Below, one piece after another: positions 1 through 64,000 of a DNA stretch of 64,000 nucleotides. The DNA is from a virus. Within the stretch, counting starts at the first letter, position 1. Every line of letters begins with the position of its first letter. The position numbers and the translations under genes are program-made. Where the stretch lies: the IMG/VR virus record IMGVR_UViG_3300046808_001035; one strand, written 5' to 3'. The notes below the pieces were generated by a model, which saw nothing but the letters and a program-made list of their open reading frames with translations, searched no databases and had not been told where the DNA came from.

Positions 1-34
1 AAGTATCCTATCTTTTTAACCTTGTTGCAACAAA

Positions 35-133
35 AAACTCTGGTTGGATTCGAACCAACGGCATTCGCTTTATTCCCAGCATTTTGGCCCTTAACCGTGA
101 GGGAGCGATGGTCTACCACTGAACTACAGAGTT
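35..133 (-). tRNA. Aberrant tRNA-like element (tRNA-Asn-like body) with 34-nt expanded anticodon loop, no encoded CCA
   Basis: Minus strand: acceptor AACTCTG/CAGAGTT, D arm GTTC-AGTGGTA-GACC, stem TCGCT/AGCGA enclosing 34 nt, T arm GTTGG-TTCGAAT-CCAAC. Confidence 0.7.
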
Positions 134-147
134 TGTCTGCTGCAAGA

Positions 148-222
148 TGGTCGTGACGGTGAGAATCGAACTCACGTGGTCTTGCTCCCAAGGCAAGTGC
201 CTGGCCTCTAGGCTACGTCACG
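148..222 (-). tRNA. tRNA-Pro(UGG)
   Basis: Cloverleaf: CGTGACG acceptor, CTTGC-CT-TGG-GA-GCAAG anticodon arm, GTGAG-TTCGATT-CTCAC T arm, ACCA end. Confidence 0.93.
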
Positions 223-226
223 TAAA

Positions 227-301
227 TGGAGCCAGCACTCGGATTTGAACCGAGGACCTACGGTTTACAAAACCGGTGCTCTACCGCTGAGCTATGCTGG
301 C
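227..301 (-). tRNA. tRNA-Thr(UGU)
   Basis: Cloverleaf: GCCAGCA acceptor, CGGT-TT-TGT-AA-ACCG anticodon arm, CTCGG-TTCAAAT-CCGAG T arm, TCCA end. Confidence 0.93.
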
Positions 302-316
302 TTACGGACTGCTCTA

Positions 317-325
317 AGTATAACA
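317..325 (-). promoter_or_regulatory. Putative extended -10 promoter for the tRNA cluster
   Basis: TG-T-TATACT on the minus strand ~15 nt upstream of the tRNA-Thr 5' end. Confidence 0.45.
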
Positions 326-350
326 CAAAGAGCAGCCACATGATCAACAA

Positions 351-578
351 CTATTCTACACTATTAATGAAATCAATATATTTCTTAGCGTATTCTAGCA
401 CTTCATCATCTGATGGATAATAATCTGCGGAGAGGTTAAAATAGTTATCATGTCCCAACGACTCAGCTGGTTTAAGTGCTGCTGCAGCTCTAGCCATATG
501 CTCAAACTTAGCTTGCAAGTGTACAAAGGCTAGCTGCAGCGCGTCTTGTCTCAGTTCTTTATCAGATTTTCCATTCAT
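351..578 (-). CDS. Hypothetical protein
   Basis: 75-aa ORF with ATGA-type overlap to the upstream gene. Confidence 0.7.
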   Translation of the reverse strand: MNGKSDKELRQDALQLAFVHLQAKFEHMARAAAALKPAESLGHDNYFNLSADYYPSDDEVLEYAKKYIDFINSVE

Positions 579-835
579 ATTAGTCCTTGGTCTTTTAGTT
601 TTTTGTATTCTTGTTGAGCTATAACGAAGCCTTCGGGAGTATGCTTGAAGATGTTGGGATCGTCTGTAGGCTCTACAAAGCCTTCTAGCACTAGATAATG
701 CATCGTCTTTCTAGCTTTCAGCATCATCTCAGCAAAAAGTTTCTGTATCTCTCTTTGCTTATTTGTTTCTCCAGGCATATCTTCTTCTTCGTCATACTCG
801 TCATCATCGTCGTTCCAAGAGTCTTCGTTAGCCAT
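575..835 (-). CDS. Hypothetical protein with acidic N-terminus
   Basis: 86-aa ORF, N-terminal D/E run, in operon context. Confidence 0.7.
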   Translation of the reverse strand: MANEDSWNDDDDEYDEEEDMPGETNKQREIQKLFAEMMLKARKTMHYLVLEGFVEPTDDPNIFKHTPEGFVIAQQEYKKLKDQGLI

Positions 836-843
836 TGTTTTAT

Positions 844-951
844 TTATAGGGTTTCGTTTTCTAGCTGCAAGGAATATTCAATCTTATTGAAATTTTTATC
901 CCAAAACTCTAATTGTTCTATGCTGGGTATGAACAGGTCAAGTTGTGTCAT
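844..951 (-). CDS. Small hypothetical protein (35 aa, MTQLDLFIPSIEQLEFWDKNFNKIEYSLQLENETL)
   Basis: Not in ORF track; fills the gap exactly and its ATG overlaps the resolvase stop (ATGA). Confidence 0.5.
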   Translation of the reverse strand: MTQLDLFIPSIEQLEFWDKNFNKIEYSLQLENETL

Positions 952-1451
952 AATGGTTGAAGATCTCTACGTCGCATGTACTCGGCTATAAGTAGCCCGT
1001 CTGCGTCTTTTTTAATGTTTAGTGAAGGAAACAGTCTTTTTCCTATGTCTAGACTAGCTGCCTTGAGCTCCTCGCTACCTTTTAAACCTTTAGGCAGCAA
1101 AACCTTTTGCCATTCTTTACTGTCGATATACTCGTAAGGGAACATAGACCTCTCAAGCGCTATCAAGGTAGCTTCTAATGCTCTAATAGCGCTTAGTGTA
1201 GCGTTGAACCTTGTGCTGTTTACCATAGGGCGCTCAAGACCAACCTTTACCTGGTGCTCTCCAAAATCAATCAGTATATCTCCAAGAACTGATAATAGCC
1301 CGTCAAAGTCTATTCTTGAAATATGCTTCGCCTCTTTAGTATAACTAAGCTCTTTTTTAATTGGTAGTTTATATAGCTTAGCTTTACCACTATCACTAAT
1401 AGCACCAATACCATTATTGGTTACTCCGTTGTCGAATCCTATAAATATCAT
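948..1451 (-). CDS. RuvC-like Holliday junction resolvase
   Basis: N-terminal IGFDNG..NGIG, central LERP, WQK and C-terminal DADGLLIAEY motifs of RNase H-fold RuvC-like resolvases. Confidence 0.8.
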   Translation of the reverse strand: MIFIGFDNGVTNNGIGAISDSGKAKLYKLPIKKELSYTKEAKHISRIDFDGLLSVLGDILIDFGEHQVKVGLERPMVNSTRFNATLSAIRALEATLIALERSMFPYEYIDSKEWQKVLLPKGLKGSEELKAASLDIGKRLFPSLNIKKDADGLLIAEYMRRRDLQPL

Positions 1452-1462
1452 ATTTTTAATGT

Positions 1463-1492
1463 AGGCTCGCCACCATTATAGATGGCGAGCCT
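1463..1492. terminator. Intergenic stem-loop (terminator-like or mRNA-stabilising)
   Basis: Perfect 10-bp inverted repeat AGGCTCGCCA/TGGCGAGCCT; no clear U-tract. Confidence 0.45.
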
Positions 1493-1499
1493 TGTGCTG

Positions 1500-1718
1500 T
1501 TATACTATGGTTTCTAGGATAGCCATAACCTTCTCATAGTTTTTATGGTCTTTATTTCTGACTTTGAGATTGTTTTTTAGCCAACGAGCATCGTCGTTAT
1601 GCTTAACAGTCTTTCTATAGTCAGGAAGCTCCATTTTAGCTATCAGCTTTTCGACTTCCGCCAGTTTTTGTAGGTATTCGCTACGCATGAAACTCAAGAC
1701 CAAGATATCCAAGCTCAA
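1500..1718 (-). CDS. Hypothetical protein
   Basis: 72-aa ORF; true start may be the internal M (MRSEY). Confidence 0.6.
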   Translation of the reverse strand: MSLDILVLSFMRSEYLQKLAEVEKLIAKMELPDYRKTVKHNDDARWLKNNLKVRNKDHKNYEKVMAILETIV

Positions 1719-2190
1719 AGCTGGTTAAGCGCTCAAGAGCTTTTTCAACACCCAACGCATAGCAGAACGGATCATCTTTAGAGCATTCACTACTCAAGCA
1801 GATATACTTGTCTACACTGCTTTTGGGTTTAATTACAATGTGAGTATAACCTCCTTTAGGTAATAACCGGTATAGAGGATCTTTTCTGAACGTAGAGGGT
1901 ACGCAGATAGCATGTGATTCAAAATTAAACGCACGCCCTTTCTTACTAGTGTGTTCGTTTAATGCTAAATACATCGCCCATCTAAAATGCTTGATGCGTA
2001 CGCTATGCCCAGCCTTTTGAAGCTTTTCGATTGTTACTCCATTAGATGGATTACACCTTGGACCTTTAGGCCTAGGTTTAGAGATCCACTTCCAGACTTT
2101 GCCAGTGTCTTTTTCAAGTTTGGTTACTTCATTAGTCCCCGCGTCGAAAGTCCACGAATATAATGGATTGTCTTTGTATTTATTACTCAT
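1681..2190 (-). CDS. Hypothetical protein
   Basis: 169-aa ORF directly downstream of recA-like gene. Confidence 0.75.
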   Translation of the reverse strand: MSNKYKDNPLYSWTFDAGTNEVTKLEKDTGKVWKWISKPRPKGPRCNPSNGVTIEKLQKAGHSVRIKHFRWAMYLALNEHTSKKGRAFNFESHAICVPSTFRKDPLYRLLPKGGYTHIVIKPKSSVDKYICLSSECSKDDPFCYALGVEKALERLTSFELGYLGLEFHA

Positions 2191-2191
2191 A

Positions 2192-3412
2192 TTACAGTTC
2201 AGTTAGATGTGATGACTTTTCTAGTTCCGAGTCTACTTCAAGTTCGCTCTTTTTCTTTCTTTTTGTTTTGTTTGTTTCTGCGATTTCTTTCTCGATCTCT
2301 GGTGGAGGCATATCTGGAATGCCAAACGCGTGCCTTACTATTTCTTTAGCTTGAGGACTGTTTTTAAGTATAAAGCCCAGCTCTTGTTCTCTATACTTCT
2401 TTTCTGTATCTATTACACCATATTTCTTCTCACCACCTTCAAGCTCAAGTTCTACTTGAGTGTTCGGGGTTTTCCATGTGTACCAGCCTCCAGTCTTGCC
2501 TACAAGCGAAGTATACGCGTCACCAAGCATACGTACAAGAGGACTATACCAGTCGATACCTCCGTTGATATGAATATCAAACTCAATCTTCTGACTGTTA
2601 CCTTCACGTCCAAGCTTGTTGCGCTTGACTGTGAGTGTGTGGGTAGATCCGCTCTTGCGCTTCACTCCCATGTGATCTTCTTCTAGGTTGTCCCTAACTC
2701 TGGCTACCTTGAACTGATAGGTGCTATTGAATCGTTGAGCCTCACCCCCGATGAGTGCCTCAGGCTTTTCTGTACCGAAGCCTGTCATACCACCAATCTG
2801 TTCTTTTAATTGGTTGGTCGCCACAAACACAATATTCTCGCACTCTAGGTGAGGAATAATGTTTCTGTAGAAAGCACTCATCAGTTTTGCATGCTCACCT
2901 ACCTTTGTCTGTCCGATTACGTCTTGATCCTGCTCATACTCTGTACTACCGCCAGCGATACTATCTAGAGCAATCAGAATAGGTGTTTTACCGTCGCTGT
3001 GCTTTGCATAGTTCTCGATAATAATCTTACACAAAGTCAAAGCCTCTTCAAGGCTCTTTGGATTGTGATAGTGTACGCCTGCAGGGTCTACACCCTGAAG
3101 TTCCATATATCGGAAGTCAGGAGCGTTTTCAGTCTCAATCCAGAAGAACTTACCTCCTGCCTTCTGGAAGATTTTAGCCAGGTCGAATAGTAGCGTAGTT
3201 TTACTGCAGCCCTTTTTACCGTAGAGAAGATAGCATCGACCGTACGCCATAAAGCGACGGTCGAAGGCATACTCCAACAGGGGGTTATCTAAAACGATCC
3301 CTGTTGGAGGTAGCTCCTTATCTACGGTATTGAGCTCCAGATTAACTGCTTCAGCTTTGAATGTCTTAGCAAAGCTTTTCTTGATCGAGTTAATATAGGA
3401 GTCAATATCCAT
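2192..3412 (-). CDS. RecA/UvsX-like recombinase
   Basis: Walker A GKKGCSKTT, catalytic IETE, Walker B IALDSIA, ATNQL and GG (loop 2) motifs. Confidence 0.9.
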   Translation of the reverse strand: MDIDSYINSIKKSFAKTFKAEAVNLELNTVDKELPPTGIVLDNPLLEYAFDRRFMAYGRCYLLYGKKGCSKTTLLFDLAKIFQKAGGKFFWIETENAPDFRYMELQGVDPAGVHYHNPKSLEEALTLCKIIIENYAKHSDGKTPILIALDSIAGGSTEYEQDQDVIGQTKVGEHAKLMSAFYRNIIPHLECENIVFVATNQLKEQIGGMTGFGTEKPEALIGGEAQRFNSTYQFKVARVRDNLEEDHMGVKRKSGSTHTLTVKRNKLGREGNSQKIEFDIHINGGIDWYSPLVRMLGDAYTSLVGKTGGWYTWKTPNTQVELELEGGEKKYGVIDTEKKYREQELGFILKNSPQAKEIVRHAFGIPDMPPPEIEKEIAETNKTKRKKKSELEVDSELEKSSHLTEL

Positions 3413-3422
3413 AGTGTTTTTA

Positions 3423-4451
3423 TTACATTTCGTTCATGAACCGCAGTGCTTCTTCGCGGCTCATTTGTCTAGAGGCCATCGGGTTTGGGGGGAGTGAGCT
3501 TAGATCGACTGGTTGAACTGCAGGAATAGCTACACTAGCTACAGCCACTGGAGCGATAGAAGCTTTTGGAATGTCTAATACAGGTACCGCTGCAGGCACA
3601 GGAATCTTAGGTGCTTCTTGCACAGGAGCGAGACAAATATTGTCAGCCTTCTGCTCAAAACTAGCTCCACGCCCCTGAGGCTTTAATAGCCCTGGATAAC
3701 CATTCATACAATCGTCAAAAATATCTGCGCTATACATCTCACGAAGCTTGGCAAGAATATCTTCTTTGGTCTTTGTGACGAATACGTCGTCAAGGTCGTA
3801 CAGATAATCGCTGTCGGCCAGCTGCTCAGGAAGCTTTACCGCCTGACTGCTCTCTACTTGAACAGTCCAGGGGTTTTGTGAACCTTCTTTAAGCTTGATA
3901 TATACAGGAACACAACGATCAGGGTCATTGATTGGATTTCTTGGGTTGCCTTGAAGATCTTTGCCGCCAAGCCAATTCATAAGAATATCTGCACCATTGC
4001 GCAAAGGAAGATCGAGCACATGCGCACCAGCTGAAAGATTTTGGGCAAAAGCTACATTGTACACTACACGGTCGGTAACACGACCACAGAACGGATACTG
4101 CTTGAACTTCTTACCGTTATTATCTACGTCACGCACACGAGACTCTTCAGGGTAGAGGATCTTGAGGTTGTTTGCAAAATATTCTGCAGGGTCCTGAAGC
4201 TTGTTAGGAATGAAATACTTTTCTTTGTAGCTAGTGCCGAAATTGTCACGCACGCTGATACGCTTGTACCAGATACCATTACCAGAACTGTCAGCCTTGT
4301 AGGCAGGAAGGAAGTAGAGATAAGCGCCCTCGACATTAGATGTTTTACTGAAGATGGCCCTACGCACACCGTCCTTGATGTAAGGTGTCGCAGAAGAGCC
4401 GAGGTTGAGTTCACTGCCTTCGAATTTAAGAGATGGTTTGATGATTGCCAT
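3423..4451 (-). CDS. Probable single-stranded DNA-binding protein (gp32-like)
   Basis: Adjacent to RecA; size; YFLPAY motif; low-complexity Pro/Ala/Val C-terminal tail; A/C-rich leader suggesting high expression. Inference. Confidence 0.5.
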   Translation of the reverse strand: MAIIKPSLKFEGSELNLGSSATPYIKDGVRRAIFSKTSNVEGAYLYFLPAYKADSSGNGIWYKRISVRDNFGTSYKEKYFIPNKLQDPAEYFANNLKILYPEESRVRDVDNNGKKFKQYPFCGRVTDRVVYNVAFAQNLSAGAHVLDLPLRNGADILMNWLGGKDLQGNPRNPINDPDRCVPVYIKLKEGSQNPWTVQVESSQAVKLPEQLADSDYLYDLDDVFVTKTKEDILAKLREMYSADIFDDCMNGYPGLLKPQGRGASFEQKADNICLAPVQEAPKIPVPAAVPVLDIPKASIAPVAVASVAIPAVQPVDLSSLPPNPMASRQMSREEALRFMNEM

Positions 4452-4528
4452 ATGTTTTAGTTTGAGTTTTGTTGGTTGGTTGTTTAACTGGGTATAAGTA
4501 TAAAGCTGTGAATCTGTGAGAGCTTAGG

Positions 4529-5119
4529 TTAAATCATGAAGATATTTTTGTACGTAACTTGTCCTCTGAGCTTGTTGAGGAATGTCTGCACCATCATACC
4601 TGCCACAATAATCGGCAAGGCGTGACTGATATTTTGCTCTTTCTCATAAGCAAGCAAACAGCCACCTTCTTCGTTACTGTCATCAATGTATGGAAGCAAC
4701 GCCTCTTTAGTTAAATCACTGTTAAACAGCGCTGCCTGTCTGCTGGTGCACCTACCGTCGATCCAGAATAGCTTATCTTTTTCTTGTGTCCAGCTGTATT
4801 CATACAGCGACTTACGAAACGCCATACTGTCTACGCAGCTGAAGATCAGGTCGTATTTGCTAAAGTCTTCGACCAGCATCCTACGCCTGATACCCCTTAC
4901 AATATACTTGTCCTCAAGGACTTCTACTTTGTACCTGCCTACATCATCAAGCTTAAAGTTCTGATGTAGAAGATTTGAGACATCTACCTGGTCGTCGTCG
5001 TAAATATCTATGTCTACTTCTGTATAGTTGAATTGCTTTCTGTTGTAGCCATAGTCAAAAAGGATAGCGAGTAGATTACTGCCAATACCTCCAGCGCCAG
5101 CGATTGCGATACTATTCAT
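4529..5119 (-). CDS. ThiF/MoeB/E1-family adenylating enzyme
   Basis: IAIAGAGGIGS nucleotide-binding loop, DDDQVDVSNLLHQ, VGRYK, SCVDS..R, WIDGR; single Cys in EGGC; no CxxC zinc pairs. Confidence 0.9.
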   Translation of the reverse strand: MNSIAIAGAGGIGSNLLAILFDYGYNRKQFNYTEVDIDIYDDDQVDVSNLLHQNFKLDDVGRYKVEVLEDKYIVRGIRRRMLVEDFSKYDLIFSCVDSMAFRKSLYEYSWTQEKDKLFWIDGRCTSRQAALFNSDLTKEALLPYIDDSNEEGGCLLAYEKEQNISHALPIIVAGMMVQTFLNKLRGQVTYKNIFMI

Positions 5120-5543
5120 TTTGTGTTTTACTAAGTTCTTCTCGGGTTACGATTTCTTTCAATACTGATTGGTCATTCTCCCATGTTGAGTATGAAAACA
5201 CACCATGGTTTCTTGCTGCATAGATTACATTGTGCTTAAACCCTTGGAACAATGTATCTAGATCTAGATTACTAGGGTACGGAGAAAAGCTTGGGTGTGT
5301 GTGAAAGCTAGCACAGATCTCCCAACCTTCCTTATACCTGTCAAACAATAGCTTACCTAACTCTAGCTTATCTGCCTCATACAAACTTATTGCTGTGTGC
5401 GATCCTTTGTGTTTGTTTTTGATTTTTACAAACCGGTAATCATCTTTTCGAGCTAGTAGCACACCACCCTCTTCCTCAAGAGGGTGGTCGCACTGGTCTG
5501 CCGCATCAAGCACAGCTTTTGCGAATGCTGGTTTATCAAGCAT
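5112..5543 (-). CDS. JAB/MPN+ (JAMM) metalloprotease
   Basis: EEGG ... FHTHPSFSPYPSNLD matches E-Xn-HxH-X7-S-X2-D; start taken at ATG 5543 (8-nt overlap with upstream stop). Confidence 0.9.
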   Translation of the reverse strand: MLDKPAFAKAVLDAADQCDHPLEEEGGVLLARKDDYRFVKIKNKHKGSHTAISLYEADKLELGKLLFDRYKEGWEICASFHTHPSFSPYPSNLDLDTLFQGFKHNVIYAARNHGVFSYSTWENDQSVLKEIVTREELSKTQNE

Positions 5544-7572
5544 TTGTTTTATTCGCGAGGGATGCAACAATACCAGCCACCAAACCATCAGCTTCACGCT
5601 CAGGTGTGTGTGCGTGTTCGTTCTCGTATTGAGGCTGCGCGGCTCCTCGAAGAGTACTTACACTAGACTGCAACACGCTGTCGTTTTTAAGTGTAAGTAA
5701 TCTGGTCGCCACGTCGTCATAGCCTGCACCGTCATAGTGTCTATCGTTCACAATACAGCGATACTGCTTTGTGTCAAAATCATATACCTTAGCGTTTTCA
5801 ATCACAATTGCGTATGTTCTCAGGCTGCCTGTAACCTTGTAGGCTCTTTTGCCTTTGAACTCGATGAGTTCAGCTCCTGTCATGGCTACAGCTGTGGCCA
5901 TGAACTCTTTCGATCGCTCGATAGCACTAAGCTTTTCAGTCTTTGCTACATCTAGTAGTGCACACAAGTCATCTTCAGTAATCAAGCACTTTTGCGTTAC
6001 TGTCTTAAAACCACTAGCGTTAGACTCTTCTTCTTTAAAAGTACAGCACTCAAGCAAAGCTTTAATTATTTGCTCCGCTCCCCATAGGTAGTTTCTATAC
6101 CCACTTCTATAACCGTTTGCTCTGGTAGAGTAGAAATACTGGTTGTCTGTTTTTTTGTTGACCGCCTCAGCTCGCTTAACTAGCCTTCCTAGGTGAACCT
6201 TTACAGAGCGCTCGGACGAAACCTCAAGCTTATAATCTCCTTCTTTATCCACAAAGAATTTTAACCTTGGTGCGTCTAGTGAAGGCTCAGGATTGCGATA
6301 TTCTGCACCAGTCATACTATGGTGTATTTTCAAGGCAAGTCCGTTAGCTATAACATCATGCATCTTTAGGCTTAGATTGGACGTAGCCTTTACAAACAGT
6401 CTATACTCTTCACTACTGTGATAGCAGCTTGCGCGATAAATCACTGTAGCAACCTCAGACTTATTAATACGTATGTCGTTAACAAAGCGTTGTCCGTTAT
6501 CGTTCAGAGCTGCTTTGATAGGTATACCATTAATCTTGATCTCTGCAGTATACACTTTACCGTCCAGGGGAGTTGTCATGGTGTCTAGCTGCGATTCAAT
6601 ATTTCTAGCGACAACATTACAAATAGTATAAATATCGAACTCACCATCAAAATTAAGATTTGTGTGAAGCAGCTCGAGCAGGTTATCGGCCTCGATGATC
6701 ACATTATCATATGCGACTCTATGCTTATAGAACTGAATGTTCTGTAGCATGGTGCCTTCTATATCACTATTGATGATCTTACTGATTACTACAAGAGTTG
6801 TATTTTTCTTGTAGTCTCTGTCTATGCACTCAGCCAGCTCTTTATACTTATCTTTATTCTCGGTAGTGAGATTTTTGATCATCTTGAGCTTTAAGAGCTC
6901 TGCGTCGTACTTGTTGATAAAGCACTCTTTAGTCAGGAATTTAACCAGAGAGGGCTGCAGCTTACACAACATAAAAACGTAAGCTGTATGCACGTCATAG
7001 CTATTAGAGGCAATGAATGTGCTTGTGTAAGAGGCGTCATCTTCGATATCAAGCAAATAAAAACCTGCGTCGAGATAGTCATACAAGGGCTCGTCTTCTC
7101 TAGCAATCAAGCTAATGATAGGCATGGATACGTCATCAGTGACGATTCGATAAGTGTTGTCACCCTCAACACACTCAATCGGGGCACTCGCTATGATTTT
7201 AGGCACATACTGAGGAGGAACTGACTCTGGAATAATTTTTAGTGTATTGAATAGTGTTGAATGCGCTTTGAGAATAACTCTTAGCGTCCTTTTATCGCTT
7301 CCGGACAAGTAGTCTGCAACCCGAACCAATTCATCGTGAGTTAAACCATCACACTTTAGGTGCAGCGTTCTAAAGTCTGCGATGACTTTAGAAAAGGCAT
7401 GCATTTTTTCTACAGACTCAAACTCAAGGTGCCTAAAGTCTATAAAATTAATCGGTGTGTAGTTCGGCCCCCAGCGCGAGTCTACACACACTTCAGCGTT
7501 CTTGAGATGCTTAGCAGCTTCATTAAACTGCTTGTTTATTAATTTATAGTCGTTTAATTGAAATGTGGCCAT
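5536..7572 (-). CDS. Large protein of unknown function in Ubl/JAB/E1 operon (C-terminal YRCIV Cys domain)
   Basis: ~678 aa from ATG 7572; the longer 7608 start lies inside a terminator hairpin; coupled to JAB gene. Confidence 0.8.
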   Translation of the reverse strand: MATFQLNDYKLINKQFNEAAKHLKNAEVCVDSRWGPNYTPINFIDFRHLEFESVEKMHAFSKVIADFRTLHLKCDGLTHDELVRVADYLSGSDKRTLRVILKAHSTLFNTLKIIPESVPPQYVPKIIASAPIECVEGDNTYRIVTDDVSMPIISLIAREDEPLYDYLDAGFYLLDIEDDASYTSTFIASNSYDVHTAYVFMLCKLQPSLVKFLTKECFINKYDAELLKLKMIKNLTTENKDKYKELAECIDRDYKKNTTLVVISKIINSDIEGTMLQNIQFYKHRVAYDNVIIEADNLLELLHTNLNFDGEFDIYTICNVVARNIESQLDTMTTPLDGKVYTAEIKINGIPIKAALNDNGQRFVNDIRINKSEVATVIYRASCYHSSEEYRLFVKATSNLSLKMHDVIANGLALKIHHSMTGAEYRNPEPSLDAPRLKFFVDKEGDYKLEVSSERSVKVHLGRLVKRAEAVNKKTDNQYFYSTRANGYRSGYRNYLWGAEQIIKALLECCTFKEEESNASGFKTVTQKCLITEDDLCALLDVAKTEKLSAIERSKEFMATAVAMTGAELIEFKGKRAYKVTGSLRTYAIVIENAKVYDFDTKQYRCIVNDRHYDGAGYDDVATRLLTLKNDSVLQSSVSTLRGAAQPQYENEHAHTPEREADGLVAGIVASLANKTNA

Positions 7573-7578
7573 AGTTAG

Positions 7579-7616
7579 AAATAAAAAGCCCCCTAGCACA
7601 CGAGGCACTAGGGGGC
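7579..7616 (-). terminator. Rho-independent terminator after Ubl gene
   Basis: GCCCCCTAG-11nt-CTAGGGGGC followed by TTTTTATTT on the minus strand. Confidence 0.8.
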
Positions 7617-7632
7617 ATAGCTGCAGTAGGGG

Positions 7633-7956
7633 CTACAGGCTTTGCTTGTCGCCACCAATCACCTGACCAGTAAGCATGACCTGAGCATTAGGATTTTGCT
7701 CAAGCTGGGTACGCAGCTTGGAAATATTAGCTTCGCTACGCGCAGAACTTCCTGCGAACTCGAAAGGAGCTCCGTTAATAAATACCCAATTCTTCTTTGT
7801 CTCTACCAGTTCAGTGATGTTGTCGATAGCCTGGTCGATATCGAGAGTGAGAGTGTCATGCCCAGTTTTGTTGGCTACGAGAAGAGTATACATGTTGGTG
7901 TTGTTGCTGGTGATTTCGGTTTCGTTGCTGTTGTTGTTGTTGACTTCGTTGTTCAT
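7633..7956 (-). CDS. Candidate ubiquitin-like (beta-grasp) modifier with C-terminal GG plus 5-residue tail
   Basis: Core ~86 aa from M at 7893: beta-beta-alpha pattern, WVFING, terminal strand QVMLTGQVIGG-DKQSL; first gene of the JAB/E1 operon. Confidence 0.7.
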   Translation of the reverse strand: MNNEVNNNNSNETEITSNNTNMYTLLVANKTGHDTLTLDIDQAIDNITELVETKKNWVFINGAPFEFAGSSARSEANISKLRTQLEQNPNAQVMLTGQVIGGDKQSL

Positions 7957-8016
7957 AACTAGTGTTTTGTTTGTTTTGGTTTGGTTTTACTGAGGTTTTC
8001 TAACAGATAGCTTATA

Positions 8017-8916
8017 CTAATTAGCTTTGTTTCTACGAATATTAAAACAGACATCTGAGGTATCTTGAAGCATCTTTAACAGCTGCTCGTTGTGATCGCG
8101 ATCAAAATCCATAAGCCTAAGCAGATAGTTTTCAGGTTTAATCTTATTGATAGTATCTAAACCTAAGTCATAAGACTCAAGAGGCTGCTTGTACTTCTCT
8201 ACAAAATAAGACTCTACAACACCATAAAAGTTTGTGAGTAGGGAAAGCCAAGTCTTTTGCTTTACTTCACGATATTCAGCACTACGGTCGTCCATAAGAC
8301 GGCAGCGCTTGGCGATGTAATTATCTACAGCTGCGATAATCCCTTGGCGTACAGTATCTTCAGAAGACTTCTCGTTGGTTTTAGGTTTACGCACATTAGC
8401 GTCTTTAGCTTCCACCACAGGTTCTGCGATCAAAAACTTATCGTGCTTGGCTTCTTCTTTTGTGATTAAAGAAGTTGCAAACGCTCTAAGCTTGTTGAAG
8501 TCTAGCTTACCTGTATTACTGCTAGGTAGTGAAACCTGCTCATTACCGCTTTCTATAGTAACCTGCACAACGTCGTCCAGCTTGAGTGTGAACTGTTCAG
8601 GTTCCGCCTTTTGAGGTGTAGGTGCGCGTAAAGTCTCAACTTCTTGAGTGAGATGCTTGTCGTATGCTTCCTTGAAGGCTTCAGCGTCTACAAGATAGCG
8701 CACACCAGGCAGGCAGGTTGTCACGTTTACGCTTTTAACTATATTCTGTGTAATAAGCTTTTTTGCATCGAACCCAGACAACTTATCTTTAATATCTGAG
8801 AAGAACAGCATTTTTTTGCCGTCGTGTTTGACTGACCTCACATAGAGCTTGCGCCCAATTTTATAGTCAGTTACTCGAGAGTTGCAGATTTCGCGGATTT
8901 TTGTTTTTTCTGTCAT
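8017..8916 (-). CDS. Hypothetical protein
   Basis: 299-aa ORF, no recognised motif. Confidence 0.75.
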   Translation of the reverse strand: MTEKTKIREICNSRVTDYKIGRKLYVRSVKHDGKKMLFFSDIKDKLSGFDAKKLITQNIVKSVNVTTCLPGVRYLVDAEAFKEAYDKHLTQEVETLRAPTPQKAEPEQFTLKLDDVVQVTIESGNEQVSLPSSNTGKLDFNKLRAFATSLITKEEAKHDKFLIAEPVVEAKDANVRKPKTNEKSSEDTVRQGIIAAVDNYIAKRCRLMDDRSAEYREVKQKTWLSLLTNFYGVVESYFVEKYKQPLESYDLGLDTINKIKPENYLLRLMDFDRDHNEQLLKMLQDTSDVCFNIRRNKAN

Positions 8917-8921
8917 ATGTT

Positions 8922-9662
8922 TTAACGGTGAATAGGGAAGTTTACATGCCTTGTGAGCCCGTTTTTAAGAGGTCGGTCTACACAAACTCTACATCTAGCA
9001 CAAGCTCCAATATCGTCGAGTTTCTTTACTTTTCCTGTGACCTCAGGACAAGCTAGACTGGGTCGATCAACAACATCTTCAGGAAAGCTATCACCCATCC
9101 AGGCGATAGCGACGTTTGGGTAATCTTTATATTTATCGTAAACTACTAATACTTCATCTTTGTTCACTATATCACAACTAAGCATGAGTGTAAGGTTTTT
9201 ACACTCGGCCAGTACAGGTACAGCGAAGAGGCTTCTAGTATAGGCCCAAAACCTTACACTAGGAGTCTCTTCGATGACCTTTGACCATGCTTCCACGTAT
9301 GTGAGATTAAAGAAATCACCACCAGTATGTATGCGAAAGAAAGGTTTGTTTCCTTTATTCGCCAGCAGCCATTTAGTTATTGTGTTTTTAATAACCCTAT
9401 AGGCTAGAGCAAAATCAGCGTCTATGACTTTTGCTGTGTTTGCGTCTTCTACAGCTGCATATCTCTTGTATAGCTTTCTTAGATTTTTATCATAACACAC
9501 ATTCAAGCATCCTCCAGGGCCTTTTGTCGCGTGAGGACATGTGCCACCTTCGCTAGGAGGTCCTTGGGTAAGACTGAACGTATTGTTATGGTTATTGTAG
9601 AATCTGACCTTGCTGTTGTTGGTCAGCTGAAAACTGTCGTGGTTTACTGTTTCCATTCCCAT
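8922..9662 (-). CDS. Gp88-like Cys-rich phage protein (probable Fe-S/metal binding)
   Basis: TCPHAT..GCL..CY, FRIH.GGDF, FWAYTRS, LMLS.D, CP...C..C..C pattern. Confidence 0.7.
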   Translation of the reverse strand: MGMETVNHDSFQLTNNSKVRFYNNHNNTFSLTQGPPSEGGTCPHATKGPGGCLNVCYDKNLRKLYKRYAAVEDANTAKVIDADFALAYRVIKNTITKWLLANKGNKPFFRIHTGGDFFNLTYVEAWSKVIEETPSVRFWAYTRSLFAVPVLAECKNLTLMLSCDIVNKDEVLVVYDKYKDYPNVAIAWMGDSFPEDVVDRPSLACPEVTGKVKKLDDIGACARCRVCVDRPLKNGLTRHVNFPIHR

Positions 9663-12361
9663 ATGTTTTTCTCAAAGTTCCAGGCTGTTTCTTTTTCAAA
9701 TACTTTTTCTTTTCCTTTCCAACGATCCATAATAGCTAGCTCACAGCCTACAGTATCTCCTGTTGCAAGCTTGGTGTGGCTGCAAAACACATACTTTAAG
9801 AGCTCTTGAATATAGTTTCCATGTAGAAGATCTTTATGTATCGCCCAATAGCCTGCATCATGCACTGTATTGATTGGATAGATATGCCGCATCCAAAGGT
9901 TTTCTTTCTTAAGAATATTCTTTAAGTTAACACTAGCTTCCCACATAAACCATGCAAGCTCACTCGCCACAGGGAAAGCTAGACTCTCATTCTTCCAGCC
10001 TGCTAGGATACCGAAATTGTCTGTATGCTCATAGCTTAGGGTAAGGCCTCGAGCGTTGGTAATTCTTCGATACTCATCGACTTCATTTGTGCAACGATCT
10101 CTGAAAGCCATATACTTCTTGTATCTCTTCCAGGTTTCAAGTGCATACTCTAGGGTAGCAAGACCTACATGTAACCCATTTTCAGCATAGATGTCTGCTT
10201 GAATTGGGATAGCTGCAAACTTTAATCCTGCAGTATAGCTAACCCTAAAGGTGATACTCTTAGAAATAACATATTTACTTACATCAGATTTGGTAAGAGT
10301 GCCGTCATTAAAATATTCACGCATCTTGGTAACATGGAAACTGCCTGCACGTATGTCGTGAATAAAATCTTCATCCTGACTCAAGAAAGCCATAATAGCC
10401 AAATCTGCGCCAGCTACATCAAGCTCTGCCCAGTAATAATCTTTCATACCTGAGCAGAAGATATTCCTAATATTCTTTGGTAGTAGATGTGCAACCTTCT
10501 TCTGTTCTTCGCTAGTATAGTCACTATAACCAGGCACAAATATATCTGGGATATATGCCAAAACCTTAGAGGCTGGATTTTGTACGTTAGGGCTACTGCT
10601 GGCGCGGAAGTTTTTCAAACACTCGAAAAAGCTTGCGTGTATTCTTCCGTCAGAGCAAATAGCCGCCCAATAGCTTTGCTTTAAAGGTTCATCTATATCT
10701 TCATCAAACTCACCTTCGGTTTCCGAGACTATCCCTTTTTTGCTAAGAAACTTTGTTGCAAAAACTCCCACACGACTGACACTAAGCAAGAGAGTGATTG
10801 CTCTGTGAACATCCACAATATTATTGTAATTTTCTCTAGCATAGTCGGGGTTGTCTTTGTGTGTCTCTAGGAGTTCTTCAAGTTGGAATTTAATTGTAGA
10901 TAAGCTTTTGCCGTTCGTGCTCGGCTCATACATCTTTTGCGTTTGGGGTTTTTGCTTATCGTACCAAACTTTACTTTTAGGGCTTTTGCCAGCTTTAGTA
11001 TAGTACGCAGGCTCTACACACAATACCTCGAAAAGTAGGTGCTTTTTCTGAGGAGCGCTATTCGGATTAAAATCTTCTACTCCGAACCGCTCATGTAGAA
11101 ACGTTACGAGTTCTGCTCTAAGTTCTTCATATTTCTCGCTATATTTTTGAGTAATCTCATCTAGCACTTTTTGGTCTACTCCAATACCTGTAAGCTCCAT
11201 ATCTGTGATATAGTGCGTTAGCGGTAGATAGATGTTATAGTAGCAGTCTCTAAGCCTGGCAGGTAGATATTCTTGCATCCGCAAGCAAGCTTCTCGATGG
11301 CTCACAGCATCACCAGCACAATATTGATAGTACAGCTCAGGTTCAACAAATTTCATCTTAGCCAGCTCGTTTTTAGCTAGCTTGTGCTCTTTCATCTTGC
11401 GATTAAACTCTGTGTAATAGGGAGTATAGTCTGTAAACATCTTGATACCTGTCTCAAGACCTTTACTGAGCCTACTATCAATAAACGCCACAGCTTTCAT
11501 ACCATCGAAAGCTAGAGTCTCGTCAGGAATGTTGAATCCTCGGTGTCTAAGGCGCAAATCGTCAGCACGTATGTTCCAGCCAAGTCTTCTGGCTTTAGGG
11601 TGCTCTAGAATAAGCTTCATAGTATCTAGAAGCTCTCTATTCTCAGTGATTCCGTCTTTACTGATGTTCAATACAACAGCCATATCTTTTTGGCAGCTGT
11701 ATTGAAACTCATACATAACCTCATCGTCGGTGAACTTTTCCCCGAACCACTCAGCATCGTAGCCTATATCGAACATTCCTTTAGAGATATAGTTATTGAG
11801 CATGGCTATATTCTCTTGAGGATCATCAATAATTACATAGTGGTATTGAGTATAGTTTAGCTGGTTATCAAGAACTCTCTTTGCCAGGGCGAATGTAAGC
11901 CTAAACTCGGGACGCTTTGTAGGGTCCATCACTACAATCATGCCTGGAGCATAGTTAGCGATAACTTTACCATAAGCGGTATCAGTAATCTCACCAACAT
12001 AATCACCCATCTTGATGTTGGTGTTCATAATCCTTTTGAAGGCTTCTGCTCCAAGAGGCATGATCAGCTTGGGTTTAAACTTTTCTATTTCTTCATCTAG
12101 GTTAGCTCGCCAATATTCAATATCTTCAGCACTAGGCTTTGGTTTGCTGCCGATACCATACTTAACCATTCCTGTGAAATAAACACGTTCGATAGGTATT
12201 TTTGCAGCAGCCAAAGCGTCTAGTACCTCGTCTGCAGAAGATCCCTTGACTCCGAAACGTTTCTCTTCCATATCATCTTTAGATGGATGAGAAAACACAA
12301 CCATTAGGTCTATTTCATTACCTTCAACATATCTTGGCTCGATTTTTATTTTGTCGCTCAT
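9644..12361 (-). CDS. Family A DNA polymerase with N-terminal UDG-like domain and 3'-5' exonuclease
   Basis: N-terminal family-4 UDG-like segment (KPKLIMPLGAEA); ExoI YDAE, ExoII WNIRAD, ExoIII YCAGD; R.SS.PNVQN; motif A ELDVAGADL, motif B KSITFRVSY, motif C TVHD. Confidence 0.92.
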   Translation of the reverse strand: MSDKIKIEPRYVEGNEIDLMVVFSHPSKDDMEEKRFGVKGSSADEVLDALAAAKIPIERVYFTGMVKYGIGSKPKPSAEDIEYWRANLDEEIEKFKPKLIMPLGAEAFKRIMNTNIKMGDYVGEITDTAYGKVIANYAPGMIVVMDPTKRPEFRLTFALAKRVLDNQLNYTQYHYVIIDDPQENIAMLNNYISKGMFDIGYDAEWFGEKFTDDEVMYEFQYSCQKDMAVVLNISKDGITENRELLDTMKLILEHPKARRLGWNIRADDLRLRHRGFNIPDETLAFDGMKAVAFIDSRLSKGLETGIKMFTDYTPYYTEFNRKMKEHKLAKNELAKMKFVEPELYYQYCAGDAVSHREACLRMQEYLPARLRDCYYNIYLPLTHYITDMELTGIGVDQKVLDEITQKYSEKYEELRAELVTFLHERFGVEDFNPNSAPQKKHLLFEVLCVEPAYYTKAGKSPKSKVWYDKQKPQTQKMYEPSTNGKSLSTIKFQLEELLETHKDNPDYARENYNNIVDVHRAITLLLSVSRVGVFATKFLSKKGIVSETEGEFDEDIDEPLKQSYWAAICSDGRIHASFFECLKNFRASSSPNVQNPASKVLAYIPDIFVPGYSDYTSEEQKKVAHLLPKNIRNIFCSGMKDYYWAELDVAGADLAIMAFLSQDEDFIHDIRAGSFHVTKMREYFNDGTLTKSDVSKYVISKSITFRVSYTAGLKFAAIPIQADIYAENGLHVGLATLEYALETWKRYKKYMAFRDRCTNEVDEYRRITNARGLTLSYEHTDNFGILAGWKNESLAFPVASELAWFMWEASVNLKNILKKENLWMRHIYPINTVHDAGYWAIHKDLLHGNYIQELLKYVFCSHTKLATGDTVGCELAIMDRWKGKEKVFEKETAWNFEKNIWEWKQ

Positions 12362-12363
12362 TC

Positions 12364-12948
12364 TTAATTCTTCTCTAGTTGTTTTGCTTTACTAGCAAAA
12401 GCCGCTTTAAGCTTAGTCATAGCCTTGTTAAGTAGAAACCCTACATTCCCCTGACTTAGGTTAAGTTTTTCGGCAATACTTGCATAACTCAACTCTTCAT
12501 AGTACCTAAGACGCACTATTTCTTTTAACCTGGCAGGCAATTTAATTAGCGCCGTATGTAGTGCGCTTTCTGCTGCGCAGCTATACTCAGAGCGCGCCAT
12601 GGTTTCCATAGGGCTCTCAACCTCAGCCATGCTGCCTGTCGCTTTCGGAAAGACTCGAGTACCGTCATTATTATAGAGAGGCCTCGATGGCTCAAAATCG
12701 GTTATATACATAAACCTCTTTCTTTTATTCTGTGCTTTAAGAGCTGTATTTTTAGCGACCACAAAAAGCCAGCCTACGATAGACTCTAGCATTATTGTCT
12801 CTTGCTTTGCTACTAGTTTTTTAAAAACTTCGTGACACACGTCGTCTGCAGCGTCACGGTCACGCAGTATCCGAAACGCTATAGTGTGAACAGTGGCTCT
12901 GTGAGTGGTGTATGCCTCACTTATAGCGTTTAAAGTTAAGTCATTCAT
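12364..12948 (-). CDS. ECF-type sigma-70 family RNA polymerase sigma factor
   Basis: Region 2 (AADDVCHEVF, WLFVVAKN) and region 4 (LP.RLKEIVRLRYYEELSYASIAEKLNLSQGNV). Confidence 0.9.
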   Translation of the reverse strand: MNDLTLNAISEAYTTHRATVHTIAFRILRDRDAADDVCHEVFKKLVAKQETIMLESIVGWLFVVAKNTALKAQNKRKRFMYITDFEPSRPLYNNDGTRVFPKATGSMAEVESPMETMARSEYSCAAESALHTALIKLPARLKEIVRLRYYEELSYASIAEKLNLSQGNVGFLLNKAMTKLKAAFASKAKQLEKN

Positions 12949-14381
12949 ATACTGCTATGAAAACCGCTTGTTGCTGAGGGCAACAAGCTAGTTCTTCTTT
13001 GGGGTATGTTGTTAAAGTTGCTCGCTGGTTGTCTTGCACGTTTGTCTTTGTCTTCTTCTTTGATTCTGTCTTCTGCGCCACGATCTTGCTGTTCGAAGTT
13101 CATAAACTCCAGCTCAGCTAGATAGTCAAACTGGAAGTTTTTGGCGTGACGAGACTTTAAGCTGAATATACTCACAATACTGTCCTGGGCGCTGTCTCTA
13201 CCTATAGCTAGCACCATATCTGCAGGCTTTAATATACCTTTAAACCCTGTGATCTCAGCATTAGAGAACTTCCTGGTCATTTTGCCTCCTGCCTGATGCA
13301 AGAGCCATACACTAAATGGATGTGTTCCGCCAATCAAGTGGTTAGATAAGTCGTCTACCTCGAAGCTTACTTTAGCGTACTTTTGCCACTCCGCGTCAAA
13401 CTTGTCACTAGACGTCATATAGTCCATCTGGTCGATATAGATGAGGTCTGGGTGATAGCCTGTCTCGCTGTATAGTTTGTCTAGATAGTTTGCTATGAAT
13501 TTAGCTGTCACAGGCGAGGCATCTCGTAGATCGTGTATTTTTAAGTTTTGAAGAGCTTCACGATCTCGGCAGCCTAGGGTTTGAAAAGCATCTCTAAGCT
13601 CATTCTGCAGCATTACATTACCTTTATGTAGATCTGTGTATGGTATTCTGAAAATATTACTATACACACGAGAGCATATGTTTTCTGCAGGCTCTTCTAA
13701 GCTCAGGTACAAAACTTTCCTAAACTGCTTAGCGTTTTGAATAGCTGAGTATGTAGCCATTGCAGTTTTACCGCTACCTGAGTGGCCAAGGATAATTCCC
13801 ATTTCCTGGTAGTTTAAGCCTCTAGCAACCATATCTACCGCAGGAAAACCTGTGAGTAGGCTCTCTCTGTGTTCGATCAATACGAGCTCTTCGAAAGGGT
13901 TGAACTCACGAATACTGCCCACGCTAGACTTCATAGCCAGCTCGCCGATGAGCTTTTCAGCCTCGGATACCAGCTCCTCAGGGGTATTTAACTTATCTGC
14001 CCTGAGTTGCTGGTACCTTCTTGTTTTTATGAAATCTGCAAGATGCTCTAGAACATAGGCTGGGTTATTGGATGCACTATCCGAATAGATGAAATCCCAA
14101 AAAGCTATAACTGAAGGCATGTCTGCCTCTAGAATATAGTGTTTTTTGAGTATTCCTTTTAGTGAGGCCAAGCATAGCTGTGGGTTGATTGGCGCTTCAC
14201 CTATAGTCAGAGCCACTTCAACATAAGCATTATAGATGCTGATAGAGCCAAAGTCTTCTGGCTTTACATGAAGCTCTTGCGCTCTCTGCAGGACGGCTTT
14301 CTCTCGGAAAAGGCATTTTATAACCAGCTCTATATAGTCCGCGTTGTTGTACAGGTCAATATTCATTCGCGTGTTTTTCAA
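12945..14381 (-). CDS. DnaB-like replicative helicase
   Basis: TGFPAVD, Walker A GHSGSGKT, YLSLEE, IYIDQMD, LLHQ, KSRH motifs. Confidence 0.9.
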   Translation of the reverse strand: MKNTRMNIDLYNNADYIELVIKCLFREKAVLQRAQELHVKPEDFGSISIYNAYVEVALTIGEAPINPQLCLASLKGILKKHYILEADMPSVIAFWDFIYSDSASNNPAYVLEHLADFIKTRRYQQLRADKLNTPEELVSEAEKLIGELAMKSSVGSIREFNPFEELVLIEHRESLLTGFPAVDMVARGLNYQEMGIILGHSGSGKTAMATYSAIQNAKQFRKVLYLSLEEPAENICSRVYSNIFRIPYTDLHKGNVMLQNELRDAFQTLGCRDREALQNLKIHDLRDASPVTAKFIANYLDKLYSETGYHPDLIYIDQMDYMTSSDKFDAEWQKYAKVSFEVDDLSNHLIGGTHPFSVWLLHQAGGKMTRKFSNAEITGFKGILKPADMVLAIGRDSAQDSIVSIFSLKSRHAKNFQFDYLAELEFMNFEQQDRGAEDRIKEEDKDKRARQPASNFNNIPQRRTSLLPSATSGFHSSI

Positions 14382-14586
14382 TCACTTCCCTGATCCCAGG
14401 GACGAGCTCTACTAGGTTGCTAGCGCCACTCAGCAACAGCTCAATACTAGATAGTAGTGTGCTTTGCTTTTTTCTTAGCCTCAAAATCTCAGCGTGTGCA
14501 GTATAGAGTGCTTCTTCTGCTAGCGCCTTGCTTGTTCTTTCAATAAGGTTACCAAACGCACGCTCTGCCTGAATGTCTCTGTTCAT
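14356..14586 (-). CDS. Hypothetical protein
   Basis: 76-aa ORF coupled to neighbours. Confidence 0.65.
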   Translation of the reverse strand: MNRDIQAERAFGNLIERTSKALAEEALYTAHAEILRLRKKQSTLLSSIELLLSGASNLVELVPGIREVIEKHANEY

Positions 14587-15146
14587 GATAAGATTCTGTC
14601 TAGGTCTAGTCCTTCTTGCTTTGCAAACTCTTGCAAAGAGGAGGTCATTTCTTTTTTTGCTATATGTTTGTATTTTTTGATTACCTCAGGATCTCGTTCT
14701 GGAGTACTGAGTATTCGATACCATGCGAAAAGCTTTAGACTGCTATCCATCAGCACAGATCTTACAGACTCGCCACGCTTGATATACCGCATAGCTAGCT
14801 CGTGCTGGTATTTCCATACGTCTGCAGGGTCTAGAGTAGCGTTTGTTATTTCAATATAGTAAGAGTCTTCTGGAGTACTTTTCTCAAGCTCTAGTATTTT
14901 CTCTACATTACCTCCACGCAGGTGCTCTGGAGAAAAGAACTGTTTCTTGTTCTCCATCCTGTCGTATAGCCTTTGCACATAGATGGCTGGAGTGAGTTCG
15001 TATTTTTCGCATAGCTCGGCTGCTTCAGCGAAATACTTATCCCATTTAGTCGTGGAGATATAGTTATAGTTCTTCACAGACAACCTTTTCTTCTCTACGA
15101 AATAGAAAATCAGATCGTCTACTAGCCGTGGGTCTTTTACACTCAT
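14583..15146 (-). CDS. Hypothetical protein (between primase and helicase)
   Basis: 187-aa ORF with ATGA overlaps. Confidence 0.75.
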   Translation of the reverse strand: MSVKDPRLVDDLIFYFVEKKRLSVKNYNYISTTKWDKYFAEAAELCEKYELTPAIYVQRLYDRMENKKQFFSPEHLRGGNVEKILELEKSTPEDSYYIEITNATLDPADVWKYQHELAMRYIKRGESVRSVLMDSSLKLFAWYRILSTPERDPEVIKKYKHIAKKEMTSSLQEFAKQEGLDLDRILS

Positions 15147-16051
15147 AAAAGTATTTCTTTTTGTATTATAGCCTGCAACTCTTCAGTTGTAGCCTCGTCA
15201 GGGGACGCAAAACCATATTTACCTAGGTCAATATTAAAGCACCTACGGCCATTCATCCTAAACTCTCGCTGAATATCTAGAGCCAGCCTCTGTGCTCCTT
15301 CCTCAGAGTCTAAAACCAATATTACGTTTTTCCATTCTTGTATCAGCTGCTTTTGTTTATCTGATATACCCTTTCCTAGTGTAGCTACACTGTTTGCGAG
15401 CTTTAGTGCTTTCTTTGCCCCTTCGACAACAATAACGCTATCATACTGCTTGGCTGTGTGATAATTAAACAAATGCTCTCCCTTGGGGAACAGGTGCATA
15501 TATCGCATAAATTGAAATTTATCGCCGTTCTTTGTGTTGGGTATGAATCTGATCTGCCAGCCAGCATACTCGCGGTTCTTGCCAAAGATAGGAAAGAACA
15601 AGGCTTCACTAGTGTCTACCGCAAAGCCGCTGTCAAATTTAATAGGTACGCCACAATCTTGAGAGATATACCTCACACCTAGCTGGTCATAATATTCTAG
15701 GTTGGTGAGGTGGTCTTTTTTGAGAAATTGAATCACTGCACTATCTGAAGGTAATGACGCTAGTGTGGAAGGATATGTGTATGGAGCGATAGTAGCGTAA
15801 GGGTATGCAGGCTCTTCAAAGTCACCAGCACTCTGCTCAAACTCACTAGTGTCATCTAGCAGTTCGTTTATAGGAATAGTTTTTTCGCAGATGAAACACC
15901 GACTTGTAGTCCAGCCAGGGCTCAAATAGCGTTTCATCTTTTTACTATGTGTAGGGTCACATGTCGGGCATGGAATTCTATAGCTCCCGCCCGACACAGC
16001 TTTAACCTTACCGAACCTAGCCTTGAGTAGCGCTTGTACTCTTTGATTCAT
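15143..16051 (-). CDS. DNA primase (Zn finger + TOPRIM)
   Basis: CPTC...CFIC zinc finger, GWQIR, LFNY, IVVEG, VATLGK, ILVLDSE. Confidence 0.85.
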   Translation of the reverse strand: MNQRVQALLKARFGKVKAVSGGSYRIPCPTCDPTHSKKMKRYLSPGWTTSRCFICEKTIPINELLDDTSEFEQSAGDFEEPAYPYATIAPYTYPSTLASLPSDSAVIQFLKKDHLTNLEYYDQLGVRYISQDCGVPIKFDSGFAVDTSEALFFPIFGKNREYAGWQIRFIPNTKNGDKFQFMRYMHLFPKGEHLFNYHTAKQYDSVIVVEGAKKALKLANSVATLGKGISDKQKQLIQEWKNVILVLDSEEGAQRLALDIQREFRMNGRRCFNIDLGKYGFASPDEATTEELQAIIQKEILL

Positions 16052-16286
16052 TTTCGATTAGAAGCTTCAGGCCTTCCAAAAACTTCGAGTCTGCGAAGTA
16101 GTAGACATCCTGAATGTCAGGCTCAGGATCCCTTTTATAATCCGGATGTATCTGCCATGAGTTACTCACTATTTGAGCAAGCCTTAGATAGGGGCGAGCT
16201 CGCCAGTATTTTTGCAGCTCTTCTAGAGTTTGATCTATCGCTGCTTGCTTGAGTTTTATTTTTTCTATTTCTTGTTCGATACTCAT
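16017..16286 (-). CDS. Hypothetical protein
   Basis: 89-aa ORF, W..RP.LRL.Q pattern seen in small phage proteins. Confidence 0.7.
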   Translation of the reverse strand: MSIEQEIEKIKLKQAAIDQTLEELQKYWRARPYLRLAQIVSNSWQIHPDYKRDPEPDIQDVYYFADSKFLEGLKLLIENESKSTSATQG

Positions 16287-17749
16287 TTGGTTGTTGGGTG
16301 GCTATACCAGGTTATTTCTTCAGGTTTGTCAACAATCTTCACAGCCCAGCCTTGCTCTTCATAGTACTTGATCCTCTTCTTCGCCATACCTTCAAGAGTA
16401 GGATCATGGTTGTCCATAAAGTCTACAACCACAAAGTGTGTTTTAGGCTGTAAACCGAACTGCGCCATCTGTTCGTCTGTAATAATGCGGCTGCCGCGAT
16501 AAGCCTCTTGCAAGACTTCTACCTTGCTGCTACCTCCACTAGCTTGTACCACTACACGACAGTTGGGAATGTCTACCCCTGCACGGAAGGCATCGGAGGC
16601 TGTCAAGATCTTGAACTCGTTATTACTGAACTCTTCAATGATCTTGTTTTGCTGCTTACTGCTAAGAGCAAAAACACCAACATTTTTCTTGCTGCTTTCG
16701 CGGTGCAGATACTTCGAGTCTTTTGGCATATACTTGTATAATGGAATCAGGTGGTCTTTCACATGATCAATAAATACAATTGTCTGCCAATCAGAAGGAA
16801 TCATACCGCAAATTCGACCTATCAGCTGATTCCTAGTGTCGCATTTTTTAATTCCGTACTTAAACTTGCTCTCGAAGTTTGTATAGTTTTCAATAATCAG
16901 ATCGTCTGGCAATCTAACCATGTATACCATACCTGGAACTACAGCACCTGCAGCTTCAGCGTCTTCATAAGGAAAGTATATCAAATCTTCACCAAACAAA
17001 CCTTTTAAAAGCTTGTCTGTGTTGTTGAAGATACCTTCTGTTGTTGCGCTATAACCGAACACACGTTTAGGGCGCATTTGATTTAGTGCTTTCTGAAACG
17101 TATCCTGCCCTGCAGACTGCATTTCGTCAACCAGCAATAATTGGCATTTCTCGAGCGAGCAGTTCTGTAGAGACTTGAATGTGGTGATCGTGATGTCGTT
17201 ACTGATATCAGACTTTCCGTCTCCCATGATACCTATATGTTTATCTGGGAAAAACTTTTTGAACTTCTCGTAGGTCTGCACAACCACCTGCTTGAGAGGA
17301 ATAGCTAGAATAGTGTTTAGGTTATGCCATGCTGCGTATGTTATAGCTTGGATGTGGGTTTTACCGAAACCCCCGGCAGCGTTGATTACACCGCTGTCTT
17401 GCATACCTTTAAAGATCAAATCTAGCGCAGGCTCTACTTGGTAATCTCTGAGCTTGATCTTCTTTACCATATCCCAATCAGGCTCAGGCATTGGAGACCG
17501 AAAATCTTCGATCTCCAGAACATCCATATTTTTGCCTACCAGGCGTACTATATCATTATAGAACCCTGGTAAGGTGAATATTGAGCCATCAGGGGCGTTA
17601 GCGTATAGTAGTTTTTCTACAAATACACACTCTCTCTTAAAGTTTACGCTACGCATCTCTCGATGATGATAGCGCAAAAACTTGCCAAGGTAGGTAGGGC
17701 AGCAATCTACTTTCAACCCTCCGTCGAATCTAGTAAGTTTTATCTTCAT
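16283..17749 (-). CDS. Superfamily 2 helicase (UvsW/XPB-like)
   Basis: LRDYQ, AAGGFGKT, LVDEMQ, YSATT, GVDIP, Q..YRGSR. Confidence 0.9.
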   Translation of the reverse strand: MKIKLTRFDGGLKVDCCPTYLGKFLRYHHREMRSVNFKRECVFVEKLLYANAPDGSIFTLPGFYNDIVRLVGKNMDVLEIEDFRSPMPEPDWDMVKKIKLRDYQVEPALDLIFKGMQDSGVINAAGGFGKTHIQAITYAAWHNLNTILAIPLKQVVVQTYEKFKKFFPDKHIGIMGDGKSDISNDITITTFKSLQNCSLEKCQLLLVDEMQSAGQDTFQKALNQMRPKRVFGYSATTEGIFNNTDKLLKGLFGEDLIYFPYEDAEAAGAVVPGMVYMVRLPDDLIIENYTNFESKFKYGIKKCDTRNQLIGRICGMIPSDWQTIVFIDHVKDHLIPLYKYMPKDSKYLHRESSKKNVGVFALSSKQQNKIIEEFSNNEFKILTASDAFRAGVDIPNCRVVVQASGGSSKVEVLQEAYRGSRIITDEQMAQFGLQPKTHFVVVDFMDNHDPTLEGMAKKRIKYYEEQGWAVKIVDKPEEITWYSHPTTK

Positions 17750-17949
17750 CCGTTATAAGATCTTCGATAGTTCCTTTTTTTAGCCCTCTTAGCTTTATGA
17801 TTCGTTCTCACCTGGTCTTTTACAGCTCGATGCACTAGAGTTTTAGCGATTTCACTAATATTTTCACTTTTTTTCTTAAACCCAAAATAGGCAGCTGCTG
17901 CAGTAATCAACGCAGGGATAAGTATGTGGTCTCGGCCTCGTTCGCTCAT
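17746..17949 (-). CDS. Small basic protein with N-terminal hydrophobic segment
   Basis: 67 aa, ATGA overlap. Confidence 0.55.
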   Translation of the reverse strand: MSERGRDHILIPALITAAAAYFGFKKKSENISEIAKTLVHRAVKDQVRTNHKAKRAKKRNYRRSYNG

Positions 17950-18131
17950 TTTTTCTTCTTCTTTGGTTTTTTGGCTGCGGTTAGTCTCTTCTGGATTTCA
18001 TACATTTCTTTTTCTAGCTCTAGCATCAAGCGCGTATCTTCGTCTAGGAGCTCTTCTGGCCTTTCTGCAAAGTACCGATTATACCATCTAAGTATAATAT
18101 AAAGGCGCTTGAGTTTCTGCACATCTGTCAT
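17946..18131 (-). CDS. Hypothetical protein
   Basis: 61 aa, ATGA overlap. Confidence 0.6.
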   Translation of the reverse strand: MTDVQKLKRLYIILRWYNRYFAERPEELLDEDTRLMLELEKEMYEIQKRLTAAKKPKKKKK

Positions 18132-20176
18132 AGCTGGATAGTGTTGTCTACATACTCACTCAATTCGCTGTGGTGGTCGATCACAATCACCTGCTTAAAC
18201 TTACTGCTCTTACCCAGAGACTTGATAATCTCAAAGTACTTTTTGGCGTTTTCACTGTTCAAGCCATAACTACCCTCGTCAACAATCATGAACGGGAATG
18301 CGCCCACAAACATATTATGCAAAGCCAAACGTAAGCTAAACCCAACCATCACCTGCTGACCGCCAGATATATCAGGCAACTGCAGCCCTTCAGCATTAAA
18401 GATGTCTATACCGAACTGCTCATTAACTTTTGCAGTATATGGAAAGTCAAAGCTGGCGAGCACTTCGTTCATATACTCTGACACTGTGCTGCTGTATGTC
18501 TGAATCAACGCTCTAGGAAACTTACCTGTATGAAACAAGTCGTAGACCCCTTTGAGTACAGCTATATACTCTTTACGCTTTTTGTTTTCTTCGGCGTATT
18601 TATTATTATCTTGCAGCTCTTGCTTGAGAGATTTGATTTCTCTATTGTTTGCTGCAATCTCAATCTCTAGCTTTTTGGCTTCTTCTCTGGTGGCTCCGAT
18701 TTGAGTTATCTTTTCTTGGACACTAGCTTTTTCAGACTTAAACTCAGAAAGGTCTTTATCGTAGGTAGCAAGCTTTGCAATCGCAAGGTCTACCGAGTTC
18801 AGGGCTGTGTTTGCTTGGATTTTTTCTTTTTCGAGGTTGAAATGCTTATCTTCCCAGAGAGTGTATTTGTTAACTACACTAGCGCACAGCTCAAAAGCCT
18901 CAGAATCAAAAGGCGCAATATCTTTATACGCACTCAAAGATGCTTCGACCGAGGCGAGTTCTTTGTTGTACGCTTCCCAAAGACTAGCGTTGGCCACAAG
19001 GGTCTGTAGTTCCTCTGAAGCTTTTGTGAACAACTCTTTCTCTTTCTTGCCTGCAGTGATAATAGGCGCACGCTCATTTTCTAGGTGTTCGATCAACTTT
19101 ACCACATTATCTACCGCTGTGCCGCAAGTAGGACATACTCCCGCCCCTAATCCAGATTTTTCATACTCTACAATCTTTTGTTGGATTTCTTGCAAGGCTG
19201 CCCGCTTGACTTTTAACCCTGCGTCGAGGTCTGCCACCTGCTGCTTGAGCTTATCTATAGCTTCTTTTGAAGGCTCAGGGACAGTGGGAGCCGCCAGACT
19301 AGCTTTTTTCGCTTCCTGCTGCGCTCTAGTGTCATGAAAGCCTTTTGCAGCCTTTTGAGTTGCCAAACAATCTCTATACTCTTGAATGTTGATGATCTGC
19401 ATTTTGCTCTGCAAGGTATCAACTTCAGAAGACAGTCTATCTAGCTGGCTTTTATGTGCTGCACGCTCAGAAGAGAGGAGGATAAACTTGTCTTGAGCTT
19501 TTTCTACATTATCTAAGAAAGCTTGCCTGGCGATAAGTGCAGTATACTCGGCTTCGTCTACAAGAAGATGCGCTAGCGAGGCTTCACTCATAGCTACTTC
19601 CTGAGCCAAACACTGAATATCGCTAGTAATCTGAGTGGTATCTTTCAACGGATACTCTGGAGGAGCGTCTTTGATATAGCTATTCCAGATAGTGTCTCGG
19701 ATCTTGGTGGTGTTTGGCACCATAAAGATCTTTTGAAACAGTTTTTCTTTCGTGCTGTTGTCACCATTGAACAATAGTGCGATCTCGCCCTGGTTAGAGA
19801 CGATCACATTATGCACAATGTTTTTGTCGATCTGAAAAAGCCTATCCCAGATCTCGTTTACCTCACCACTCTTCTTGTATGTTTTACCATCATACATGAA
19901 GTTTACTTTAGCTGTGTCGATGTGCCTTTCGAGTACTGCTTCTTTACCATCTATAAGCATTCGACCAATTACCCAGCCGCTAGTCTCACCCACAGTAAGC
20001 ATTTCAGCTTTGGTTTTGCCGTAGCCTTCACCCGTAAACAAAAAGAGGATGGCCTCAACAATACTAGACTTGCCGCTACCGTTTCCGCCAATAATAGCTG
20101 TGACTCCCTCAGTGAAGTCAAACGAGGCGCTTCTGTGGTTTCTGAAGTTTTTAAGTACGATATTTGTCAGTTGCAT
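18128..20176 (-). CDS. Rad50/SbcC-like (gp46-like) recombination ATPase
   Basis: LKNFRNH, GGNGSGKSS, Q-loop NQGE, coiled coil with CPTCG zinc hook, ISGGQ, IVDEG, IDH. Confidence 0.92.
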   Translation of the reverse strand: MQLTNIVLKNFRNHRSASFDFTEGVTAIIGGNGSGKSSIVEAILFLFTGEGYGKTKAEMLTVGETSGWVIGRMLIDGKEAVLERHIDTAKVNFMYDGKTYKKSGEVNEIWDRLFQIDKNIVHNVIVSNQGEIALLFNGDNSTKEKLFQKIFMVPNTTKIRDTIWNSYIKDAPPEYPLKDTTQITSDIQCLAQEVAMSEASLAHLLVDEAEYTALIARQAFLDNVEKAQDKFILLSSERAAHKSQLDRLSSEVDTLQSKMQIINIQEYRDCLATQKAAKGFHDTRAQQEAKKASLAAPTVPEPSKEAIDKLKQQVADLDAGLKVKRAALQEIQQKIVEYEKSGLGAGVCPTCGTAVDNVVKLIEHLENERAPIITAGKKEKELFTKASEELQTLVANASLWEAYNKELASVEASLSAYKDIAPFDSEAFELCASVVNKYTLWEDKHFNLEKEKIQANTALNSVDLAIAKLATYDKDLSEFKSEKASVQEKITQIGATREEAKKLEIEIAANNREIKSLKQELQDNNKYAEENKKRKEYIAVLKGVYDLFHTGKFPRALIQTYSSTVSEYMNEVLASFDFPYTAKVNEQFGIDIFNAEGLQLPDISGGQQVMVGFSLRLALHNMFVGAFPFMIVDEGSYGLNSENAKKYFEIIKSLGKSSKFKQVIVIDHHSELSEYVDNTIQL

Positions 20177-20177
20177 A

Positions 20178-20780
20178 CTATAACATGTGTTTAAAGATTA
20201 ATGTCTGCAGTTTCAAGGCAACCCTTGAGATGTTGTTACATAGCCTAGCCAATGCTAACCAAAGACGTCTCCAGCCGTAAGGGGTTGCAAAGGTTTTAAA
20301 CTTGCCCCAGAAACTAGCAGCACGCCTGCGTTGCTCTTCCTCAAATTCAAGCGTACACAGAGCGTTAGATTTCATTTTTTTAGTTTCTGTGAGCTCGAGC
20401 TTATCAAGTTTGCCATATATAAATGAGGCTGAGAACTCTACCCACATATCTTCCGTTTCAGAGTAGCTCACAATATCATAGAATACGACGGTTCCATGAT
20501 ATGCTACAGGGACTAGCGTCTTGCTTTTTATTGAAACTTCCTTGTATACATTCCAAGGTTTGGGGTTAAGCGTTTTTTTCTCTTCTTCGGTATACTCGAC
20601 ATACTCACGCTCGATGTTCTCGATATAAAGGTAACCATCAGTATCAATAATATAATGGTCCAGAGAATTATCTAGGTCTTTGGTTTGAAACGCTGCACCT
20701 GTCCAATCTATATTGAGCTGAGTTAGCTCTTCTGTGAGCGGCAGAGGAGCTTTACAGGTGATGTGGTCGTACATTCCCAT
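20178..20780 (-). CDS. Conserved phage hypothetical protein
   Basis: 200 aa, MGMYD..C..PLP...FQTKDLD pattern. Confidence 0.75.
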   Translation of the reverse strand: MGMYDHITCKAPLPLTEELTQLNIDWTGAAFQTKDLDNSLDHYIIDTDGYLYIENIEREYVEYTEEEKKTLNPKPWNVYKEVSIKSKTLVPVAYHGTVVFYDIVSYSETEDMWVEFSASFIYGKLDKLELTETKKMKSNALCTLEFEEEQRRRAASFWGKFKTFATPYGWRRLWLALARLCNNISRVALKLQTLIFKHML

Positions 20781-20783
20781 AAT

Positions 20784-21065
20784 TTATTTCTTGTGTGTTA
20801 AGCCTAACATCATAGCTATTGTGTGTGCGTCTCCGGTATAGTGCCCTGGAGGCAGAAATGGTAGTTCTGAGCCAGTCCATCCACTAGGTAGATCGTCAAC
20901 GCACTTTATTTCTTCAGCCAACACATTATCAGGGAAATGTGAGATAATATTTTCTGCTCCCTGCATCATATAGTGCGTAGCGTTGTGCTCTACCGCTTGG
21001 GTTGAGCTATCGTCCTCGGCTGCCACAACGATAGCATACTCTACAGTCAGTTTATATAGTTTCAT
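20784..21065 (-). CDS. Hypothetical protein (paralog of 21698-22042)
   Basis: EIKCVDDLPSGW motif. Confidence 0.7.
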   Translation of the reverse strand: MKLYKLTVEYAIVVAAEDDSSTQAVEHNATHYMMQGAENIISHFPDNVLAEEIKCVDDLPSGWTGSELPFLPPGHYTGDAHTIAMMLGLTHKK

Positions 21066-21070
21066 TCTTC

Positions 21071-21394
21071 TTAGTCGGCGTTAAACACCTCTATGTCTTC
21101 TGAAGTTGTAACTTCAGTTGTTTTGACTATTTTATAATCAAATCTGTAGTAAATTGAGCCTGCTAGCGTACTATCTTGATTTAGTCGGATATTAGCCGCG
21201 TCTCTGTCTTTAAACCTAGCTATACGTGCTGCAGCCAAGTTTTTAGCGTGTTCCTCTTCATATTTTCCACGATCACCACAGCTATATTTAGCTTTGCTAA
21301 CTTCCCACCAATAGCTGTATGCGTTAGAGGGGAGGTCAGGGTGAGGTGAGCGCCTCTGAAGTATTTGTATGTATGTGTTAGTGTGTGTCTGCAT
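21071..21394 (-). CDS. Hypothetical protein
   Basis: 107-aa ORF in tight array. Confidence 0.7.
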   Translation of the reverse strand: MQTHTNTYIQILQRRSPHPDLPSNAYSYWWEVSKAKYSCGDRGKYEEEHAKNLAAARIARFKDRDAANIRLNQDSTLAGSIYYRFDYKIVKTTEVTTSEDIEVFNAD

Positions 21395-21695
21395 TTTTCA
21401 ATAAATCTAAAAAGTCTGCGGGTTCAGCCATAACCAATACAGTAAACTGCTCAAAAACAGCTTCATTCTCCTCTAGTGCGTTTTCAGGGTCTTGCTGTAG
21501 TGTTAATGTTGCACTTTCAGATTCAAGCTTAGCGGAATCGTAGGAGTAATACTCAAGCTCTCCCTCAACATTCTGTAGTGTGAAGAAATTATCGTAAGAA
21601 AGAGATTTTTCAAACAGCATTAGACTACCATAGTCATCTACAAAGCCATAAGCGTTCTCAAGTAACGCTTCGAGTTGTGCTTTGGTCAAATCCAT
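21378..21695 (-). CDS. Acidic hypothetical protein
   Basis: 105-aa ORF rich in D/E. Confidence 0.7.
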   Translation of the reverse strand: MDLTKAQLEALLENAYGFVDDYGSLMLFEKSLSYDNFFTLQNVEGELEYYSYDSAKLESESATLTLQQDPENALEENEAVFEQFTVLVMAEPADFLDLLKNADTH

Positions 21696-21697
21696 AG

Positions 21698-22042
21698 TTA
21701 TTTATTGATTAATTGCTTTAGGTTTTCGACTTCTCGCTCTAGTTCAGCGATTCTTTCTTCGGCTGTTTTAGGTGCTTCAATATTTTCTAGCAATTCTTCG
21801 AGTGTATAATTGGCCCAAGGGTCACTAGTGTATAACTTGTTAGCGGCTGCAGGACAGCTGTACGGTCCCCAGCCTCTAGGTAAATCACTTAAACAATGTA
21901 TTTCTGTAACATCACTAGACTCATCGAATTGCCAAATATCTGACGGATGCGTTAGGTAATGCGTCAAGTCATCTATACTTTCCGCCAGTACTACCGCAGT
22001 AGCATTAATTTTGAATAATTTTTGTTTTTTGCTTTGGCTCAT
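21698..22042 (-). CDS. Hypothetical protein (paralog of 20784-21065)
   Basis: EIHCLSDLPRGW motif, C-terminal coiled coil. Confidence 0.7.
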   Translation of the reverse strand: MSQSKKQKLFKINATAVVLAESIDDLTHYLTHPSDIWQFDESSDVTEIHCLSDLPRGWGPYSCPAAANKLYTSDPWANYTLEELLENIEAPKTAEERIAELEREVENLKQLINK

Positions 22043-22305
22043 ACGTCTGCGTAAGTTGAGTTATGTGTGACTTTAACAAGCTTATATTCTTTTCTGTTAA
22101 GATTTCGTTCGTCTTGTTGTTTTTTCTCTAATCTGCGCTGCGCTGCGTGCATTGCCTGTTCCTCATCTGCGTATATTTCTTCTGGACCGTACTGATATTT
22201 AATGAACGGACGAACAGGATACCAAACCCCCCACTCGTTAAATACATCTAAAAAATTTCTAGTGTAAACTGTAAAATAATTTTTTTCTGTTTGTGCGAAT
22301 ATCAT
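22039..22305 (-). CDS. Hypothetical protein
   Basis: 88-aa ORF with ATGA overlaps. Confidence 0.7.
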   Translation of the reverse strand: MIFAQTEKNYFTVYTRNFLDVFNEWGVWYPVRPFIKYQYGPEEIYADEEQAMHAAQRRLEKKQQDERNLNRKEYKLVKVTHNSTYADV

Positions 22306-23225
22306 AGCGATTGAAACGATTTTTCTTTCATCTTGAACTCAAAGTCCAAGTCTACTTGCTGTCCGTATGTATCTGGTAATGCTGAAGCATAGTCTGCATG
22401 TTTCCTAGGGTTTTTATCCCCAGGAATACTTTCACTGTAATGAAACAATGGGATATGTGGTTTAGTTCTCCAAGAGTCGTGAGCCAGTAGAAAAGCCTGC
22501 GCTTCCTGTGAGAAATACCCTGTACCTGGGTGGCACTTGTGATGCAGATAATCGAATGTGATAGGGATCTCTGGCTGATCAAAATGATCGTATAACTGCT
22601 GTACCGTCCAGCCTGCACTCTTGTCGTCGTTCTCGAGAACAAGTCTGCTCTTCACGTCACTAGATAGCTTTTCAAAGTTCGTATAGAACAAATCTCTCAC
22701 ACGCTTACGAGCATAGTCAGACTGAGCGCTTCTGTTAACATGAATATTGATGGGTGCTTCGTAAGAATGAGGGCAACCTATCCTACTCATAACCCAGCCG
22801 TGAAAGTCTAGTTCACGAATGGTGCGCGTTACTGCATCCTCGTTATCACTAGCTAGTACATTGAATTGGTCAGGATGACTACTCAGCCTGACATTGTACT
22901 TTTCCCTCATCACTTGAATATCTATAAGTTTATCTTGAATATAAGCTAGGTTAGGAAATTCAGCGAACGTAATATTTGCTTTGTCGTATGTGACTAGAGG
23001 AAAAATATTACTACTCAACCTGTAGTTGTATCCTCCAATCCCGCAATACTCGATGGCTTTTTCCGTGACACATAAGTTGTGTAGAATAATTTCTCCAAGC
23101 TTAAATACAGCTTCTTCTCTCGGTAGAGAGCTGAAGCGCTTATAGGTCATTGTTCTAAACTTACAGAACGGGTCAGTGTCTTCTAGCGACAATACAATAC
23201 AACAAACACCTTTATTGCGGATCAT
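22302..23225 (-). CDS. uvsE: UV damage endonuclease (UvsE/UVDE family)
   Basis: YRLSSNIFP, RLSSHPDQFNVL, INIHV, RLVLENDD, FDYLHH, FHYSE, HADY, EFKMKE. Confidence 0.92.
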   Translation of the reverse strand: MIRNKGVCCIVLSLEDTDPFCKFRTMTYKRFSSLPREEAVFKLGEIILHNLCVTEKAIEYCGIGGYNYRLSSNIFPLVTYDKANITFAEFPNLAYIQDKLIDIQVMREKYNVRLSSHPDQFNVLASDNEDAVTRTIRELDFHGWVMSRIGCPHSYEAPINIHVNRSAQSDYARKRVRDLFYTNFEKLSSDVKSRLVLENDDKSAGWTVQQLYDHFDQPEIPITFDYLHHKCHPGTGYFSQEAQAFLLAHDSWRTKPHIPLFHYSESIPGDKNPRKHADYASALPDTYGQQVDLDFEFKMKEKSFQSL

Positions 23226-23439
23226 TTGAAATTATCAATGTTTCTCTATTTTCTTTAATTACAACTCTGAAATACCTGGCAGCAAGGAACTCTTGCATAT
23301 CTTCTCCGAGCATACGGTGATACTGTCTCACCGCATCCTCCTTGCAGTCAAACAGCATATAATCACGCCAAGAGCTATTCTTTCGTTTAGTCTTGGTTTG
23401 TAGAATAAACTGACAACTGAAATCTGGCTGTGTAGACAT
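23212..23439 (-). CDS. Hypothetical protein
   Basis: 75-aa ORF in tight array. Confidence 0.65.
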   Translation of the reverse strand: MSTQPDFSCQFILQTKTKRKNSSWRDYMLFDCKEDAVRQYHRMLGEDMQEFLAARYFRVVIKENRETLIISNDPQ

Positions 23440-23443
23440 AGAA

Positions 23444-23710
23444 TTATTTTGTCTTCCTAAGCTCGTTTACACGCTCTTCATGTGTCTTTTTTGATATAAC
23501 AGGTTCAAAGTCGTCATCTTCCGAATAATTGTAGCCTGCAAGCTTGCACGCCTTTTCAATATCTACCTGGCAGAGGCAATTTTCAGGTATCAGTTGGTTA
23601 TAAGCGTTATCTACAGGCAGTTCATTTACAGGTATGTTGAGCATATCTGCGAACTCGTATGGAGTGCCTGCATAGTCTCCAGTATCTTTGTTGAATACTT
23701 GAATACACAT
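23444..23710 (-). CDS. Hypothetical protein
   Basis: 88-aa ORF with CLC motif. Confidence 0.65.
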   Translation of the reverse strand: MCIQVFNKDTGDYAGTPYEFADMLNIPVNELPVDNAYNQLIPENCLCQVDIEKACKLAGYNYSEDDDFEPVISKKTHEERVNELRKTK

Positions 23711-23718
23711 ACTATGCG

Positions 23719-23943
23719 CTACTCACAGGTTTTATCTTCATCGCTATGTTCTCGATAGTACTCTTCTTCCCAATCCAGGGATTCGTCATGGGCACTACAG
23801 AGTTTAACTCTATTTTTATGGTCTCTGTTGTTTTTACAATGGGGACAGCCTCCATTAGGACGGCAGGTACGATCAAATTGACCAGCCCCATAATAGGGCT
23901 TACGATGTTCTTTTCCATGGTTAATTGCTTTGTCTAGACTCAT
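23719..23943 (-). CDS. Small Cys/His phage protein (possible zinc finger)
   Basis: MSLDKAI.HGKEHRKPY...DRTCR.NGGCPHC pattern. Confidence 0.7.
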   Translation of the reverse strand: MSLDKAINHGKEHRKPYYGAGQFDRTCRPNGGCPHCKNNRDHKNRVKLCSAHDESLDWEEEYYREHSDEDKTCE

Positions 23944-25024
23944 AGACTGTCGCTTTGAATTGATCTAGGATTGTTTTGGTTTCGGGTGACGTTAAGAGAC
24001 TGTACGCCAGAGCATACACAGTGTCTCCATACTCAATACCGTGAGTGAGGTCCTTCAATACTCCACTAATACGATCAGCTGTCTTTAGCTCAGAGCGGAT
24101 ATTCACCATCTCTTCCGCGCCTTCGTCAGTTTTCTTCACTTTGCTTGTACGAACAAAACCTATGTCGTATAAGAAATTGAGTTTGTTACCTACATCTACA
24201 CCGTCATGTAGTTTTACAACAAATACAGGCCGAGCTGGCCCTAGTTTGTATGCTGCATACCTTGCAGACTGGGTTAATTCTTCAAGGTTGTCAGGGAACA
24301 CATCAACAACAACATACTGCCTTGGTAGGTCGTATGGAATAGTTTTTAGCTTTTCACCATCAAAGTAGTATAATCCTTCTTTTTCTGTCTCGTTGGTTGC
24401 AGTAACCCCAAGACTGCCACAATAACCCATAAACAACTCTTTCTCACAATCTGGGCTATGAAATCTAGCCTGGCGTCTGATGTGAATATCTCCAAGAAAG
24501 ATTCCACGAAGGCTGGCACACTGATTAGAGAAATCTAGGTCTTTTAAACTTACTGTTTTTTTCTCTTCACAGAAGGGCCAAAGCTCAGGAATCTGCTGGT
24601 GCATAAATAAACACAAAACAGAGTCTTTTGGTTTTTTGTTCAATTCGTGGTTAATTAGCGTGATTATATCGCTAGGGTTGTCGCTATAATCTACACCCAC
24701 AAACTCAGGAACATCATTGATCGGTTTGAACCCACAAACTGTTTCCCATGTAGAACCGTTGATGGGTTTGCTGTGATCTCCAGCCAAGGCCACAGGGATT
24801 GTTACTCCTTCTAAGCGTTTAAGTTGCTTAGTTACAAAGTTGATTGTATCACTACTAGGTTTATTGTGATCGAACAAGTCACCCACGCTAACAAGGTAGT
24901 CAACTTTAAGTTCTAGAGCTTTATCAATAACCATCTCAAACAAGTCCCTGAGGTCTTGCTCAAGCTCAGGGATATTGAACAATTTCTTTTCGAGATGCTG
25001 GTCACTAAATGCTATGAATGTCAT
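23921..25024 (-). CDS. Mre11/SbcD-like (gp47-like) metallophosphoesterase nuclease
   Basis: SDQH, VGDLFD, AGDH, MHQ, LGDIH, YCGS motifs; partner Rad50-like gene downstream. Confidence 0.88.
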   Translation of the reverse strand: MTFIAFSDQHLEKKLFNIPELEQDLRDLFEMVIDKALELKVDYLVSVGDLFDHNKPSSDTINFVTKQLKRLEGVTIPVALAGDHSKPINGSTWETVCGFKPINDVPEFVGVDYSDNPSDIITLINHELNKKPKDSVLCLFMHQQIPELWPFCEEKKTVSLKDLDFSNQCASLRGIFLGDIHIRRQARFHSPDCEKELFMGYCGSLGVTATNETEKEGLYYFDGEKLKTIPYDLPRQYVVVDVFPDNLEELTQSARYAAYKLGPARPVFVVKLHDGVDVGNKLNFLYDIGFVRTSKVKKTDEGAEEMVNIRSELKTADRISGVLKDLTHGIEYGDTVYALAYSLLTSPETKTILDQFKATVYESRQSN

Positions 25025-25040
25025 ATTTAATTAGGTTTAG

Positions 25041-25358
25041 TTATTTACAAATTTCAGGAATCTCAGGACATACCATAAGATTCCACCACTCAGAACCATC
25101 ATACTCTGCGCGAGACAGCCAAGTACCATCGTTAAACCATACATTACCGAATAGCTCTTGCGTGCCGTATCCGTGGGAGTAAGTAAAATCTAGAGCGGCT
25201 AGAAACCGCTCAAAGTCTTCAGTAGAATACCCTTCCTTCAAAACAACTTCGTGCGCTTTTTCATCATCTGAATCAAATTTATAGATATAGGCGCACTTGA
25301 CACTGTCTAGTTTTTTATCGAGCTTTAATGTCTCGAGTAATTCTTCTTTTGCGTTCAT
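25041..25358 (-). CDS. Conserved phage hypothetical protein
   Basis: Y..GYG.QELFG.VWF.DGTWL.R.EYDGSEWW pattern. Confidence 0.75.
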   Translation of the reverse strand: MNAKEELLETLKLDKKLDSVKCAYIYKFDSDDEKAHEVVLKEGYSTEDFERFLAALDFTYSHGYGTQELFGNVWFNDGTWLSRAEYDGSEWWNLMVCPEIPEICK

Positions 25359-25906
25359 AGTTCAAACGAGGTGATAATTCCTTTTTCGCTTTGTTGCTTT
25401 TTCCAGTCTAGTACCGGAGTCATGATATTTTTACCTAGTCTAGCGCTAGCTAGTCTAAGAATACGTAGGTTAGGCCACGCACCAGGATTTACTCTAACTA
25501 TCTCAGACAAGGCCTCCTCGACTGTTTTACCCTGCATCACCCAAGCAATAATTCCTACAGCAGAGCTGCGGCTTATCCCAGCGAAGCAGTTAATACCAAG
25601 ATGATAAGGTGCGCTATCCCTGACATAATTATCCAAAAAACTAATGATGTTGTTAATATGCCTTTCTTGAGGACCCTCAAGAACCATTCTTTCTTGGATA
25701 TACGCCTCAGCGTCTTCATCGCTCCAATCTCTAAAGAATTGATAGTGGTGCTTTACTTTATGCTTTGCAAATCTTGTGTTTATTTTTTTAACTGCAGTTT
25801 CATCTTCTGGGTCTATTACGGTAATCCATAGATTTTGCTTTAGGTCTTTCTGATAAGGTTTATGCTTGGCTTCAGCAAAACTTGTAATAATAATTGATTC
25901 AATCAT
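25355..25906 (-). CDS. Cys-dependent protein tyrosine/dual-specificity phosphatase-like protein
   Basis: Intact CX5R P-loop NCFAGISRSSA, upstream F.D, downstream WPN. Confidence 0.85.
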   Translation of the reverse strand: MIESIIITSFAEAKHKPYQKDLKQNLWITVIDPEDETAVKKINTRFAKHKVKHHYQFFRDWSDEDAEAYIQERMVLEGPQERHINNIISFLDNYVRDSAPYHLGINCFAGISRSSAVGIIAWVMQGKTVEEALSEIVRVNPGAWPNLRILRLASARLGKNIMTPVLDWKKQQSEKGIITSFEL

Positions 25907-26280
25907 ATTTGTAACTTTCTATGCTCTATTTGCTCTGGGGCTTCTTTCTCTCGTTCTCGAGATGAAAAGCTGGGTAGCGTTATGTTTTTTCCGTCAGCTA
26001 CAGGTGTATACCCTTCGAGTAGCCTGTAGATAACTTCTTGTTCAAAAGCCTGCTCAGCCTGTAATCGTTCATCAAAGCTGCGCGAGTACTGAGCTACAGC
26101 TTCACTATTCAAGTAGTGAGTAACAATTAGCCTATAATTAAAAGGCGACTTGCTAGACTCAAATACAAAAAAAGTTATAACTGCCTCAACGTGCGCTCCG
26201 CTCAAGTCTACGCCTCCTGTGCTTAAGATTTCCGCTCTTAGTGCAGTAGCCAGATCTTGCTCTATTGTTGAGATACGCAT
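25903..26280 (-). CDS. Hypothetical protein (weak WGR-domain-like C-terminal helix + GY)
   Basis: 125 aa; F....AEQAF....RLLEGY pattern. Confidence 0.55.
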   Translation of the reverse strand: MRISTIEQDLATALRAEILSTGGVDLSGAHVEAVITFFVFESSKSPFNYRLIVTHYLNSEAVAQYSRSFDERLQAEQAFEQEVIYRLLEGYTPVADGKNITLPSFSSREREKEAPEQIEHRKLQI

Positions 26281-26322
26281 AAAATAAGCCCTCTACAAGA
26301 GGTTGTATTCTTGTAGAGGGCT
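26281..26322 (-). terminator. Rho-independent terminator
   Basis: 14-bp inverted repeat AGCCCTCTACAAGA/TCTTGTAGAGGGCT followed by TATTTT on the minus strand. Confidence 0.75.
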
Positions 26323-26333
26323 GTAATGTTGTT

Positions 26334-26588
26334 CTAAACGAGGAAGGACTCTTCTATCTTATTGTTTAGATATTGTCTCTCGGCTTCAATCACTGAACCG
26401 CGAACAGGATCTTTAGCGATTATTTTTCCTTGTAGGTCTGTAGCCACCCATAGTTGCTCGGCATGATCAAACTCAATGTTAGATACTCGTTCAACATGCT
26501 TAGGACCTAGCGAGCTCAAACGGTCGATGTTATCGTCAGCTAGTCCTAGTAAGTTGCCTTCTTTGTCGATATAGATGACAGAGCGCAT
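26334..26588 (-). CDS. Hypothetical protein (last gene of AAA module)
   Basis: 84 aa, L..LG...V.R.S.IE......W.A pattern. Confidence 0.7.
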   Translation of the reverse strand: MRSVIYIDKEGNLLGLADDNIDRLSSLGPKHVERVSNIEFDHAEQLWVATDLQGKIIAKDPVRGSVIEAERQYLNNKIEESFLV

Positions 26589-26788
26589 CAGTGATTTAAT
26601 TTTTCTTGAGCTGAGATACCGATAGGCTCTTCGTATTCTTCGGTAAGCTCTCTAGACGACTCGTCAGCTTTACCTAATCTAGACTCAATAAATTTAGTAG
26701 CGTCAAGGCATGAAGAGCCATAACCTTCAACCTTAGAGATTGTGACGTTACCTTCTGGATTGATATTGAATACTATTTGTTTAGACAT
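26588..26788 (-). CDS. DUF2997-like small protein
   Basis: From MSKQIVFNINPEGNVT...G..G.SC...T..IE..LG...T.EY. Confidence 0.75.
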   Translation of the reverse strand: MSKQIVFNINPEGNVTISKVEGYGSSCLDATKFIESRLGKADESSRELTEEYEEPIGISAQEKLNH

Positions 26789-27062
26789 ATTGAACAGAAT
26801 CTTTAACCACACGCCCAAGCTTATCAAAGGCTACGCTGATGTGTACTGTGTGTTTTTTCTCGGTAGGGCAGCGAACAACGTATGTGGCTGTAGCGAACGC
26901 TCGGTTTTCAGCTTCTTCATCGAACTGAATATGATGATAGGGTACATGTAGATCGAAGTCTACTGGACGTTCTCCAGCTGGGGCTAGAGACTCGTTATAG
27001 AGATACTCTTTCAGGGACCTGGCGAATTTTGGTTTTAGTGCTTCAAATTTTTCAATGTTCAT
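26781..27062 (-). CDS. Hypothetical protein
   Basis: 93-aa ORF. Confidence 0.65.
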   Translation of the reverse strand: MNIEKFEALKPKFARSLKEYLYNESLAPAGERPVDFDLHVPYHHIQFDEEAENRAFATATYVVRCPTEKKHTVHISVAFDKLGRVVKDSVQYV

Positions 27063-27064
27063 AT

Positions 27065-27454
27065 TTATTTTCCTGCGGTTACTACCATTTCTCCATTTTG
27101 CAAGGTTTCAACTTTATACTCCATATCTTCTTCACGGAAAAACTTCTTGAGCTCAGACAAAGCATAGCCTTGCTTGATGTTCTTGAGGTTATCTCCAAGC
27201 TGCTGCTGGATGCTATGATCGAAAAAGTCACACACAAAATATGCGCAACCTTCTGAGTCTACATCTATACCAATATCATACCCAGTACTCTTTGGGTTCT
27301 TAGCTACATACTTATGCACCTCTTCTCTTCTAGGGTCTGAGGGATATGTGCGGCATTTAGCGTCGTTGACTATTACCCACCCTGCTTGCTCGAATTGAGC
27401 AAGCAGGTTTTTGATGTTCTTGAACTGTGTTTTGATGTTTACGCTGTGGCTCAT
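27065..27454 (-). CDS. DUF1257/Ycf35-like protein
   Basis: MSH...IKTQ, YDIG, L.Q.YA pattern; context with AAA and DUF2997-like genes. Confidence 0.75.
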   Translation of the reverse strand: MSHSVNIKTQFKNIKNLLAQFEQAGWVIVNDAKCRTYPSDPRREEVHKYVAKNPKSTGYDIGIDVDSEGCAYFVCDFFDHSIQQQLGDNLKNIKQGYALSELKKFFREEDMEYKVETLQNGEMVVTAGK

Positions 27455-27756
27455 AGTATTTTAATGTTGTCGTAACTGTTAGCTTGCTGAAGTTGTAGTT
27501 GAACTACGTCTTTAATGTCGAAAGTTTCTTGCACTACTTTAACGAAACTTTCAAATGTCATGGTTATCGGATCTTTGGTTTCTGTAGTTATTATGATGTG
27601 TCGCTCAATAGTGTCAATTTTTGATATCTCACCATTAGCTACCTCACAATACGGAAGCACGATCATCTCATCGTCTCCACGAAACTTCACAGACAACATA
27701 TCGTGTCTCGGAACTTCGTCGAGCATTCCAGAGTCGTCGGGTTTAAAATCACTCAT
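27451..27756 (-). CDS. Hypothetical protein
   Basis: 101-aa ORF. Confidence 0.65.
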   Translation of the reverse strand: MSDFKPDDSGMLDEVPRHDMLSVKFRGDDEMIVLPYCEVANGEISKIDTIERHIIITTETKDPITMTFESFVKVVQETFDIKDVVQLQLQQANSYDNIKIL

Positions 27757-27758
27757 AT

Positions 27759-28763
27759 TTACACGCTTAGCTTGCGGAAATACTCGCCACTTACGTTAGC
27801 TACATCTGTAAGAGATTCAGCTTCTTTAACAATCGTTGTGAGATGCTGCTGAAGCTGGCTAAGAGCTTCTTTATCTGTGCCGAAGTCGCGATCTCCTGTA
27901 AGCAGCTTTTCTACTTTCTGAAGTTCATTTTCAATAGCTCTGTCATCAACAAAGTTCATCTGCCTGAACTCATGAATATGCTTCATGAGTGTGCGAATGT
28001 TAGCATCGCTGACGACTTCCTTCTTACTAATCTTTTTAAGTGTTACACTACAATGCTCAGCAATAGTAGTGCGCAATGTAGACGTAACCTGACCCACAAA
28101 GTCATTGATCTTACTCATGTGAGTTTCAAGCTGTCGGTTATACTCTTGTTTGTATTGCGAAGTAGCTTCTTCTTTTGCTAGAGTTACTACAGCTTCACGA
28201 TCAATCTCGGTCTGGAGATCTACCTCAGCGAAAGCTGCAGGCAAAGCAATCTCGAAACTTACAATATCAAGATAGAACTTCTGTCTGATTGTAGCGAGAG
28301 GAGGATAGTAGTTTGCAAGATCCTCAACATTCACAGTATCCTTGTGCTCCTGGTAATATTCGATAACCTCACGCTTGTAGTCTTCATACTTCTCGACGAA
28401 CTCGTCAACCATAAGCATATACTCATCACGCAGCTCGTTTAGCTTACGATAGACCTCAGCGTATTTTGTCTTCGGTACGAAGTGTGCCTGACTAACAAGA
28501 GGAAAGTCAAAAGAGTTCGTATAAAGGTACTTACGAATCTTTTGCTCGTGATTCTTGAACTTGTTATACACGGCAGGTTTGATGAGCATCTTTTTGCCAA
28601 GCTTGATTGTTTCAGGAAGCTTGTTGTCGAGCTTGATGTCTTCTTCTGTGAGGTTGTAGCTCATACCCCACATACCAATATGAATATTGACCAGGCGGCC
28701 ATCCTGAAAAACCTTGTCGTAGTACTTTTGAAGTGTGTCGGTGATTTTGTAGTTGTTGTCCAT
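27759..28763 (-). CDS. DUF3150-like protein
   Basis: IGMW, LGKK.LI, FVP, YP...I..KF pattern, long helical C-terminus; module context. Confidence 0.65.
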   Translation of the reverse strand: MDNNYKITDTLQKYYDKVFQDGRLVNIHIGMWGMSYNLTEEDIKLDNKLPETIKLGKKMLIKPAVYNKFKNHEQKIRKYLYTNSFDFPLVSQAHFVPKTKYAEVYRKLNELRDEYMLMVDEFVEKYEDYKREVIEYYQEHKDTVNVEDLANYYPPLATIRQKFYLDIVSFEIALPAAFAEVDLQTEIDREAVVTLAKEEATSQYKQEYNRQLETHMSKINDFVGQVTSTLRTTIAEHCSVTLKKISKKEVVSDANIRTLMKHIHEFRQMNFVDDRAIENELQKVEKLLTGDRDFGTDKEALSQLQQHLTTIVKEAESLTDVANVSGEYFRKLSV

Positions 28764-28795
28764 AATTAGTATTTTGCGTTTTTTGTTGTTTAGCT

Positions 28796-29362
28796 CTAGT
28801 CGTTACCAATAGCAATGCTGAGTTTGCGCATGTTTTTCTGCACATCTGCGATAGGGTCACCTTGGGTAGTAATCATCACCAATTTACCTTGCGCTTGCTT
28901 GCGCATGGTTTTCAGGTCTTCTTCATGGCTAACAGAGAAAGGAATGAACTCTGCAAGCACATCAGTAAGATAGCTATCTTTAACTTCTTGTCCTGCTGAA
29001 AAAGCTTTATACATAGCGTCTTTAAACACTTCCTCAATTTCTGCACCTGTAAAACCTTCTGAGCCGTTAACTAGCGATTTAAGGCTGAAGTTCTGAGGAT
29101 CTCTACCATATTTCTTAATCACTACAGTAAAGATCTCTTTGCGCTCTTCTGCAGTAGGAAGGTCTAGCCAAAACAGCTGGTCGAACCTGCCCTTGCGGAT
29201 AAGTGCTGAAGGCAGCTTTGTATGATCGTTTGTAGTGGCTACAATGAACGCAGGATTATTCCTATCGTTGAGCCATGTAAGAAACGTACCAAAGATACGA
29301 CTACTCACGCCACTGTCGCCAGAACCACTTACAGCGCTGTTACTCAGCGACTTCTCAATTTC
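28796..29362 (-). CDS. AAA+ ATPase (Ycf46-like), exon 2
   Basis: Begins EIEKSLS (second half of Walker B); ATTND, LIRKGRFD, GFTGAEIE. Confidence 0.88.
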   Translation of the reverse strand, partial: EIEKSLSNSAVSGSGDSGVSSRIFGTFLTWLNDRNNPAFIVATTNDHTKLPSALIRKGRFDQLFWLDLPTAEERKEIFTVVIKKYGRDPQNFSLKSLVNGSEGFTGAEIEEVFKDAMYKAFSAGQEVKDSYLTDVLAEFIPFSVSHEEDLKTMRKQAQGKLVMITTQGDPIADVQKNMRKLSIAIGND

Positions 29363-30202
29363 CAATAATGTTACGAATATACCGCTTCCGTATATTCTCT
29401 ATATGTCTCCATATAGTTCAGATCATATCTTAGTCTCTCTTTTTATTTTTGCCATACATCTAGCACAGCGCCCTTTCGAGTTATGCTTACTATCTGTTCT
29501 GTGACAGAGCACACACTGCTTGTAAGACTTAGCCCAACCATCACGTCCAGGTTTAAACCTAGATGAGATTAATTGCTCTCTATGCTCGGCTGCGTGACAA
29601 GCTCTACACAGAGTTATTAGATTAGTCATGGTGTTGTTGGGGGTTTTACTGTTTCGACCATTACCATCTATATGATGAATAATATTACCTGGGCGAAAAC
29701 ATGTCTGACATGTATGGTTATCCCGCTGTAATACGGCTTGTCTATTACCGTCAAAATATAGACGTTCCCGAGTTTCTTTGGCTTTAGGCTTCTGTTTAGT
29801 TAAATAGTGTTCTTGCTTCTGGGCAAGCACTTTAGCTCTATTCACAGGGTCATTGTGATGCTGTTTTAAATAACAATATACACATAAGCCTTTCGCCATA
29901 TGTCTACGCTCGGTGGTATTACAAACTGTGCACTTATCTGCTTTTTTGCTCCAAGGTTTCATAGTTATAATTTACCTAGAGTTGAAAAGCTTTTTAAGAG
30001 AAACTTTCAGTTTTTCGAGGTCGCTGACCCCTACGTCTTTCGACTGATCGTTGAACCTTCCTCCACTAGGGAGACTCGGCTGCTGATTGTCCAATCATAC
30101 ATGTTTTCAGACATTCACACTTACAATTACTTGTTATGTTGTAGTCATGTATGCTCTAAGGAGATCCCAGCAATTAACTGAATTTTAGATCGACCAAATT
30201 TA
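29363..30202 (-). mobile_element. Group I intron (840 nt) in AAA ATPase gene
   Basis: Exon ends GAU with P1 pairing GAUCGAU/GUCGAUC (U.G at splice site); P AATTGCTGGGA, Q AATCAGCAG, R GTTCAACGATCA, S AAGATATGATC with P7 GATCA/TGATC; terminal G; splicing restores ILID-EIEK in frame. Confidence 0.9.
29423..29962 (-). CDS. Intron-encoded HNH homing endonuclease
   Basis: RDNHTCQTC...HHIDGN..NN...NLITLCRACH..EH plus flanking W....C..C....H..KG.C..C zinc repeats. Confidence 0.9.
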   Translation of the reverse strand: MKPWSKKADKCTVCNTTERRHMAKGLCVYCYLKQHHNDPVNRAKVLAQKQEHYLTKQKPKAKETRERLYFDGNRQAVLQRDNHTCQTCFRPGNIIHHIDGNGRNSKTPNNTMTNLITLCRACHAAEHREQLISSRFKPGRDGWAKSYKQCVLCHRTDSKHNSKGRCARCMAKIKRETKI

Positions 30203-31222
30203 ATCGATCAGAATCACACACTTACCTAGACTCTCGATTGTCTTGATAGCTTCGCGCATGTTCTTCTCGCTATTACCTACCAGCGAGTCAAACATACTGC
30301 CAATATCCAAGGCAAACAAGGGACAATCGAATTCTTTGGCGATAGCTTTACAGATTAGGCTTTTGCCTGAGCCTGGGACGCTAGCCAACAACATACCCTT
30401 AGGTAAAGGTAGGTTGTACTCACGAGCATCTTTACTATACGCCTTCTTCCTGCTAGATAACCAAGTCTTGAGTCCCTGCAAACCGCCAACATTATCGAAG
30501 CTGATGTTTGGCTCAAGGTATGTCAACAGCCCGTTCTTTTTTAGCTGTGCAATCTTTTCCTGAAATACAGATTCAACAAACACGCTATCGAACCGCTTCG
30601 CTGTGATATAGGCCATAGCGAAAGCGTTCTCGACTTCGAGATTGGTCATGCCTTTAGCTGCATCTACAGCATTTTCCATGATCGTCTGATCTAGAACAAT
30701 CTGGGGCTTCTCGACAGCCTCGAGCTCTTTGTTGATGCTGTCTTTGATAAAGACCAACCTCTCTTGAATTGATGCTGCATCAGGAAGGTCATAATCGAGC
30801 AGCTGAATCTCTTTCTGTAATTCAGCAGGCACAGCAAATTTATGCCCTGTGAAAATGATCATGTTGCGCCTGCGCTTGAGACTATTCCAAGCGTTTCTCA
30901 GCAACCTAATATTTATCGTCTTGTCAAAATGCAGATGAAAATCTTTAAGTACAAAAATGTTGTCGTTGTATTTATAGTTTTGAATATACTCCAGCAAGAA
31001 TGAGGTTGTGGCTGTCTCGTCAGGATGATGTGTAGGAGTTCCTGCAGGTGCGCTTTTAACAGTTAACCCGTTCTGCAAATCCCACTCATGAATAGCTGTG
31101 TCTGGTGCGGCTTCCCGAATTGTGAGCAGGTCTCTGATAAACCTAGACTCCTCGTGAGTCAATACAAACAAGGCAGAATAGCAGGCGTTATGATAGTTTT
31201 GGATTTTAGAGATAGTGTTCAT
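30203..31222 (-). CDS. AAA+ ATPase (Ycf46-like), exon 1
   Basis: THEE.R, LKDFH, F.NVGGL..LK.W, PKGMLL..VPGSGKS; ends CVILID at the intron. Confidence 0.88.
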
Positions 31223-31225
31223 TAG

Positions 31226-31693
31226 TTATGCTTTTAGTTGTTTACGAAGTTCAGGATCTTGTACGTTGAACAGACCTACAATTGCTGAGGCTATTGTGTG
31301 AGTTAGGGTACTGTTTTGCTTTGTTGCTCGATTCTTGTAATATAATAACTCTACTACAGGCATCTTACGCTCGAGCCATTTAGCTGCGGTTAATAATGGG
31401 TGCTCTTCAGTAGAGAGCTCTAGCTCTATGGAGCTAGCAGGTATAGTTATCGGATGTTTAGCTACCACTTCATCAACTTGACCTATTACTGGAGCTATAA
31501 TTTTAGGTTTATTCTTTGAACCTTTCGGGCGACCTCTTCGTTTAGGTAAAGAAAAAGACCCTTCAGGTTGCACTGAAGGGTCTGAGTTTACGGGAACTAA
31601 CGGCTTCGGCTTATTCTTAGCGCCTTTCGGTCTGCCCCGGCCTCTTTTAACTGGTTGTACTGCTGCGTCAGGATTGTTCTCTGGGTTGGTCAT
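31226..31693 (-). CDS. AT-hook DNA-binding protein
   Basis: Two KRGRGRPKG/KRRGRPKG(A/S)KNKPK AT-hook motifs. Confidence 0.75.
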   Translation of the reverse strand: MTNPENNPDAAVQPVKRGRGRPKGAKNKPKPLVPVNSDPSVQPEGSFSLPKRRGRPKGSKNKPKIIAPVIGQVDEVVAKHPITIPASSIELELSTEEHPLLTAAKWLERKMPVVELLYYKNRATKQNSTLTHTIASAIVGLFNVQDPELRKQLKA

Positions 31694-31835
31694 CTTCTAG
31701 ACCTTTTTTTATTATTTTTCTGTCGTGTGATTTCGCAACGTCAGTATAATACTTATCTTCAAGTTCTATCTTTTCAATACGCTTATACCGGTTGCTACGA
31801 TCGCGGGATTGGTATTTTTTAGTGGTCTTGCTCAT
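31668..31835 (-). CDS. Small basic hypothetical protein (55 aa, MSKTTKKYQSRDRSNR...)
   Basis: Not in ORF track; first ORF after the promoter; overlaps AT-hook gene start. Confidence 0.5.
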   Translation of the reverse strand: MSKTTKKYQSRDRSNRYKRIEKIELEDKYYTDVAKSHDRKIIKKGLEDDQPREQS

Positions 31836-31845
31836 AATAGCTATA

Positions 31846-31854
31846 ATTATAGCA
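31846..31854 (-). promoter_or_regulatory. Extended -10 promoter for leftward early/middle genes
   Basis: TG-C-TATAAT 10 nt upstream of ATG 31835 in the divergent intergenic region. Confidence 0.55.
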
Positions 31855-32013
31855 CGTTTATGGAGCTTTGTAGACCCTGTAATATTTTTTCTTCTTGCTT
31901 ACGTCCTTATGGTTAAACATACTTCCTAGAAATACTTCTAGCGAAGAACTGAAAAATCCGAACAGACTTGGACCGTGAACCCCTTTCTTGGTTAGTTTAT
32001 TTTTTCTGCGACT

Positions 32014-33729
32014 ATGACTGGACATGATAAAATTACAGATACGATTAAAAAGCTACTTGGCAAGAATAGTGCTAAGAGCACTTTCCTTGCTAGGCAGCTC
32101 ATGTTTTCGGTACTACCAGCCTCGCATTTTGTAGAGAATTACCTCTACGATAACGAAGGCAGGCTGCAGTCGTTAGACGCTTTCCCGATGCTGAAGCATA
32201 TCTATGACAATATACCTCAGAAGCTCATACTTAAATGCAGTCGCAAGACTTTGAAGTCAACACTACTGAGTAATTTTATATGTCTGAATTTAATTAGATG
32301 GAACTACTTCAAGATGATGTATGTAGGTCCTCAGGAGTTAACTACGAAATACTTTTCGAGTAACTATATACCTCCCAGGTTTGAGAGTCCTAAGATTAAA
32401 AATTTATTATTAAAAGGATGGTTTAAGAATGATGTATTTGAGAAGATATTAGACGATACGCATAGTAGTGTTTTGTTCAGGTACGTGAGTGATGATGCTA
32501 CAAGAACTCGCGGACCAGCTATTGACTGTGTTGTTTACGATGAAATACAAGACATTCAACACGATCAAATTCCGATTATTCAAGAGACGATGGCTATGTC
32601 TCCATATAAGCGAGAAATATTTGCAGGTACCCCCTTGGATAGTACAAACACTATTCACAGAATATGGAAATCTAGCAATCAGCTTGAATGGATGATGAAG
32701 TGTGAGCACTGCAATCACTGGAACTCATTAACCGAAGGTAATGAGCCTCTCAAGATGATCCAGCCTCACGGGTTTAGCTGTTCTAAATGCGCCAAGAAGC
32801 TTAACTCCAGGAATGGAGAATGGGTAAGTATGAACCCTGGAAGTTCATTGCTTACAGGCTATCACCTAGCGCAACCACTATTGCCGCATTTTAATGAAGA
32901 TCCCAAAGAATGGCGCGAGATCTACGAAAAGGTGCATAGCGGTAAAAACGATCTTAGAGTAGTAATGAATGAGACGTTTGGTCTTACCTATGATATAGGA
33001 AGCAAACCTATCACTCAGGAAGAGCTTGTTAAGATATGTACATTAGGTCCTCAGTTTGAAGGTGGAAATGAGAACAATCTAGCTATTCTAGCTCGCAACA
33101 AAAGCATGTATCGCATGTATACTATGGGTGTCGACTGGGGAGTGAGTATGAGTCAATCACGCACAGTAGCTACCCTAGGAGGAATGCGTAGTGATGGAAT
33201 CTTTGAGGTATTCTTCGCCAAAATATACAGGGGCTTCGACTATGAGGCGCATATCAGAGACATGGCTATAAAAGCAAATAGCGTTAATGCTTTCTGTGTT
33301 TCGGATAGCGGGCCTGATCCTATTCGAGGAATCAAGCTATGTGAGCTTACAAGCACCTCAAGGTCACAGATGGCTGCATATAGAAGGACAAAAACAATTC
33401 AGCACTTCGAGCCTGGAGTTTATGACTGGAGGCAAAACCGCTGGGTGTTGCACAGGTCTGATGTTATATCGCTGGTTATCAGACAACTCAAAGCAGGAAA
33501 AATACTATTTCCTCAATGGAGTGACGTGTCAGAATATATGCAGGACCTCTTGAATATCTTTATTGAGGTGCGTGATGGTCTATATGGACAAGAGCTTATT
33601 TATGACCATCACCCAAAACAGCCAGATGATGCTATGCACAGTCTAGTCTTTGCAATATGCGCAGCATATCTGGCTACAGGAGATGCAGGATTGATAGGTC
33701 CTAGCTCGTCAGCTAGGGAAGAGCCCTAG
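32014..33729 (+). CDS. Terminase large subunit (GpA-like)
   Basis: LKCSRKTLKST Walker A-like, RG, VYDEIQD, AGTP, C..C/C..C zinc insert, nuclease GVDWG, SDSG, PDDAMHS. Confidence 0.88.
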   Translation: MTGHDKITDTIKKLLGKNSAKSTFLARQLMFSVLPASHFVENYLYDNEGRLQSLDAFPMLKHIYDNIPQKLILKCSRKTLKSTLLSNFICLNLIRWNYFKMMYVGPQELTTKYFSSNYIPPRFESPKIKNLLLKGWFKNDVFEKILDDTHSSVLFRYVSDDATRTRGPAIDCVVYDEIQDIQHDQIPIIQETMAMSPYKREIFAGTPLDSTNTIHRIWKSSNQLEWMMKCEHCNHWNSLTEGNEPLKMIQPHGFSCSKCAKKLNSRNGEWVSMNPGSSLLTGYHLAQPLLPHFNEDPKEWREIYEKVHSGKNDLRVVMNETFGLTYDIGSKPITQEELVKICTLGPQFEGGNENNLAILARNKSMYRMYTMGVDWGVSMSQSRTVATLGGMRSDGIFEVFFAKIYRGFDYEAHIRDMAIKANSVNAFCVSDSGPDPIRGIKLCELTSTSRSQMAAYRRTKTIQHFEPGVYDWRQNRWVLHRSDVISLVIRQLKAGKILFPQWSDVSEYMQDLLNIFIEVRDGLYGQELIYDHHPKQPDDAMHSLVFAICAAYLATGDAGLIGPSSSAREEP

Positions 33730-33730
33730 T

Positions 33731-34873
33731 CTAAAAGAAACCTACTCTCTTTTCTTCTTCTTTAACGTACCCGGTTTCTACTTCCAGATTGTATATATCA
33801 GCAAGAGTCATGCTCTCGGTAATGCTAGCGCGTGGTAAGTTTAAAGAATCAGCTAGCTTGCAGGCCTGCTCTTTAGACAGCTTGCCGAACTCATAACAGT
33901 GCTTGAGCCTACCTTTACGTAATAACGCTTCGTCTATCTTTTCTTTAGCTGTATTGAACGTGGCTACGACGGTTATGTTTAGTGCGTGACCAAGAAAGCC
34001 GTCAGTAAGATTCAATATAGTGGATACCAAGTCTGAGCGCCCTGACTCGTCTCGAGACACTAGAGCCTTCTCGGCGTCTTCAATTACCAATACAATATCT
34101 TTATTCTCCATCAGCAAGGGCATCATGTCTGGTGAAGTCAGGCTGGGTATCAGCCCTACAGGAATATAAACTATTTTTCTAGATACTACACCAGAGCACA
34201 GATACTTGATATACGACGACTTTCCTGTGCCTGGAGCACCGTGAAACAAATACAGTCCACTTTTTTCAGTGTTTAGTGAGTTAACAAACTTGTCACTCAA
34301 ACTCAGAAAATCTTCGCCATAGTTCAAGCTTAAATCAATCTCAGGGACGGGTACAGTCAGAGCTGAAAAAGTTAAGTCGCCGAAAGAGTTTGAAAGCATA
34401 TAGATCTTACTCTTTTCTTTAACTTTAAAGTCTTCAAGAATTGCGGCTAACGCCTTGAGCTGCTCTTTAGAGTGAGAGCAGGCCTTTATTCTCACATATA
34501 ATCCTAGAGAGGTTATCTTTGGTGTGTCGGCTATTCTACCAAACAAACCTGACTCGTAAAAAACAGCCTCTCCGTCAGGGCTTCTGAAGTCTACAGAGAT
34601 CAGCATGTTCGAAAAGGAAGAGTCTGGTTTACCTATGTATGTACCTTCCTCAAAATACTGTGTGCCTGTCTTTACAATATTTGCACTGAAATGCTCGAAC
34701 ACCTCTAATAGTTTTTCCAAGCAGGAAAACTCAAATTCTTCAGCAAAATTAAGTGCGTTAGGAATTGTTCCGAACAATACGTTAAAAACATTCTCTAGCC
34801 TTGTGGACTGTATAGCTACAGGCTTAGCGTAAAAATCTTTACCTACAACTACTGGATTGTTAAGTGGGTGCAT
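33731..34873 (-). CDS. AAA+ ATPase
   Basis: GAPGTGKS, VIEDAE, LNLTDG, ATFN, IDEALLRKGRL. Confidence 0.88.
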   Translation of the reverse strand: MHPLNNPVVVGKDFYAKPVAIQSTRLENVFNVLFGTIPNALNFAEEFEFSCLEKLLEVFEHFSANIVKTGTQYFEEGTYIGKPDSSFSNMLISVDFRSPDGEAVFYESGLFGRIADTPKITSLGLYVRIKACSHSKEQLKALAAILEDFKVKEKSKIYMLSNSFGDLTFSALTVPVPEIDLSLNYGEDFLSLSDKFVNSLNTEKSGLYLFHGAPGTGKSSYIKYLCSGVVSRKIVYIPVGLIPSLTSPDMMPLLMENKDIVLVIEDAEKALVSRDESGRSDLVSTILNLTDGFLGHALNITVVATFNTAKEKIDEALLRKGRLKHCYEFGKLSKEQACKLADSLNLPRASITESMTLADIYNLEVETGYVKEEEKRVGFF

Positions 34874-35409
34874 TCTTTTATATAGTCTACAGTTATTCTT
34901 AATTTTTCGTCGAATATCTCCTGCAGGGCGGTATTCTTGTCGTCGTCATTACCTTCGCGCTCGTTCATAATGGCTTTAGGAAAGAGCTTCGGAGGCTTGT
35001 GCATGCCGTAATTATGGAATATTTGCCCAGCATATACACGAATCTCAGGAGAGAAGTCCATATCCTCGTGCTTTATTAGATAGGCTTCTGTCATTCCACA
35101 AATTAACTCCTCTGCTTCCAGAGGATTGAGCTCATCCATATCGTCGTGCTGATGGTTGATCAGATAATTGAGAGTCTCAAACACTTGGATGTTGGTTTCG
35201 TACAAGTCTGTGGTCAGCAGCGTAATTCCTGCCTGTATCTTGTCTGACTGCAGATCTGGTAGTTCGCAAGACAAGTCAGTCTGTAGTTCTGCTTTAAGAA
35301 CGAGAGGTTCCCAAGAGTAGCATTCTTTGCCGTATAAGGTTGTAATAAGCCACAGCAAAGCAACTACAGGAGCTTTAGGGTCTGAAACAATTTGTTTATG
35401 TGATTTCAT
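34849..35409 (-). CDS. Hypothetical protein (possible head-associated)
   Basis: 186-aa ORF near terminase. Confidence 0.75.
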   Translation of the reverse strand: MKSHKQIVSDPKAPVVALLWLITTLYGKECYSWEPLVLKAELQTDLSCELPDLQSDKIQAGITLLTTDLYETNIQVFETLNYLINHQHDDMDELNPLEAEELICGMTEAYLIKHEDMDFSPEIRVYAGQIFHNYGMHKPPKLFPKAIMNEREGNDDDKNTALQEIFDEKLRITVDYIKECTHLTIQ

Positions 35410-35505
35410 CCGAATATAGAGTATAGCGCTAGCAGTGATAGCGTCAAGATTACTAGGTCATCAAGGTTAAAGTTGGCTTTGCTCACTGGGTAAGAGTTGT
35501 ATAGT

Positions 35506-35548
35506 AAAAACCCGCCCTGTGTGCGCATCGTTGAGAGGCGGGGCGGGT
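35506..35548 (-). terminator. Possible rho-independent terminator
   Basis: ACCCGCCC/GGGCGGGT stem with large loop, followed by T-run on minus strand after the 350-aa gene. Confidence 0.5.
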
Positions 35549-35571
35549 CTTGATTACTGGCTTTTTGGTTG

Positions 35572-36624
35572 CTATATAGGTCTGAGTCCTGTGATCTCCT
35601 CAAGCAGCTTAACATCGCTTCTGGGCATCGTTGGAAGAATTTCAGCAATCTTTTCAGGGTCTGCCGGATCAATCCCGCTATCCCCAAAAGCTTCTTCATA
35701 CTTATCTTTACTAATCTTAGTGAGATCAGCTATGCGATACTTATCGCCATGAACCTCTACAAAAGATAGGTCAGAAGCAATCTTGGTGATGCTCTCAGTA
35801 AAGAAAGAGTCTACAGGATCTCCGAGAATGCTTGCGACTTTAACCTTCTCATAAAGACCTTCCATCGTCTCGATGTTATAGCAAGTTTCGGCGATCTTCA
35901 TAACTTCGTCGATACTTGTCATGTTGGAGACGTCTTCTGCAATCTTATTGTAAATTTCTTTGTGCTCCTCGCTAGCTAGCTTGGTGCTACGTCTCCAGAG
36001 CTCAGAAGCTACATTAGCGAGATCAGGATAATACAAGCCTGCATACTTAGCGAGAATGTCTGGCAGTTCATCAACATCTAACTCTCTGGCGGCTTTGACA
36101 AAATTCTCAGCAGATTTAACTCTAACATCGAAAGGAAAGTTTTTAATGTTATCTGAAAAATGCTTAGCAGATACTACTAGGTCTTCGGCAGTTTTAACTG
36201 GGTAAAGCTGCATATGAGGAAGACCGTCGACATGAAAATCGACCATGTATTCTTCAGGATAATCTGCAGCTGTTTTTTCATTAAAGCTGGATTGATAGTC
36301 TTCCAGGTCAGAAGAAATGTCGAATACTTCCGCAGCCTCTTTGATTTTTGATTCAAGTTGACTTACGTAAGCTTCTCCGTATAACTTTTGAATATCGGCT
36401 TTTTTATGTATCAGATGGGCGTTAGATACGTACACTCTGTCAGGAGTGTTGATTGGATATATGCGCCTGTCTTGATCTGCAAAAGCTGTTTTTGGCAACC
36501 CAGACAATTCGTAAGCATCCTCAAGTTCCGCAGTTTTAACATAGTCAGGAAGGTTAACTCCTGAAAACATACGGTAGAGTTCCTTGCCCGAATAGTCTGA
36601 TTGTTGGTCAAATGCAATTTTCAT
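35572..36624 (-). CDS. Hypothetical protein with repeated K-x-A motifs (possible virion head protein)
   Basis: 350 aa; VKTAE, EKTAA, TKLAS, VKVAS, TKIAS etc. Confidence 0.75.
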   Translation of the reverse strand: MKIAFDQQSDYSGKELYRMFSGVNLPDYVKTAELEDAYELSGLPKTAFADQDRRIYPINTPDRVYVSNAHLIHKKADIQKLYGEAYVSQLESKIKEAAEVFDISSDLEDYQSSFNEKTAADYPEEYMVDFHVDGLPHMQLYPVKTAEDLVVSAKHFSDNIKNFPFDVRVKSAENFVKAARELDVDELPDILAKYAGLYYPDLANVASELWRRSTKLASEEHKEIYNKIAEDVSNMTSIDEVMKIAETCYNIETMEGLYEKVKVASILGDPVDSFFTESITKIASDLSFVEVHGDKYRIADLTKISKDKYEEAFGDSGIDPADPEKIAEILPTMPRSDVKLLEEITGLRPI

Positions 36625-36642
36625 ATTTCTTGAATTATAACT

Positions 36643-37923
36643 ATGTTACTAAATAGCTTCAACAGTAAAATCAACCTACCTAGCGTGGTGTCTAAGCTAG
36701 GAATGAATACTTCCGAGTATGACTTCGTTAAAGTACCTTTGTTTGGGTGGTACGCACGCTCTAAGCAGACAGACTTTGTCGGTAATATATTTGATTTCTT
36801 TCATGTCTCAGATTGGAAGACCTTATACGGTACAATCTGTAGAGACTTCTCAGACTGCTTTGATTTTAAGCTGCCTTATAGCGAGTATGCTGAAAAGGCC
36901 TTATATAAAGATCAAACTAGGATTATGCAATTTCAGTCTCTCTGGTTACTAAGCCTACAGGAGGCTTTGACTGCGAGGGCTAGGTTAAAAGATAAAATCA
37001 TGTATTTTAAAGAGATTGCTGAGGAAGCTGGAATGCCTCAGCTTATAAATAATAAGATTGGTTATATGACTGAGAAAGTGGTGAGCTTATTTCCTAAGCT
37101 TAACCTAGAAAATAAGTATAGGTACAAAAAGACAATACTCATTCCTTCGTTCTGCTCTCCGAAGCATATATGCTCGCTCGAAGTGGCTAAGCTATACGAC
37201 ATCAATCAGCGAGAGCTTGTGTTTATGAATGGTGAGTATGGCTGGTATGGGGTGCAAGGACAGGAGGTTGTTCGAGACTTGAATGAGTTGAAGATTAAGC
37301 TTGGCAATACCTGGAATTATAAAAATGACTATTGGAATAGTTCGACCATCAAGCTTTCTGAAATGGTCAATACAGAGCAGCTTATCAAAATCTGGAGCGA
37401 GGCAAAAAATTCTAAGTTTGAACAAGACCTGATGCAGCTTCTTATTGGTAAGCAAGGACATGATGAACTAAAGAACCATGTAGGAATGCTGAACTATCAG
37501 CAGGTTCAAGAGCTAGAAAAGAACAGCGGACAACCGCTCATGGACTCTTGGATGAAAGGTAGAGAAGAGCAATTCACTGTTCAAGGTAGAACATATGTGA
37601 AAAGAGATAAAGCTTATTACTTACTTAAAAAAGGCGAGGAAGAACAGCTTACTAATTTTACTATCGACGTTCTCGAAATACGTAAAAAAAATGAAGATGA
37701 GTTTGTGTGGTGCGGTATGGTTTACTTCGAACAGGCTGCCGTGCCTTTCGAGCTCGAGGACAAATATTTGTTATCCTGTCACCTGTTCACTAAAGGACTC
37801 AGAAAGATGTTTCTGAACCTAGGTCTAGGTATTCCGTTTATCAACGAGAAGTATGTTAGGCAACTTATGACGATGATCCAGCTTACATGCCATAACGTAA
37901 AGATTGTAAAAACCGATAGCTAA
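36643..37923 (+). CDS. Hypothetical protein
   Basis: 426-aa ORF divergent from 36624. Confidence 0.8.
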   Translation: MLLNSFNSKINLPSVVSKLGMNTSEYDFVKVPLFGWYARSKQTDFVGNIFDFFHVSDWKTLYGTICRDFSDCFDFKLPYSEYAEKALYKDQTRIMQFQSLWLLSLQEALTARARLKDKIMYFKEIAEEAGMPQLINNKIGYMTEKVVSLFPKLNLENKYRYKKTILIPSFCSPKHICSLEVAKLYDINQRELVFMNGEYGWYGVQGQEVVRDLNELKIKLGNTWNYKNDYWNSSTIKLSEMVNTEQLIKIWSEAKNSKFEQDLMQLLIGKQGHDELKNHVGMLNYQQVQELEKNSGQPLMDSWMKGREEQFTVQGRTYVKRDKAYYLLKKGEEEQLTNFTIDVLEIRKKNEDEFVWCGMVYFEQAAVPFELEDKYLLSCHLFTKGLRKMFLNLGLGIPFINEKYVRQLMTMIQLTCHNVKIVKTDS

Positions 37924-37946
37924 AAACAAAGAAGTGTTTAGGGATG

Positions 37947-37976
37947 CCTCTGCTCGACCACCCAGCCGAGCAGAGG
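37947..37976. terminator. Stem-loop between convergent CDS and tmRNA
   Basis: 10-bp inverted repeat CCTCTGCTCG/CGAGCAGAGG. Confidence 0.6.
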
Positions 37977-37999
37977 ACTTAACCCCAACCACCGAAAAA

Positions 38000-38405
38000 G
38001 GTGGACCCGAGGGGAGTCGAACCCCTGTCTCAAGTAATCTATTAACAGATACCTCTACACGCTTAGTATTATTTGATATCGCGGTTATCGTGGCAATACC
38101 TCCAACCGTTCGGCCTATAAGTGACCGACTCTTGCTGCAGGGTTCTACAAGGCTTTACAGTCTAGCCTCAACCTATTGCGGTTTCCTAGAGTTTTAATAG
38201 TATCCGCTCCAGGTAGACTAAGCAGCGAGGGCTTCAGCCGCCTCAAACTCAAAAGAGTTCAAGAGCGCGTCAGCTTCAGCTACCGTCATAGCATACGAAT
38301 TGTCGTTTGCTTTTATTGTTTGTCCAGATGTTTTAGCGAGGCCAACCAGACTTCCTCGGCGTGCAGTACCTGATTTCAACTCTTGATCGAAACCAGTACG
38401 GGCCC
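38000..38405 (-). ncRNA. ssrA: tmRNA
   Basis: 5' GGGCCCGTACTGGTTTCGA, 3' GACAGGGGTTCGACTCCCCTCGGGTCCACC with G3.U Ala determinant; tag frame 38310-38218 ANDNSY...EALAA-stop. Confidence 0.93.
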
Positions 38406-38466
38406 AAATAAAACGTATTTGCCGGAACAAACACGCTGCTAATAGCGATTTAAGGCTATGCAAGTT

Positions 38467-38496
38467 ATTATACCACAATAACGCAAAAATTCGCAA
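38467..38496 (-). promoter_or_regulatory. Sigma-70-type promoter for tmRNA
   Basis: TTGCGA-18nt-TATAAT with extended TG. Confidence 0.7.
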
Positions 38497-38497
38497 A

Positions 38498-39199
38498 TTA
38501 TTGTGTGCCGAACATTTCGTTTACTACGTCAGATCTTGCAGGCCTTCCTATAGTGTCTGGAGCATTAGGCCATGTGGTGTCCAGGTTATTGCGTAGCTGT
38601 TGGGCGGCTCCAGGTTGTCTAGATTCTGCGGCTGGAGAAAAGTTACTGTAGTCTATATTAAAAACAGTCTGCAGTATCACATACTGCCTATCAAATTTAC
38701 CTGCTCCTTTTCCTAGTTTTTCTTTTAAGAGTATGTGGAGATAATATGAACCCGCTAAAAGTTTAGAAGTAGCTGCAGAGGGTATCCAAACTTCAAAGTA
38801 GCCTGGACGTGTTCTGTCTTCGTATACACCGTTATCTAAAATGCCGTGCCAGGCAGCTACAGGAGCCCTAGGAGAGCTTTTGACTATAGCCTGGACGTCA
38901 TAGTCATCACTAGTAACATAACCTCCGTTGTATCTAATTACTGTATCGTAAATAACATCTTCCCCTTGATAGAAGACATCAGGGTTGCGGGAGGTTCTTT
39001 CAAACGGAATGCCTGGAATACCGTCTAGTATTAGAGAATGGATTGGAGGTAATTCTTTTGCGCCGTTCCTAGCTCGAATCTCGGATACCTGCAGCGACGC
39101 AAGACCGTCAAGCACAGCCTTATATACTTGTTGACTATTTCCGTTACTGGCAGGGGCAAAAAATTGAGCTATTTCTTCATCGGCCATAATTAAATACAA
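38498..39199 (-). CDS. Hypothetical virion structural protein
   Basis: 233 aa at end of tail gene block; beta-rich, T..L.AG.YY pattern as in BppU-like Ig domains. Confidence 0.6.
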   Translation of the reverse strand: MYLIMADEEIAQFFAPASNGNSQQVYKAVLDGLASLQVSEIRARNGAKELPPIHSLILDGIPGIPFERTSRNPDVFYQGEDVIYDTVIRYNGGYVTSDDYDVQAIVKSSPRAPVAAWHGILDNGVYEDRTRPGYFEVWIPSAATSKLLAGSYYLHILLKEKLGKGAGKFDRQYVILQTVFNIDYSNFSPAAESRQPGAAQQLRNNLDTTWPNAPDTIGRPARSDVVNEMFGTQ

Positions 39200-39513
39200 A
39201 TAAGCGAGAGTTTACCTTCTTCCCGCTTATAATAGCACAATTCGGTTAATCCTAAAACATTTTTAATATCTGTAAAGTCCGAAGAACTGAGCGAAGACAG
39301 CACTGACTCGGTAACCTGCTTATTAACATCTGGTGTTGTAAAATTTTTCTTTGCTCCACAATTGCAAGATTTTTTAGGGGCTTCACTTAGGCTCATCGCT
39401 GTAATCTGAGCTAGTTTAGGAATCTTATCAATAATTGCAGGGTTGTTTTTAGCTAGGGTGATAACTTGATTCACACTAGTCAATACTAGGCGCTTTGAAC
39501 TTGAAGGTTTCAT
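39190..39513 (-). CDS. Hypothetical protein (CNC motif)
   Basis: 107-aa ORF. Confidence 0.65.
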   Translation of the reverse strand: MKPSSSKRLVLTSVNQVITLAKNNPAIIDKIPKLAQITAMSLSEAPKKSCNCGAKKNFTTPDVNKQVTESVLSSLSSSDFTDIKNVLGLTELCYYKREEGKLSLICI

Positions 39514-39516
39514 TAT

Positions 39517-40446
39517 TTATATTTGCGGAATAACGTTTATTGGTGCGCAGATATCTGTGGCTTGGAAATTAAGCCCCACAAACAGCGTGTGATCGTTGGA
39601 TTTTTCAGCTTGGTTAGAGCTGGATACAGGATCATAGAAGTCTGTAGATATTGCTGACCCTTTAGTTATATTTATGTTGGTACCTGCCGTCAACCTAAAA
39701 TTACCTGAAGCATCAGGAGGAACACCGTTGATATACGACACCATGTCTTTACAGTTCAAATACTCTTGAGGAATGAAAGAGGTGGCGCAGTTCATGATTA
39801 ATCCATACCTATAACCTATCTCAAGGTCTATTTTTTCCTTAGCTACAGCTACTCTAAAATTGTATCCCTCAAGAAAAGCGATGTCTCCGTGTATTACGGT
39901 ATGTGAAGGCACATCTTCTAGAGGTAGACTCGGCTCATATATTCTATACTCTTCAACCAAGAGTGGGCTATAGCTAACTTTTTCTGGACTGGTGATAAAA
40001 CTATTTACTCCCAGCCATGCTCCATTAAACTGCGCATACGTAGATGGCTCTATCGGGATGTCTGTAGTTATTTTTAAGCCTGGAGGGGCCTCGGTCAAAA
40101 AAGATAGTACTCCAGAGCCAAACACGGCTAGATTTCCGTCTGGTGTTCTAAGGTAGAAGGGATAGCTTTGTGTAGCTGGAGACAATATTTCAAACGAAGC
40201 TACTTGTGTAGAGGAAATAGAGAAAGCGACAATCACGCTACCAGAGCTTGTGTGCTCTATAGAACTCAGCCTCGCTATTGTCGAGTTATCTAGGTTAAAA
40301 CTCTTTACTGTGATCTGCAGATCTAAAATAAAATCGTCTGGCAATACCCAAGATCTGCCAGCAATTAAAAAAGTTCTATCAGTGTCGTTGAGTAGAGGAA
40401 AAGCTCGTAGCTCGTTCTCATTTAACCAGTCAAGTACCTGTTCCAT
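39517..40446 (-). CDS. Tail/baseplate-associated protein, W.N.N..R.(Y/F)P family
   Basis: WLNENELRAFPL N-terminus, C...YINGVPPDASGNF. Confidence 0.65.
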   Translation of the reverse strand: MEQVLDWLNENELRAFPLLNDTDRTFLIAGRSWVLPDDFILDLQITVKSFNLDNSTIARLSSIEHTSSGSVIVAFSISSTQVASFEILSPATQSYPFYLRTPDGNLAVFGSGVLSFLTEAPPGLKITTDIPIEPSTYAQFNGAWLGVNSFITSPEKVSYSPLLVEEYRIYEPSLPLEDVPSHTVIHGDIAFLEGYNFRVAVAKEKIDLEIGYRYGLIMNCATSFIPQEYLNCKDMVSYINGVPPDASGNFRLTAGTNINITKGSAISTDFYDPVSSSNQAEKSNDHTLFVGLNFQATDICAPINVIPQI

Positions 40447-40454
40447 AGTTTAAA

Positions 40455-41183
40455 TTAGGCTATCAGTGTGGGTAAAGTGAACGAAGCTGTCTTATTACCA
40501 ACTACCAAAGAAATATCTAGTGCAGCCGCATTGACTGGTGTTATTTTTATAATGTCGTTAGATGCTAAATTTATATTATTGTTTAGCGGTTTAACGAGGT
40601 TAATTTGCTTTAAGCCTTCAGCAAGACCTGCAGAAATGTCCTCATTAACTGAATGCCCAGCTACAGCATTAAAAGTAATTGAGTTTAAATCTTCTGAAAC
40701 GTTATAGAATATAGCTCGGTCTTCAGAAGCTCTACCTAGTGAAATGTCTCCATACATCGAATCAAACAAGTATACCGCATCCTTAAACGGTATACTGCGT
40801 ACGGTTGTAGCGCTAAATTTACGATTAAACGATAGTCGCTGACCTTTAGATTGTTGCCATAGTAGTTGCGCGCCTGCTCCAAAAACCACAGTACCTAGAT
40901 AACGGTTGTTGATGGGTTGGTGTAATCTAACACTTCTATAGGCTTCCCCAGAGTCGTACTGATCTTTTAGAAAAGCGACGTTCGCTAGTACACCAAAGTC
41001 AAAAGTAAAAGACAGAACAATCTTATCATTGTCTATGTAGCAAGAGTTCAGTGCAGGTACGAAATGATCGAATTGAATGAACTGAGCGTCTACTATAAAA
41101 TCTTGAGGCTCGAGGTCCTCATCAAAAGGATAGCTCGACAGTGCGTTTTCATTTTGCCAATTAAGTGGATTATATGTAGCCAT
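40455..41183 (-). CDS. Tail/baseplate-associated protein, same paralog family
   Basis: WQNENALSSYPF N-terminus, LKQINLVKP. Confidence 0.65.
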   Translation of the reverse strand: MATYNPLNWQNENALSSYPFDEDLEPQDFIVDAQFIQFDHFVPALNSCYIDNDKIVLSFTFDFGVLANVAFLKDQYDSGEAYRSVRLHQPINNRYLGTVVFGAGAQLLWQQSKGQRLSFNRKFSATTVRSIPFKDAVYLFDSMYGDISLGRASEDRAIFYNVSEDLNSITFNAVAGHSVNEDISAGLAEGLKQINLVKPLNNNINLASNDIIKITPVNAAALDISLVVGNKTASFTLPTLIA

Positions 41184-41186
41184 ACA

Positions 41187-42248
41187 CTAGTCTTTTGGTT
41201 GAGGCCAGTATTTCTCATTAGCATAATACTCTGGTTTAGCAAACTGAGGCCAGAAATAAAACTCAGGAACTCTAGCTAGATTGAAGCTGCCTGCTGCGCG
41301 GGGAGGTCTTTCTAGCGGATAGTTGGGAGATGCTTCCTGATAGTCTTCAGGATACTTCGGCAGGTCTGATTTGTTGTAATACAGGTCTTTATATTCGACG
41401 CTATCTAAAGTGAACCCAGACACATCTACAGGAGGAAGTAGTTTATGCTTTTGAGTACATAGACTATCTAGGGTTACGTCTCCAGTATTCACACCTATAG
41501 ATCCATCCTCTCCAGGGACGCCATAAAAAATGATAGGCTTCACACCTACGATATAAATATTGCCATCGTTCACAGGACTGCCTACACCTGCAGGAAATGG
41601 AAGTACGCCATTAATGTTTTTTATCACAGGGTTATCACAATTATTCAAGTAAGACGACTTGTCTCCAGGATTAAAGATAGTTTCAGGCGCAGATGCCTGA
41701 AGTTTGACATTCCTGCCCAGCTCATTAGTGTCTTTAGTTACGTTTGTCAGTACACCAAATTCTACAGCCCCTCGCAGCTCATTATTGCGCTTATCTCTAA
41801 TACTGGTTACTGCTGGAGGCGTGTAGCAAAAAACTACGCTCTCCTCAAACTCTGCATTGTTACGACTAAACATAAGAGGCTCTATAATGTCTTCAAGTGC
41901 TTGTGAGTTAAACACAGTCAACGAACCTGAAACAAACCTCACATAAGATTCGAGCTGTAGTATAGTGAAACTGTCGCTGGTAAGCTCTCCTGAAAAAGTT
42001 CCCAACACCTCATCAGAATCTTCGCTATCTCCAGAGATAGCAGCAATTGTAACATAGATCCTGCCAGCTTTAAAAAAAAGCTGACGCATATAAATTCTAT
42101 GCTTACCGTACGTAGAAGTAATCGCTGCTCCTGTAAAAATATCGTCAGGTATGTTATGCCCCGACACACTACGCAAAGAAGAAGATTGCTTGAAAGGGTA
42201 TTTTCTATACTGATTTTTGTTATTACGGTTTAAGCCTAAAATAGCCAT
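41187..42248 (-). CDS. Tail/baseplate-associated protein, same paralog family
   Basis: Start re-assigned to MAILGLNRNNKNQYRKYPF (ATG 42248); IKNINGVLP...GNI. Confidence 0.65.
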   Translation of the reverse strand: MAILGLNRNNKNQYRKYPFKQSSSLRSVSGHNIPDDIFTGAAITSTYGKHRIYMRQLFFKAGRIYVTIAAISGDSEDSDEVLGTFSGELTSDSFTILQLESYVRFVSGSLTVFNSQALEDIIEPLMFSRNNAEFEESVVFCYTPPAVTSIRDKRNNELRGAVEFGVLTNVTKDTNELGRNVKLQASAPETIFNPGDKSSYLNNCDNPVIKNINGVLPFPAGVGSPVNDGNIYIVGVKPIIFYGVPGEDGSIGVNTGDVTLDSLCTQKHKLLPPVDVSGFTLDSVEYKDLYYNKSDLPKYPEDYQEASPNYPLERPPRAAGSFNLARVPEFYFWPQFAKPEYYANEKYWPQPKD

Positions 42249-42285
42249 AGTTGTATTTTTTATTAAACTTCTTCTGAGCTGTAGA

Positions 42286-45200
42286 TTAAGTCTGCTTATT
42301 AAAGTAATCCGGATACCTGGCTCGGAATGCTGATAGTTGTGCAGCTGTGGGCGGCTGAAAAGGTGTAGGCGTCCAATAGCCGTCCCAGGCGTATGGGGCG
42401 GCTGGAGCTCCACTCCAATTATAATTTACTTTAGGTGCTTCTACACTTACTCGACCCGAAGATAATGGAGGAGAAGCATAGAACTCTGTACCTAACGTAT
42501 GCATCGTGTTTAAATAATAAGGAACTATCGGTCCAATGTTCAGTGTAGGTATACCGAACTCAGGTTCGATGTCCATGCAAGTAATAAACTCTAATTGCCG
42601 TGGGTCTATAGCTCCTTCAACAGTTTTCAGCTTCGGCCAATCCCTATCGAATAGTGTCATACTGAGCAGCGCTCTGTTTGGGCCGTATACATCCTCGAGC
42701 ATAAGTGATTGGTGTCTCCATACGTCAGGAAACGCGGGTGTGCTGCGTAAGGTGTCGTAAATATGATATGCTCCGTGATTAAACTCTGTTAAGCGCTCAT
42801 TGCCTAGCTCGTCAAATGTGTTAGTTCCGAATCCTCCAATACTATCTATCATCGATTTATTGTACCTAGCAAACCAACGCCACTGCAGATCGTTTTCTCC
42901 TCGAAAACGCCAGCCTAGAAAAACATTAGATGGTAGTCTGTACACTTCAATATCGTATGATAAATTCATACCAGGAAGCCCTCCCAGCGCCTTTAGTCTT
43001 AGCTCGAACTCTGCTGTAGACCTGGACAGCGGAGCAACACGTACCCCGAACCCGCCTGCAGTAAAATATGTAGGTCCTGGCGGAACATCAGCCGGTACAT
43101 AAAATTCTTCTGTTAGCGGTAGGCCTATGGCTGGGTCTATGACAGTTAGGTATCCGCTGGAGTATTGCTTTTCACTAAGATACTTGAGATGTAATGGTCT
43201 TACTGGGCGAGGCATGCATGCCCACCAGCAAGGTTGCATCGGGAACGGGACGGTTGCCTTTTGATTTAGGTCTGTGTGTAAGGTTATAGTTTGGCTGGGG
43301 TGCGTAACTCCAGAACTATCTTTTGCGGCTAGAGTTAATTTAACCTCGTCTCCCGCACCAAACCCCATAATACGAATAGAGAGCATTTGCTTGCCTCCAG
43401 CTATAGGCTCACCCTCAAAAGGTAATCCTAGCGACGAAATATTTGTTGCTCTATTTGGTACAAAAGTTCTACACCATATATCGTATATGCAAGGCTTTAA
43501 CTGCCTACCGAAAAGCTCGGGATCGGGCGCAGGTAAGGTACCTACAGAAAACCCTCGACCATACACGGTGTGCTCGTAAGGATAATAGTCTTTGTTTATA
43601 GGTAGAGTTACTTCTTGTGTTATTGTAGAGGTGTCCCTGAAGCCGTCCGGTGTGTTGTATCCGGTGGGCCTATGCTCTAGCTTGTAATATATTTCTGTAT
43701 TTTTAGTGTCAACATACAGCTCAACAATTGAACATAAATACATTGTGTTGTCGTTATAGTACGCGCGAGAAGGAAGCACCGTAGGGCAGGAGCTGTTTAT
43801 TATTGTGATTCCTTTGTATCCTGCAGGTGGAGTTGATCCTGGGGGTGGCGCAGTGACTAGCTGTGGTCTGGCGACTACATAGTCAGTCGTTACCGTATAT
43901 GGAGCACTTGTAAAATAGTCGTTGTAGGCTACAAAAGTCATCTGGCAGTTCGCTACAAAGTCAGGCAATGTCGCACTGTCTGGTGTGAATGTGAAACTGC
44001 CTGCTGGAGTCATAGATGTTCTTACTGACAGGTCTTTTGCTTTTATACTGAATCTATCAAACACTGTAACAGTCCTAGATGTGTTGGCTATGGTATAGGT
44101 TACATCTACTTTCGTCACCAAGGACTGCATTCGTGCCAAGTTAGTTCCTATATAAGTGTTACTGGGGTTATTAGGGAGCTTGAGAGTAAATAGCTGTTTA
44201 TAAAAAAAGCCAGCTTGTTCTGCGCGTGTTAACTGTACCCAGTCTGAAGGCATTGTCACGGAACTGGGAGCTATATAGTGCATTATTGAGTTGGCTAATC
44301 CGACTCCTGAGCTCGGGGTTACAACCTCTCCAGATGATGCTCCAAAATTAATCGCACTTAGTGATAAGTGTACAACGTCACCATAGTTAAATGTGTGAGG
44401 TAATTGATAAGTTACTAGCCCTGGTGTTGCAGGCGCTGGAATATAAAATTTAGATGGTAACAAACTATCGATTGTATATTCGTAGTGCGTAACAGGTGAA
44501 CCGCCGTTGTTAAGTGGAGGATTAAAGGTTAATATTAGCTGTGTAGGATTGCCTGGAGCAGCGGCTAAACTCAATGCGCCTGTGGGTGCAGGTGCAGTTA
44601 TCGGAAAAGCGGTGACCCTATTAGATACACGCCAGCCTCCAGCAGCATTAATTGCTCTTATTACTACGTTCGCTGAAGCCCCATTACTCTTGGGGGTCGC
44701 TAATAGTATATAATTGTCAATGACTGCAGATGTGCTGTTTTGCCAGGTGGTGCCGCCATCTACTGTATAGTCGTAGCTGATTATTGGAGAGCCTCCGTTT
44801 GAAGCTGGTGGTGTAAAGTGTACTGTAGCTGTTGCTAGTTTTGTAGAGTCTACAACTACTTGTGTGATTGTGGGCTCTGAAGGTACAGTGTAAGGAGTGG
44901 CTGAAACAGCTGCTGAAGGACTTCCCATGCTTCTGAGGTTTTCAGCCTTCAGTAACACAGAGTAACTTTGACCATTAACTAGATTAGATATGGTGATGGG
45001 GTTAGCTGCAGCTGTGGGGGCATTTGATAGCTCTATGTAGTTTGTGCCTCCATCTATAGAGTAGTGATATTTTATTATCTGTGAGCCTCCGTCAGAAAGA
45101 GGGGGATTAAAATAAACTTTAAGCTCTCCTCCTCCACCCAGCCATCCTGCACCACGCTGAATGGAAGTGATTACAGGTGCCGACGGTTGTCCTGATATCC

Positions 45201-47121
45201 CTGGAGCTGTGTTAGAAGCTGCTCCAATCCCTGACGGATTGATTGCGCGTACCGTTATGTTATATAGCGTGTCGTTAAGTGTGCCTGTGATGGTTATGGG
45301 GCTAGTTGTTACTCCACTAGACACGTAAGGAGCGCCGTTCAATGAGTACTCATAATCAAGGATAACTCCTCCTGGCACCACTGGCTGCGAAAACTGAACA
45401 ACTAGTGAGTTATTTAGACCTGACACAGAGAATATTGTCGGCGCTGTGGGAGCTTCTCCACCAGTAATCACATTAACAGGGTCCGATTCCTTGGCGTAGT
45501 CTTGGCCGTTGACGCCCTTAAGCCTAACCTTGTATGGAGTTCCTGGGGTTAGTCCTGTTACAGTTATAATGTTATTTGTAGCCTGCACTGTCGAGCTATA
45601 CGTAAACCCATCATCTAAAGAATACTGATAGCCTGTAGCCGGAATGGTCCCTGGTCTGGAGGGTGGAGTAAAATTTATAAGTATACTGGTAGAGCTTAGA
45701 ACATCTACAGTTACGTTTGTGGGTGCGTCCAACGGAGGTCCGTCAGGGTCATTAGTGTATATCCACGCTTCTGAAAGCTGCCCTTGTCCTACAGAATTAA
45801 CAGCGGCAGCAGCCACAGGTACATAAACCATGGTTGATGAACCTTGCGGAATTTCGTATATATCATAAGCCATATCAAATATTCGGATAGCTCCCTGTCT
45901 CGTACCGTCGTTGGGATTTGGCTCGAATATAATAGCTGCTCTATAAGACCTCAGGTCAGTAGTAGGCGGATTGTACCAAGTACCTTCATCCACTAATTCA
46001 ATATTGCTGGTTGTAGAATCGTCAATAGATGCGACAACATGTGTAATAGGAGACCCTCCATCGTCTTGAGCCAAAAAGGTTATGTAAAAATTTGGTGACT
46101 CTCTGCCTAGGTCTGGCGCACTATAATGAAAATCTACGTGCGTAATTTTAAGCGGTTCTGGAGCTGTTTTTAGTGTTGTGCCTAAAGCTATGGCTGAAGC
46201 TGCTCCTGCGCCGCCTGCGTTGATTGCGCGCATTTGCACTCTATATTCTTTGTTACTTGCGAGACCAGAGATTATCAGAGGACTTGATAGGTCTGCCTCA
46301 GGACTGCGAGTTTTCCATCTATTTGAATTGAGTTTATACTGGTATCTTGTGACTGGATACCCGTTGGTTTTGGTCGGTGGAGTAAAATCTAAAGTTAGCT
46401 GCTTTACACCTGAGGTTACCTGCGTGATTCGTGGAGCGGATGGAGTTAAGCCTTCTGAAGGAATTCCCTCCACTACGTTAGACGGCTCTCCGGTACCTAC
46501 CTCATTAACAGCATACAAAATAACAGAATACTTTGTACCATTAGTTAAATTCTCTATGTCTATAGGACTTTCAGTGCTATCGTAAGTTAACTTAGTGGCT
46601 CCGTTATTTATAGAATATTTGTAGCCAGTGATAGGCTTGCCTCCGTCGACTGCGGGAGGAGTAAACGCTACAGTTAAAGACGAATTGCCTGCCGATACGT
46701 TAGTGATTGTTGGGGCAAATGGAGCCTCAAAATTAGGCACACCCGAAAGTTCTACAGACTCTTGACCTCCTCCATGTTGTGTTTCTGTGCGTATTTTAAG
46801 TCTATAGCTTGTTAAATTAGTAAGTCCTCCTATCACTATAGGACTAGTTGTTTTTGCTGGAGATAAAGACACCCACGCTCTTGTATCGTTGGTGTTAGCC
46901 TCCCATATCATATAGCTGTAATTCACTATAGGGGATCCTCCTGGGGCTTCTGGAGGAGTAAATTTAACTACCAACCGCTCGTTTCCTGAAACAACTGACG
47001 CTCCTGTAGGAGCTGCGGTTGTGCCTGGGATACCTGCTGCAGGTAGAGATGGCTGGCTTACATCCCCAGATTCGTACACAGCCACGATTTTAACGTTATA
47101 TGGTGTCCCGTTGTTGAGCAT
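42286..47121 (-). CDS. Giant fibronectin type III repeat protein with unique C-terminal region (tail fibre/adhesin, distal part)
   Basis: Tandem P.AP.IT.V..G...L.V.F.PP..DGG.PI..Y.YS.....I.GL.NG..Y.V...A.N..G.G repeats, then ~650 aa non-repetitive. Confidence 0.85.
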   Translation of the reverse strand: MLNNGTPYNVKIVAVYESGDVSQPSLPAAGIPGTTAAPTGASVVSGNERLVVKFTPPEAPGGSPIVNYSYMIWEANTNDTRAWVSLSPAKTTSPIVIGGLTNLTSYRLKIRTETQHGGGQESVELSGVPNFEAPFAPTITNVSAGNSSLTVAFTPPAVDGGKPITGYKYSINNGATKLTYDSTESPIDIENLTNGTKYSVILYAVNEVGTGEPSNVVEGIPSEGLTPSAPRITQVTSGVKQLTLDFTPPTKTNGYPVTRYQYKLNSNRWKTRSPEADLSSPLIISGLASNKEYRVQMRAINAGGAGAASAIALGTTLKTAPEPLKITHVDFHYSAPDLGRESPNFYITFLAQDDGGSPITHVVASIDDSTTSNIELVDEGTWYNPPTTDLRSYRAAIIFEPNPNDGTRQGAIRIFDMAYDIYEIPQGSSTMVYVPVAAAAVNSVGQGQLSEAWIYTNDPDGPPLDAPTNVTVDVLSSTSILINFTPPSRPGTIPATGYQYSLDDGFTYSSTVQATNNIITVTGLTPGTPYKVRLKGVNGQDYAKESDPVNVITGGEAPTAPTIFSVSGLNNSLVVQFSQPVVPGGVILDYEYSLNGAPYVSSGVTTSPITITGTLNDTLYNITVRAINPSGIGAASNTAPGISGQPSAPVITSIQRGAGWLGGGGELKVYFNPPLSDGGSQIIKYHYSIDGGTNYIELSNAPTAAANPITISNLVNGQSYSVLLKAENLRSMGSPSAAVSATPYTVPSEPTITQVVVDSTKLATATVHFTPPASNGGSPIISYDYTVDGGTTWQNSTSAVIDNYILLATPKSNGASANVVIRAINAAGGWRVSNRVTAFPITAPAPTGALSLAAAPGNPTQLILTFNPPLNNGGSPVTHYEYTIDSLLPSKFYIPAPATPGLVTYQLPHTFNYGDVVHLSLSAINFGASSGEVVTPSSGVGLANSIMHYIAPSSVTMPSDWVQLTRAEQAGFFYKQLFTLKLPNNPSNTYIGTNLARMQSLVTKVDVTYTIANTSRTVTVFDRFSIKAKDLSVRTSMTPAGSFTFTPDSATLPDFVANCQMTFVAYNDYFTSAPYTVTTDYVVARPQLVTAPPPGSTPPAGYKGITIINSSCPTVLPSRAYYNDNTMYLCSIVELYVDTKNTEIYYKLEHRPTGYNTPDGFRDTSTITQEVTLPINKDYYPYEHTVYGRGFSVGTLPAPDPELFGRQLKPCIYDIWCRTFVPNRATNISSLGLPFEGEPIAGGKQMLSIRIMGFGAGDEVKLTLAAKDSSGVTHPSQTITLHTDLNQKATVPFPMQPCWWACMPRPVRPLHLKYLSEKQYSSGYLTVIDPAIGLPLTEEFYVPADVPPGPTYFTAGGFGVRVAPLSRSTAEFELRLKALGGLPGMNLSYDIEVYRLPSNVFLGWRFRGENDLQWRWFARYNKSMIDSIGGFGTNTFDELGNERLTEFNHGAYHIYDTLRSTPAFPDVWRHQSLMLEDVYGPNRALLSMTLFDRDWPKLKTVEGAIDPRQLEFITCMDIEPEFGIPTLNIGPIVPYYLNTMHTLGTEFYASPPLSSGRVSVEAPKVNYNWSGAPAAPYAWDGYWTPTPFQPPTAAQLSAFRARYPDYFNKQT

Positions 47122-50100
47122 TAAATGGGAATGGTTAGAGAAGTTACAGGGAAAGCTGCGACGTTGAATGGGATGTACACTCCTGTGTCTGTGTTAGTAT
47201 ACACATTGTATTTGTAATCTACAATAGGTTGTACGTGATTACCTGGAGGAAGTATATTTAATGTTAATGTGCTGTCTTCTGGTACAACTCTAGTTATTTC
47301 AGGAATGCTGCCTAGTCCTCTTCCCACCCCTGCAGGCGAGGATGGTGTACCTGCACCCACAGCGTTCACTGCCCGAATGCGTATAGAATGCCTTGTATTC
47401 GCTCTCAGCGCTGTAGTTAAAATTAAAGGACTCTGCGTACTAGGAGGATTGAGAGGTGCCCATGTGTTAGCTCCGTCGAGTGAATACTCATGGTTCAGTA
47501 ATGGCGAACCTCCGTCCTCAGGAAGAGTGAAGCTTATTTGCACGGAGCTTGATGTTGCACTAATAAAGTCAATTACTGGAGCTGCTGGTGCGCCTGCAAT
47601 TATAGTGAAAGTAGCTGACGCAGGGCTGTCGCCGTTAGCGTTGGTAGCCTTCAGGGACACGCCGTATGTTTTACCTATTTCAAGCCCCGGCAGATCAAAT
47701 GGATTGTCTACACTATTCGTGGCTGTAAAGGTAACGCCATCTAAAGAATATTTGTAACCGATGATAGCAGAACCTCCGTCGTTACTTGGAACTGTGAAAT
47801 GTACCGAGGGTACGTTATTCACAGTCACAATCTTATTAATTGTTGGCGCTGACGGTAGATTCGTCGGGGTGCCTGTTACAGAATTCGATGCTGCACTATT
47901 ACCTGCCGAGCTAATTGCGCGCATCTGTACACTATAACTCGTATAATTCGTTAATCCTGTAATTTCAAAAGGAGATACTAGACTGTTTACAGGTATGTAT
48001 GAAACGCCAGAATCGATCGAGTACTCGTAGTTTGTTATAGCTGCGCCGCCTGAGCTGCTTGGTTGCGTAAAATTAACTGTGAGTTTACGGTCACCGCTTA
48101 CTAGACTGGTGATTGTAGGTGATAATGGTGCTCCTGGAGTAACAGATACCTCTTGTGAAAAGTCACCAGCACCATAAGAGTTAATTGCACAAATTTTGAC
48201 CGAGGTGACTTGTCCTGCGACCAGTCCTGTAATATCCATGATTATAGCTGTGCTGGCTGGAGATAGTGTTGTAAATTTAGCTACACCTCCTGCGGGTGTG
48301 GTTAGGTGGCCGTAATTGGTTATGGCTGCTCCTCCGTTTGAACTTGGTGGTGCAAAGCGTACTCGAGCTCCTGTAGGGGTACTACCTATCGAAAGAATGG
48401 TTGGTGCTGGAGGTGGACCAACCGGGACAGCTTGTACTGTGTTTGATGCTGGGCCTGTACCAGCATAATTTAGCGCCCTCAAGGACACAAAATAAGTAGT
48501 ACCATTAACAAGACCGTCAATTATAAGATATGGGGCCTCTGTCGAGTCGTCGGGAAGAGCTCCAACATTAGGTTCGCCTGCAGGCTGGTATGTTTGTCCT
48601 CCATTTAAAGAATATTCATAACCTGTAATAATGCTTCCGCCATTGTCTACAGGCGCAACAAAAATAAGCTGTAGCTTGTTTCGTTTGCTGTACACCTTAG
48701 CTATTTTTGGCGCGGTTGGAGGTGCGGCAGGAACAAAAGAAACGCTGGCAGACTCGCTACCTGCACCTGCGATGTTTACAGCTCGCAGCTTTAAATAGTA
48801 AAACTTACCGTTAGTTAGGCTAGGTATGTTAAACGATGTGCTATTGCTTGCAGGGTTTCTAGATACCCAGGCATCTGAATTGAGTTGATACTGATAGTTT
48901 GTTATAGCTGCCCCTCCTGAGCTTAGCGGAGCAGTGAATTGTACAGCCGCAGATTTGTTTCCTGCGGTAGCGATCAGGTCTATAGGCGCGGTGGGAACCG
49001 TTCTGGGTGTGCCTGATAGACTATTACTAGGCTTACCTAGGCCTACAGCAGTCCTAGCTTTAAGCAGGACGCTGTAGGCTGTACCATTAGTCAATCCTGT
49101 AATATCAAAGCTACCTGTAGTAGGTGATAGATCTGTGACTGTAGCAACAGCGTAAGTTCTGCCTGAGTCTATAGAGTAGCTGTAGTTTTGTAGCGGTAGT
49201 CCTCCGAGAAAAGGAGATTTTGTAAACAGTACCGAAAGCTGGGCATTACCTGGAGTAACTGAGGTTATCGTTGGGGCTGCTGCTAGAGCGGCAGGTGTGC
49301 CTAGCGCAGCCAATGAGGCTTCACCGTCTCCAGCTGCACTTACTGCCTTGAGTTTTACTGAATACTCCGTACCGTTAGTTAGTCCTGTAATCACTACAGG
49401 AGAGCCTGTCTTGGTTGGCGTTATAGGTAGCCATGCGCCATCATCTAACTGGTATTTGTAATTGGTTACTAGCAAGACTCCATTTATAGGTTGAGTAAAA
49501 TAGGCTGTTAATTGTGTGTCACCAGAAGTGAGTTCTAGTCCTGTAGGCGCTAAAGGTAAACCCATCGGGGTGCCTATAAGAACATTTGAGCCTACACTAA
49601 ACTTGCCTGCAACATTTACAACCTGAAGAGCTACGTAATAAGAAGTACCATTAGTTAATCCTGTAATCTCTAAAGGACTGGTTAAAGATGGAGTTGCGTT
49701 ATAGTTATAGGTAGCTCCTCCGTTTATTGAATAGCCTACGTTATACAGGTCAGCGCTACCTGTGTCTGTGGGTAATGTAAAGGCAACAGTTAGTTTGCTG
49801 TCTCCTGCGGTGATGTCTGAGATCGTGGGCGGATCAGGGCTTACAGCCAAAACTACAGTGTAAACTGCAGAAGCTGCGCTTTCACCGAAAATGTTGACTG
49901 CTTTTAAGGCTACTGAGTAGCTTTGTTCTAAAACCAGAGAAGGGATGAGTATGGGGCTTGAAGCATAGTCGGTAGCTATAAATGTTGTGCCTCCGTCTAT
50001 TGAGTATTTGTAGCTTGTGATGTCTACTCCACCTGTTTCTACTGGAGCTGAGAAAAATATGGTCGCTGAAGTGCCTACGGTGGCGTACGAGGTGATTGTT

Positions 50101-53100
50101 GGAGATCCTGGAACTGTGCCGGGTATAGCTTTTACAATCAAAGACTCTGACCCTCCTCCTGAAGGGTTCACAGCTCTGATGGTTATATTATAGGTGGTGC
50201 CGTTCACTAGATCAAAAATTCCATCAGCTGTAACATGCTTCGTAATCTCTAGTGGGCTGGTTGTCTGTTCAGGTACAAAAGCTGTCCAGTGCTCGCCTAA
50301 GTCTGTCGAGTACTCGTAATTGGTTATAGCTCTACCTCCGTCGTCGCTCGGAGGAGAGAAAAGCACAATTAACTTTTTATCCTCTGAAGTTACGCTGTTT
50401 ATTGTAGGCTTTGAGGCTTTTCGTGAAGGCACAGCCAGAAGAGTGGAGTTGACAACATCCACGGTGCCTGCAGGGACAACTATTTGCGGTGGGGCGAAAG
50501 AGAAGAACTCTGAAGAAGGGCTGATTGTTTTGGCTCCGCTTCCATAAACATACAGCTCGTAAAATCCGTAAGAATCGGTTGTAGTTATCTCCTCACCATC
50601 AGTTATAGTCACTCCTTGCACACCTTCTTCTGAAGGAGCTAAAACATAACCGCTAATCAGCCTTGTATCCAGGCGTACAGCAAAGTTAATACCTACTTGA
50701 TTAGAGCTAACAATTTGTACTTTTTGGAAAGTTGGAATGACTGAGTATATATTATTTGACGCTACGATGTTATAACCTCCTGACGAAAGTCCTGTTAACG
50801 TGTACTCGCCAGCAGCGTTTGTGACTGCCTGCTTGTCTCTGCCGTCAGTTATCACTATATCTGCTACAGGGTCTAAAGAGGCATCTAGTACTGTACCTGA
50901 CACTGAGTAGGAGACGGGTAAGACTTCTACACGTATAACTATACTAGCAGAACCACTGTTTGCTGAAGTTGCGTTGATAGTGACACTGTATTTACCTATT
51001 GATGTGGGGGAGCCAGCAAGTGCTCCGTTCGAATATACTATTCCTGGAGGTAAATTTGTAACAGATAAACTTACCGCATCTCCGGCCAGTGTAGGTGAGG
51101 CTACTACTTGAGCTAAAGTTGATGTAGGTGCATCAACCTGTAGTGCAAACCTTGAGTTAGGTGCGGGGGTTATTAAACTTAAAGGTACACTCAGATTGAG
51201 TGTCTCGACTACAGATGTGCCTAAGTTATTTGAAGCTGTTATTGATACGATATAAGTTCCTGCAGCCACATCCAAACCTACACTACCAGTAATATACCCA
51301 GAAGAAGAGCACACCAATCCTGTAGGTAGTCCTACGGCGATAAAGTTTGTTGGAGAATTAAGCGCAGTTACTTTGAATAAAGGGGTTTTCTCTGTGTATG
51401 CGTAGCCTCTGGTAACGTTGAGGGTTGTGTTAGGTAAAATGTTATTTATTACAGGAACACCTTCACTGTAAAATACCAGAGTTATAGAGCGAGTGTCGTT
51501 ACCTACAGGGTTGTAGACACCTAGACGAATAGGATAAGTTAGCGTAAACGATGACCCTAGTGAATTTGTTGGTAGTGCGCTGTCGGCTAGCTTTCCGTAA
51601 ATTTTACCTGTATATCGCTCTAGCTGAAGCCCTGCAGGGAGACCTGCAGCCATATAATAATTACGAGTAGCATCTGTTAGCCCTGGAGCAAAATTGTCTG
51701 TCCCACCATAAGCCTGAAGTGACGCGGCTGTAATTAGTGGAGCTGCGCTAGTTGTGGTGTTGTCTACTTCTAGCTCTAAAACCAGCCCCTCTACAGGTGC
51801 AGTGAACTGAGGTTTTGCATGTACCTGATAAGATATAGTGAAACTTACAGTATTAGAAGTGCCATAGACGTTATCAGCCGTCACAAACAGTTGAGTCGAC
51901 CCTGGTGTTGAGGCTGTCACTCTACCTGTAACTTTACCTGTGCTGCGATCAAAAGAAAGTCCTGGAGGTAGTGTGCCTTGAAGGTCGTAGCCGAATATAG
52001 GGAGATTGATGGCTGTAAAAGCTACGAGCGGCGTGGCTAGCGTATGAAGATCTAGGTTGTTCGTTAAATATATCTCATTCGCAGGCGGAGAAACTAGAGA
52101 TATTATAGGCTCAGCCTCTACAGCTACAGCAAAAGTAACTGTCTGCGGATTTGAGGCACTACCTGACGGATTTATTGCGTTGAATGTGAGTTCAAATACG
52201 GAGCCTGGAAGTATACTTGAAGGTAACTGACCTGTTAAATTGCCTGTAGTTTCAGAAAAAGAGAGCCCGTCAGGCAGTATTGATGGGGATACTGTGTACT
52301 TGAAAGAAGCTGCATTAAAATCAGGAGACTCTGTAAACAGAGTCATATTAGTTGCTGAAACCTGGATTATAGGATTCTCTGCGGTATAAACAGAACTTTT
52401 ACTTAAAATTAAAGGGTTAACTGGAGAAAATCTTCCGCTTTGGGGTACAAGAATTTCTGGAGCTGCGATATAGTCTATCAAAAGCTGCCATATAGCTGTA
52501 CCTGCTGCGGAAGTTTTGAAGTATGCATTATACCTTTGGCTTGTGGCTTCTGACGCTGTTGCTGACGCGGATAGTGTCAGTATATTAGAGGGTTGATCGA
52601 AATTAGCAAGCAGCCATGCAGGCGTATTTCCGTAAAAGTCGGATATGCTTGCGACAGGGTCAGGGAACGCAATCTGCTCGTGGAAGAGTGAGCTATTTTG
52701 TTGCGTTACTACATATCTCTCAATTCCTCCTGTAGCTGTACCTGGACACGCACCTCCGACTATCTCAGGAAGTGAGAATATCTCGCCAACCATTAACCAA
52801 GCGTCAGAAACCTTCTCAAATACTGAAACATCTAAAAATCCGCCATCTGTTTCGCAGGTAATAGCAAAAACAGTGCTAATAAAGACATACTCTCTGCAGT
52901 TTAATAAAACTTCAGAAGTGCCAGACATGTTGATGCTGTCGGCCTTAGCAATTTTAAACTGACTGATTTGTCTTAGTGCAGGGGATGGATTAAATACCGC
53001 CCGAACAGGGACTACTCTTGCTGAAGGGTTGTATATTGCTACAACAATAGCCAAATTCGTACCATACACACCATCAGGAGTGTATGCCTCGTTGGTCGAG

Positions 53101-54467
53101 TATGATATCTGGTGATATATTTTTAAAAAGTTTTCTGCGTTTTTATTGTAGCTTAGCGTCGCGCAATTCAGGTTAGATATTACTCCATTATCTAAAACTC
53201 TGAAAGATAGTAAGCCGCTAGGATCTGCAGGAGGCGGAGGCGTACTGTCTAACCGTACACGGTAAGAATCTACTACCTCGACAATCTTATAGTTCCTAAC
53301 TGTTATGTTGTCGTAATAAAGCTGTAGCGTACGGCCTTCGTGATAGTTCTTTAAAAAATGCTCACCGCACCCTATATATGTAAGAGGATCTGCAGGATCG
53401 TCGCATCGCGCAAAGACAGCGTCACCAGTAACACAAAAAGCGGCGGCAGTAAACAGCTTTAAAAAGCTAGAGCCTTTTCCTCGAGTTTCGACACTTCTAG
53501 TGATTAGAGTGTCCAGCTCTTTGGCTCCGTCAGCCACTCGGTTAAGATAGTGTGCGTAAGCTCCTAGATTTTCTGGAGGACACTTAGGCTTGCAAAAATT
53601 TTCGAATGTAATAGCGTGACCTACATTTACAGCGTCAAACGTCGATGTTGTTGTGGGACTCGTATATATTTCAAATGTTCTATACTTCGTTAAAAGATCG
53701 CCGTATAAAGTTTCTGCGTTACTGGTTAACACGTTAGCTGTATAGCAGCTGGACGGGTTTAAAAATAAGGCACCTTCTTCATTAGGAGTGACTAGATTTA
53801 AGCTGTACAAGTCTTCAATCTCTCCTGGTTTCGTACAAGGGTCGTACAACCCTGCGCCTGCCCCTCTAGCTACAAGCAAGTCTACGCTATTTTGTCCTAC
53901 TTGCACTGCGTCCGTATTATGGTTTGCTTTTACAGTAGGTACTTCAGGGTAGTTATAAACCATCAGTACTTCTGTAGTGGGACTAGTTGAAACTTTAGGG
54001 TCAAAAGAAATACTTTCAAAAGTTAATGTTTTTAACCTAGGAGAGTTTAGGGTGACGGCAGATGAGGCTAGCGAGGCTTCAGAGGACGTATACACCTGTT
54101 CAAAATCTTGCTTAGCTATCAGGCCTGCTCCTAGTATAATTTTGACGGCGAACAGCTCAAACGCGAGACCTACAAAGCTTTCCCCACTGTTCTTATAGTG
54201 ATTGACTACTTTGTCTGGAGGAATTAGAGCTGTACCTAGAAGTTCTTCGCTTTCTAAATTTGAAAAGGCTATTTCTAGGCCTGCTAATGAAGTCTTTTTT
54301 ATCTTCGAAATATATACACCTCTAATACTGTCATCAAAAGAAGTGAATAGAATATCTAGAAACCAGTTGTCTGCTATAGGATGGTTATTACCATCAGCTA
54401 TAGCTCGGCGAGCTTTAAAAGGGTAAGATATAAGCTCGTTAGATGTAAGATACTCCAGGACTCCCAT
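47121..54467 (-). CDS. Giant virion protein: N-terminal structural domain, Ig-like (He_PIG-type) repeats, FN3 repeats
   Basis: YLTSNELISYPF N-terminus, Cys-rich segment, LPxGL...TG.I.G repeats, then about a dozen FN3 repeats. Confidence 0.85.
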   Translation of the reverse strand: MGVLEYLTSNELISYPFKARRAIADGNNHPIADNWFLDILFTSFDDSIRGVYISKIKKTSLAGLEIAFSNLESEELLGTALIPPDKVVNHYKNSGESFVGLAFELFAVKIILGAGLIAKQDFEQVYTSSEASLASSAVTLNSPRLKTLTFESISFDPKVSTSPTTEVLMVYNYPEVPTVKANHNTDAVQVGQNSVDLLVARGAGAGLYDPCTKPGEIEDLYSLNLVTPNEEGALFLNPSSCYTANVLTSNAETLYGDLLTKYRTFEIYTSPTTTSTFDAVNVGHAITFENFCKPKCPPENLGAYAHYLNRVADGAKELDTLITRSVETRGKGSSFLKLFTAAAFCVTGDAVFARCDDPADPLTYIGCGEHFLKNYHEGRTLQLYYDNITVRNYKIVEVVDSYRVRLDSTPPPPADPSGLLSFRVLDNGVISNLNCATLSYNKNAENFLKIYHQISYSTNEAYTPDGVYGTNLAIVVAIYNPSARVVPVRAVFNPSPALRQISQFKIAKADSINMSGTSEVLLNCREYVFISTVFAITCETDGGFLDVSVFEKVSDAWLMVGEIFSLPEIVGGACPGTATGGIERYVVTQQNSSLFHEQIAFPDPVASISDFYGNTPAWLLANFDQPSNILTLSASATASEATSQRYNAYFKTSAAGTAIWQLLIDYIAAPEILVPQSGRFSPVNPLILSKSSVYTAENPIIQVSATNMTLFTESPDFNAASFKYTVSPSILPDGLSFSETTGNLTGQLPSSILPGSVFELTFNAINPSGSASNPQTVTFAVAVEAEPIISLVSPPANEIYLTNNLDLHTLATPLVAFTAINLPIFGYDLQGTLPPGLSFDRSTGKVTGRVTASTPGSTQLFVTADNVYGTSNTVSFTISYQVHAKPQFTAPVEGLVLELEVDNTTTSAAPLITAASLQAYGGTDNFAPGLTDATRNYYMAAGLPAGLQLERYTGKIYGKLADSALPTNSLGSSFTLTYPIRLGVYNPVGNDTRSITLVFYSEGVPVINNILPNTTLNVTRGYAYTEKTPLFKVTALNSPTNFIAVGLPTGLVCSSSGYITGSVGLDVAAGTYIVSITASNNLGTSVVETLNLSVPLSLITPAPNSRFALQVDAPTSTLAQVVASPTLAGDAVSLSVTNLPPGIVYSNGALAGSPTSIGKYSVTINATSANSGSASIVIRVEVLPVSYSVSGTVLDASLDPVADIVITDGRDKQAVTNAAGEYTLTGLSSGGYNIVASNNIYSVIPTFQKVQIVSSNQVGINFAVRLDTRLISGYVLAPSEEGVQGVTITDGEEITTTDSYGFYELYVYGSGAKTISPSSEFFSFAPPQIVVPAGTVDVVNSTLLAVPSRKASKPTINSVTSEDKKLIVLFSPPSDDGGRAITNYEYSTDLGEHWTAFVPEQTTSPLEITKHVTADGIFDLVNGTTYNITIRAVNPSGGGSESLIVKAIPGTVPGSPTITSYATVGTSATIFFSAPVETGGVDITSYKYSIDGGTTFIATDYASSPILIPSLVLEQSYSVALKAVNIFGESAASAVYTVVLAVSPDPPTISDITAGDSKLTVAFTLPTDTGSADLYNVGYSINGGATYNYNATPSLTSPLEITGLTNGTSYYVALQVVNVAGKFSVGSNVLIGTPMGLPLAPTGLELTSGDTQLTAYFTQPINGVLLVTNYKYQLDDGAWLPITPTKTGSPVVITGLTNGTEYSVKLKAVSAAGDGEASLAALGTPAALAAAPTITSVTPGNAQLSVLFTKSPFLGGLPLQNYSYSIDSGRTYAVATVTDLSPTTGSFDITGLTNGTAYSVLLKARTAVGLGKPSNSLSGTPRTVPTAPIDLIATAGNKSAAVQFTAPLSSGGAAITNYQYQLNSDAWVSRNPASNSTSFNIPSLTNGKFYYLKLRAVNIAGAGSESASVSFVPAAPPTAPKIAKVYSKRNKLQLIFVAPVDNGGSIITGYEYSLNGGQTYQPAGEPNVGALPDDSTEAPYLIIDGLVNGTTYFVSLRALNYAGTGPASNTVQAVPVGPPPAPTILSIGSTPTGARVRFAPPSSNGGAAITNYGHLTTPAGGVAKFTTLSPASTAIIMDITGLVAGQVTSVKICAINSYGAGDFSQEVSVTPGAPLSPTITSLVSGDRKLTVNFTQPSSSGGAAITNYEYSIDSGVSYIPVNSLVSPFEITGLTNYTSYSVQMRAISSAGNSAASNSVTGTPTNLPSAPTINKIVTVNNVPSVHFTVPSNDGGSAIIGYKYSLDGVTFTATNSVDNPFDLPGLEIGKTYGVSLKATNANGDSPASATFTIIAGAPAAPVIDFISATSSSVQISFTLPEDGGSPLLNHEYSLDGANTWAPLNPPSTQSPLILTTALRANTRHSIRIRAVNAVGAGTPSSPAGVGRGLGSIPEITRVVPEDSTLTLNILPPGNHVQPIVDYKYNVYTNTDTGVYIPFNVAAFPVTSLTIPI

Positions 54468-54485
54468 ATTATGCTACAATATATG

Positions 54486-55373
54486 TTAAGTTGGGCAGGC
54501 GCAATTGGAGTTTATCGTCGCGAGGTAATTTGAGAGCTGCGAGTTGACATCGTTGTACGTACCTTTCAACTCAATAAACTTGTTCTCTAACGAAGTTAAG
54601 CGTGTAGTTAAAACCTCTAGGTCGTCGCAGCCAGAACATGGAGTACAACAAGTGTCTTCCATACTTAAAGTGAACTGAGCTTCACTGTATATGTTTAAAC
54701 AGTTAATACCTAGCAAGCTGATATCTCCTGAGGTAGGGTCAGGTACTACACCATTAATACTCTTGACGCAGTTTGTCGTGGCGCAAATCTTGTTAAGTCC
54801 TAGGTTATCGCCAGCATCCATCAAAATCTTCTGCTGCGTGTAAGAAAACCTGAGATTGCTTCGAGAGGCTACAACAGCATCTCCAGATATAGAATACTGC
54901 CCGTTTTGTGCGTCTATAAATGTAATTCTGTCTATACCCTGTATACCAGGTACAACAGTTCTAGGTTCAAACTCAGCAGCAGATCTGTTGAATAGGTGTA
55001 CACCTGCAGGCTGTGTCTGTAAGCCTTCAAATGAACCTATCGTAATCTTACCGTTAGCTCCAACATATTCGTTGGTTGCAGCTAGGTAGTAATCTTTGTC
55101 AGGTGTATGACTGGCCTTATCCGCATAAAAGGTACCGACCAAAATATTATACTCGTCGCTTATTTCAACAACTATAGCGTTAACTTTATTAACTATTTTG
55201 GATATAAAGAACCTGCGGCTTACGTCACTAGTGGCGCATAAAGTGAAATCAACTATCAGAGTATCTGGAATAGAGAACACTTCGTCACGACTCAAGGCGC
55301 TAGATCCTTCGCGTAGAGGGTATCTACGTAAAGAATTCAGGTCTGTCCAATCTAAGCTGTCGATCCAAGGCAT
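54486..55373 (-). CDS. Tail/baseplate-associated protein, same paralog family, Cys-rich with coiled coil
   Basis: WTDLNSLRRYPL, CVKSINGVVPD..GDI, CCTPCSGC then heptad repeat. Confidence 0.65.
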   Translation of the reverse strand: MPWIDSLDWTDLNSLRRYPLREGSSALSRDEVFSIPDTLIVDFTLCATSDVSRRFFISKIVNKVNAIVVEISDEYNILVGTFYADKASHTPDKDYYLAATNEYVGANGKITIGSFEGLQTQPAGVHLFNRSAAEFEPRTVVPGIQGIDRITFIDAQNGQYSISGDAVVASRSNLRFSYTQQKILMDAGDNLGLNKICATTNCVKSINGVVPDPTSGDISLLGINCLNIYSEAQFTLSMEDTCCTPCSGCDDLEVLTTRLTSLENKFIELKGTYNDVNSQLSNYLATINSNCACPT

Positions 55374-55377
55374 AATA

Positions 55378-57459
55378 TTAGGTAGTTAAGATTTCCCAAT
55401 ATACCCCAAGCAAGCCTACATTTGCTCCTCCAGTGACTCCGCCTCCGTAATTGTTTGATGCTAACCCTGTAGAGACTCGAGAGATCTTAAAATTGACGAT
55501 AGAATCTTCTCGAATAAACGCTGCAGGTATTGTGAAGGCGTCACTAGACACTTTGATAGCTGTGAATGCTGTATAACTGCTTGGTGACTGTGTGGAAGCT
55601 ACCAAAGGAAACTCCACAGGATTAACTGCAGGAGCGTACTTGTTGGCGGTAAGCAACGTGTGGTCTGACAAAACAAGATTGTTAGCTGTAGCCACAGCAG
55701 AATACTCGAACTGGAAAGCTATGTTTCTGTAGCTGCTACCACCCACAATATCTTTGTCACCAAAAATATGAAAGTTTAGCTTTAGCGGCAACGAGTTAAC
55801 ATAACCTCTAGGAATGACTATTTTGCCGATCAGCCCGTATGGAGTTGTTGAAGGAGGAGGTAATTTTATGTATGAAGTTAACCCTATAAACTCTAGTCTG
55901 GCATTTATGGGCTCGATAGAGTCTACCTGACCTACAAGTCCTTTAGACGTATAGTCGATGAAGTAGGCTCCTGAGTTTGGGGCTTTTTCTACAATTGTTA
56001 TTCCGTTTCGGCCCTCAATAGAGGCTACTACAGGAGTAACTACAGCTTTAAATTCACCTTCAGGCTTGCTATAAGTAATTGCTGCAATTGCTCTGTTCGC
56101 AGTATACTCAGGAACTCTGGGAGAGCTCGGATAATTGAATTCTTCTGCGTCTGTGGTAGCAGAGCTAGGACGGTAGCCTAACAGCTTAAACTTTGGGTCA
56201 ATATCTACAAGGAGATCTCCAGTTTCTGTTGTTTCAGAAGGAATGTCTTTGCTGTAGAACTTTATGAAATTAGAAGGCCTATTTGTATAATTTCCAGATG
56301 GGTCTACAGCATCAAAAGGAGCAAGCGAGCGCACCAGCTGAGTTCTCAGTGCCGGGTTGAACTTAGAGAAGCTGACAAACATTCGAATACGGTTATTGTC
56401 TGCGTCTAGCTCATCCTTAATATCACTCCAGGTAGCTGTAGGTAAGATATCCGCGTATCCTGAAGACCAAGGCTGTTCTCCGTCGTTATTCTTAAACCAC
56501 CAGATACCGTATTCGTTAACAGAAAATGTGCCGTCTGGGTCGTAGTCGTTGCGATAACGCTCTAAGGTTCCGTTCGTGTACAACTGAATAAAGTTGGCAG
56601 GTACAGGAGGCAAGTCTCTTCTAAGCTCTAGAGCTTCAGCTTTCTCGTAGTCTTCAAGCTCGTCATCAGCGTCTAGTGTGACGGTTAATTGAGGAATGTT
56701 ATAGTAAAATAATGCTCCTGCAGGTACAGGAGTGCCTGAGGAGGCAGCAGCCACCCAACCAAGCTTAGAGGTGTCTGATCCTGTAATTGTCCATGCACCG
56801 CTACTGCTGTCTAACTCGGGTGTTCCGGCCACACGGTCTAGCAAATGGTATCGGTAGTTTATAAAAAACTGAGAAAATTCATCTACATTTGTGTGCAACA
56901 AAAAACTAGTTTTGCTGATCGCGTATCCAACATAGACAGGAATGCCGGAAGGGTCTTTTGTAATCTTACCTAAATTTTTAGCAGATAAAAAATACGGACC
57001 TACAGAAAAAGTTTCACCTGGTTGAAGAATGCCTCTGTCAGGATGGTCTAGGGCTATTGCAAGCTCGCATAAGCCTTCAATATATAAGTCAGCCGTCCGT
57101 GTATTCGGGTAAACCATCTTGGTAATACCGAAAGAGTAGTTTGAGTTTTTGGGAGCGAACAAGGAAGAACTTTGCGCTGAGGTGAACCCTGTTATGCTTC
57201 TGGAAATACCTGCACCTTGAGCATCGCTTCTGAAGTAGACAATATTTAAAGTGTCAGGCTTTATGTGCGGCAGCTCTTCTGGATGTACTGGTTGATTAAA
57301 AGCGAGCAACACAGACTTACCTGCAAGCTCGTTAAATTTCTCATAGAGATGCTGCTCTCTCTGAGTCATCTGATCAATAGGTACGTTAATCGTAGCTTGA
57401 TCTACAGTTTCACCATCTTTAATACGCCTAACTAGAGGCAGCCATGGAGTTAAGCTCAT
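55378..57459 (-). CDS. Putative tail/baseplate structural protein
   Basis: ~693 aa from MSLTPW; I.DGE.V.....N.PI..M..R...L N-terminal pattern common in tail-fibre-associated proteins. Confidence 0.6.
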   Translation of the reverse strand: MSLTPWLPLVRRIKDGETVDQATINVPIDQMTQREQHLYEKFNELAGKSVLLAFNQPVHPEELPHIKPDTLNIVYFRSDAQGAGISRSITGFTSAQSSSLFAPKNSNYSFGITKMVYPNTRTADLYIEGLCELAIALDHPDRGILQPGETFSVGPYFLSAKNLGKITKDPSGIPVYVGYAISKTSFLLHTNVDEFSQFFINYRYHLLDRVAGTPELDSSSGAWTITGSDTSKLGWVAAASSGTPVPAGALFYYNIPQLTVTLDADDELEDYEKAEALELRRDLPPVPANFIQLYTNGTLERYRNDYDPDGTFSVNEYGIWWFKNNDGEQPWSSGYADILPTATWSDIKDELDADNNRIRMFVSFSKFNPALRTQLVRSLAPFDAVDPSGNYTNRPSNFIKFYSKDIPSETTETGDLLVDIDPKFKLLGYRPSSATTDAEEFNYPSSPRVPEYTANRAIAAITYSKPEGEFKAVVTPVVASIEGRNGITIVEKAPNSGAYFIDYTSKGLVGQVDSIEPINARLEFIGLTSYIKLPPPSTTPYGLIGKIVIPRGYVNSLPLKLNFHIFGDKDIVGGSSYRNIAFQFEYSAVATANNLVLSDHTLLTANKYAPAVNPVEFPLVASTQSPSSYTAFTAIKVSSDAFTIPAAFIREDSIVNFKISRVSTGLASNNYGGGVTGGANVGLLGVYWEILTT

Positions 57460-57461
57460 AA

Positions 57462-58025
57462 TTATGGAAGTAATACTCTGACACCCCAAGTTATGGTGAA
57501 GTTGTAGCTAGAGTTATATTGAATAGGGTTAAAATTCGTTCTAGAAAAGACTGTGTCTTTTGCTAGCTCGTCTGCAGCCACAGCTGAAACCAAAGCCACT
57601 TCATAAATTCTGCTGGTGGAGTCAAAACTTGCTCCCCCGGCTTTTGTTGCAGATGTGATCATCGTAGAGAAAAGAACAACGTTCTCATCATAACCTAGAG
57701 AAGTTTGGTATGTGGGTGAGAAAGTTAAAGGCTCTCTCAAATAACCATAAGGCGCAACATAGTTCAAAAACTTGTCCGAATAGTCTACATCTATAGTACG
57801 AGGCACTAAGGTACCAGTATCATTATTGTATCCAATGTACATGCCCCAAATCTTTGCATACTGATCACCGCCAAGTGCGTGAGCTATAATCTTTGCCCCA
57901 CCTTTAAGTATCATGTTGCGTTTATCAACAACCAGCTCAGATACTCCTGTGGTTTGGTGCGTTTTCCAGATCTTGACGAAGCCTGTAAGAGAGTCCGACG
58001 TATTCAAATTTTCGTTAGTTGGCAT
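57462..58025 (-). CDS. Putative baseplate/tail-collar protein
   Basis: N.I...G, I.E..L....FSR..F.PI.......ITW pattern. Confidence 0.6.
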   Translation of the reverse strand: MPTNENLNTSDSLTGFVKIWKTHQTTGVSELVVDKRNMILKGGAKIIAHALGGDQYAKIWGMYIGYNNDTGTLVPRTIDVDYSDKFLNYVAPYGYLREPLTFSPTYQTSLGYDENVVLFSTMITSATKAGGASFDSTSRIYEVALVSAVAADELAKDTVFSRTNFNPIQYNSSYNFTITWGVRVLLP

Positions 58026-58050
58026 AAAGCTATATTATATGTATGCAGGG

Positions 58051-59898
58051 CTAAAAGTCTATTAAGAAGATCGATGGAACTTCTCTAGTCGAGGGCGTTC
58101 TCGGAAATAGCTCGCCTGGCGGTTTTACCTGTAAAGGGATGTCGGTACGTAGTGCGCCTGTAGATATACCTGACAAAGGCGAAGCATTATTGTTAATGAA
58201 CATCTCATCTATGTTAGTTACATGATTAAACTTTGCTGAACCGTCTGCATGTAGTGGTTGACCATTGCGATAAGGCCCTAAAGAGACGCAAAAAAGTCTA
58301 TTAATATAGTCTTTATAGTAATCTGGGTCGCTAAGGTCACCAGGTCTAGACCCATTTAGCCCAGATGAGCCGTCAATGCTAAAGAGCTCGTCAGGAAAAC
58401 CTGGAATACGTAACTTACTATTTAAGTTTGTCATTGTTTCTTCAGCTAGCTGGAGCTTGAGAAGAACAAGAGTGAATACGTGTGCAGGTAGTAGAGGTTG
58501 CAGTGTAGAGAATAAAGAAAAAAACAAGTCTAATCTCTCTCGATTGTAGAAATCTAGCTTTAGCAGCAGTGTGTTATTCTTAAAAATATTCACAAAAAGG
58601 AAATCTACTGGGTTGATTACCATTGTAGTTGTTTGCCCTTCTTTAAACTGCAGGGCTTGTAATAATTTCTGCTTACGTGCAGGCTGGTTAATGTAATCTT
58701 GAAACGCCTGGACATCTTCAGGTCTTCCTTCTACAGGAAAAACAAGCCTGTTGTTCGGTGCGGGCAGTGCACCTAAATAAGTTATAACTTCATCTGTGTT
58801 GACGAAAAAAAGTTGTTGTTCTGTATTAGCGGCAAAAACATGAGATGGAAAGCCTAGCTTGCTTGAGTATAACTCAGTCTTCCACCACAAAGGGTCGATG
58901 GCTGTGTCTACAATCTGAATGTGCTCTGTCAAAGGTTCTCCAGAAAAAATAACACTACCTTCATTCAGGTCTCCTCTGAAATACTGATCTGCAGGAATTT
59001 TATAAACATGTTTGTCTGTGATAGCGTATTGGTACCTTTCGTCAGAATACATGTGTTCTATAACCTCACGAGACTCTATCGCTACAGGAGCATTAACCAG
59101 CATAGCAAACATCGAGTTTAGTGCTGTTATTGTAGCCCCTTCGACCTGTAAATTTATAATAGCTCCTAGCAAATTCTTGTAGCTTTCAGAAGTCGGTAAA
59201 TTAATATCAAAAATAGTTCCAAAATTTTTATATACCTGAGAGTCATCTACGGATGCCATATACATCCATAAGACAATAAACTCATCCTCAACAAGCTCTC
59301 CTTCTGATGTTTTGTATGTAGCTACTTTGCCTAGGTCTTCGACTACTTTAGCTTTAGGAATATACTCGTTGTTGAATAGATCCGTCTTAAAATATAATGT
59401 GTTTTCGTTGAGTACAACGTCAACCCCAGGAATAAGTAAAAGTGACGGAGCAATGACCCGGTTAGCTACAAGTCCTGGGGAAGATAACTTAATTTTAGGA
59501 GTAAAACTAAATATCTGCCCTCCTAATGTTTCTTTTGGGAAGCCAAACCTAAAAAGCTGGTTGGCATAAAATAAATCTGACTCAGGTTGGTAACCAAAAA
59601 CTGCACCGTTGGGAGAGTATACGAAAGGAGCTTTATTGTATTCAGACTTTTTAATAACTAGAGGCAACCACTTTTCTTTATGAAACAAGTCGATGTCTTT
59701 AACCGAATACTGATTTACAGTTTCTATTAAGTTATAGTACGACTGAATAACCTCTTCAGCAAGGGCAGTGGTATACCCTTTCAGCTCGTTACGGTCTTGA
59801 AATATCTGCGACCAAAAAGAACCTAGAGTTCTGTACAAATGCTGACCATCTGTAACATCCCCAGCAGGAAAATTCAAAGAAAGAATGTCGCTTAGCAT
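58051..59898 (-). CDS. Putative baseplate wedge protein
   Basis: Directly follows baseplate J-like gene; LGSFW, LPAHV motifs. Confidence 0.6.
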   Translation of the reverse strand: MLSDILSLNFPAGDVTDGQHLYRTLGSFWSQIFQDRNELKGYTTALAEEVIQSYYNLIETVNQYSVKDIDLFHKEKWLPLVIKKSEYNKAPFVYSPNGAVFGYQPESDLFYANQLFRFGFPKETLGGQIFSFTPKIKLSSPGLVANRVIAPSLLLIPGVDVVLNENTLYFKTDLFNNEYIPKAKVVEDLGKVATYKTSEGELVEDEFIVLWMYMASVDDSQVYKNFGTIFDINLPTSESYKNLLGAIINLQVEGATITALNSMFAMLVNAPVAIESREVIEHMYSDERYQYAITDKHVYKIPADQYFRGDLNEGSVIFSGEPLTEHIQIVDTAIDPLWWKTELYSSKLGFPSHVFAANTEQQLFFVNTDEVITYLGALPAPNNRLVFPVEGRPEDVQAFQDYINQPARKQKLLQALQFKEGQTTTMVINPVDFLFVNIFKNNTLLLKLDFYNRERLDLFFSLFSTLQPLLPAHVFTLVLLKLQLAEETMTNLNSKLRIPGFPDELFSIDGSSGLNGSRPGDLSDPDYYKDYINRLFCVSLGPYRNGQPLHADGSAKFNHVTNIDEMFINNNASPLSGISTGALRTDIPLQVKPPGELFPRTPSTREVPSIFLIDF

Positions 59899-59900
59899 GA

Positions 59901-61514
59901 TTAAGTGATGTTAATACCGATATTGTCTATCGGCTGTACAGCGCCGTTTTCTACTCTGTAGTAATCTATAAAGTAGTTTGTGGTTTTAGGGCTGACGCCT
60001 TTAGGTATGTCGTAAGGCATCAATAGCGCATCATCGCTGTTTAAATATATGACAGAGCCGTCTGGTGCTAGAATTTGACCACTCATAGCGATAGGTAGGT
60101 CGACCCGTTTGATGTTATAGTTGTGACACAACTTAATAATGTTTGAAGCATACAGCTGCTCGCCAAACGGTATAGTATTCACATAGTTAAAAATATCTTT
60201 TTTTAACTGCTGTAAGTTTAGCGAAGCGTATGTATCTATAGGATTTTTCTTAACTAGATTAATCTGCATTGTAACCAAGCAGGGTACAACCGCTTTAACC
60301 AGATAGTCTGCGCAAGCCAGCCGCTGAGAGTCTATAAGCAGCAAGTCCTGCATTTCGAGAAGATTTGGCTGCCCTAAAATATGTAGTTCAAAGTCTAGTT
60401 CAGTCACATTGGCTGGAGCTTCATACTGAAATGTGACTGTGGCTGTTTGATATTTAGAGAACCTTGCATCTCTATCAGTCAAACCTTCATTATTACGTTG
60501 TCCGTAAAAAATAGAATGCCCGAAAGTTGTGTTTTTGATTATCAGCGTTCCGCCAAAACTAATATCTGTAGTCTTTGGTATGATAGACTGAATATAGTAG
60601 AACCCTGGCGCATCCGTATTCGCGATAAACACCTGCCATATGTTTTGAGCTGCGTCAACCAACGTACCTTTTTTTGTTACGGCCAACGTTTGAAGCCCTA
60701 GGCTGCTACGGACATATACATCAGCCTTACCAAATGTAGCTATACCGAAAATGTTTTGCTTATCTCTCTGCATCTCATCGTCGTTGGCTCCACAAACAGA
60801 AAGCTCTTGGAAGCCCACAAAAGTGTCTTTAAACTTATTACGTATTCCGAATTCAGACTCGAGTTTACTATTACCTATATTACTCTTCAGCTTAGCGATA
60901 AGTTGCTTATCTGTTTCTGGGGCTCGGCCTCCAGAGAAGTTGCCGTAAGCTTCTGCGCGTACAAAGTCTCTCAAGTAATATTTTTCAGGTATAGAAAACA
61001 CCGTACCTGAAGGTATTTGGTAGTCTGGTCCAGAGTTCTCGGCCTCTACATCTAGAATAAAATAATATAGCCCTTGATCGCTGTACACCTGAATCTCTTC
61101 GAGAACTGCCGATGGGTTAGGGCTAGCGTAAGTATCTTTAGATACGAGAAAGTTTAAGTTTAAAGCCGACTGAACAAACGTGAACCCTTGGTTTAAATTA
61201 TACTCAGACGCTGAAGAGACAGTAACACGTATTCTCCCAGTAACCTTCGAGCCTCGACTTCTGTATGTGTTGTAATTAGACGCCACCTTATCTATGGCTT
61301 CTGAATATGTGTCTTCGGTAGAATTTAATGCGGTAGCTATAGCGTTTGACTGACTTAACTCTGTAATACGATTGTACTGCTCATTTTGTATGGTGGCGGC
61401 CAGCTTGATAAGTAACTCACTAATGACTGAACCTGGCCCTGTCTCAATATCTGTAAAATTTTGAGCTATAAACGCGGTTATTCTATCTACAGTATTCTCG
61501 AATGATTCTGCCAT
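59901..61514 (-). CDS. Baseplate J / gp6-like wedge protein
   Basis: GSVI.ELL, D..A.NY...R..G....G, VEAE..G..Y.I, GG...ETD, G.ADVYV. Confidence 0.8.
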   Translation of the reverse strand: MAESFENTVDRITAFIAQNFTDIETGPGSVISELLIKLAATIQNEQYNRITELSQSNAIATALNSTEDTYSEAIDKVASNYNTYRSRGSKVTGRIRVTVSSASEYNLNQGFTFVQSALNLNFLVSKDTYASPNPSAVLEEIQVYSDQGLYYFILDVEAENSGPDYQIPSGTVFSIPEKYYLRDFVRAEAYGNFSGGRAPETDKQLIAKLKSNIGNSKLESEFGIRNKFKDTFVGFQELSVCGANDDEMQRDKQNIFGIATFGKADVYVRSSLGLQTLAVTKKGTLVDAAQNIWQVFIANTDAPGFYYIQSIIPKTTDISFGGTLIIKNTTFGHSIFYGQRNNEGLTDRDARFSKYQTATVTFQYEAPANVTELDFELHILGQPNLLEMQDLLLIDSQRLACADYLVKAVVPCLVTMQINLVKKNPIDTYASLNLQQLKKDIFNYVNTIPFGEQLYASNIIKLCHNYNIKRVDLPIAMSGQILAPDGSVIYLNSDDALLMPYDIPKGVSPKTTNYFIDYYRVENGAVQPIDNIGINIT

Positions 61515-61517
61515 ATA

Positions 61518-61997
61518 TTATTTCGGTAAAGGTACTAAAAATTTAACCTCTTCGCCAGCTTCGGTATATATCGTAACATCAAAAGCAGCATACGAGCCAT
61601 ATAGGCTGACTCCTGCTAATTCTGCTCTAACTATACGCTCGTCAGGAGGTATTTCAGGTCTGGATGTTTGATATTCTCGCAAAAGCAATACTGCGTCGTA
61701 ACTTGCGCTAGAAAATATTTGCATAGCCGCCAGTTTATCTACAGGAGATATTCCAGCCTTTATAGTAGACATAAAGTCTGTACCAAAATTAGGATAATTT
61801 GGCTGCGATCCCAGATCTGAAAGAAGCAATATGGCGTAACGCTGCAGAAGCTTCTGTACACCTGCACAAAATTTAGCCTGTCTGCCAAAAGAGGCAGATA
61901 CATCTTGAGCTCCTACACGCATGGCGTCAGGGTTCTGAAAGATACTTATATCCTTCTTTCTTCCTGTATAGTCCGTAGATGTTCCTGATATAGGCAT
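61518..61997 (-). CDS. gp25-like baseplate wedge protein
   Basis: G.QKL.Q....LL...GS....P.FGT, P.DE.I pattern; precedes baseplate J. Confidence 0.7.
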   Translation of the reverse strand: MPISGTSTDYTGRKKDISIFQNPDAMRVGAQDVSASFGRQAKFCAGVQKLLQRYAILLLSDLGSQPNYPNFGTDFMSTIKAGISPVDKLAAMQIFSSASYDAVLLLREYQTSRPEIPPDERIVRAELAGVSLYGSYAAFDVTIYTEAGEEVKFLVPLPK

Positions 61998-62000
61998 AGG

Positions 62001-62411
62001 CTAGTCTAGATTTTTTTTGAATAGCTCAAACAGTCCGTGAGCCTGTCCTGCGGTAGCCATAACACGTGCCCCTTTTTGGGAAAGGTCATCTCTATAGAAA
62101 TGAATTCTGCCTTTATATCTTTGTACGAAAGATTTTTTGAAGCTGTATAGCATACTGACTTCGGCCTTTACTGCACTCAAGCCTTTTCTGGACTTAGGGT
62201 CTTCGTCTTTATATCTGGTACGATACTCTTTATTGAGGTCTTCGGAGTCGGTGATCTTTCTAAGATCCGCAAGAATTAGTTTTTTACTATAATCTATAGC
62301 TTTTAAAAACCATGTGCGTCCTCTGAAATCGTTTGCGAGACGAGCTTCAGGGATCGAGGACTCAAACAGATCCGCGATATCGAATAACACATCTGATATT
62401 TTTTTATACAT
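62001..62411 (-). CDS. Hypothetical protein
   Basis: 136-aa ORF. Confidence 0.7.
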   Translation of the reverse strand: MYKKISDVLFDIADLFESSIPEARLANDFRGRTWFLKAIDYSKKLILADLRKITDSEDLNKEYRTRYKDEDPKSRKGLSAVKAEVSMLYSFKKSFVQRYKGRIHFYRDDLSQKGARVMATAGQAHGLFELFKKNLD

Positions 62412-63043
62412 TACTTCCAGCCTTTCGACAAAGTTGAGTTTATTAATTTTAACCTATTACTGAGGGTGCTCACAGACAAATTTAACTTTTTTGCTAGCTG
62501 TGTATTATCTAGAATTGGTTTACCTCCAAACCCTGTTTTATGTTCGAAGATCAACTTGTCTTTATCTGACAGATCATGATAAACAAACTGAACCCACTCG
62601 TCATTCTGGCTTGAAAATAGAGTAGGGGAGTCGAACAGCGAAGAAATACCTGTACTAGTCTTCTTGCTCTTCAGCGTGTTAGTGACTGCTTTCACAGACA
62701 TTCCTGAGTGATGTGATAGCTCTTCTGTTGTTGGAGTGCGCCCGAGCTGATGTTCTAGGTCTTTTTCTAGCTTGTTAAGTTTATTTAAATCAAACTGGGT
62801 GTTTTCTGGTGTTCGCAACACAGTCCCATATTTTGTAGATAACCTTGAAAGCTTTTTAAGACTGTTTACTAGGTGTGTACTAAATTTAATGCCAGAAGCT
62901 GCGTTATACGTTTTAGCTGCTTCTCTAGCCAGCTTGTAAGCCTCTAGTTGTACGGTGATCAGCGGCAGATTACTAGCATATCTGGATGCTTCAAGGTCGA
63001 TAAGTTTCTTATTATCCTTGATTAGTTTTTCTATGTTATTCAT
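62411..63043 (-). CDS. Sigma-70 family sigma factor (FliA/SigF-like; candidate late sigma)
   Basis: A..YN...GIKFSTH, LGRTPTTEELS (region 3), C-terminal HTH LAKKLNLSVSTLS. Confidence 0.8.
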   Translation of the reverse strand: MNNIEKLIKDNKKLIDLEASRYASNLPLITVQLEAYKLAREAAKTYNAASGIKFSTHLVNSLKKLSRLSTKYGTVLRTPENTQFDLNKLNKLEKDLEHQLGRTPTTEELSHHSGMSVKAVTNTLKSKKTSTGISSLFDSPTLFSSQNDEWVQFVYHDLSDKDKLIFEHKTGFGGKPILDNTQLAKKLNLSVSTLSNRLKLINSTLSKGWK

Positions 63044-63051
63044 CGCTTGTA

Positions 63052-64000
63052 TTATGAGAAAGATTTTGCGTAACCCTCACGAATTCCTTTTTCTACGCCT
63101 GCGTCATACCCCAAGAAGTCGTCGGAAGATGAGCCTACCGGATCTTTACCGAACCTACCACAGCAAAAATTAATGATAGTTATAGCCGAACCTACATTAG
63201 GAGGACCTGTTTCAATTCTATGCACTACAGACGTAACATAAAAGTGCAGATACATACCAGATTCACGCACAAACAAAACTCCTCCAGTTCCTGGAGCCCA
63301 TGCAGGGTTAAAGTCTAGGGTTATGGCACCTTGTCTATCTGTAAATCTCGCCTGGTAATATTTTGTTTCTGCAAAGTTTTTCATGTACTTTCCTGCAGAA
63401 CTCTCTACTTCTTTTGTTTTTTTACTCTCTCGTTCTGCATGGCTCTTGTTTGTGGTCTTTGCTGCATCAGCAAACGATATTTGTTTTTCGTAAGGAGAGC
63501 TCTCTCCGTCTTGATTAATTTTTCCTTTTTTAGCATCTGTAGCTTTCGGAGCTGTAGCAGAGACATCCATCCACGGATGCGCTCGAGTAACATACACCCC
63601 AGAGCCTTTGGCTTCGCCCGCAGGTGCCGCAAAGCAACCAATCACAGCTCTATCGTGTCCTTTTGGTCCGAGATGAGGCCCCCCTGTGTATTGTGGAGTC
63701 AATAAAATCACGCTGTTGACGTCGCGAAAGCCTACGTCATTAAAAGAATAGCTGCTATAGTCTGCGGGGCCTGCGCAGTTAACAGTAGTACTTAATTGTC
63801 CTACCCCAGGAGTATATTTATCTTGTTTTATAACCGAGTTAATTGGGACGATGTAGCTTTTGCTGCCTCCAAAAATAATAGAGCAACCTACTGAGGATAA
63901 GAAGTTTAATAAATTTTCTAAAAGAATAGAGGGTCCTCCTGCAAAGATATCCTTTACCCTTAACCCCACCGTACCCATCTTAAGACTATCAATCATGCCT
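63052..64000 (-). CDS. Structural-region protein, probably 5'-truncated by window end (possible baseplate hub)
   Basis: ORF runs to window edge; C-terminal FNP...PG......YV..V.H pattern reminiscent of hub proteins. Confidence 0.5.
   Translation of the reverse strand, partial: GMIDSLKMGTVGLRVKDIFAGGPSILLENLLNFLSSVGCSIIFGGSKSYIVPINSVIKQDKYTPGVGQLSTTVNCAGPADYSSYSFNDVGFRDVNSVILLTPQYTGGPHLGPKGHDRAVIGCFAAPAGEAKGSGVYVTRAHPWMDVSATAPKATDAKKGKINQDGESSPYEKQISFADAAKTTNKSHAERESKKTKEVESSAGKYMKNFAETKYYQARFTDRQGAITLDFNPAWAPGTGGVLFVRESGMYLHFYVTSVVHRIETGPPNVGSAITIINFCCGRFGKDPVGSSSDDFLGYDAGVEKGIREGYAKSFS

Follow-up and report, generated by a model that had tools for sequence, protein, structure and literature searches.

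Organization and distribution of the module

The locus lies in a 64,000-nucleotide window (the whole stretch of DNA analyzed) from a large uncultured myovirus-like phage. As the initial annotation had observed, it consists of four open reading frames on the minus strand. The first (7633..7956) encodes the 107-aa precursor of a ubiquitin-like protein (Ubl) with the C-terminus GG-DKQSL, and is followed by genes for a large multidomain protein of 678 aa (5536..7572), which is a candidate Ubl carrier or ligase, a 143-aa JAB/JAMM metalloprotease (5112..5543) and a 196-aa minimal ThiF/E1 adenylating enzyme (4529..5119). The proposed 8-nt stop/start overlaps are real, and join the gene of the large protein to that of JAB (5536-5543) and the latter to that of E1 (5112-5119). 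The large protein starts at the ATG at 7572, in agreement with the starts of its homologs; an upstream GTG at 7608 was rejected as the start, as it falls within a hairpin that follows the Ubl gene and precedes the other three.

This hairpin (7588..7616, minus strand), with a 12-bp stem and a U-tract, is strong and intrinsic-terminator-like, and by its sequence would set the Ubl gene apart from the other three genes. A hairpin at least as stable as -15 kcal/mol is present 3' of the Ubl gene in 21 of 21 relatives, 17 of which also have the U-tract; the same test after nine other gene types gave only one case with a U-tract. The conserved hairpin suggests that the tag is produced in excess, and a Ubl-specific terminator would fit a tag that is consumed in quantity. 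Promoter-like matches do not exceed chance level.

The Ubl combines an Asn/Thr-rich N-terminal extension of about 21 aa with a beta-grasp core, Gly101-Gly102 (encoded at 7651-7656) and the tail DKQSL. The suspected beta-grasp is borne out by the predicted model (AF2 pLDDT 88), which has the strand and helix order of this fold, and nearly all top matches in a fold search with the model are ubiquitin-like, at modest Z scores (best Z 5.0, rmsd 3.3, 65 aligned); the Ubl of the Bil system (8tyz_B) is among them (Z 4.5). The Gly-Gly is invariant in 110 homologs and the tails vary, as had been anticipated: those of the close clade are 0-17 aa long, and those of distant members reach about 200 aa.

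JAB matches PF14464 (E 1.5e-8) and its JAMM motif (E24, H81-T-H83, S91, D94) is intact, also in 23/23 close loci. The gene is absent only next to tail-less Ubls. In three genomes the protease is still intact where the Ubl already terminates in GG, so that JAB does something else as well, and deconjugation would fit this. E1 matches PF00899 (E 4.6e-17) with a single ThiF domain and carries no rhodanese domain; its best NCBIfam match, PRTRC_ThiF (TIGR03736), scores 49 bits, where the cut-off is 144.75. It is 64-84% identical across 119 homologs. The enzyme indeed lacks zinc CxxC pairs and has one crossover cysteine, Cys154 (codon 4658-4660). As the sole Cys invariant in distant E1 members, Cys154 is a candidate for the catalytic residue, and two further cysteines (Cys95 and Cys124) are conserved in the close clade only. 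For the interrupted E1 gene of locus L005, no Rfam intron model matched.

The expectation that the four-gene synteny would recur in other phages was confirmed in 22 other viral contigs with the same order, and the arrangement is therefore far beyond chance. Ubl, large protein and E1 are also linked in divergent viruses with different gene orders. Distant loci located via the large protein contain the Ubl in 9/9 and E1 in 8/9 cases, the ninth stopping directly after JAB, and the large gene and the Ubl are likewise present in three loci located via E1 alone. In every close relative examined the module occupies a fixed site.

With respect to the neighbors named initially, PolA and RecA are confirmed, whereas the SSB label of the gene at 3423-4451 has no family support, its product matching no family in Pfam, PHROG or NCBIfam. 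The site between polymerase and RecA had been taken as a pointer to function; it is weak evidence, because distant members occupy other gene contexts. DNA-processing genes (PolA, RecA, Ku, ligase, PolB, RNR) often adjoin the module, as does the Cys-rich GP88 gene in the close clade and a radical SAM gene in locus L088. GP88 is absent from the called neighbors in several distant loci, and neither GP88 nor an optional exonuclease gene is constant enough to be a core part. P0314 was discarded as a member, being a false positive with repeats containing a look-alike motif.

Among the cultured phages of INPHARED, neither the large protein nor E1 had a match, and a GTDB scan with a profile of the close C-terminal domain returned none. 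The sole locus with the module in a cellular collection is a 136-kb MAG contig with PolB, which is probably viral. In the literature covered, from which subscription papers were mostly absent, we found no description of the module and no paper mentioning DUF7737.

The large protein and its bacterial relatives

The whole model of the large protein has an AF2 pLDDT of 83.5 and a pTM of 0.44. Across 106 distant full-length homologs Arg142, Asp168 and Cys606 (codon 5755-5757) are conserved in 100% and Cys383 (codon 6424-6426) in 96%. Cys606 is located in a DUF7737-type C-terminal domain (residues about 545-645; 5638..5940, minus strand) and is kept in 145/145 homologs of that domain. Profile comparison with bacterial DUF7737 (hhalign) gives a probability of 96.6% and an E value of 6.7e-10, with the Cys aligned and a conserved C-I-V motif, and comparison of shape to DUF7737 proteins in the Atlas gives a TM of 0.57. 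Pfam DUF7737 matches in 72/139 domain homologs are all below the curated cut-off, and the viral domain thus represents a distant DUF7737 branch.

About 11 of the 14 compact PDB matches over the C-terminal domain have the UBC fold, at Z scores of only 3.0-3.9 in a search with the whole 678-residue model. They include the Vps23 UEV (Z 3.9, rmsd 3.9, 86 aligned), VPS37A (Z 3.9), a Ube2W entry (Z 3.5, 97 aligned) and a BubB entry (Z 3.1). The predicted structure of residues about 545-645 therefore weakly resembles the UBC/UEV/RWD fold. No E2 family appears among the Pfam matches of the 139 domain homologs, and the Cys606 domain lacks the HPN motif characteristic of canonical E2s. A PDB sequence search with the E1 and C-terminal-domain profiles gave nothing useful, and an ESM Atlas feature search was blank. 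When an E1 dimer was modeled together with the Cys606 domain, the predicted complex scored 0.01, which is evidence neither way. In the viral module, the invariant Cys606 of the large protein probably does the work of the usual carrier enzyme.

By shape, the large protein best matches DUF4132 proteins in the Atlas, at a TM of 0.27 over residues 105-645, although it has no Pfam match to DUF4132 (PF13569) and its profile alignment to DUF4132-DUF7737 proteins spans only residues 555-636. Foldseek with the whole model found nothing significant in the PDB; in BFVD, three proteins, all unnamed, matched with E values below 1e-5. Residues 1-540 show no clear fold; since they were searched only as part of the whole model, we make no claim of a new fold.

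Bacterial DUF4132-DUF7737 proteins (PF13569/PF24879), such as those of the D. radiodurans operon drA0165-0166, share with the viral system the C-terminal Cys domain and an adjacent Gly-ended protein, but align with the large protein in the C-terminal domain only. The small protein, ending in GG or in G plus a tail, adjoins the DUF7737 gene in 14/14 sampled bacterial loci, and its family is at most distantly related to that of the viral Ubl (hhalign probability 39%). No JAB was seen near these loci. The D. radiodurans operon is derepressed together with the DdrO damage regulon (bioRxiv 10.1101/2021.07.07.451423), and the function of DUF4132-DUF7737 proteins is undescribed in the literature found.

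A proposed conjugation cascade and its alternatives

While the observation in the initial annotation is confirmed, its interpretation is partly supported. We favor, at a probability of roughly 0.55, a virus-encoded, reversible cascade of Ubl conjugation with the large protein in the role of the E2 and perhaps also of the E3. The computational basis of this reading is gene linkage, residue conservation, predicted folds and the hairpin; from this anatomy, and from what is known of the families, the chemical steps might be as follows. Most transcripts would end at the hairpin after the Ubl gene, yielding Ubl in excess, and JAB would cut off the tail after Gly102. E1 would then adenylate the Gly with ATP and bind the Ubl in thioester linkage to Cys154, before transfer to Cys606 in the E2-like domain and possibly to Cys383, as a second, E3-like relay. 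The Ubl would finally reach lysines of target proteins picked by the N-terminal domains of the large protein, with JAB also removing conjugates. The likeliest targets would be proteins in phage DNA replication or recombination, or opposing host proteins.

We favor this cascade because an invariant GG with freely varying tails, on a protein modeled as a beta-grasp, is linked to the large protein and E1, and because the one conserved crossover Cys of E1 pairs with a fully conserved Cys606 in a domain with mostly UBC neighbors. Further arguments are the Gly-ended protein beside the bacterial DUF7737 gene, the retention of JAB beside tail-less Ubls, the Ubl-specific terminator, the absence of sulfur clients and the precedent of Bil. 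Counting against it are the UBC likeness, which stays under Z 4 with the whole model and has no sequence support, and the 14 bacterial DUF7737 loci, near which a motif scan detected no E1. A more far-reaching version, in which DUF7737 is an unrecognized minimal E2-like family and the viral large protein a fused E2-E3 with a Cys606-to-Cys383 relay, forming an E1-E2-E3-like cascade that is a core function of a group of large phages, is tentative and on balance doubtful.

A GG-ended beta-grasp protein and a minimal E1 also make up the ThiS/ThiF, MoaD/MoeB and CysO/Mec sulfur relays, the last of which includes a JAB protease; such proteases trim and recycle sulfur carriers, and minimal ThiF-type E1s plus JAB thus serve sulfur carriers too (CysO/Mec). 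The viral E1 is such a minimal enzyme, and with JAB it could convert the Ubl into a thiocarboxylate whose sulfur comes from the host or from persulfides on Cys383 and Cys606 of the large protein. The large protein would in that case be the client enzyme, transferring the sulfur to a small molecule, a nucleotide, tRNA or DNA; Arg142 and Asp168 look catalytic, and that their domain could be an unknown sulfur client enzyme counts against conjugation. The GP88 gene and the radical SAM gene of L088 would fit such chemistry, though GP88 is not a called neighbor in several distant loci. We nevertheless regard a sulfur carrier, the leading alternative, as unlikely. Consistent with the initial remark that no sulfur-transfer client is encoded in the window, ThiG, MoaE, TtcA-type (ATP_bind_3), PALP and rhodanese proteins were found in 0/5 relatives that are 93-100% complete, with positive controls, and unlike the E1s of the known relays the viral enzyme has no zinc site. 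Moreover, the Cys606 domain is weakly UBC-like rather than rhodanese-like, and excess production is not an evident requirement for a carrier that is recycled.

It is also conceivable, but quite improbable, that the Ubl is transferred with the large protein itself as the final acceptor (a covalent switch), or to an acceptor other than a protein, for example a nucleotide, a lipid or a DNA terminus. The strict linkage of three genes with no other constant partner would suit this, as would the frequent DNA-processing neighbors and the DdrO-linked derepression of drA0165-0166 (bioRxiv 10.1101/2021.07.07.451423). Yet excess Ubl suits many targets better than one, DNA genes are abundant in phage early regions anyway, and the homology to DUF4132 proteins is confined to the C-terminal domain. 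Finally, a counter-defense decoy is very unlikely. In this reading the phage itself tags nothing, and host Bil/CBASS conjugates are stripped by JAB or their formation is jammed by the Ubl. Host E1/E2/JAB systems are antiphage (PMC11601596) and JAB is kept where the Ubl tail is absent, but a decoy could do without a cognate E1 and without a large partner with two cysteines, JAB is the component that can be absent, the fixed site and very conserved E1 are unlike patchy anti-defense genes, and the Ubl, E1 and carrier are dedicated and cognate, which disfavors a pure decoy.

Comparison with known systems

The bacterial Ubl pathways characterized so far in the literature found (type II CBASS, Bil and Bub) are host systems, the first two antiphage. 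If the conjugation cascade is real, a self-contained and strongly conserved cascade that many uncultured viruses carry at a constant position would mean that phages tag for their own ends, with a new type of carrier enzyme. DUF7737 as a carrier domain would also account for the uncharacterized bacterial DUF4132-DUF7737 operons, and the named cysteines and four soluble proteins offer a concrete test case for this widespread bacterial domain of unknown function.

The ISG15-like, antiphage BilABCD system forms isopeptides with an E1, an E2, a JAB and a tailed Ubl (PMC10557695). It has in common with the viral module the Ubl tail after a conserved Gly, the JAB/JAMM protease, an E1 with a catalytic Cys (a candidate in the viral case) and the lack of a separate E3. 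The Bil E1 comprises an IAD, an AAD, a CYS domain that is mobile, and a zinc site (PMC10557695), whereas the viral E1 is a single ThiF domain that lacks the IAD, the CYS domain and zinc. BilB is a stand-alone E2 with a CEHH motif, instead of which the viral operon has the two-Cys protein; no BilB-type E2 gene is present in the operon or in the 22 syntenic contigs. Further, BilABCD is found in host defense islands, whereas the viral module is virus-borne.

Bub (6E/DUF6527; PMC11601596) is a diverged bacterial E1-E2-Ubl pathway, and its BubB is among the weak fold matches of the Cys606 domain. It has Tyr/Ser oxyesters, a peptidase-E1 fusion, BubE, and an E1 without catalytic Cys (PMC11601596), whereas the viral module retains cysteines on both E1 (the invariant Cys154) and carrier, and encodes JAB and E1 in separate genes.

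The PRTRC cassette, probably operon type 6d of Iyer, Burroughs and Aravind 2006 (PMC1779556), resembles the viral module in its stand-alone ThiF-type E1, JAB, small Ubl and location on mobile elements. However, the viral E1 is far below the PRTRC cut-off, and the module has neither a Prok-E2 gene nor the JAB-N extension; the operon proteins and their nearest neighbors had no PRTRC or Prok-E2 matches. ThiF cassettes of Bacillus phages were rejected as the same system, as the viral large-protein and Ubl profiles do not match them. Those of the cultured Bacillus phages WH1 and KLEB27-3 are PRTRC-like, with ThiF and JAB, and one of the two has a weak Prok-E2_D match.

Organization and distribution of the module

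The window derives from a tailed phage, encoding a terminase, a baseplate wedge, helicases, a sigma factor and PolA, and identical proteins were found on contigs of up to 176,754 bases. The four open reading frames, both 8-nt overlaps and the motifs reported in the initial annotation are all present: the Ubl (7633-7956, minus strand; 107 aa, ending GG-DKQSL), the large protein (5536-7572, minus; 678 aa from the working start ATG 7572), JAB (5112-5543, minus; 143 aa from ATG 5543) and E1 (4529-5119, minus; 196 aa), the two working starts being judged by those of homologs. Family searches matched JAB to Prok-JAB and E1 to ThiF, and gave no match above cut-off for the Ubl or the large protein.

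The four-gene order, for which the initial annotation had suggested a search, recurs: Ubl, large protein, JAB and E1, flanked by PolA/GP88 and RecA, are kept in 22 IMG/VR contigs. Twelve of these carry an extra ORF of roughly 215 aa between the large gene and JAB (e.g. 5888-6562 in L002 and 5858-6514 in L003, both relatives), and the two scanned copies resemble a PolB-type 3'-5' exonuclease. Gene orders and contexts vary among nine distant loci found via the large protein, which hold a Ubl of the same family in 9/9, E1 in 8/9 and JAB in 7/9 cases. Three further loci, found via E1 alone, each have the large gene together with a Ubl that lacks a tail, and no JAB lies within 7 kb. The constant core of the module is thus Ubl, E1 and large protein; a tailed Ubl is accompanied by JAB in every case with a visible neighbourhood. 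The module is absent from all INPHARED cultured phages, and among GTDB genomes it was found only on one MAG contig, probably viral. In the distant virus locus L077, E1 is separated from the large gene by a set of three paralogous ORFs (222-257 aa; 9945-12223).

A terminator-like hairpin (7588-7616, minus), absent from the initial annotation, separates the Ubl gene from the other three; its stem is GC-rich and 12 bp long, and it has a U-tract. In relatives its position is kept and its sequence changes. A hairpin of -15 kcal/mol or stronger follows the Ubl gene in 21/21 relatives, 17 with a U-tract, and only one with a U-tract was seen after nine other gene types, counts that are not independent because the genomes are related. 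This conservation suggests that the Ubl may be made in excess over the enzymes.

Elsewhere in the window, the E1-RecA interval encodes a 342-aa protein (3423-4451), labelled SSB in the initial annotation, which is conserved in all close relatives, has a Pro/Ala-rich C-terminal part and gave no family match to back that label. The family A DNA polymerase (9644-12361) carries a uracil-DNA-glycosylase-like domain at its N-terminus and, in the window's clade, always adjoins a Cys-rich GP88-family protein (PF17338; 8922-9662). A UvdE UV-endonuclease and a DUF3150 protein are encoded at 22302-23225 and 27759-28763. Upstream regions are A-rich, and an SD-like word precedes 1/46 window genes, which suggests SD-independent initiation in the host lineage.

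The small protein, E1 and JAB

Profile searches recovered 111 Ubl homologs. An alignment of 110 sequences shows no variation at either glycine of the GG, whereas the tail that follows is highly variable, from zero residues (15 cases) to 17 or more; GG conservation with variable tails was a check suggested in the initial annotation. In distant members the tail reaches about 100-200 residues and in some is apparently folded (L071 6396-6944, L072 945-1535, L074 6188-6919 and L080 10351-11169); a JAB cut of such precursors would free a second protein. The AlphaFold model of the Ubl (pLDDT 88) has the order strand-strand-helix-strand-strand-helix-strand, as in a beta-grasp to which one helix has been added, and nearly all of its best structural matches are ubiquitin-like (ISG15, ubiquitin, Bil Ubl, MoaD). 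Each match by itself scores only modestly (best Z 5.0, rmsd 3.3, 65 aligned; Foldseek E 0.01), and the predicted beta-grasp fold, which the initial annotation had raised as a question, is favoured because the matches agree.

E1 is unusually conserved (64-84% identity, 119 homologs). It has neither a zinc pair nor a rhodanese domain, and of its three cysteines only Cys154, in the crossover region, is kept in distant members. The closest curated model is PRTRC ThiF, at a score far under cut-off. In the relative L005 (same contig as L010), an insert of ~1.2 kb (5829-about 7000) with a LAGLIDADG ORF inside interrupts the DxDxV motif of E1; it is probably a mobile intron, and Rfam gave no model for it. 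Homing introns tend to insert into genes that are conserved and required.

All 23 close loci retain the complete JAMM motif, including three in which the Ubl already ends exactly at GG, and JAB therefore presumably has a role beyond Ubl maturation.

The large protein and its cysteine domain

A profile of the C-terminal domain (residues about 545-645) retrieved 308 clusters at 50% identity, mostly proteins of 600-750 aa. Cys606 is present in 145/145 true matches, one false positive having been left out. Across 106 full-length distant homologs, Cys383 is conserved in 96%, and Arg142 and Asp168 in 100%. Comparison with DUF7737 (hhalign 96.6%, cysteines aligned) identifies the domain, at the profile level, as a distant DUF7737. 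In a structural search with the whole large-protein model, about 11/14 compact rows over this domain were UBC-fold proteins (UEV domains of Vps23, VPS37A, Tsg101 and FTS; RWD domains; Ube2W and BubB entries), all at Z 3.0-3.9, too low to establish kinship. In the model the domain runs helix, four-strand meander, hairpin, Cys, 12-residue loop, helix, which agrees with the E2 layout but lacks the HPN motif. With such scores and no HPN motif, a possible E2-like character stays a lead rather than a result. Outside this domain, no fold could be assigned to the protein from the whole-model search.

Sequence homology between the phage large protein and bacterial DUF4132 proteins is confined to the C-terminal domain. 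In samples of two bacterial phyla, 14/14 DUF7737-match regions contain a small homologous protein whose C-terminus is GG or a G followed by a short tail, placed directly upstream of the DUF7737 gene in the nine loci where both were placeable (one copy is split); a motif scan found no E1 nearby. Since the cysteine domain adjoins a Gly-ended small protein in viruses and bacteria alike, it most likely handles that protein. In the Bacillota-type loci L125-L129 the partner has one Gly with a short tail behind it (e.g. AGRLW) in place of the GG, implying a protease encoded elsewhere. The DUF4132 operon of D. radiodurans is derepressed with the DdrO damage regulon (bioRxiv 10.1101/2021.07.07.451423).

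Proposed cascade and relation to known systems

We consider it slightly better than even (about 0.55) that the module is a Ubl conjugation cascade, each chemical step being drawn from likeness to Bil (PMC10557695). JAB would trim the Ubl precursor, E1 would adenylate the Ubl and then bind it as a thioester at Cys154, and Cys606 of the large protein would take it over, perhaps relaying it to Cys383; the large protein would ligate it onto target lysines, and JAB would undo the tagging. Only the gene neighbourhood points to a tie with replication.

A sulfur-carrier pathway, in which the large protein itself could be a novel client, is unlikely; it is weakened because ThiG, MoaE, TtcA-type, PALP and rhodanese genes are all absent from five near-complete relatives, extending the earlier remark that no sulfur-transfer client is encoded in the window. 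Attachment of the Ubl to the large protein itself, or to a non-protein acceptor, seems somewhat less probable again, and a pure decoy is improbable.

As a conjugation cascade, the module would function like Bil or PRTRC, yet on the tested features it falls outside Bil, Bub and PRTRC. A literature search, thin on subscription journals, found no paper on this module or on DUF7737. None of the five operon types of Iyer, Burroughs and Aravind includes a large two-cysteine partner of this kind (PMC1779556). The cultured Bacillus phages vB_BceM_WH1 (L086 674-5726) and vB_BauM_KLEB27-3 (L087 514-5690) have a PRTRC-like cassette of five genes, among them ThiF, JAB and a probable Prok-E2_D gene; this is a different system from the module, but one that is phage-borne and experimentally accessible.
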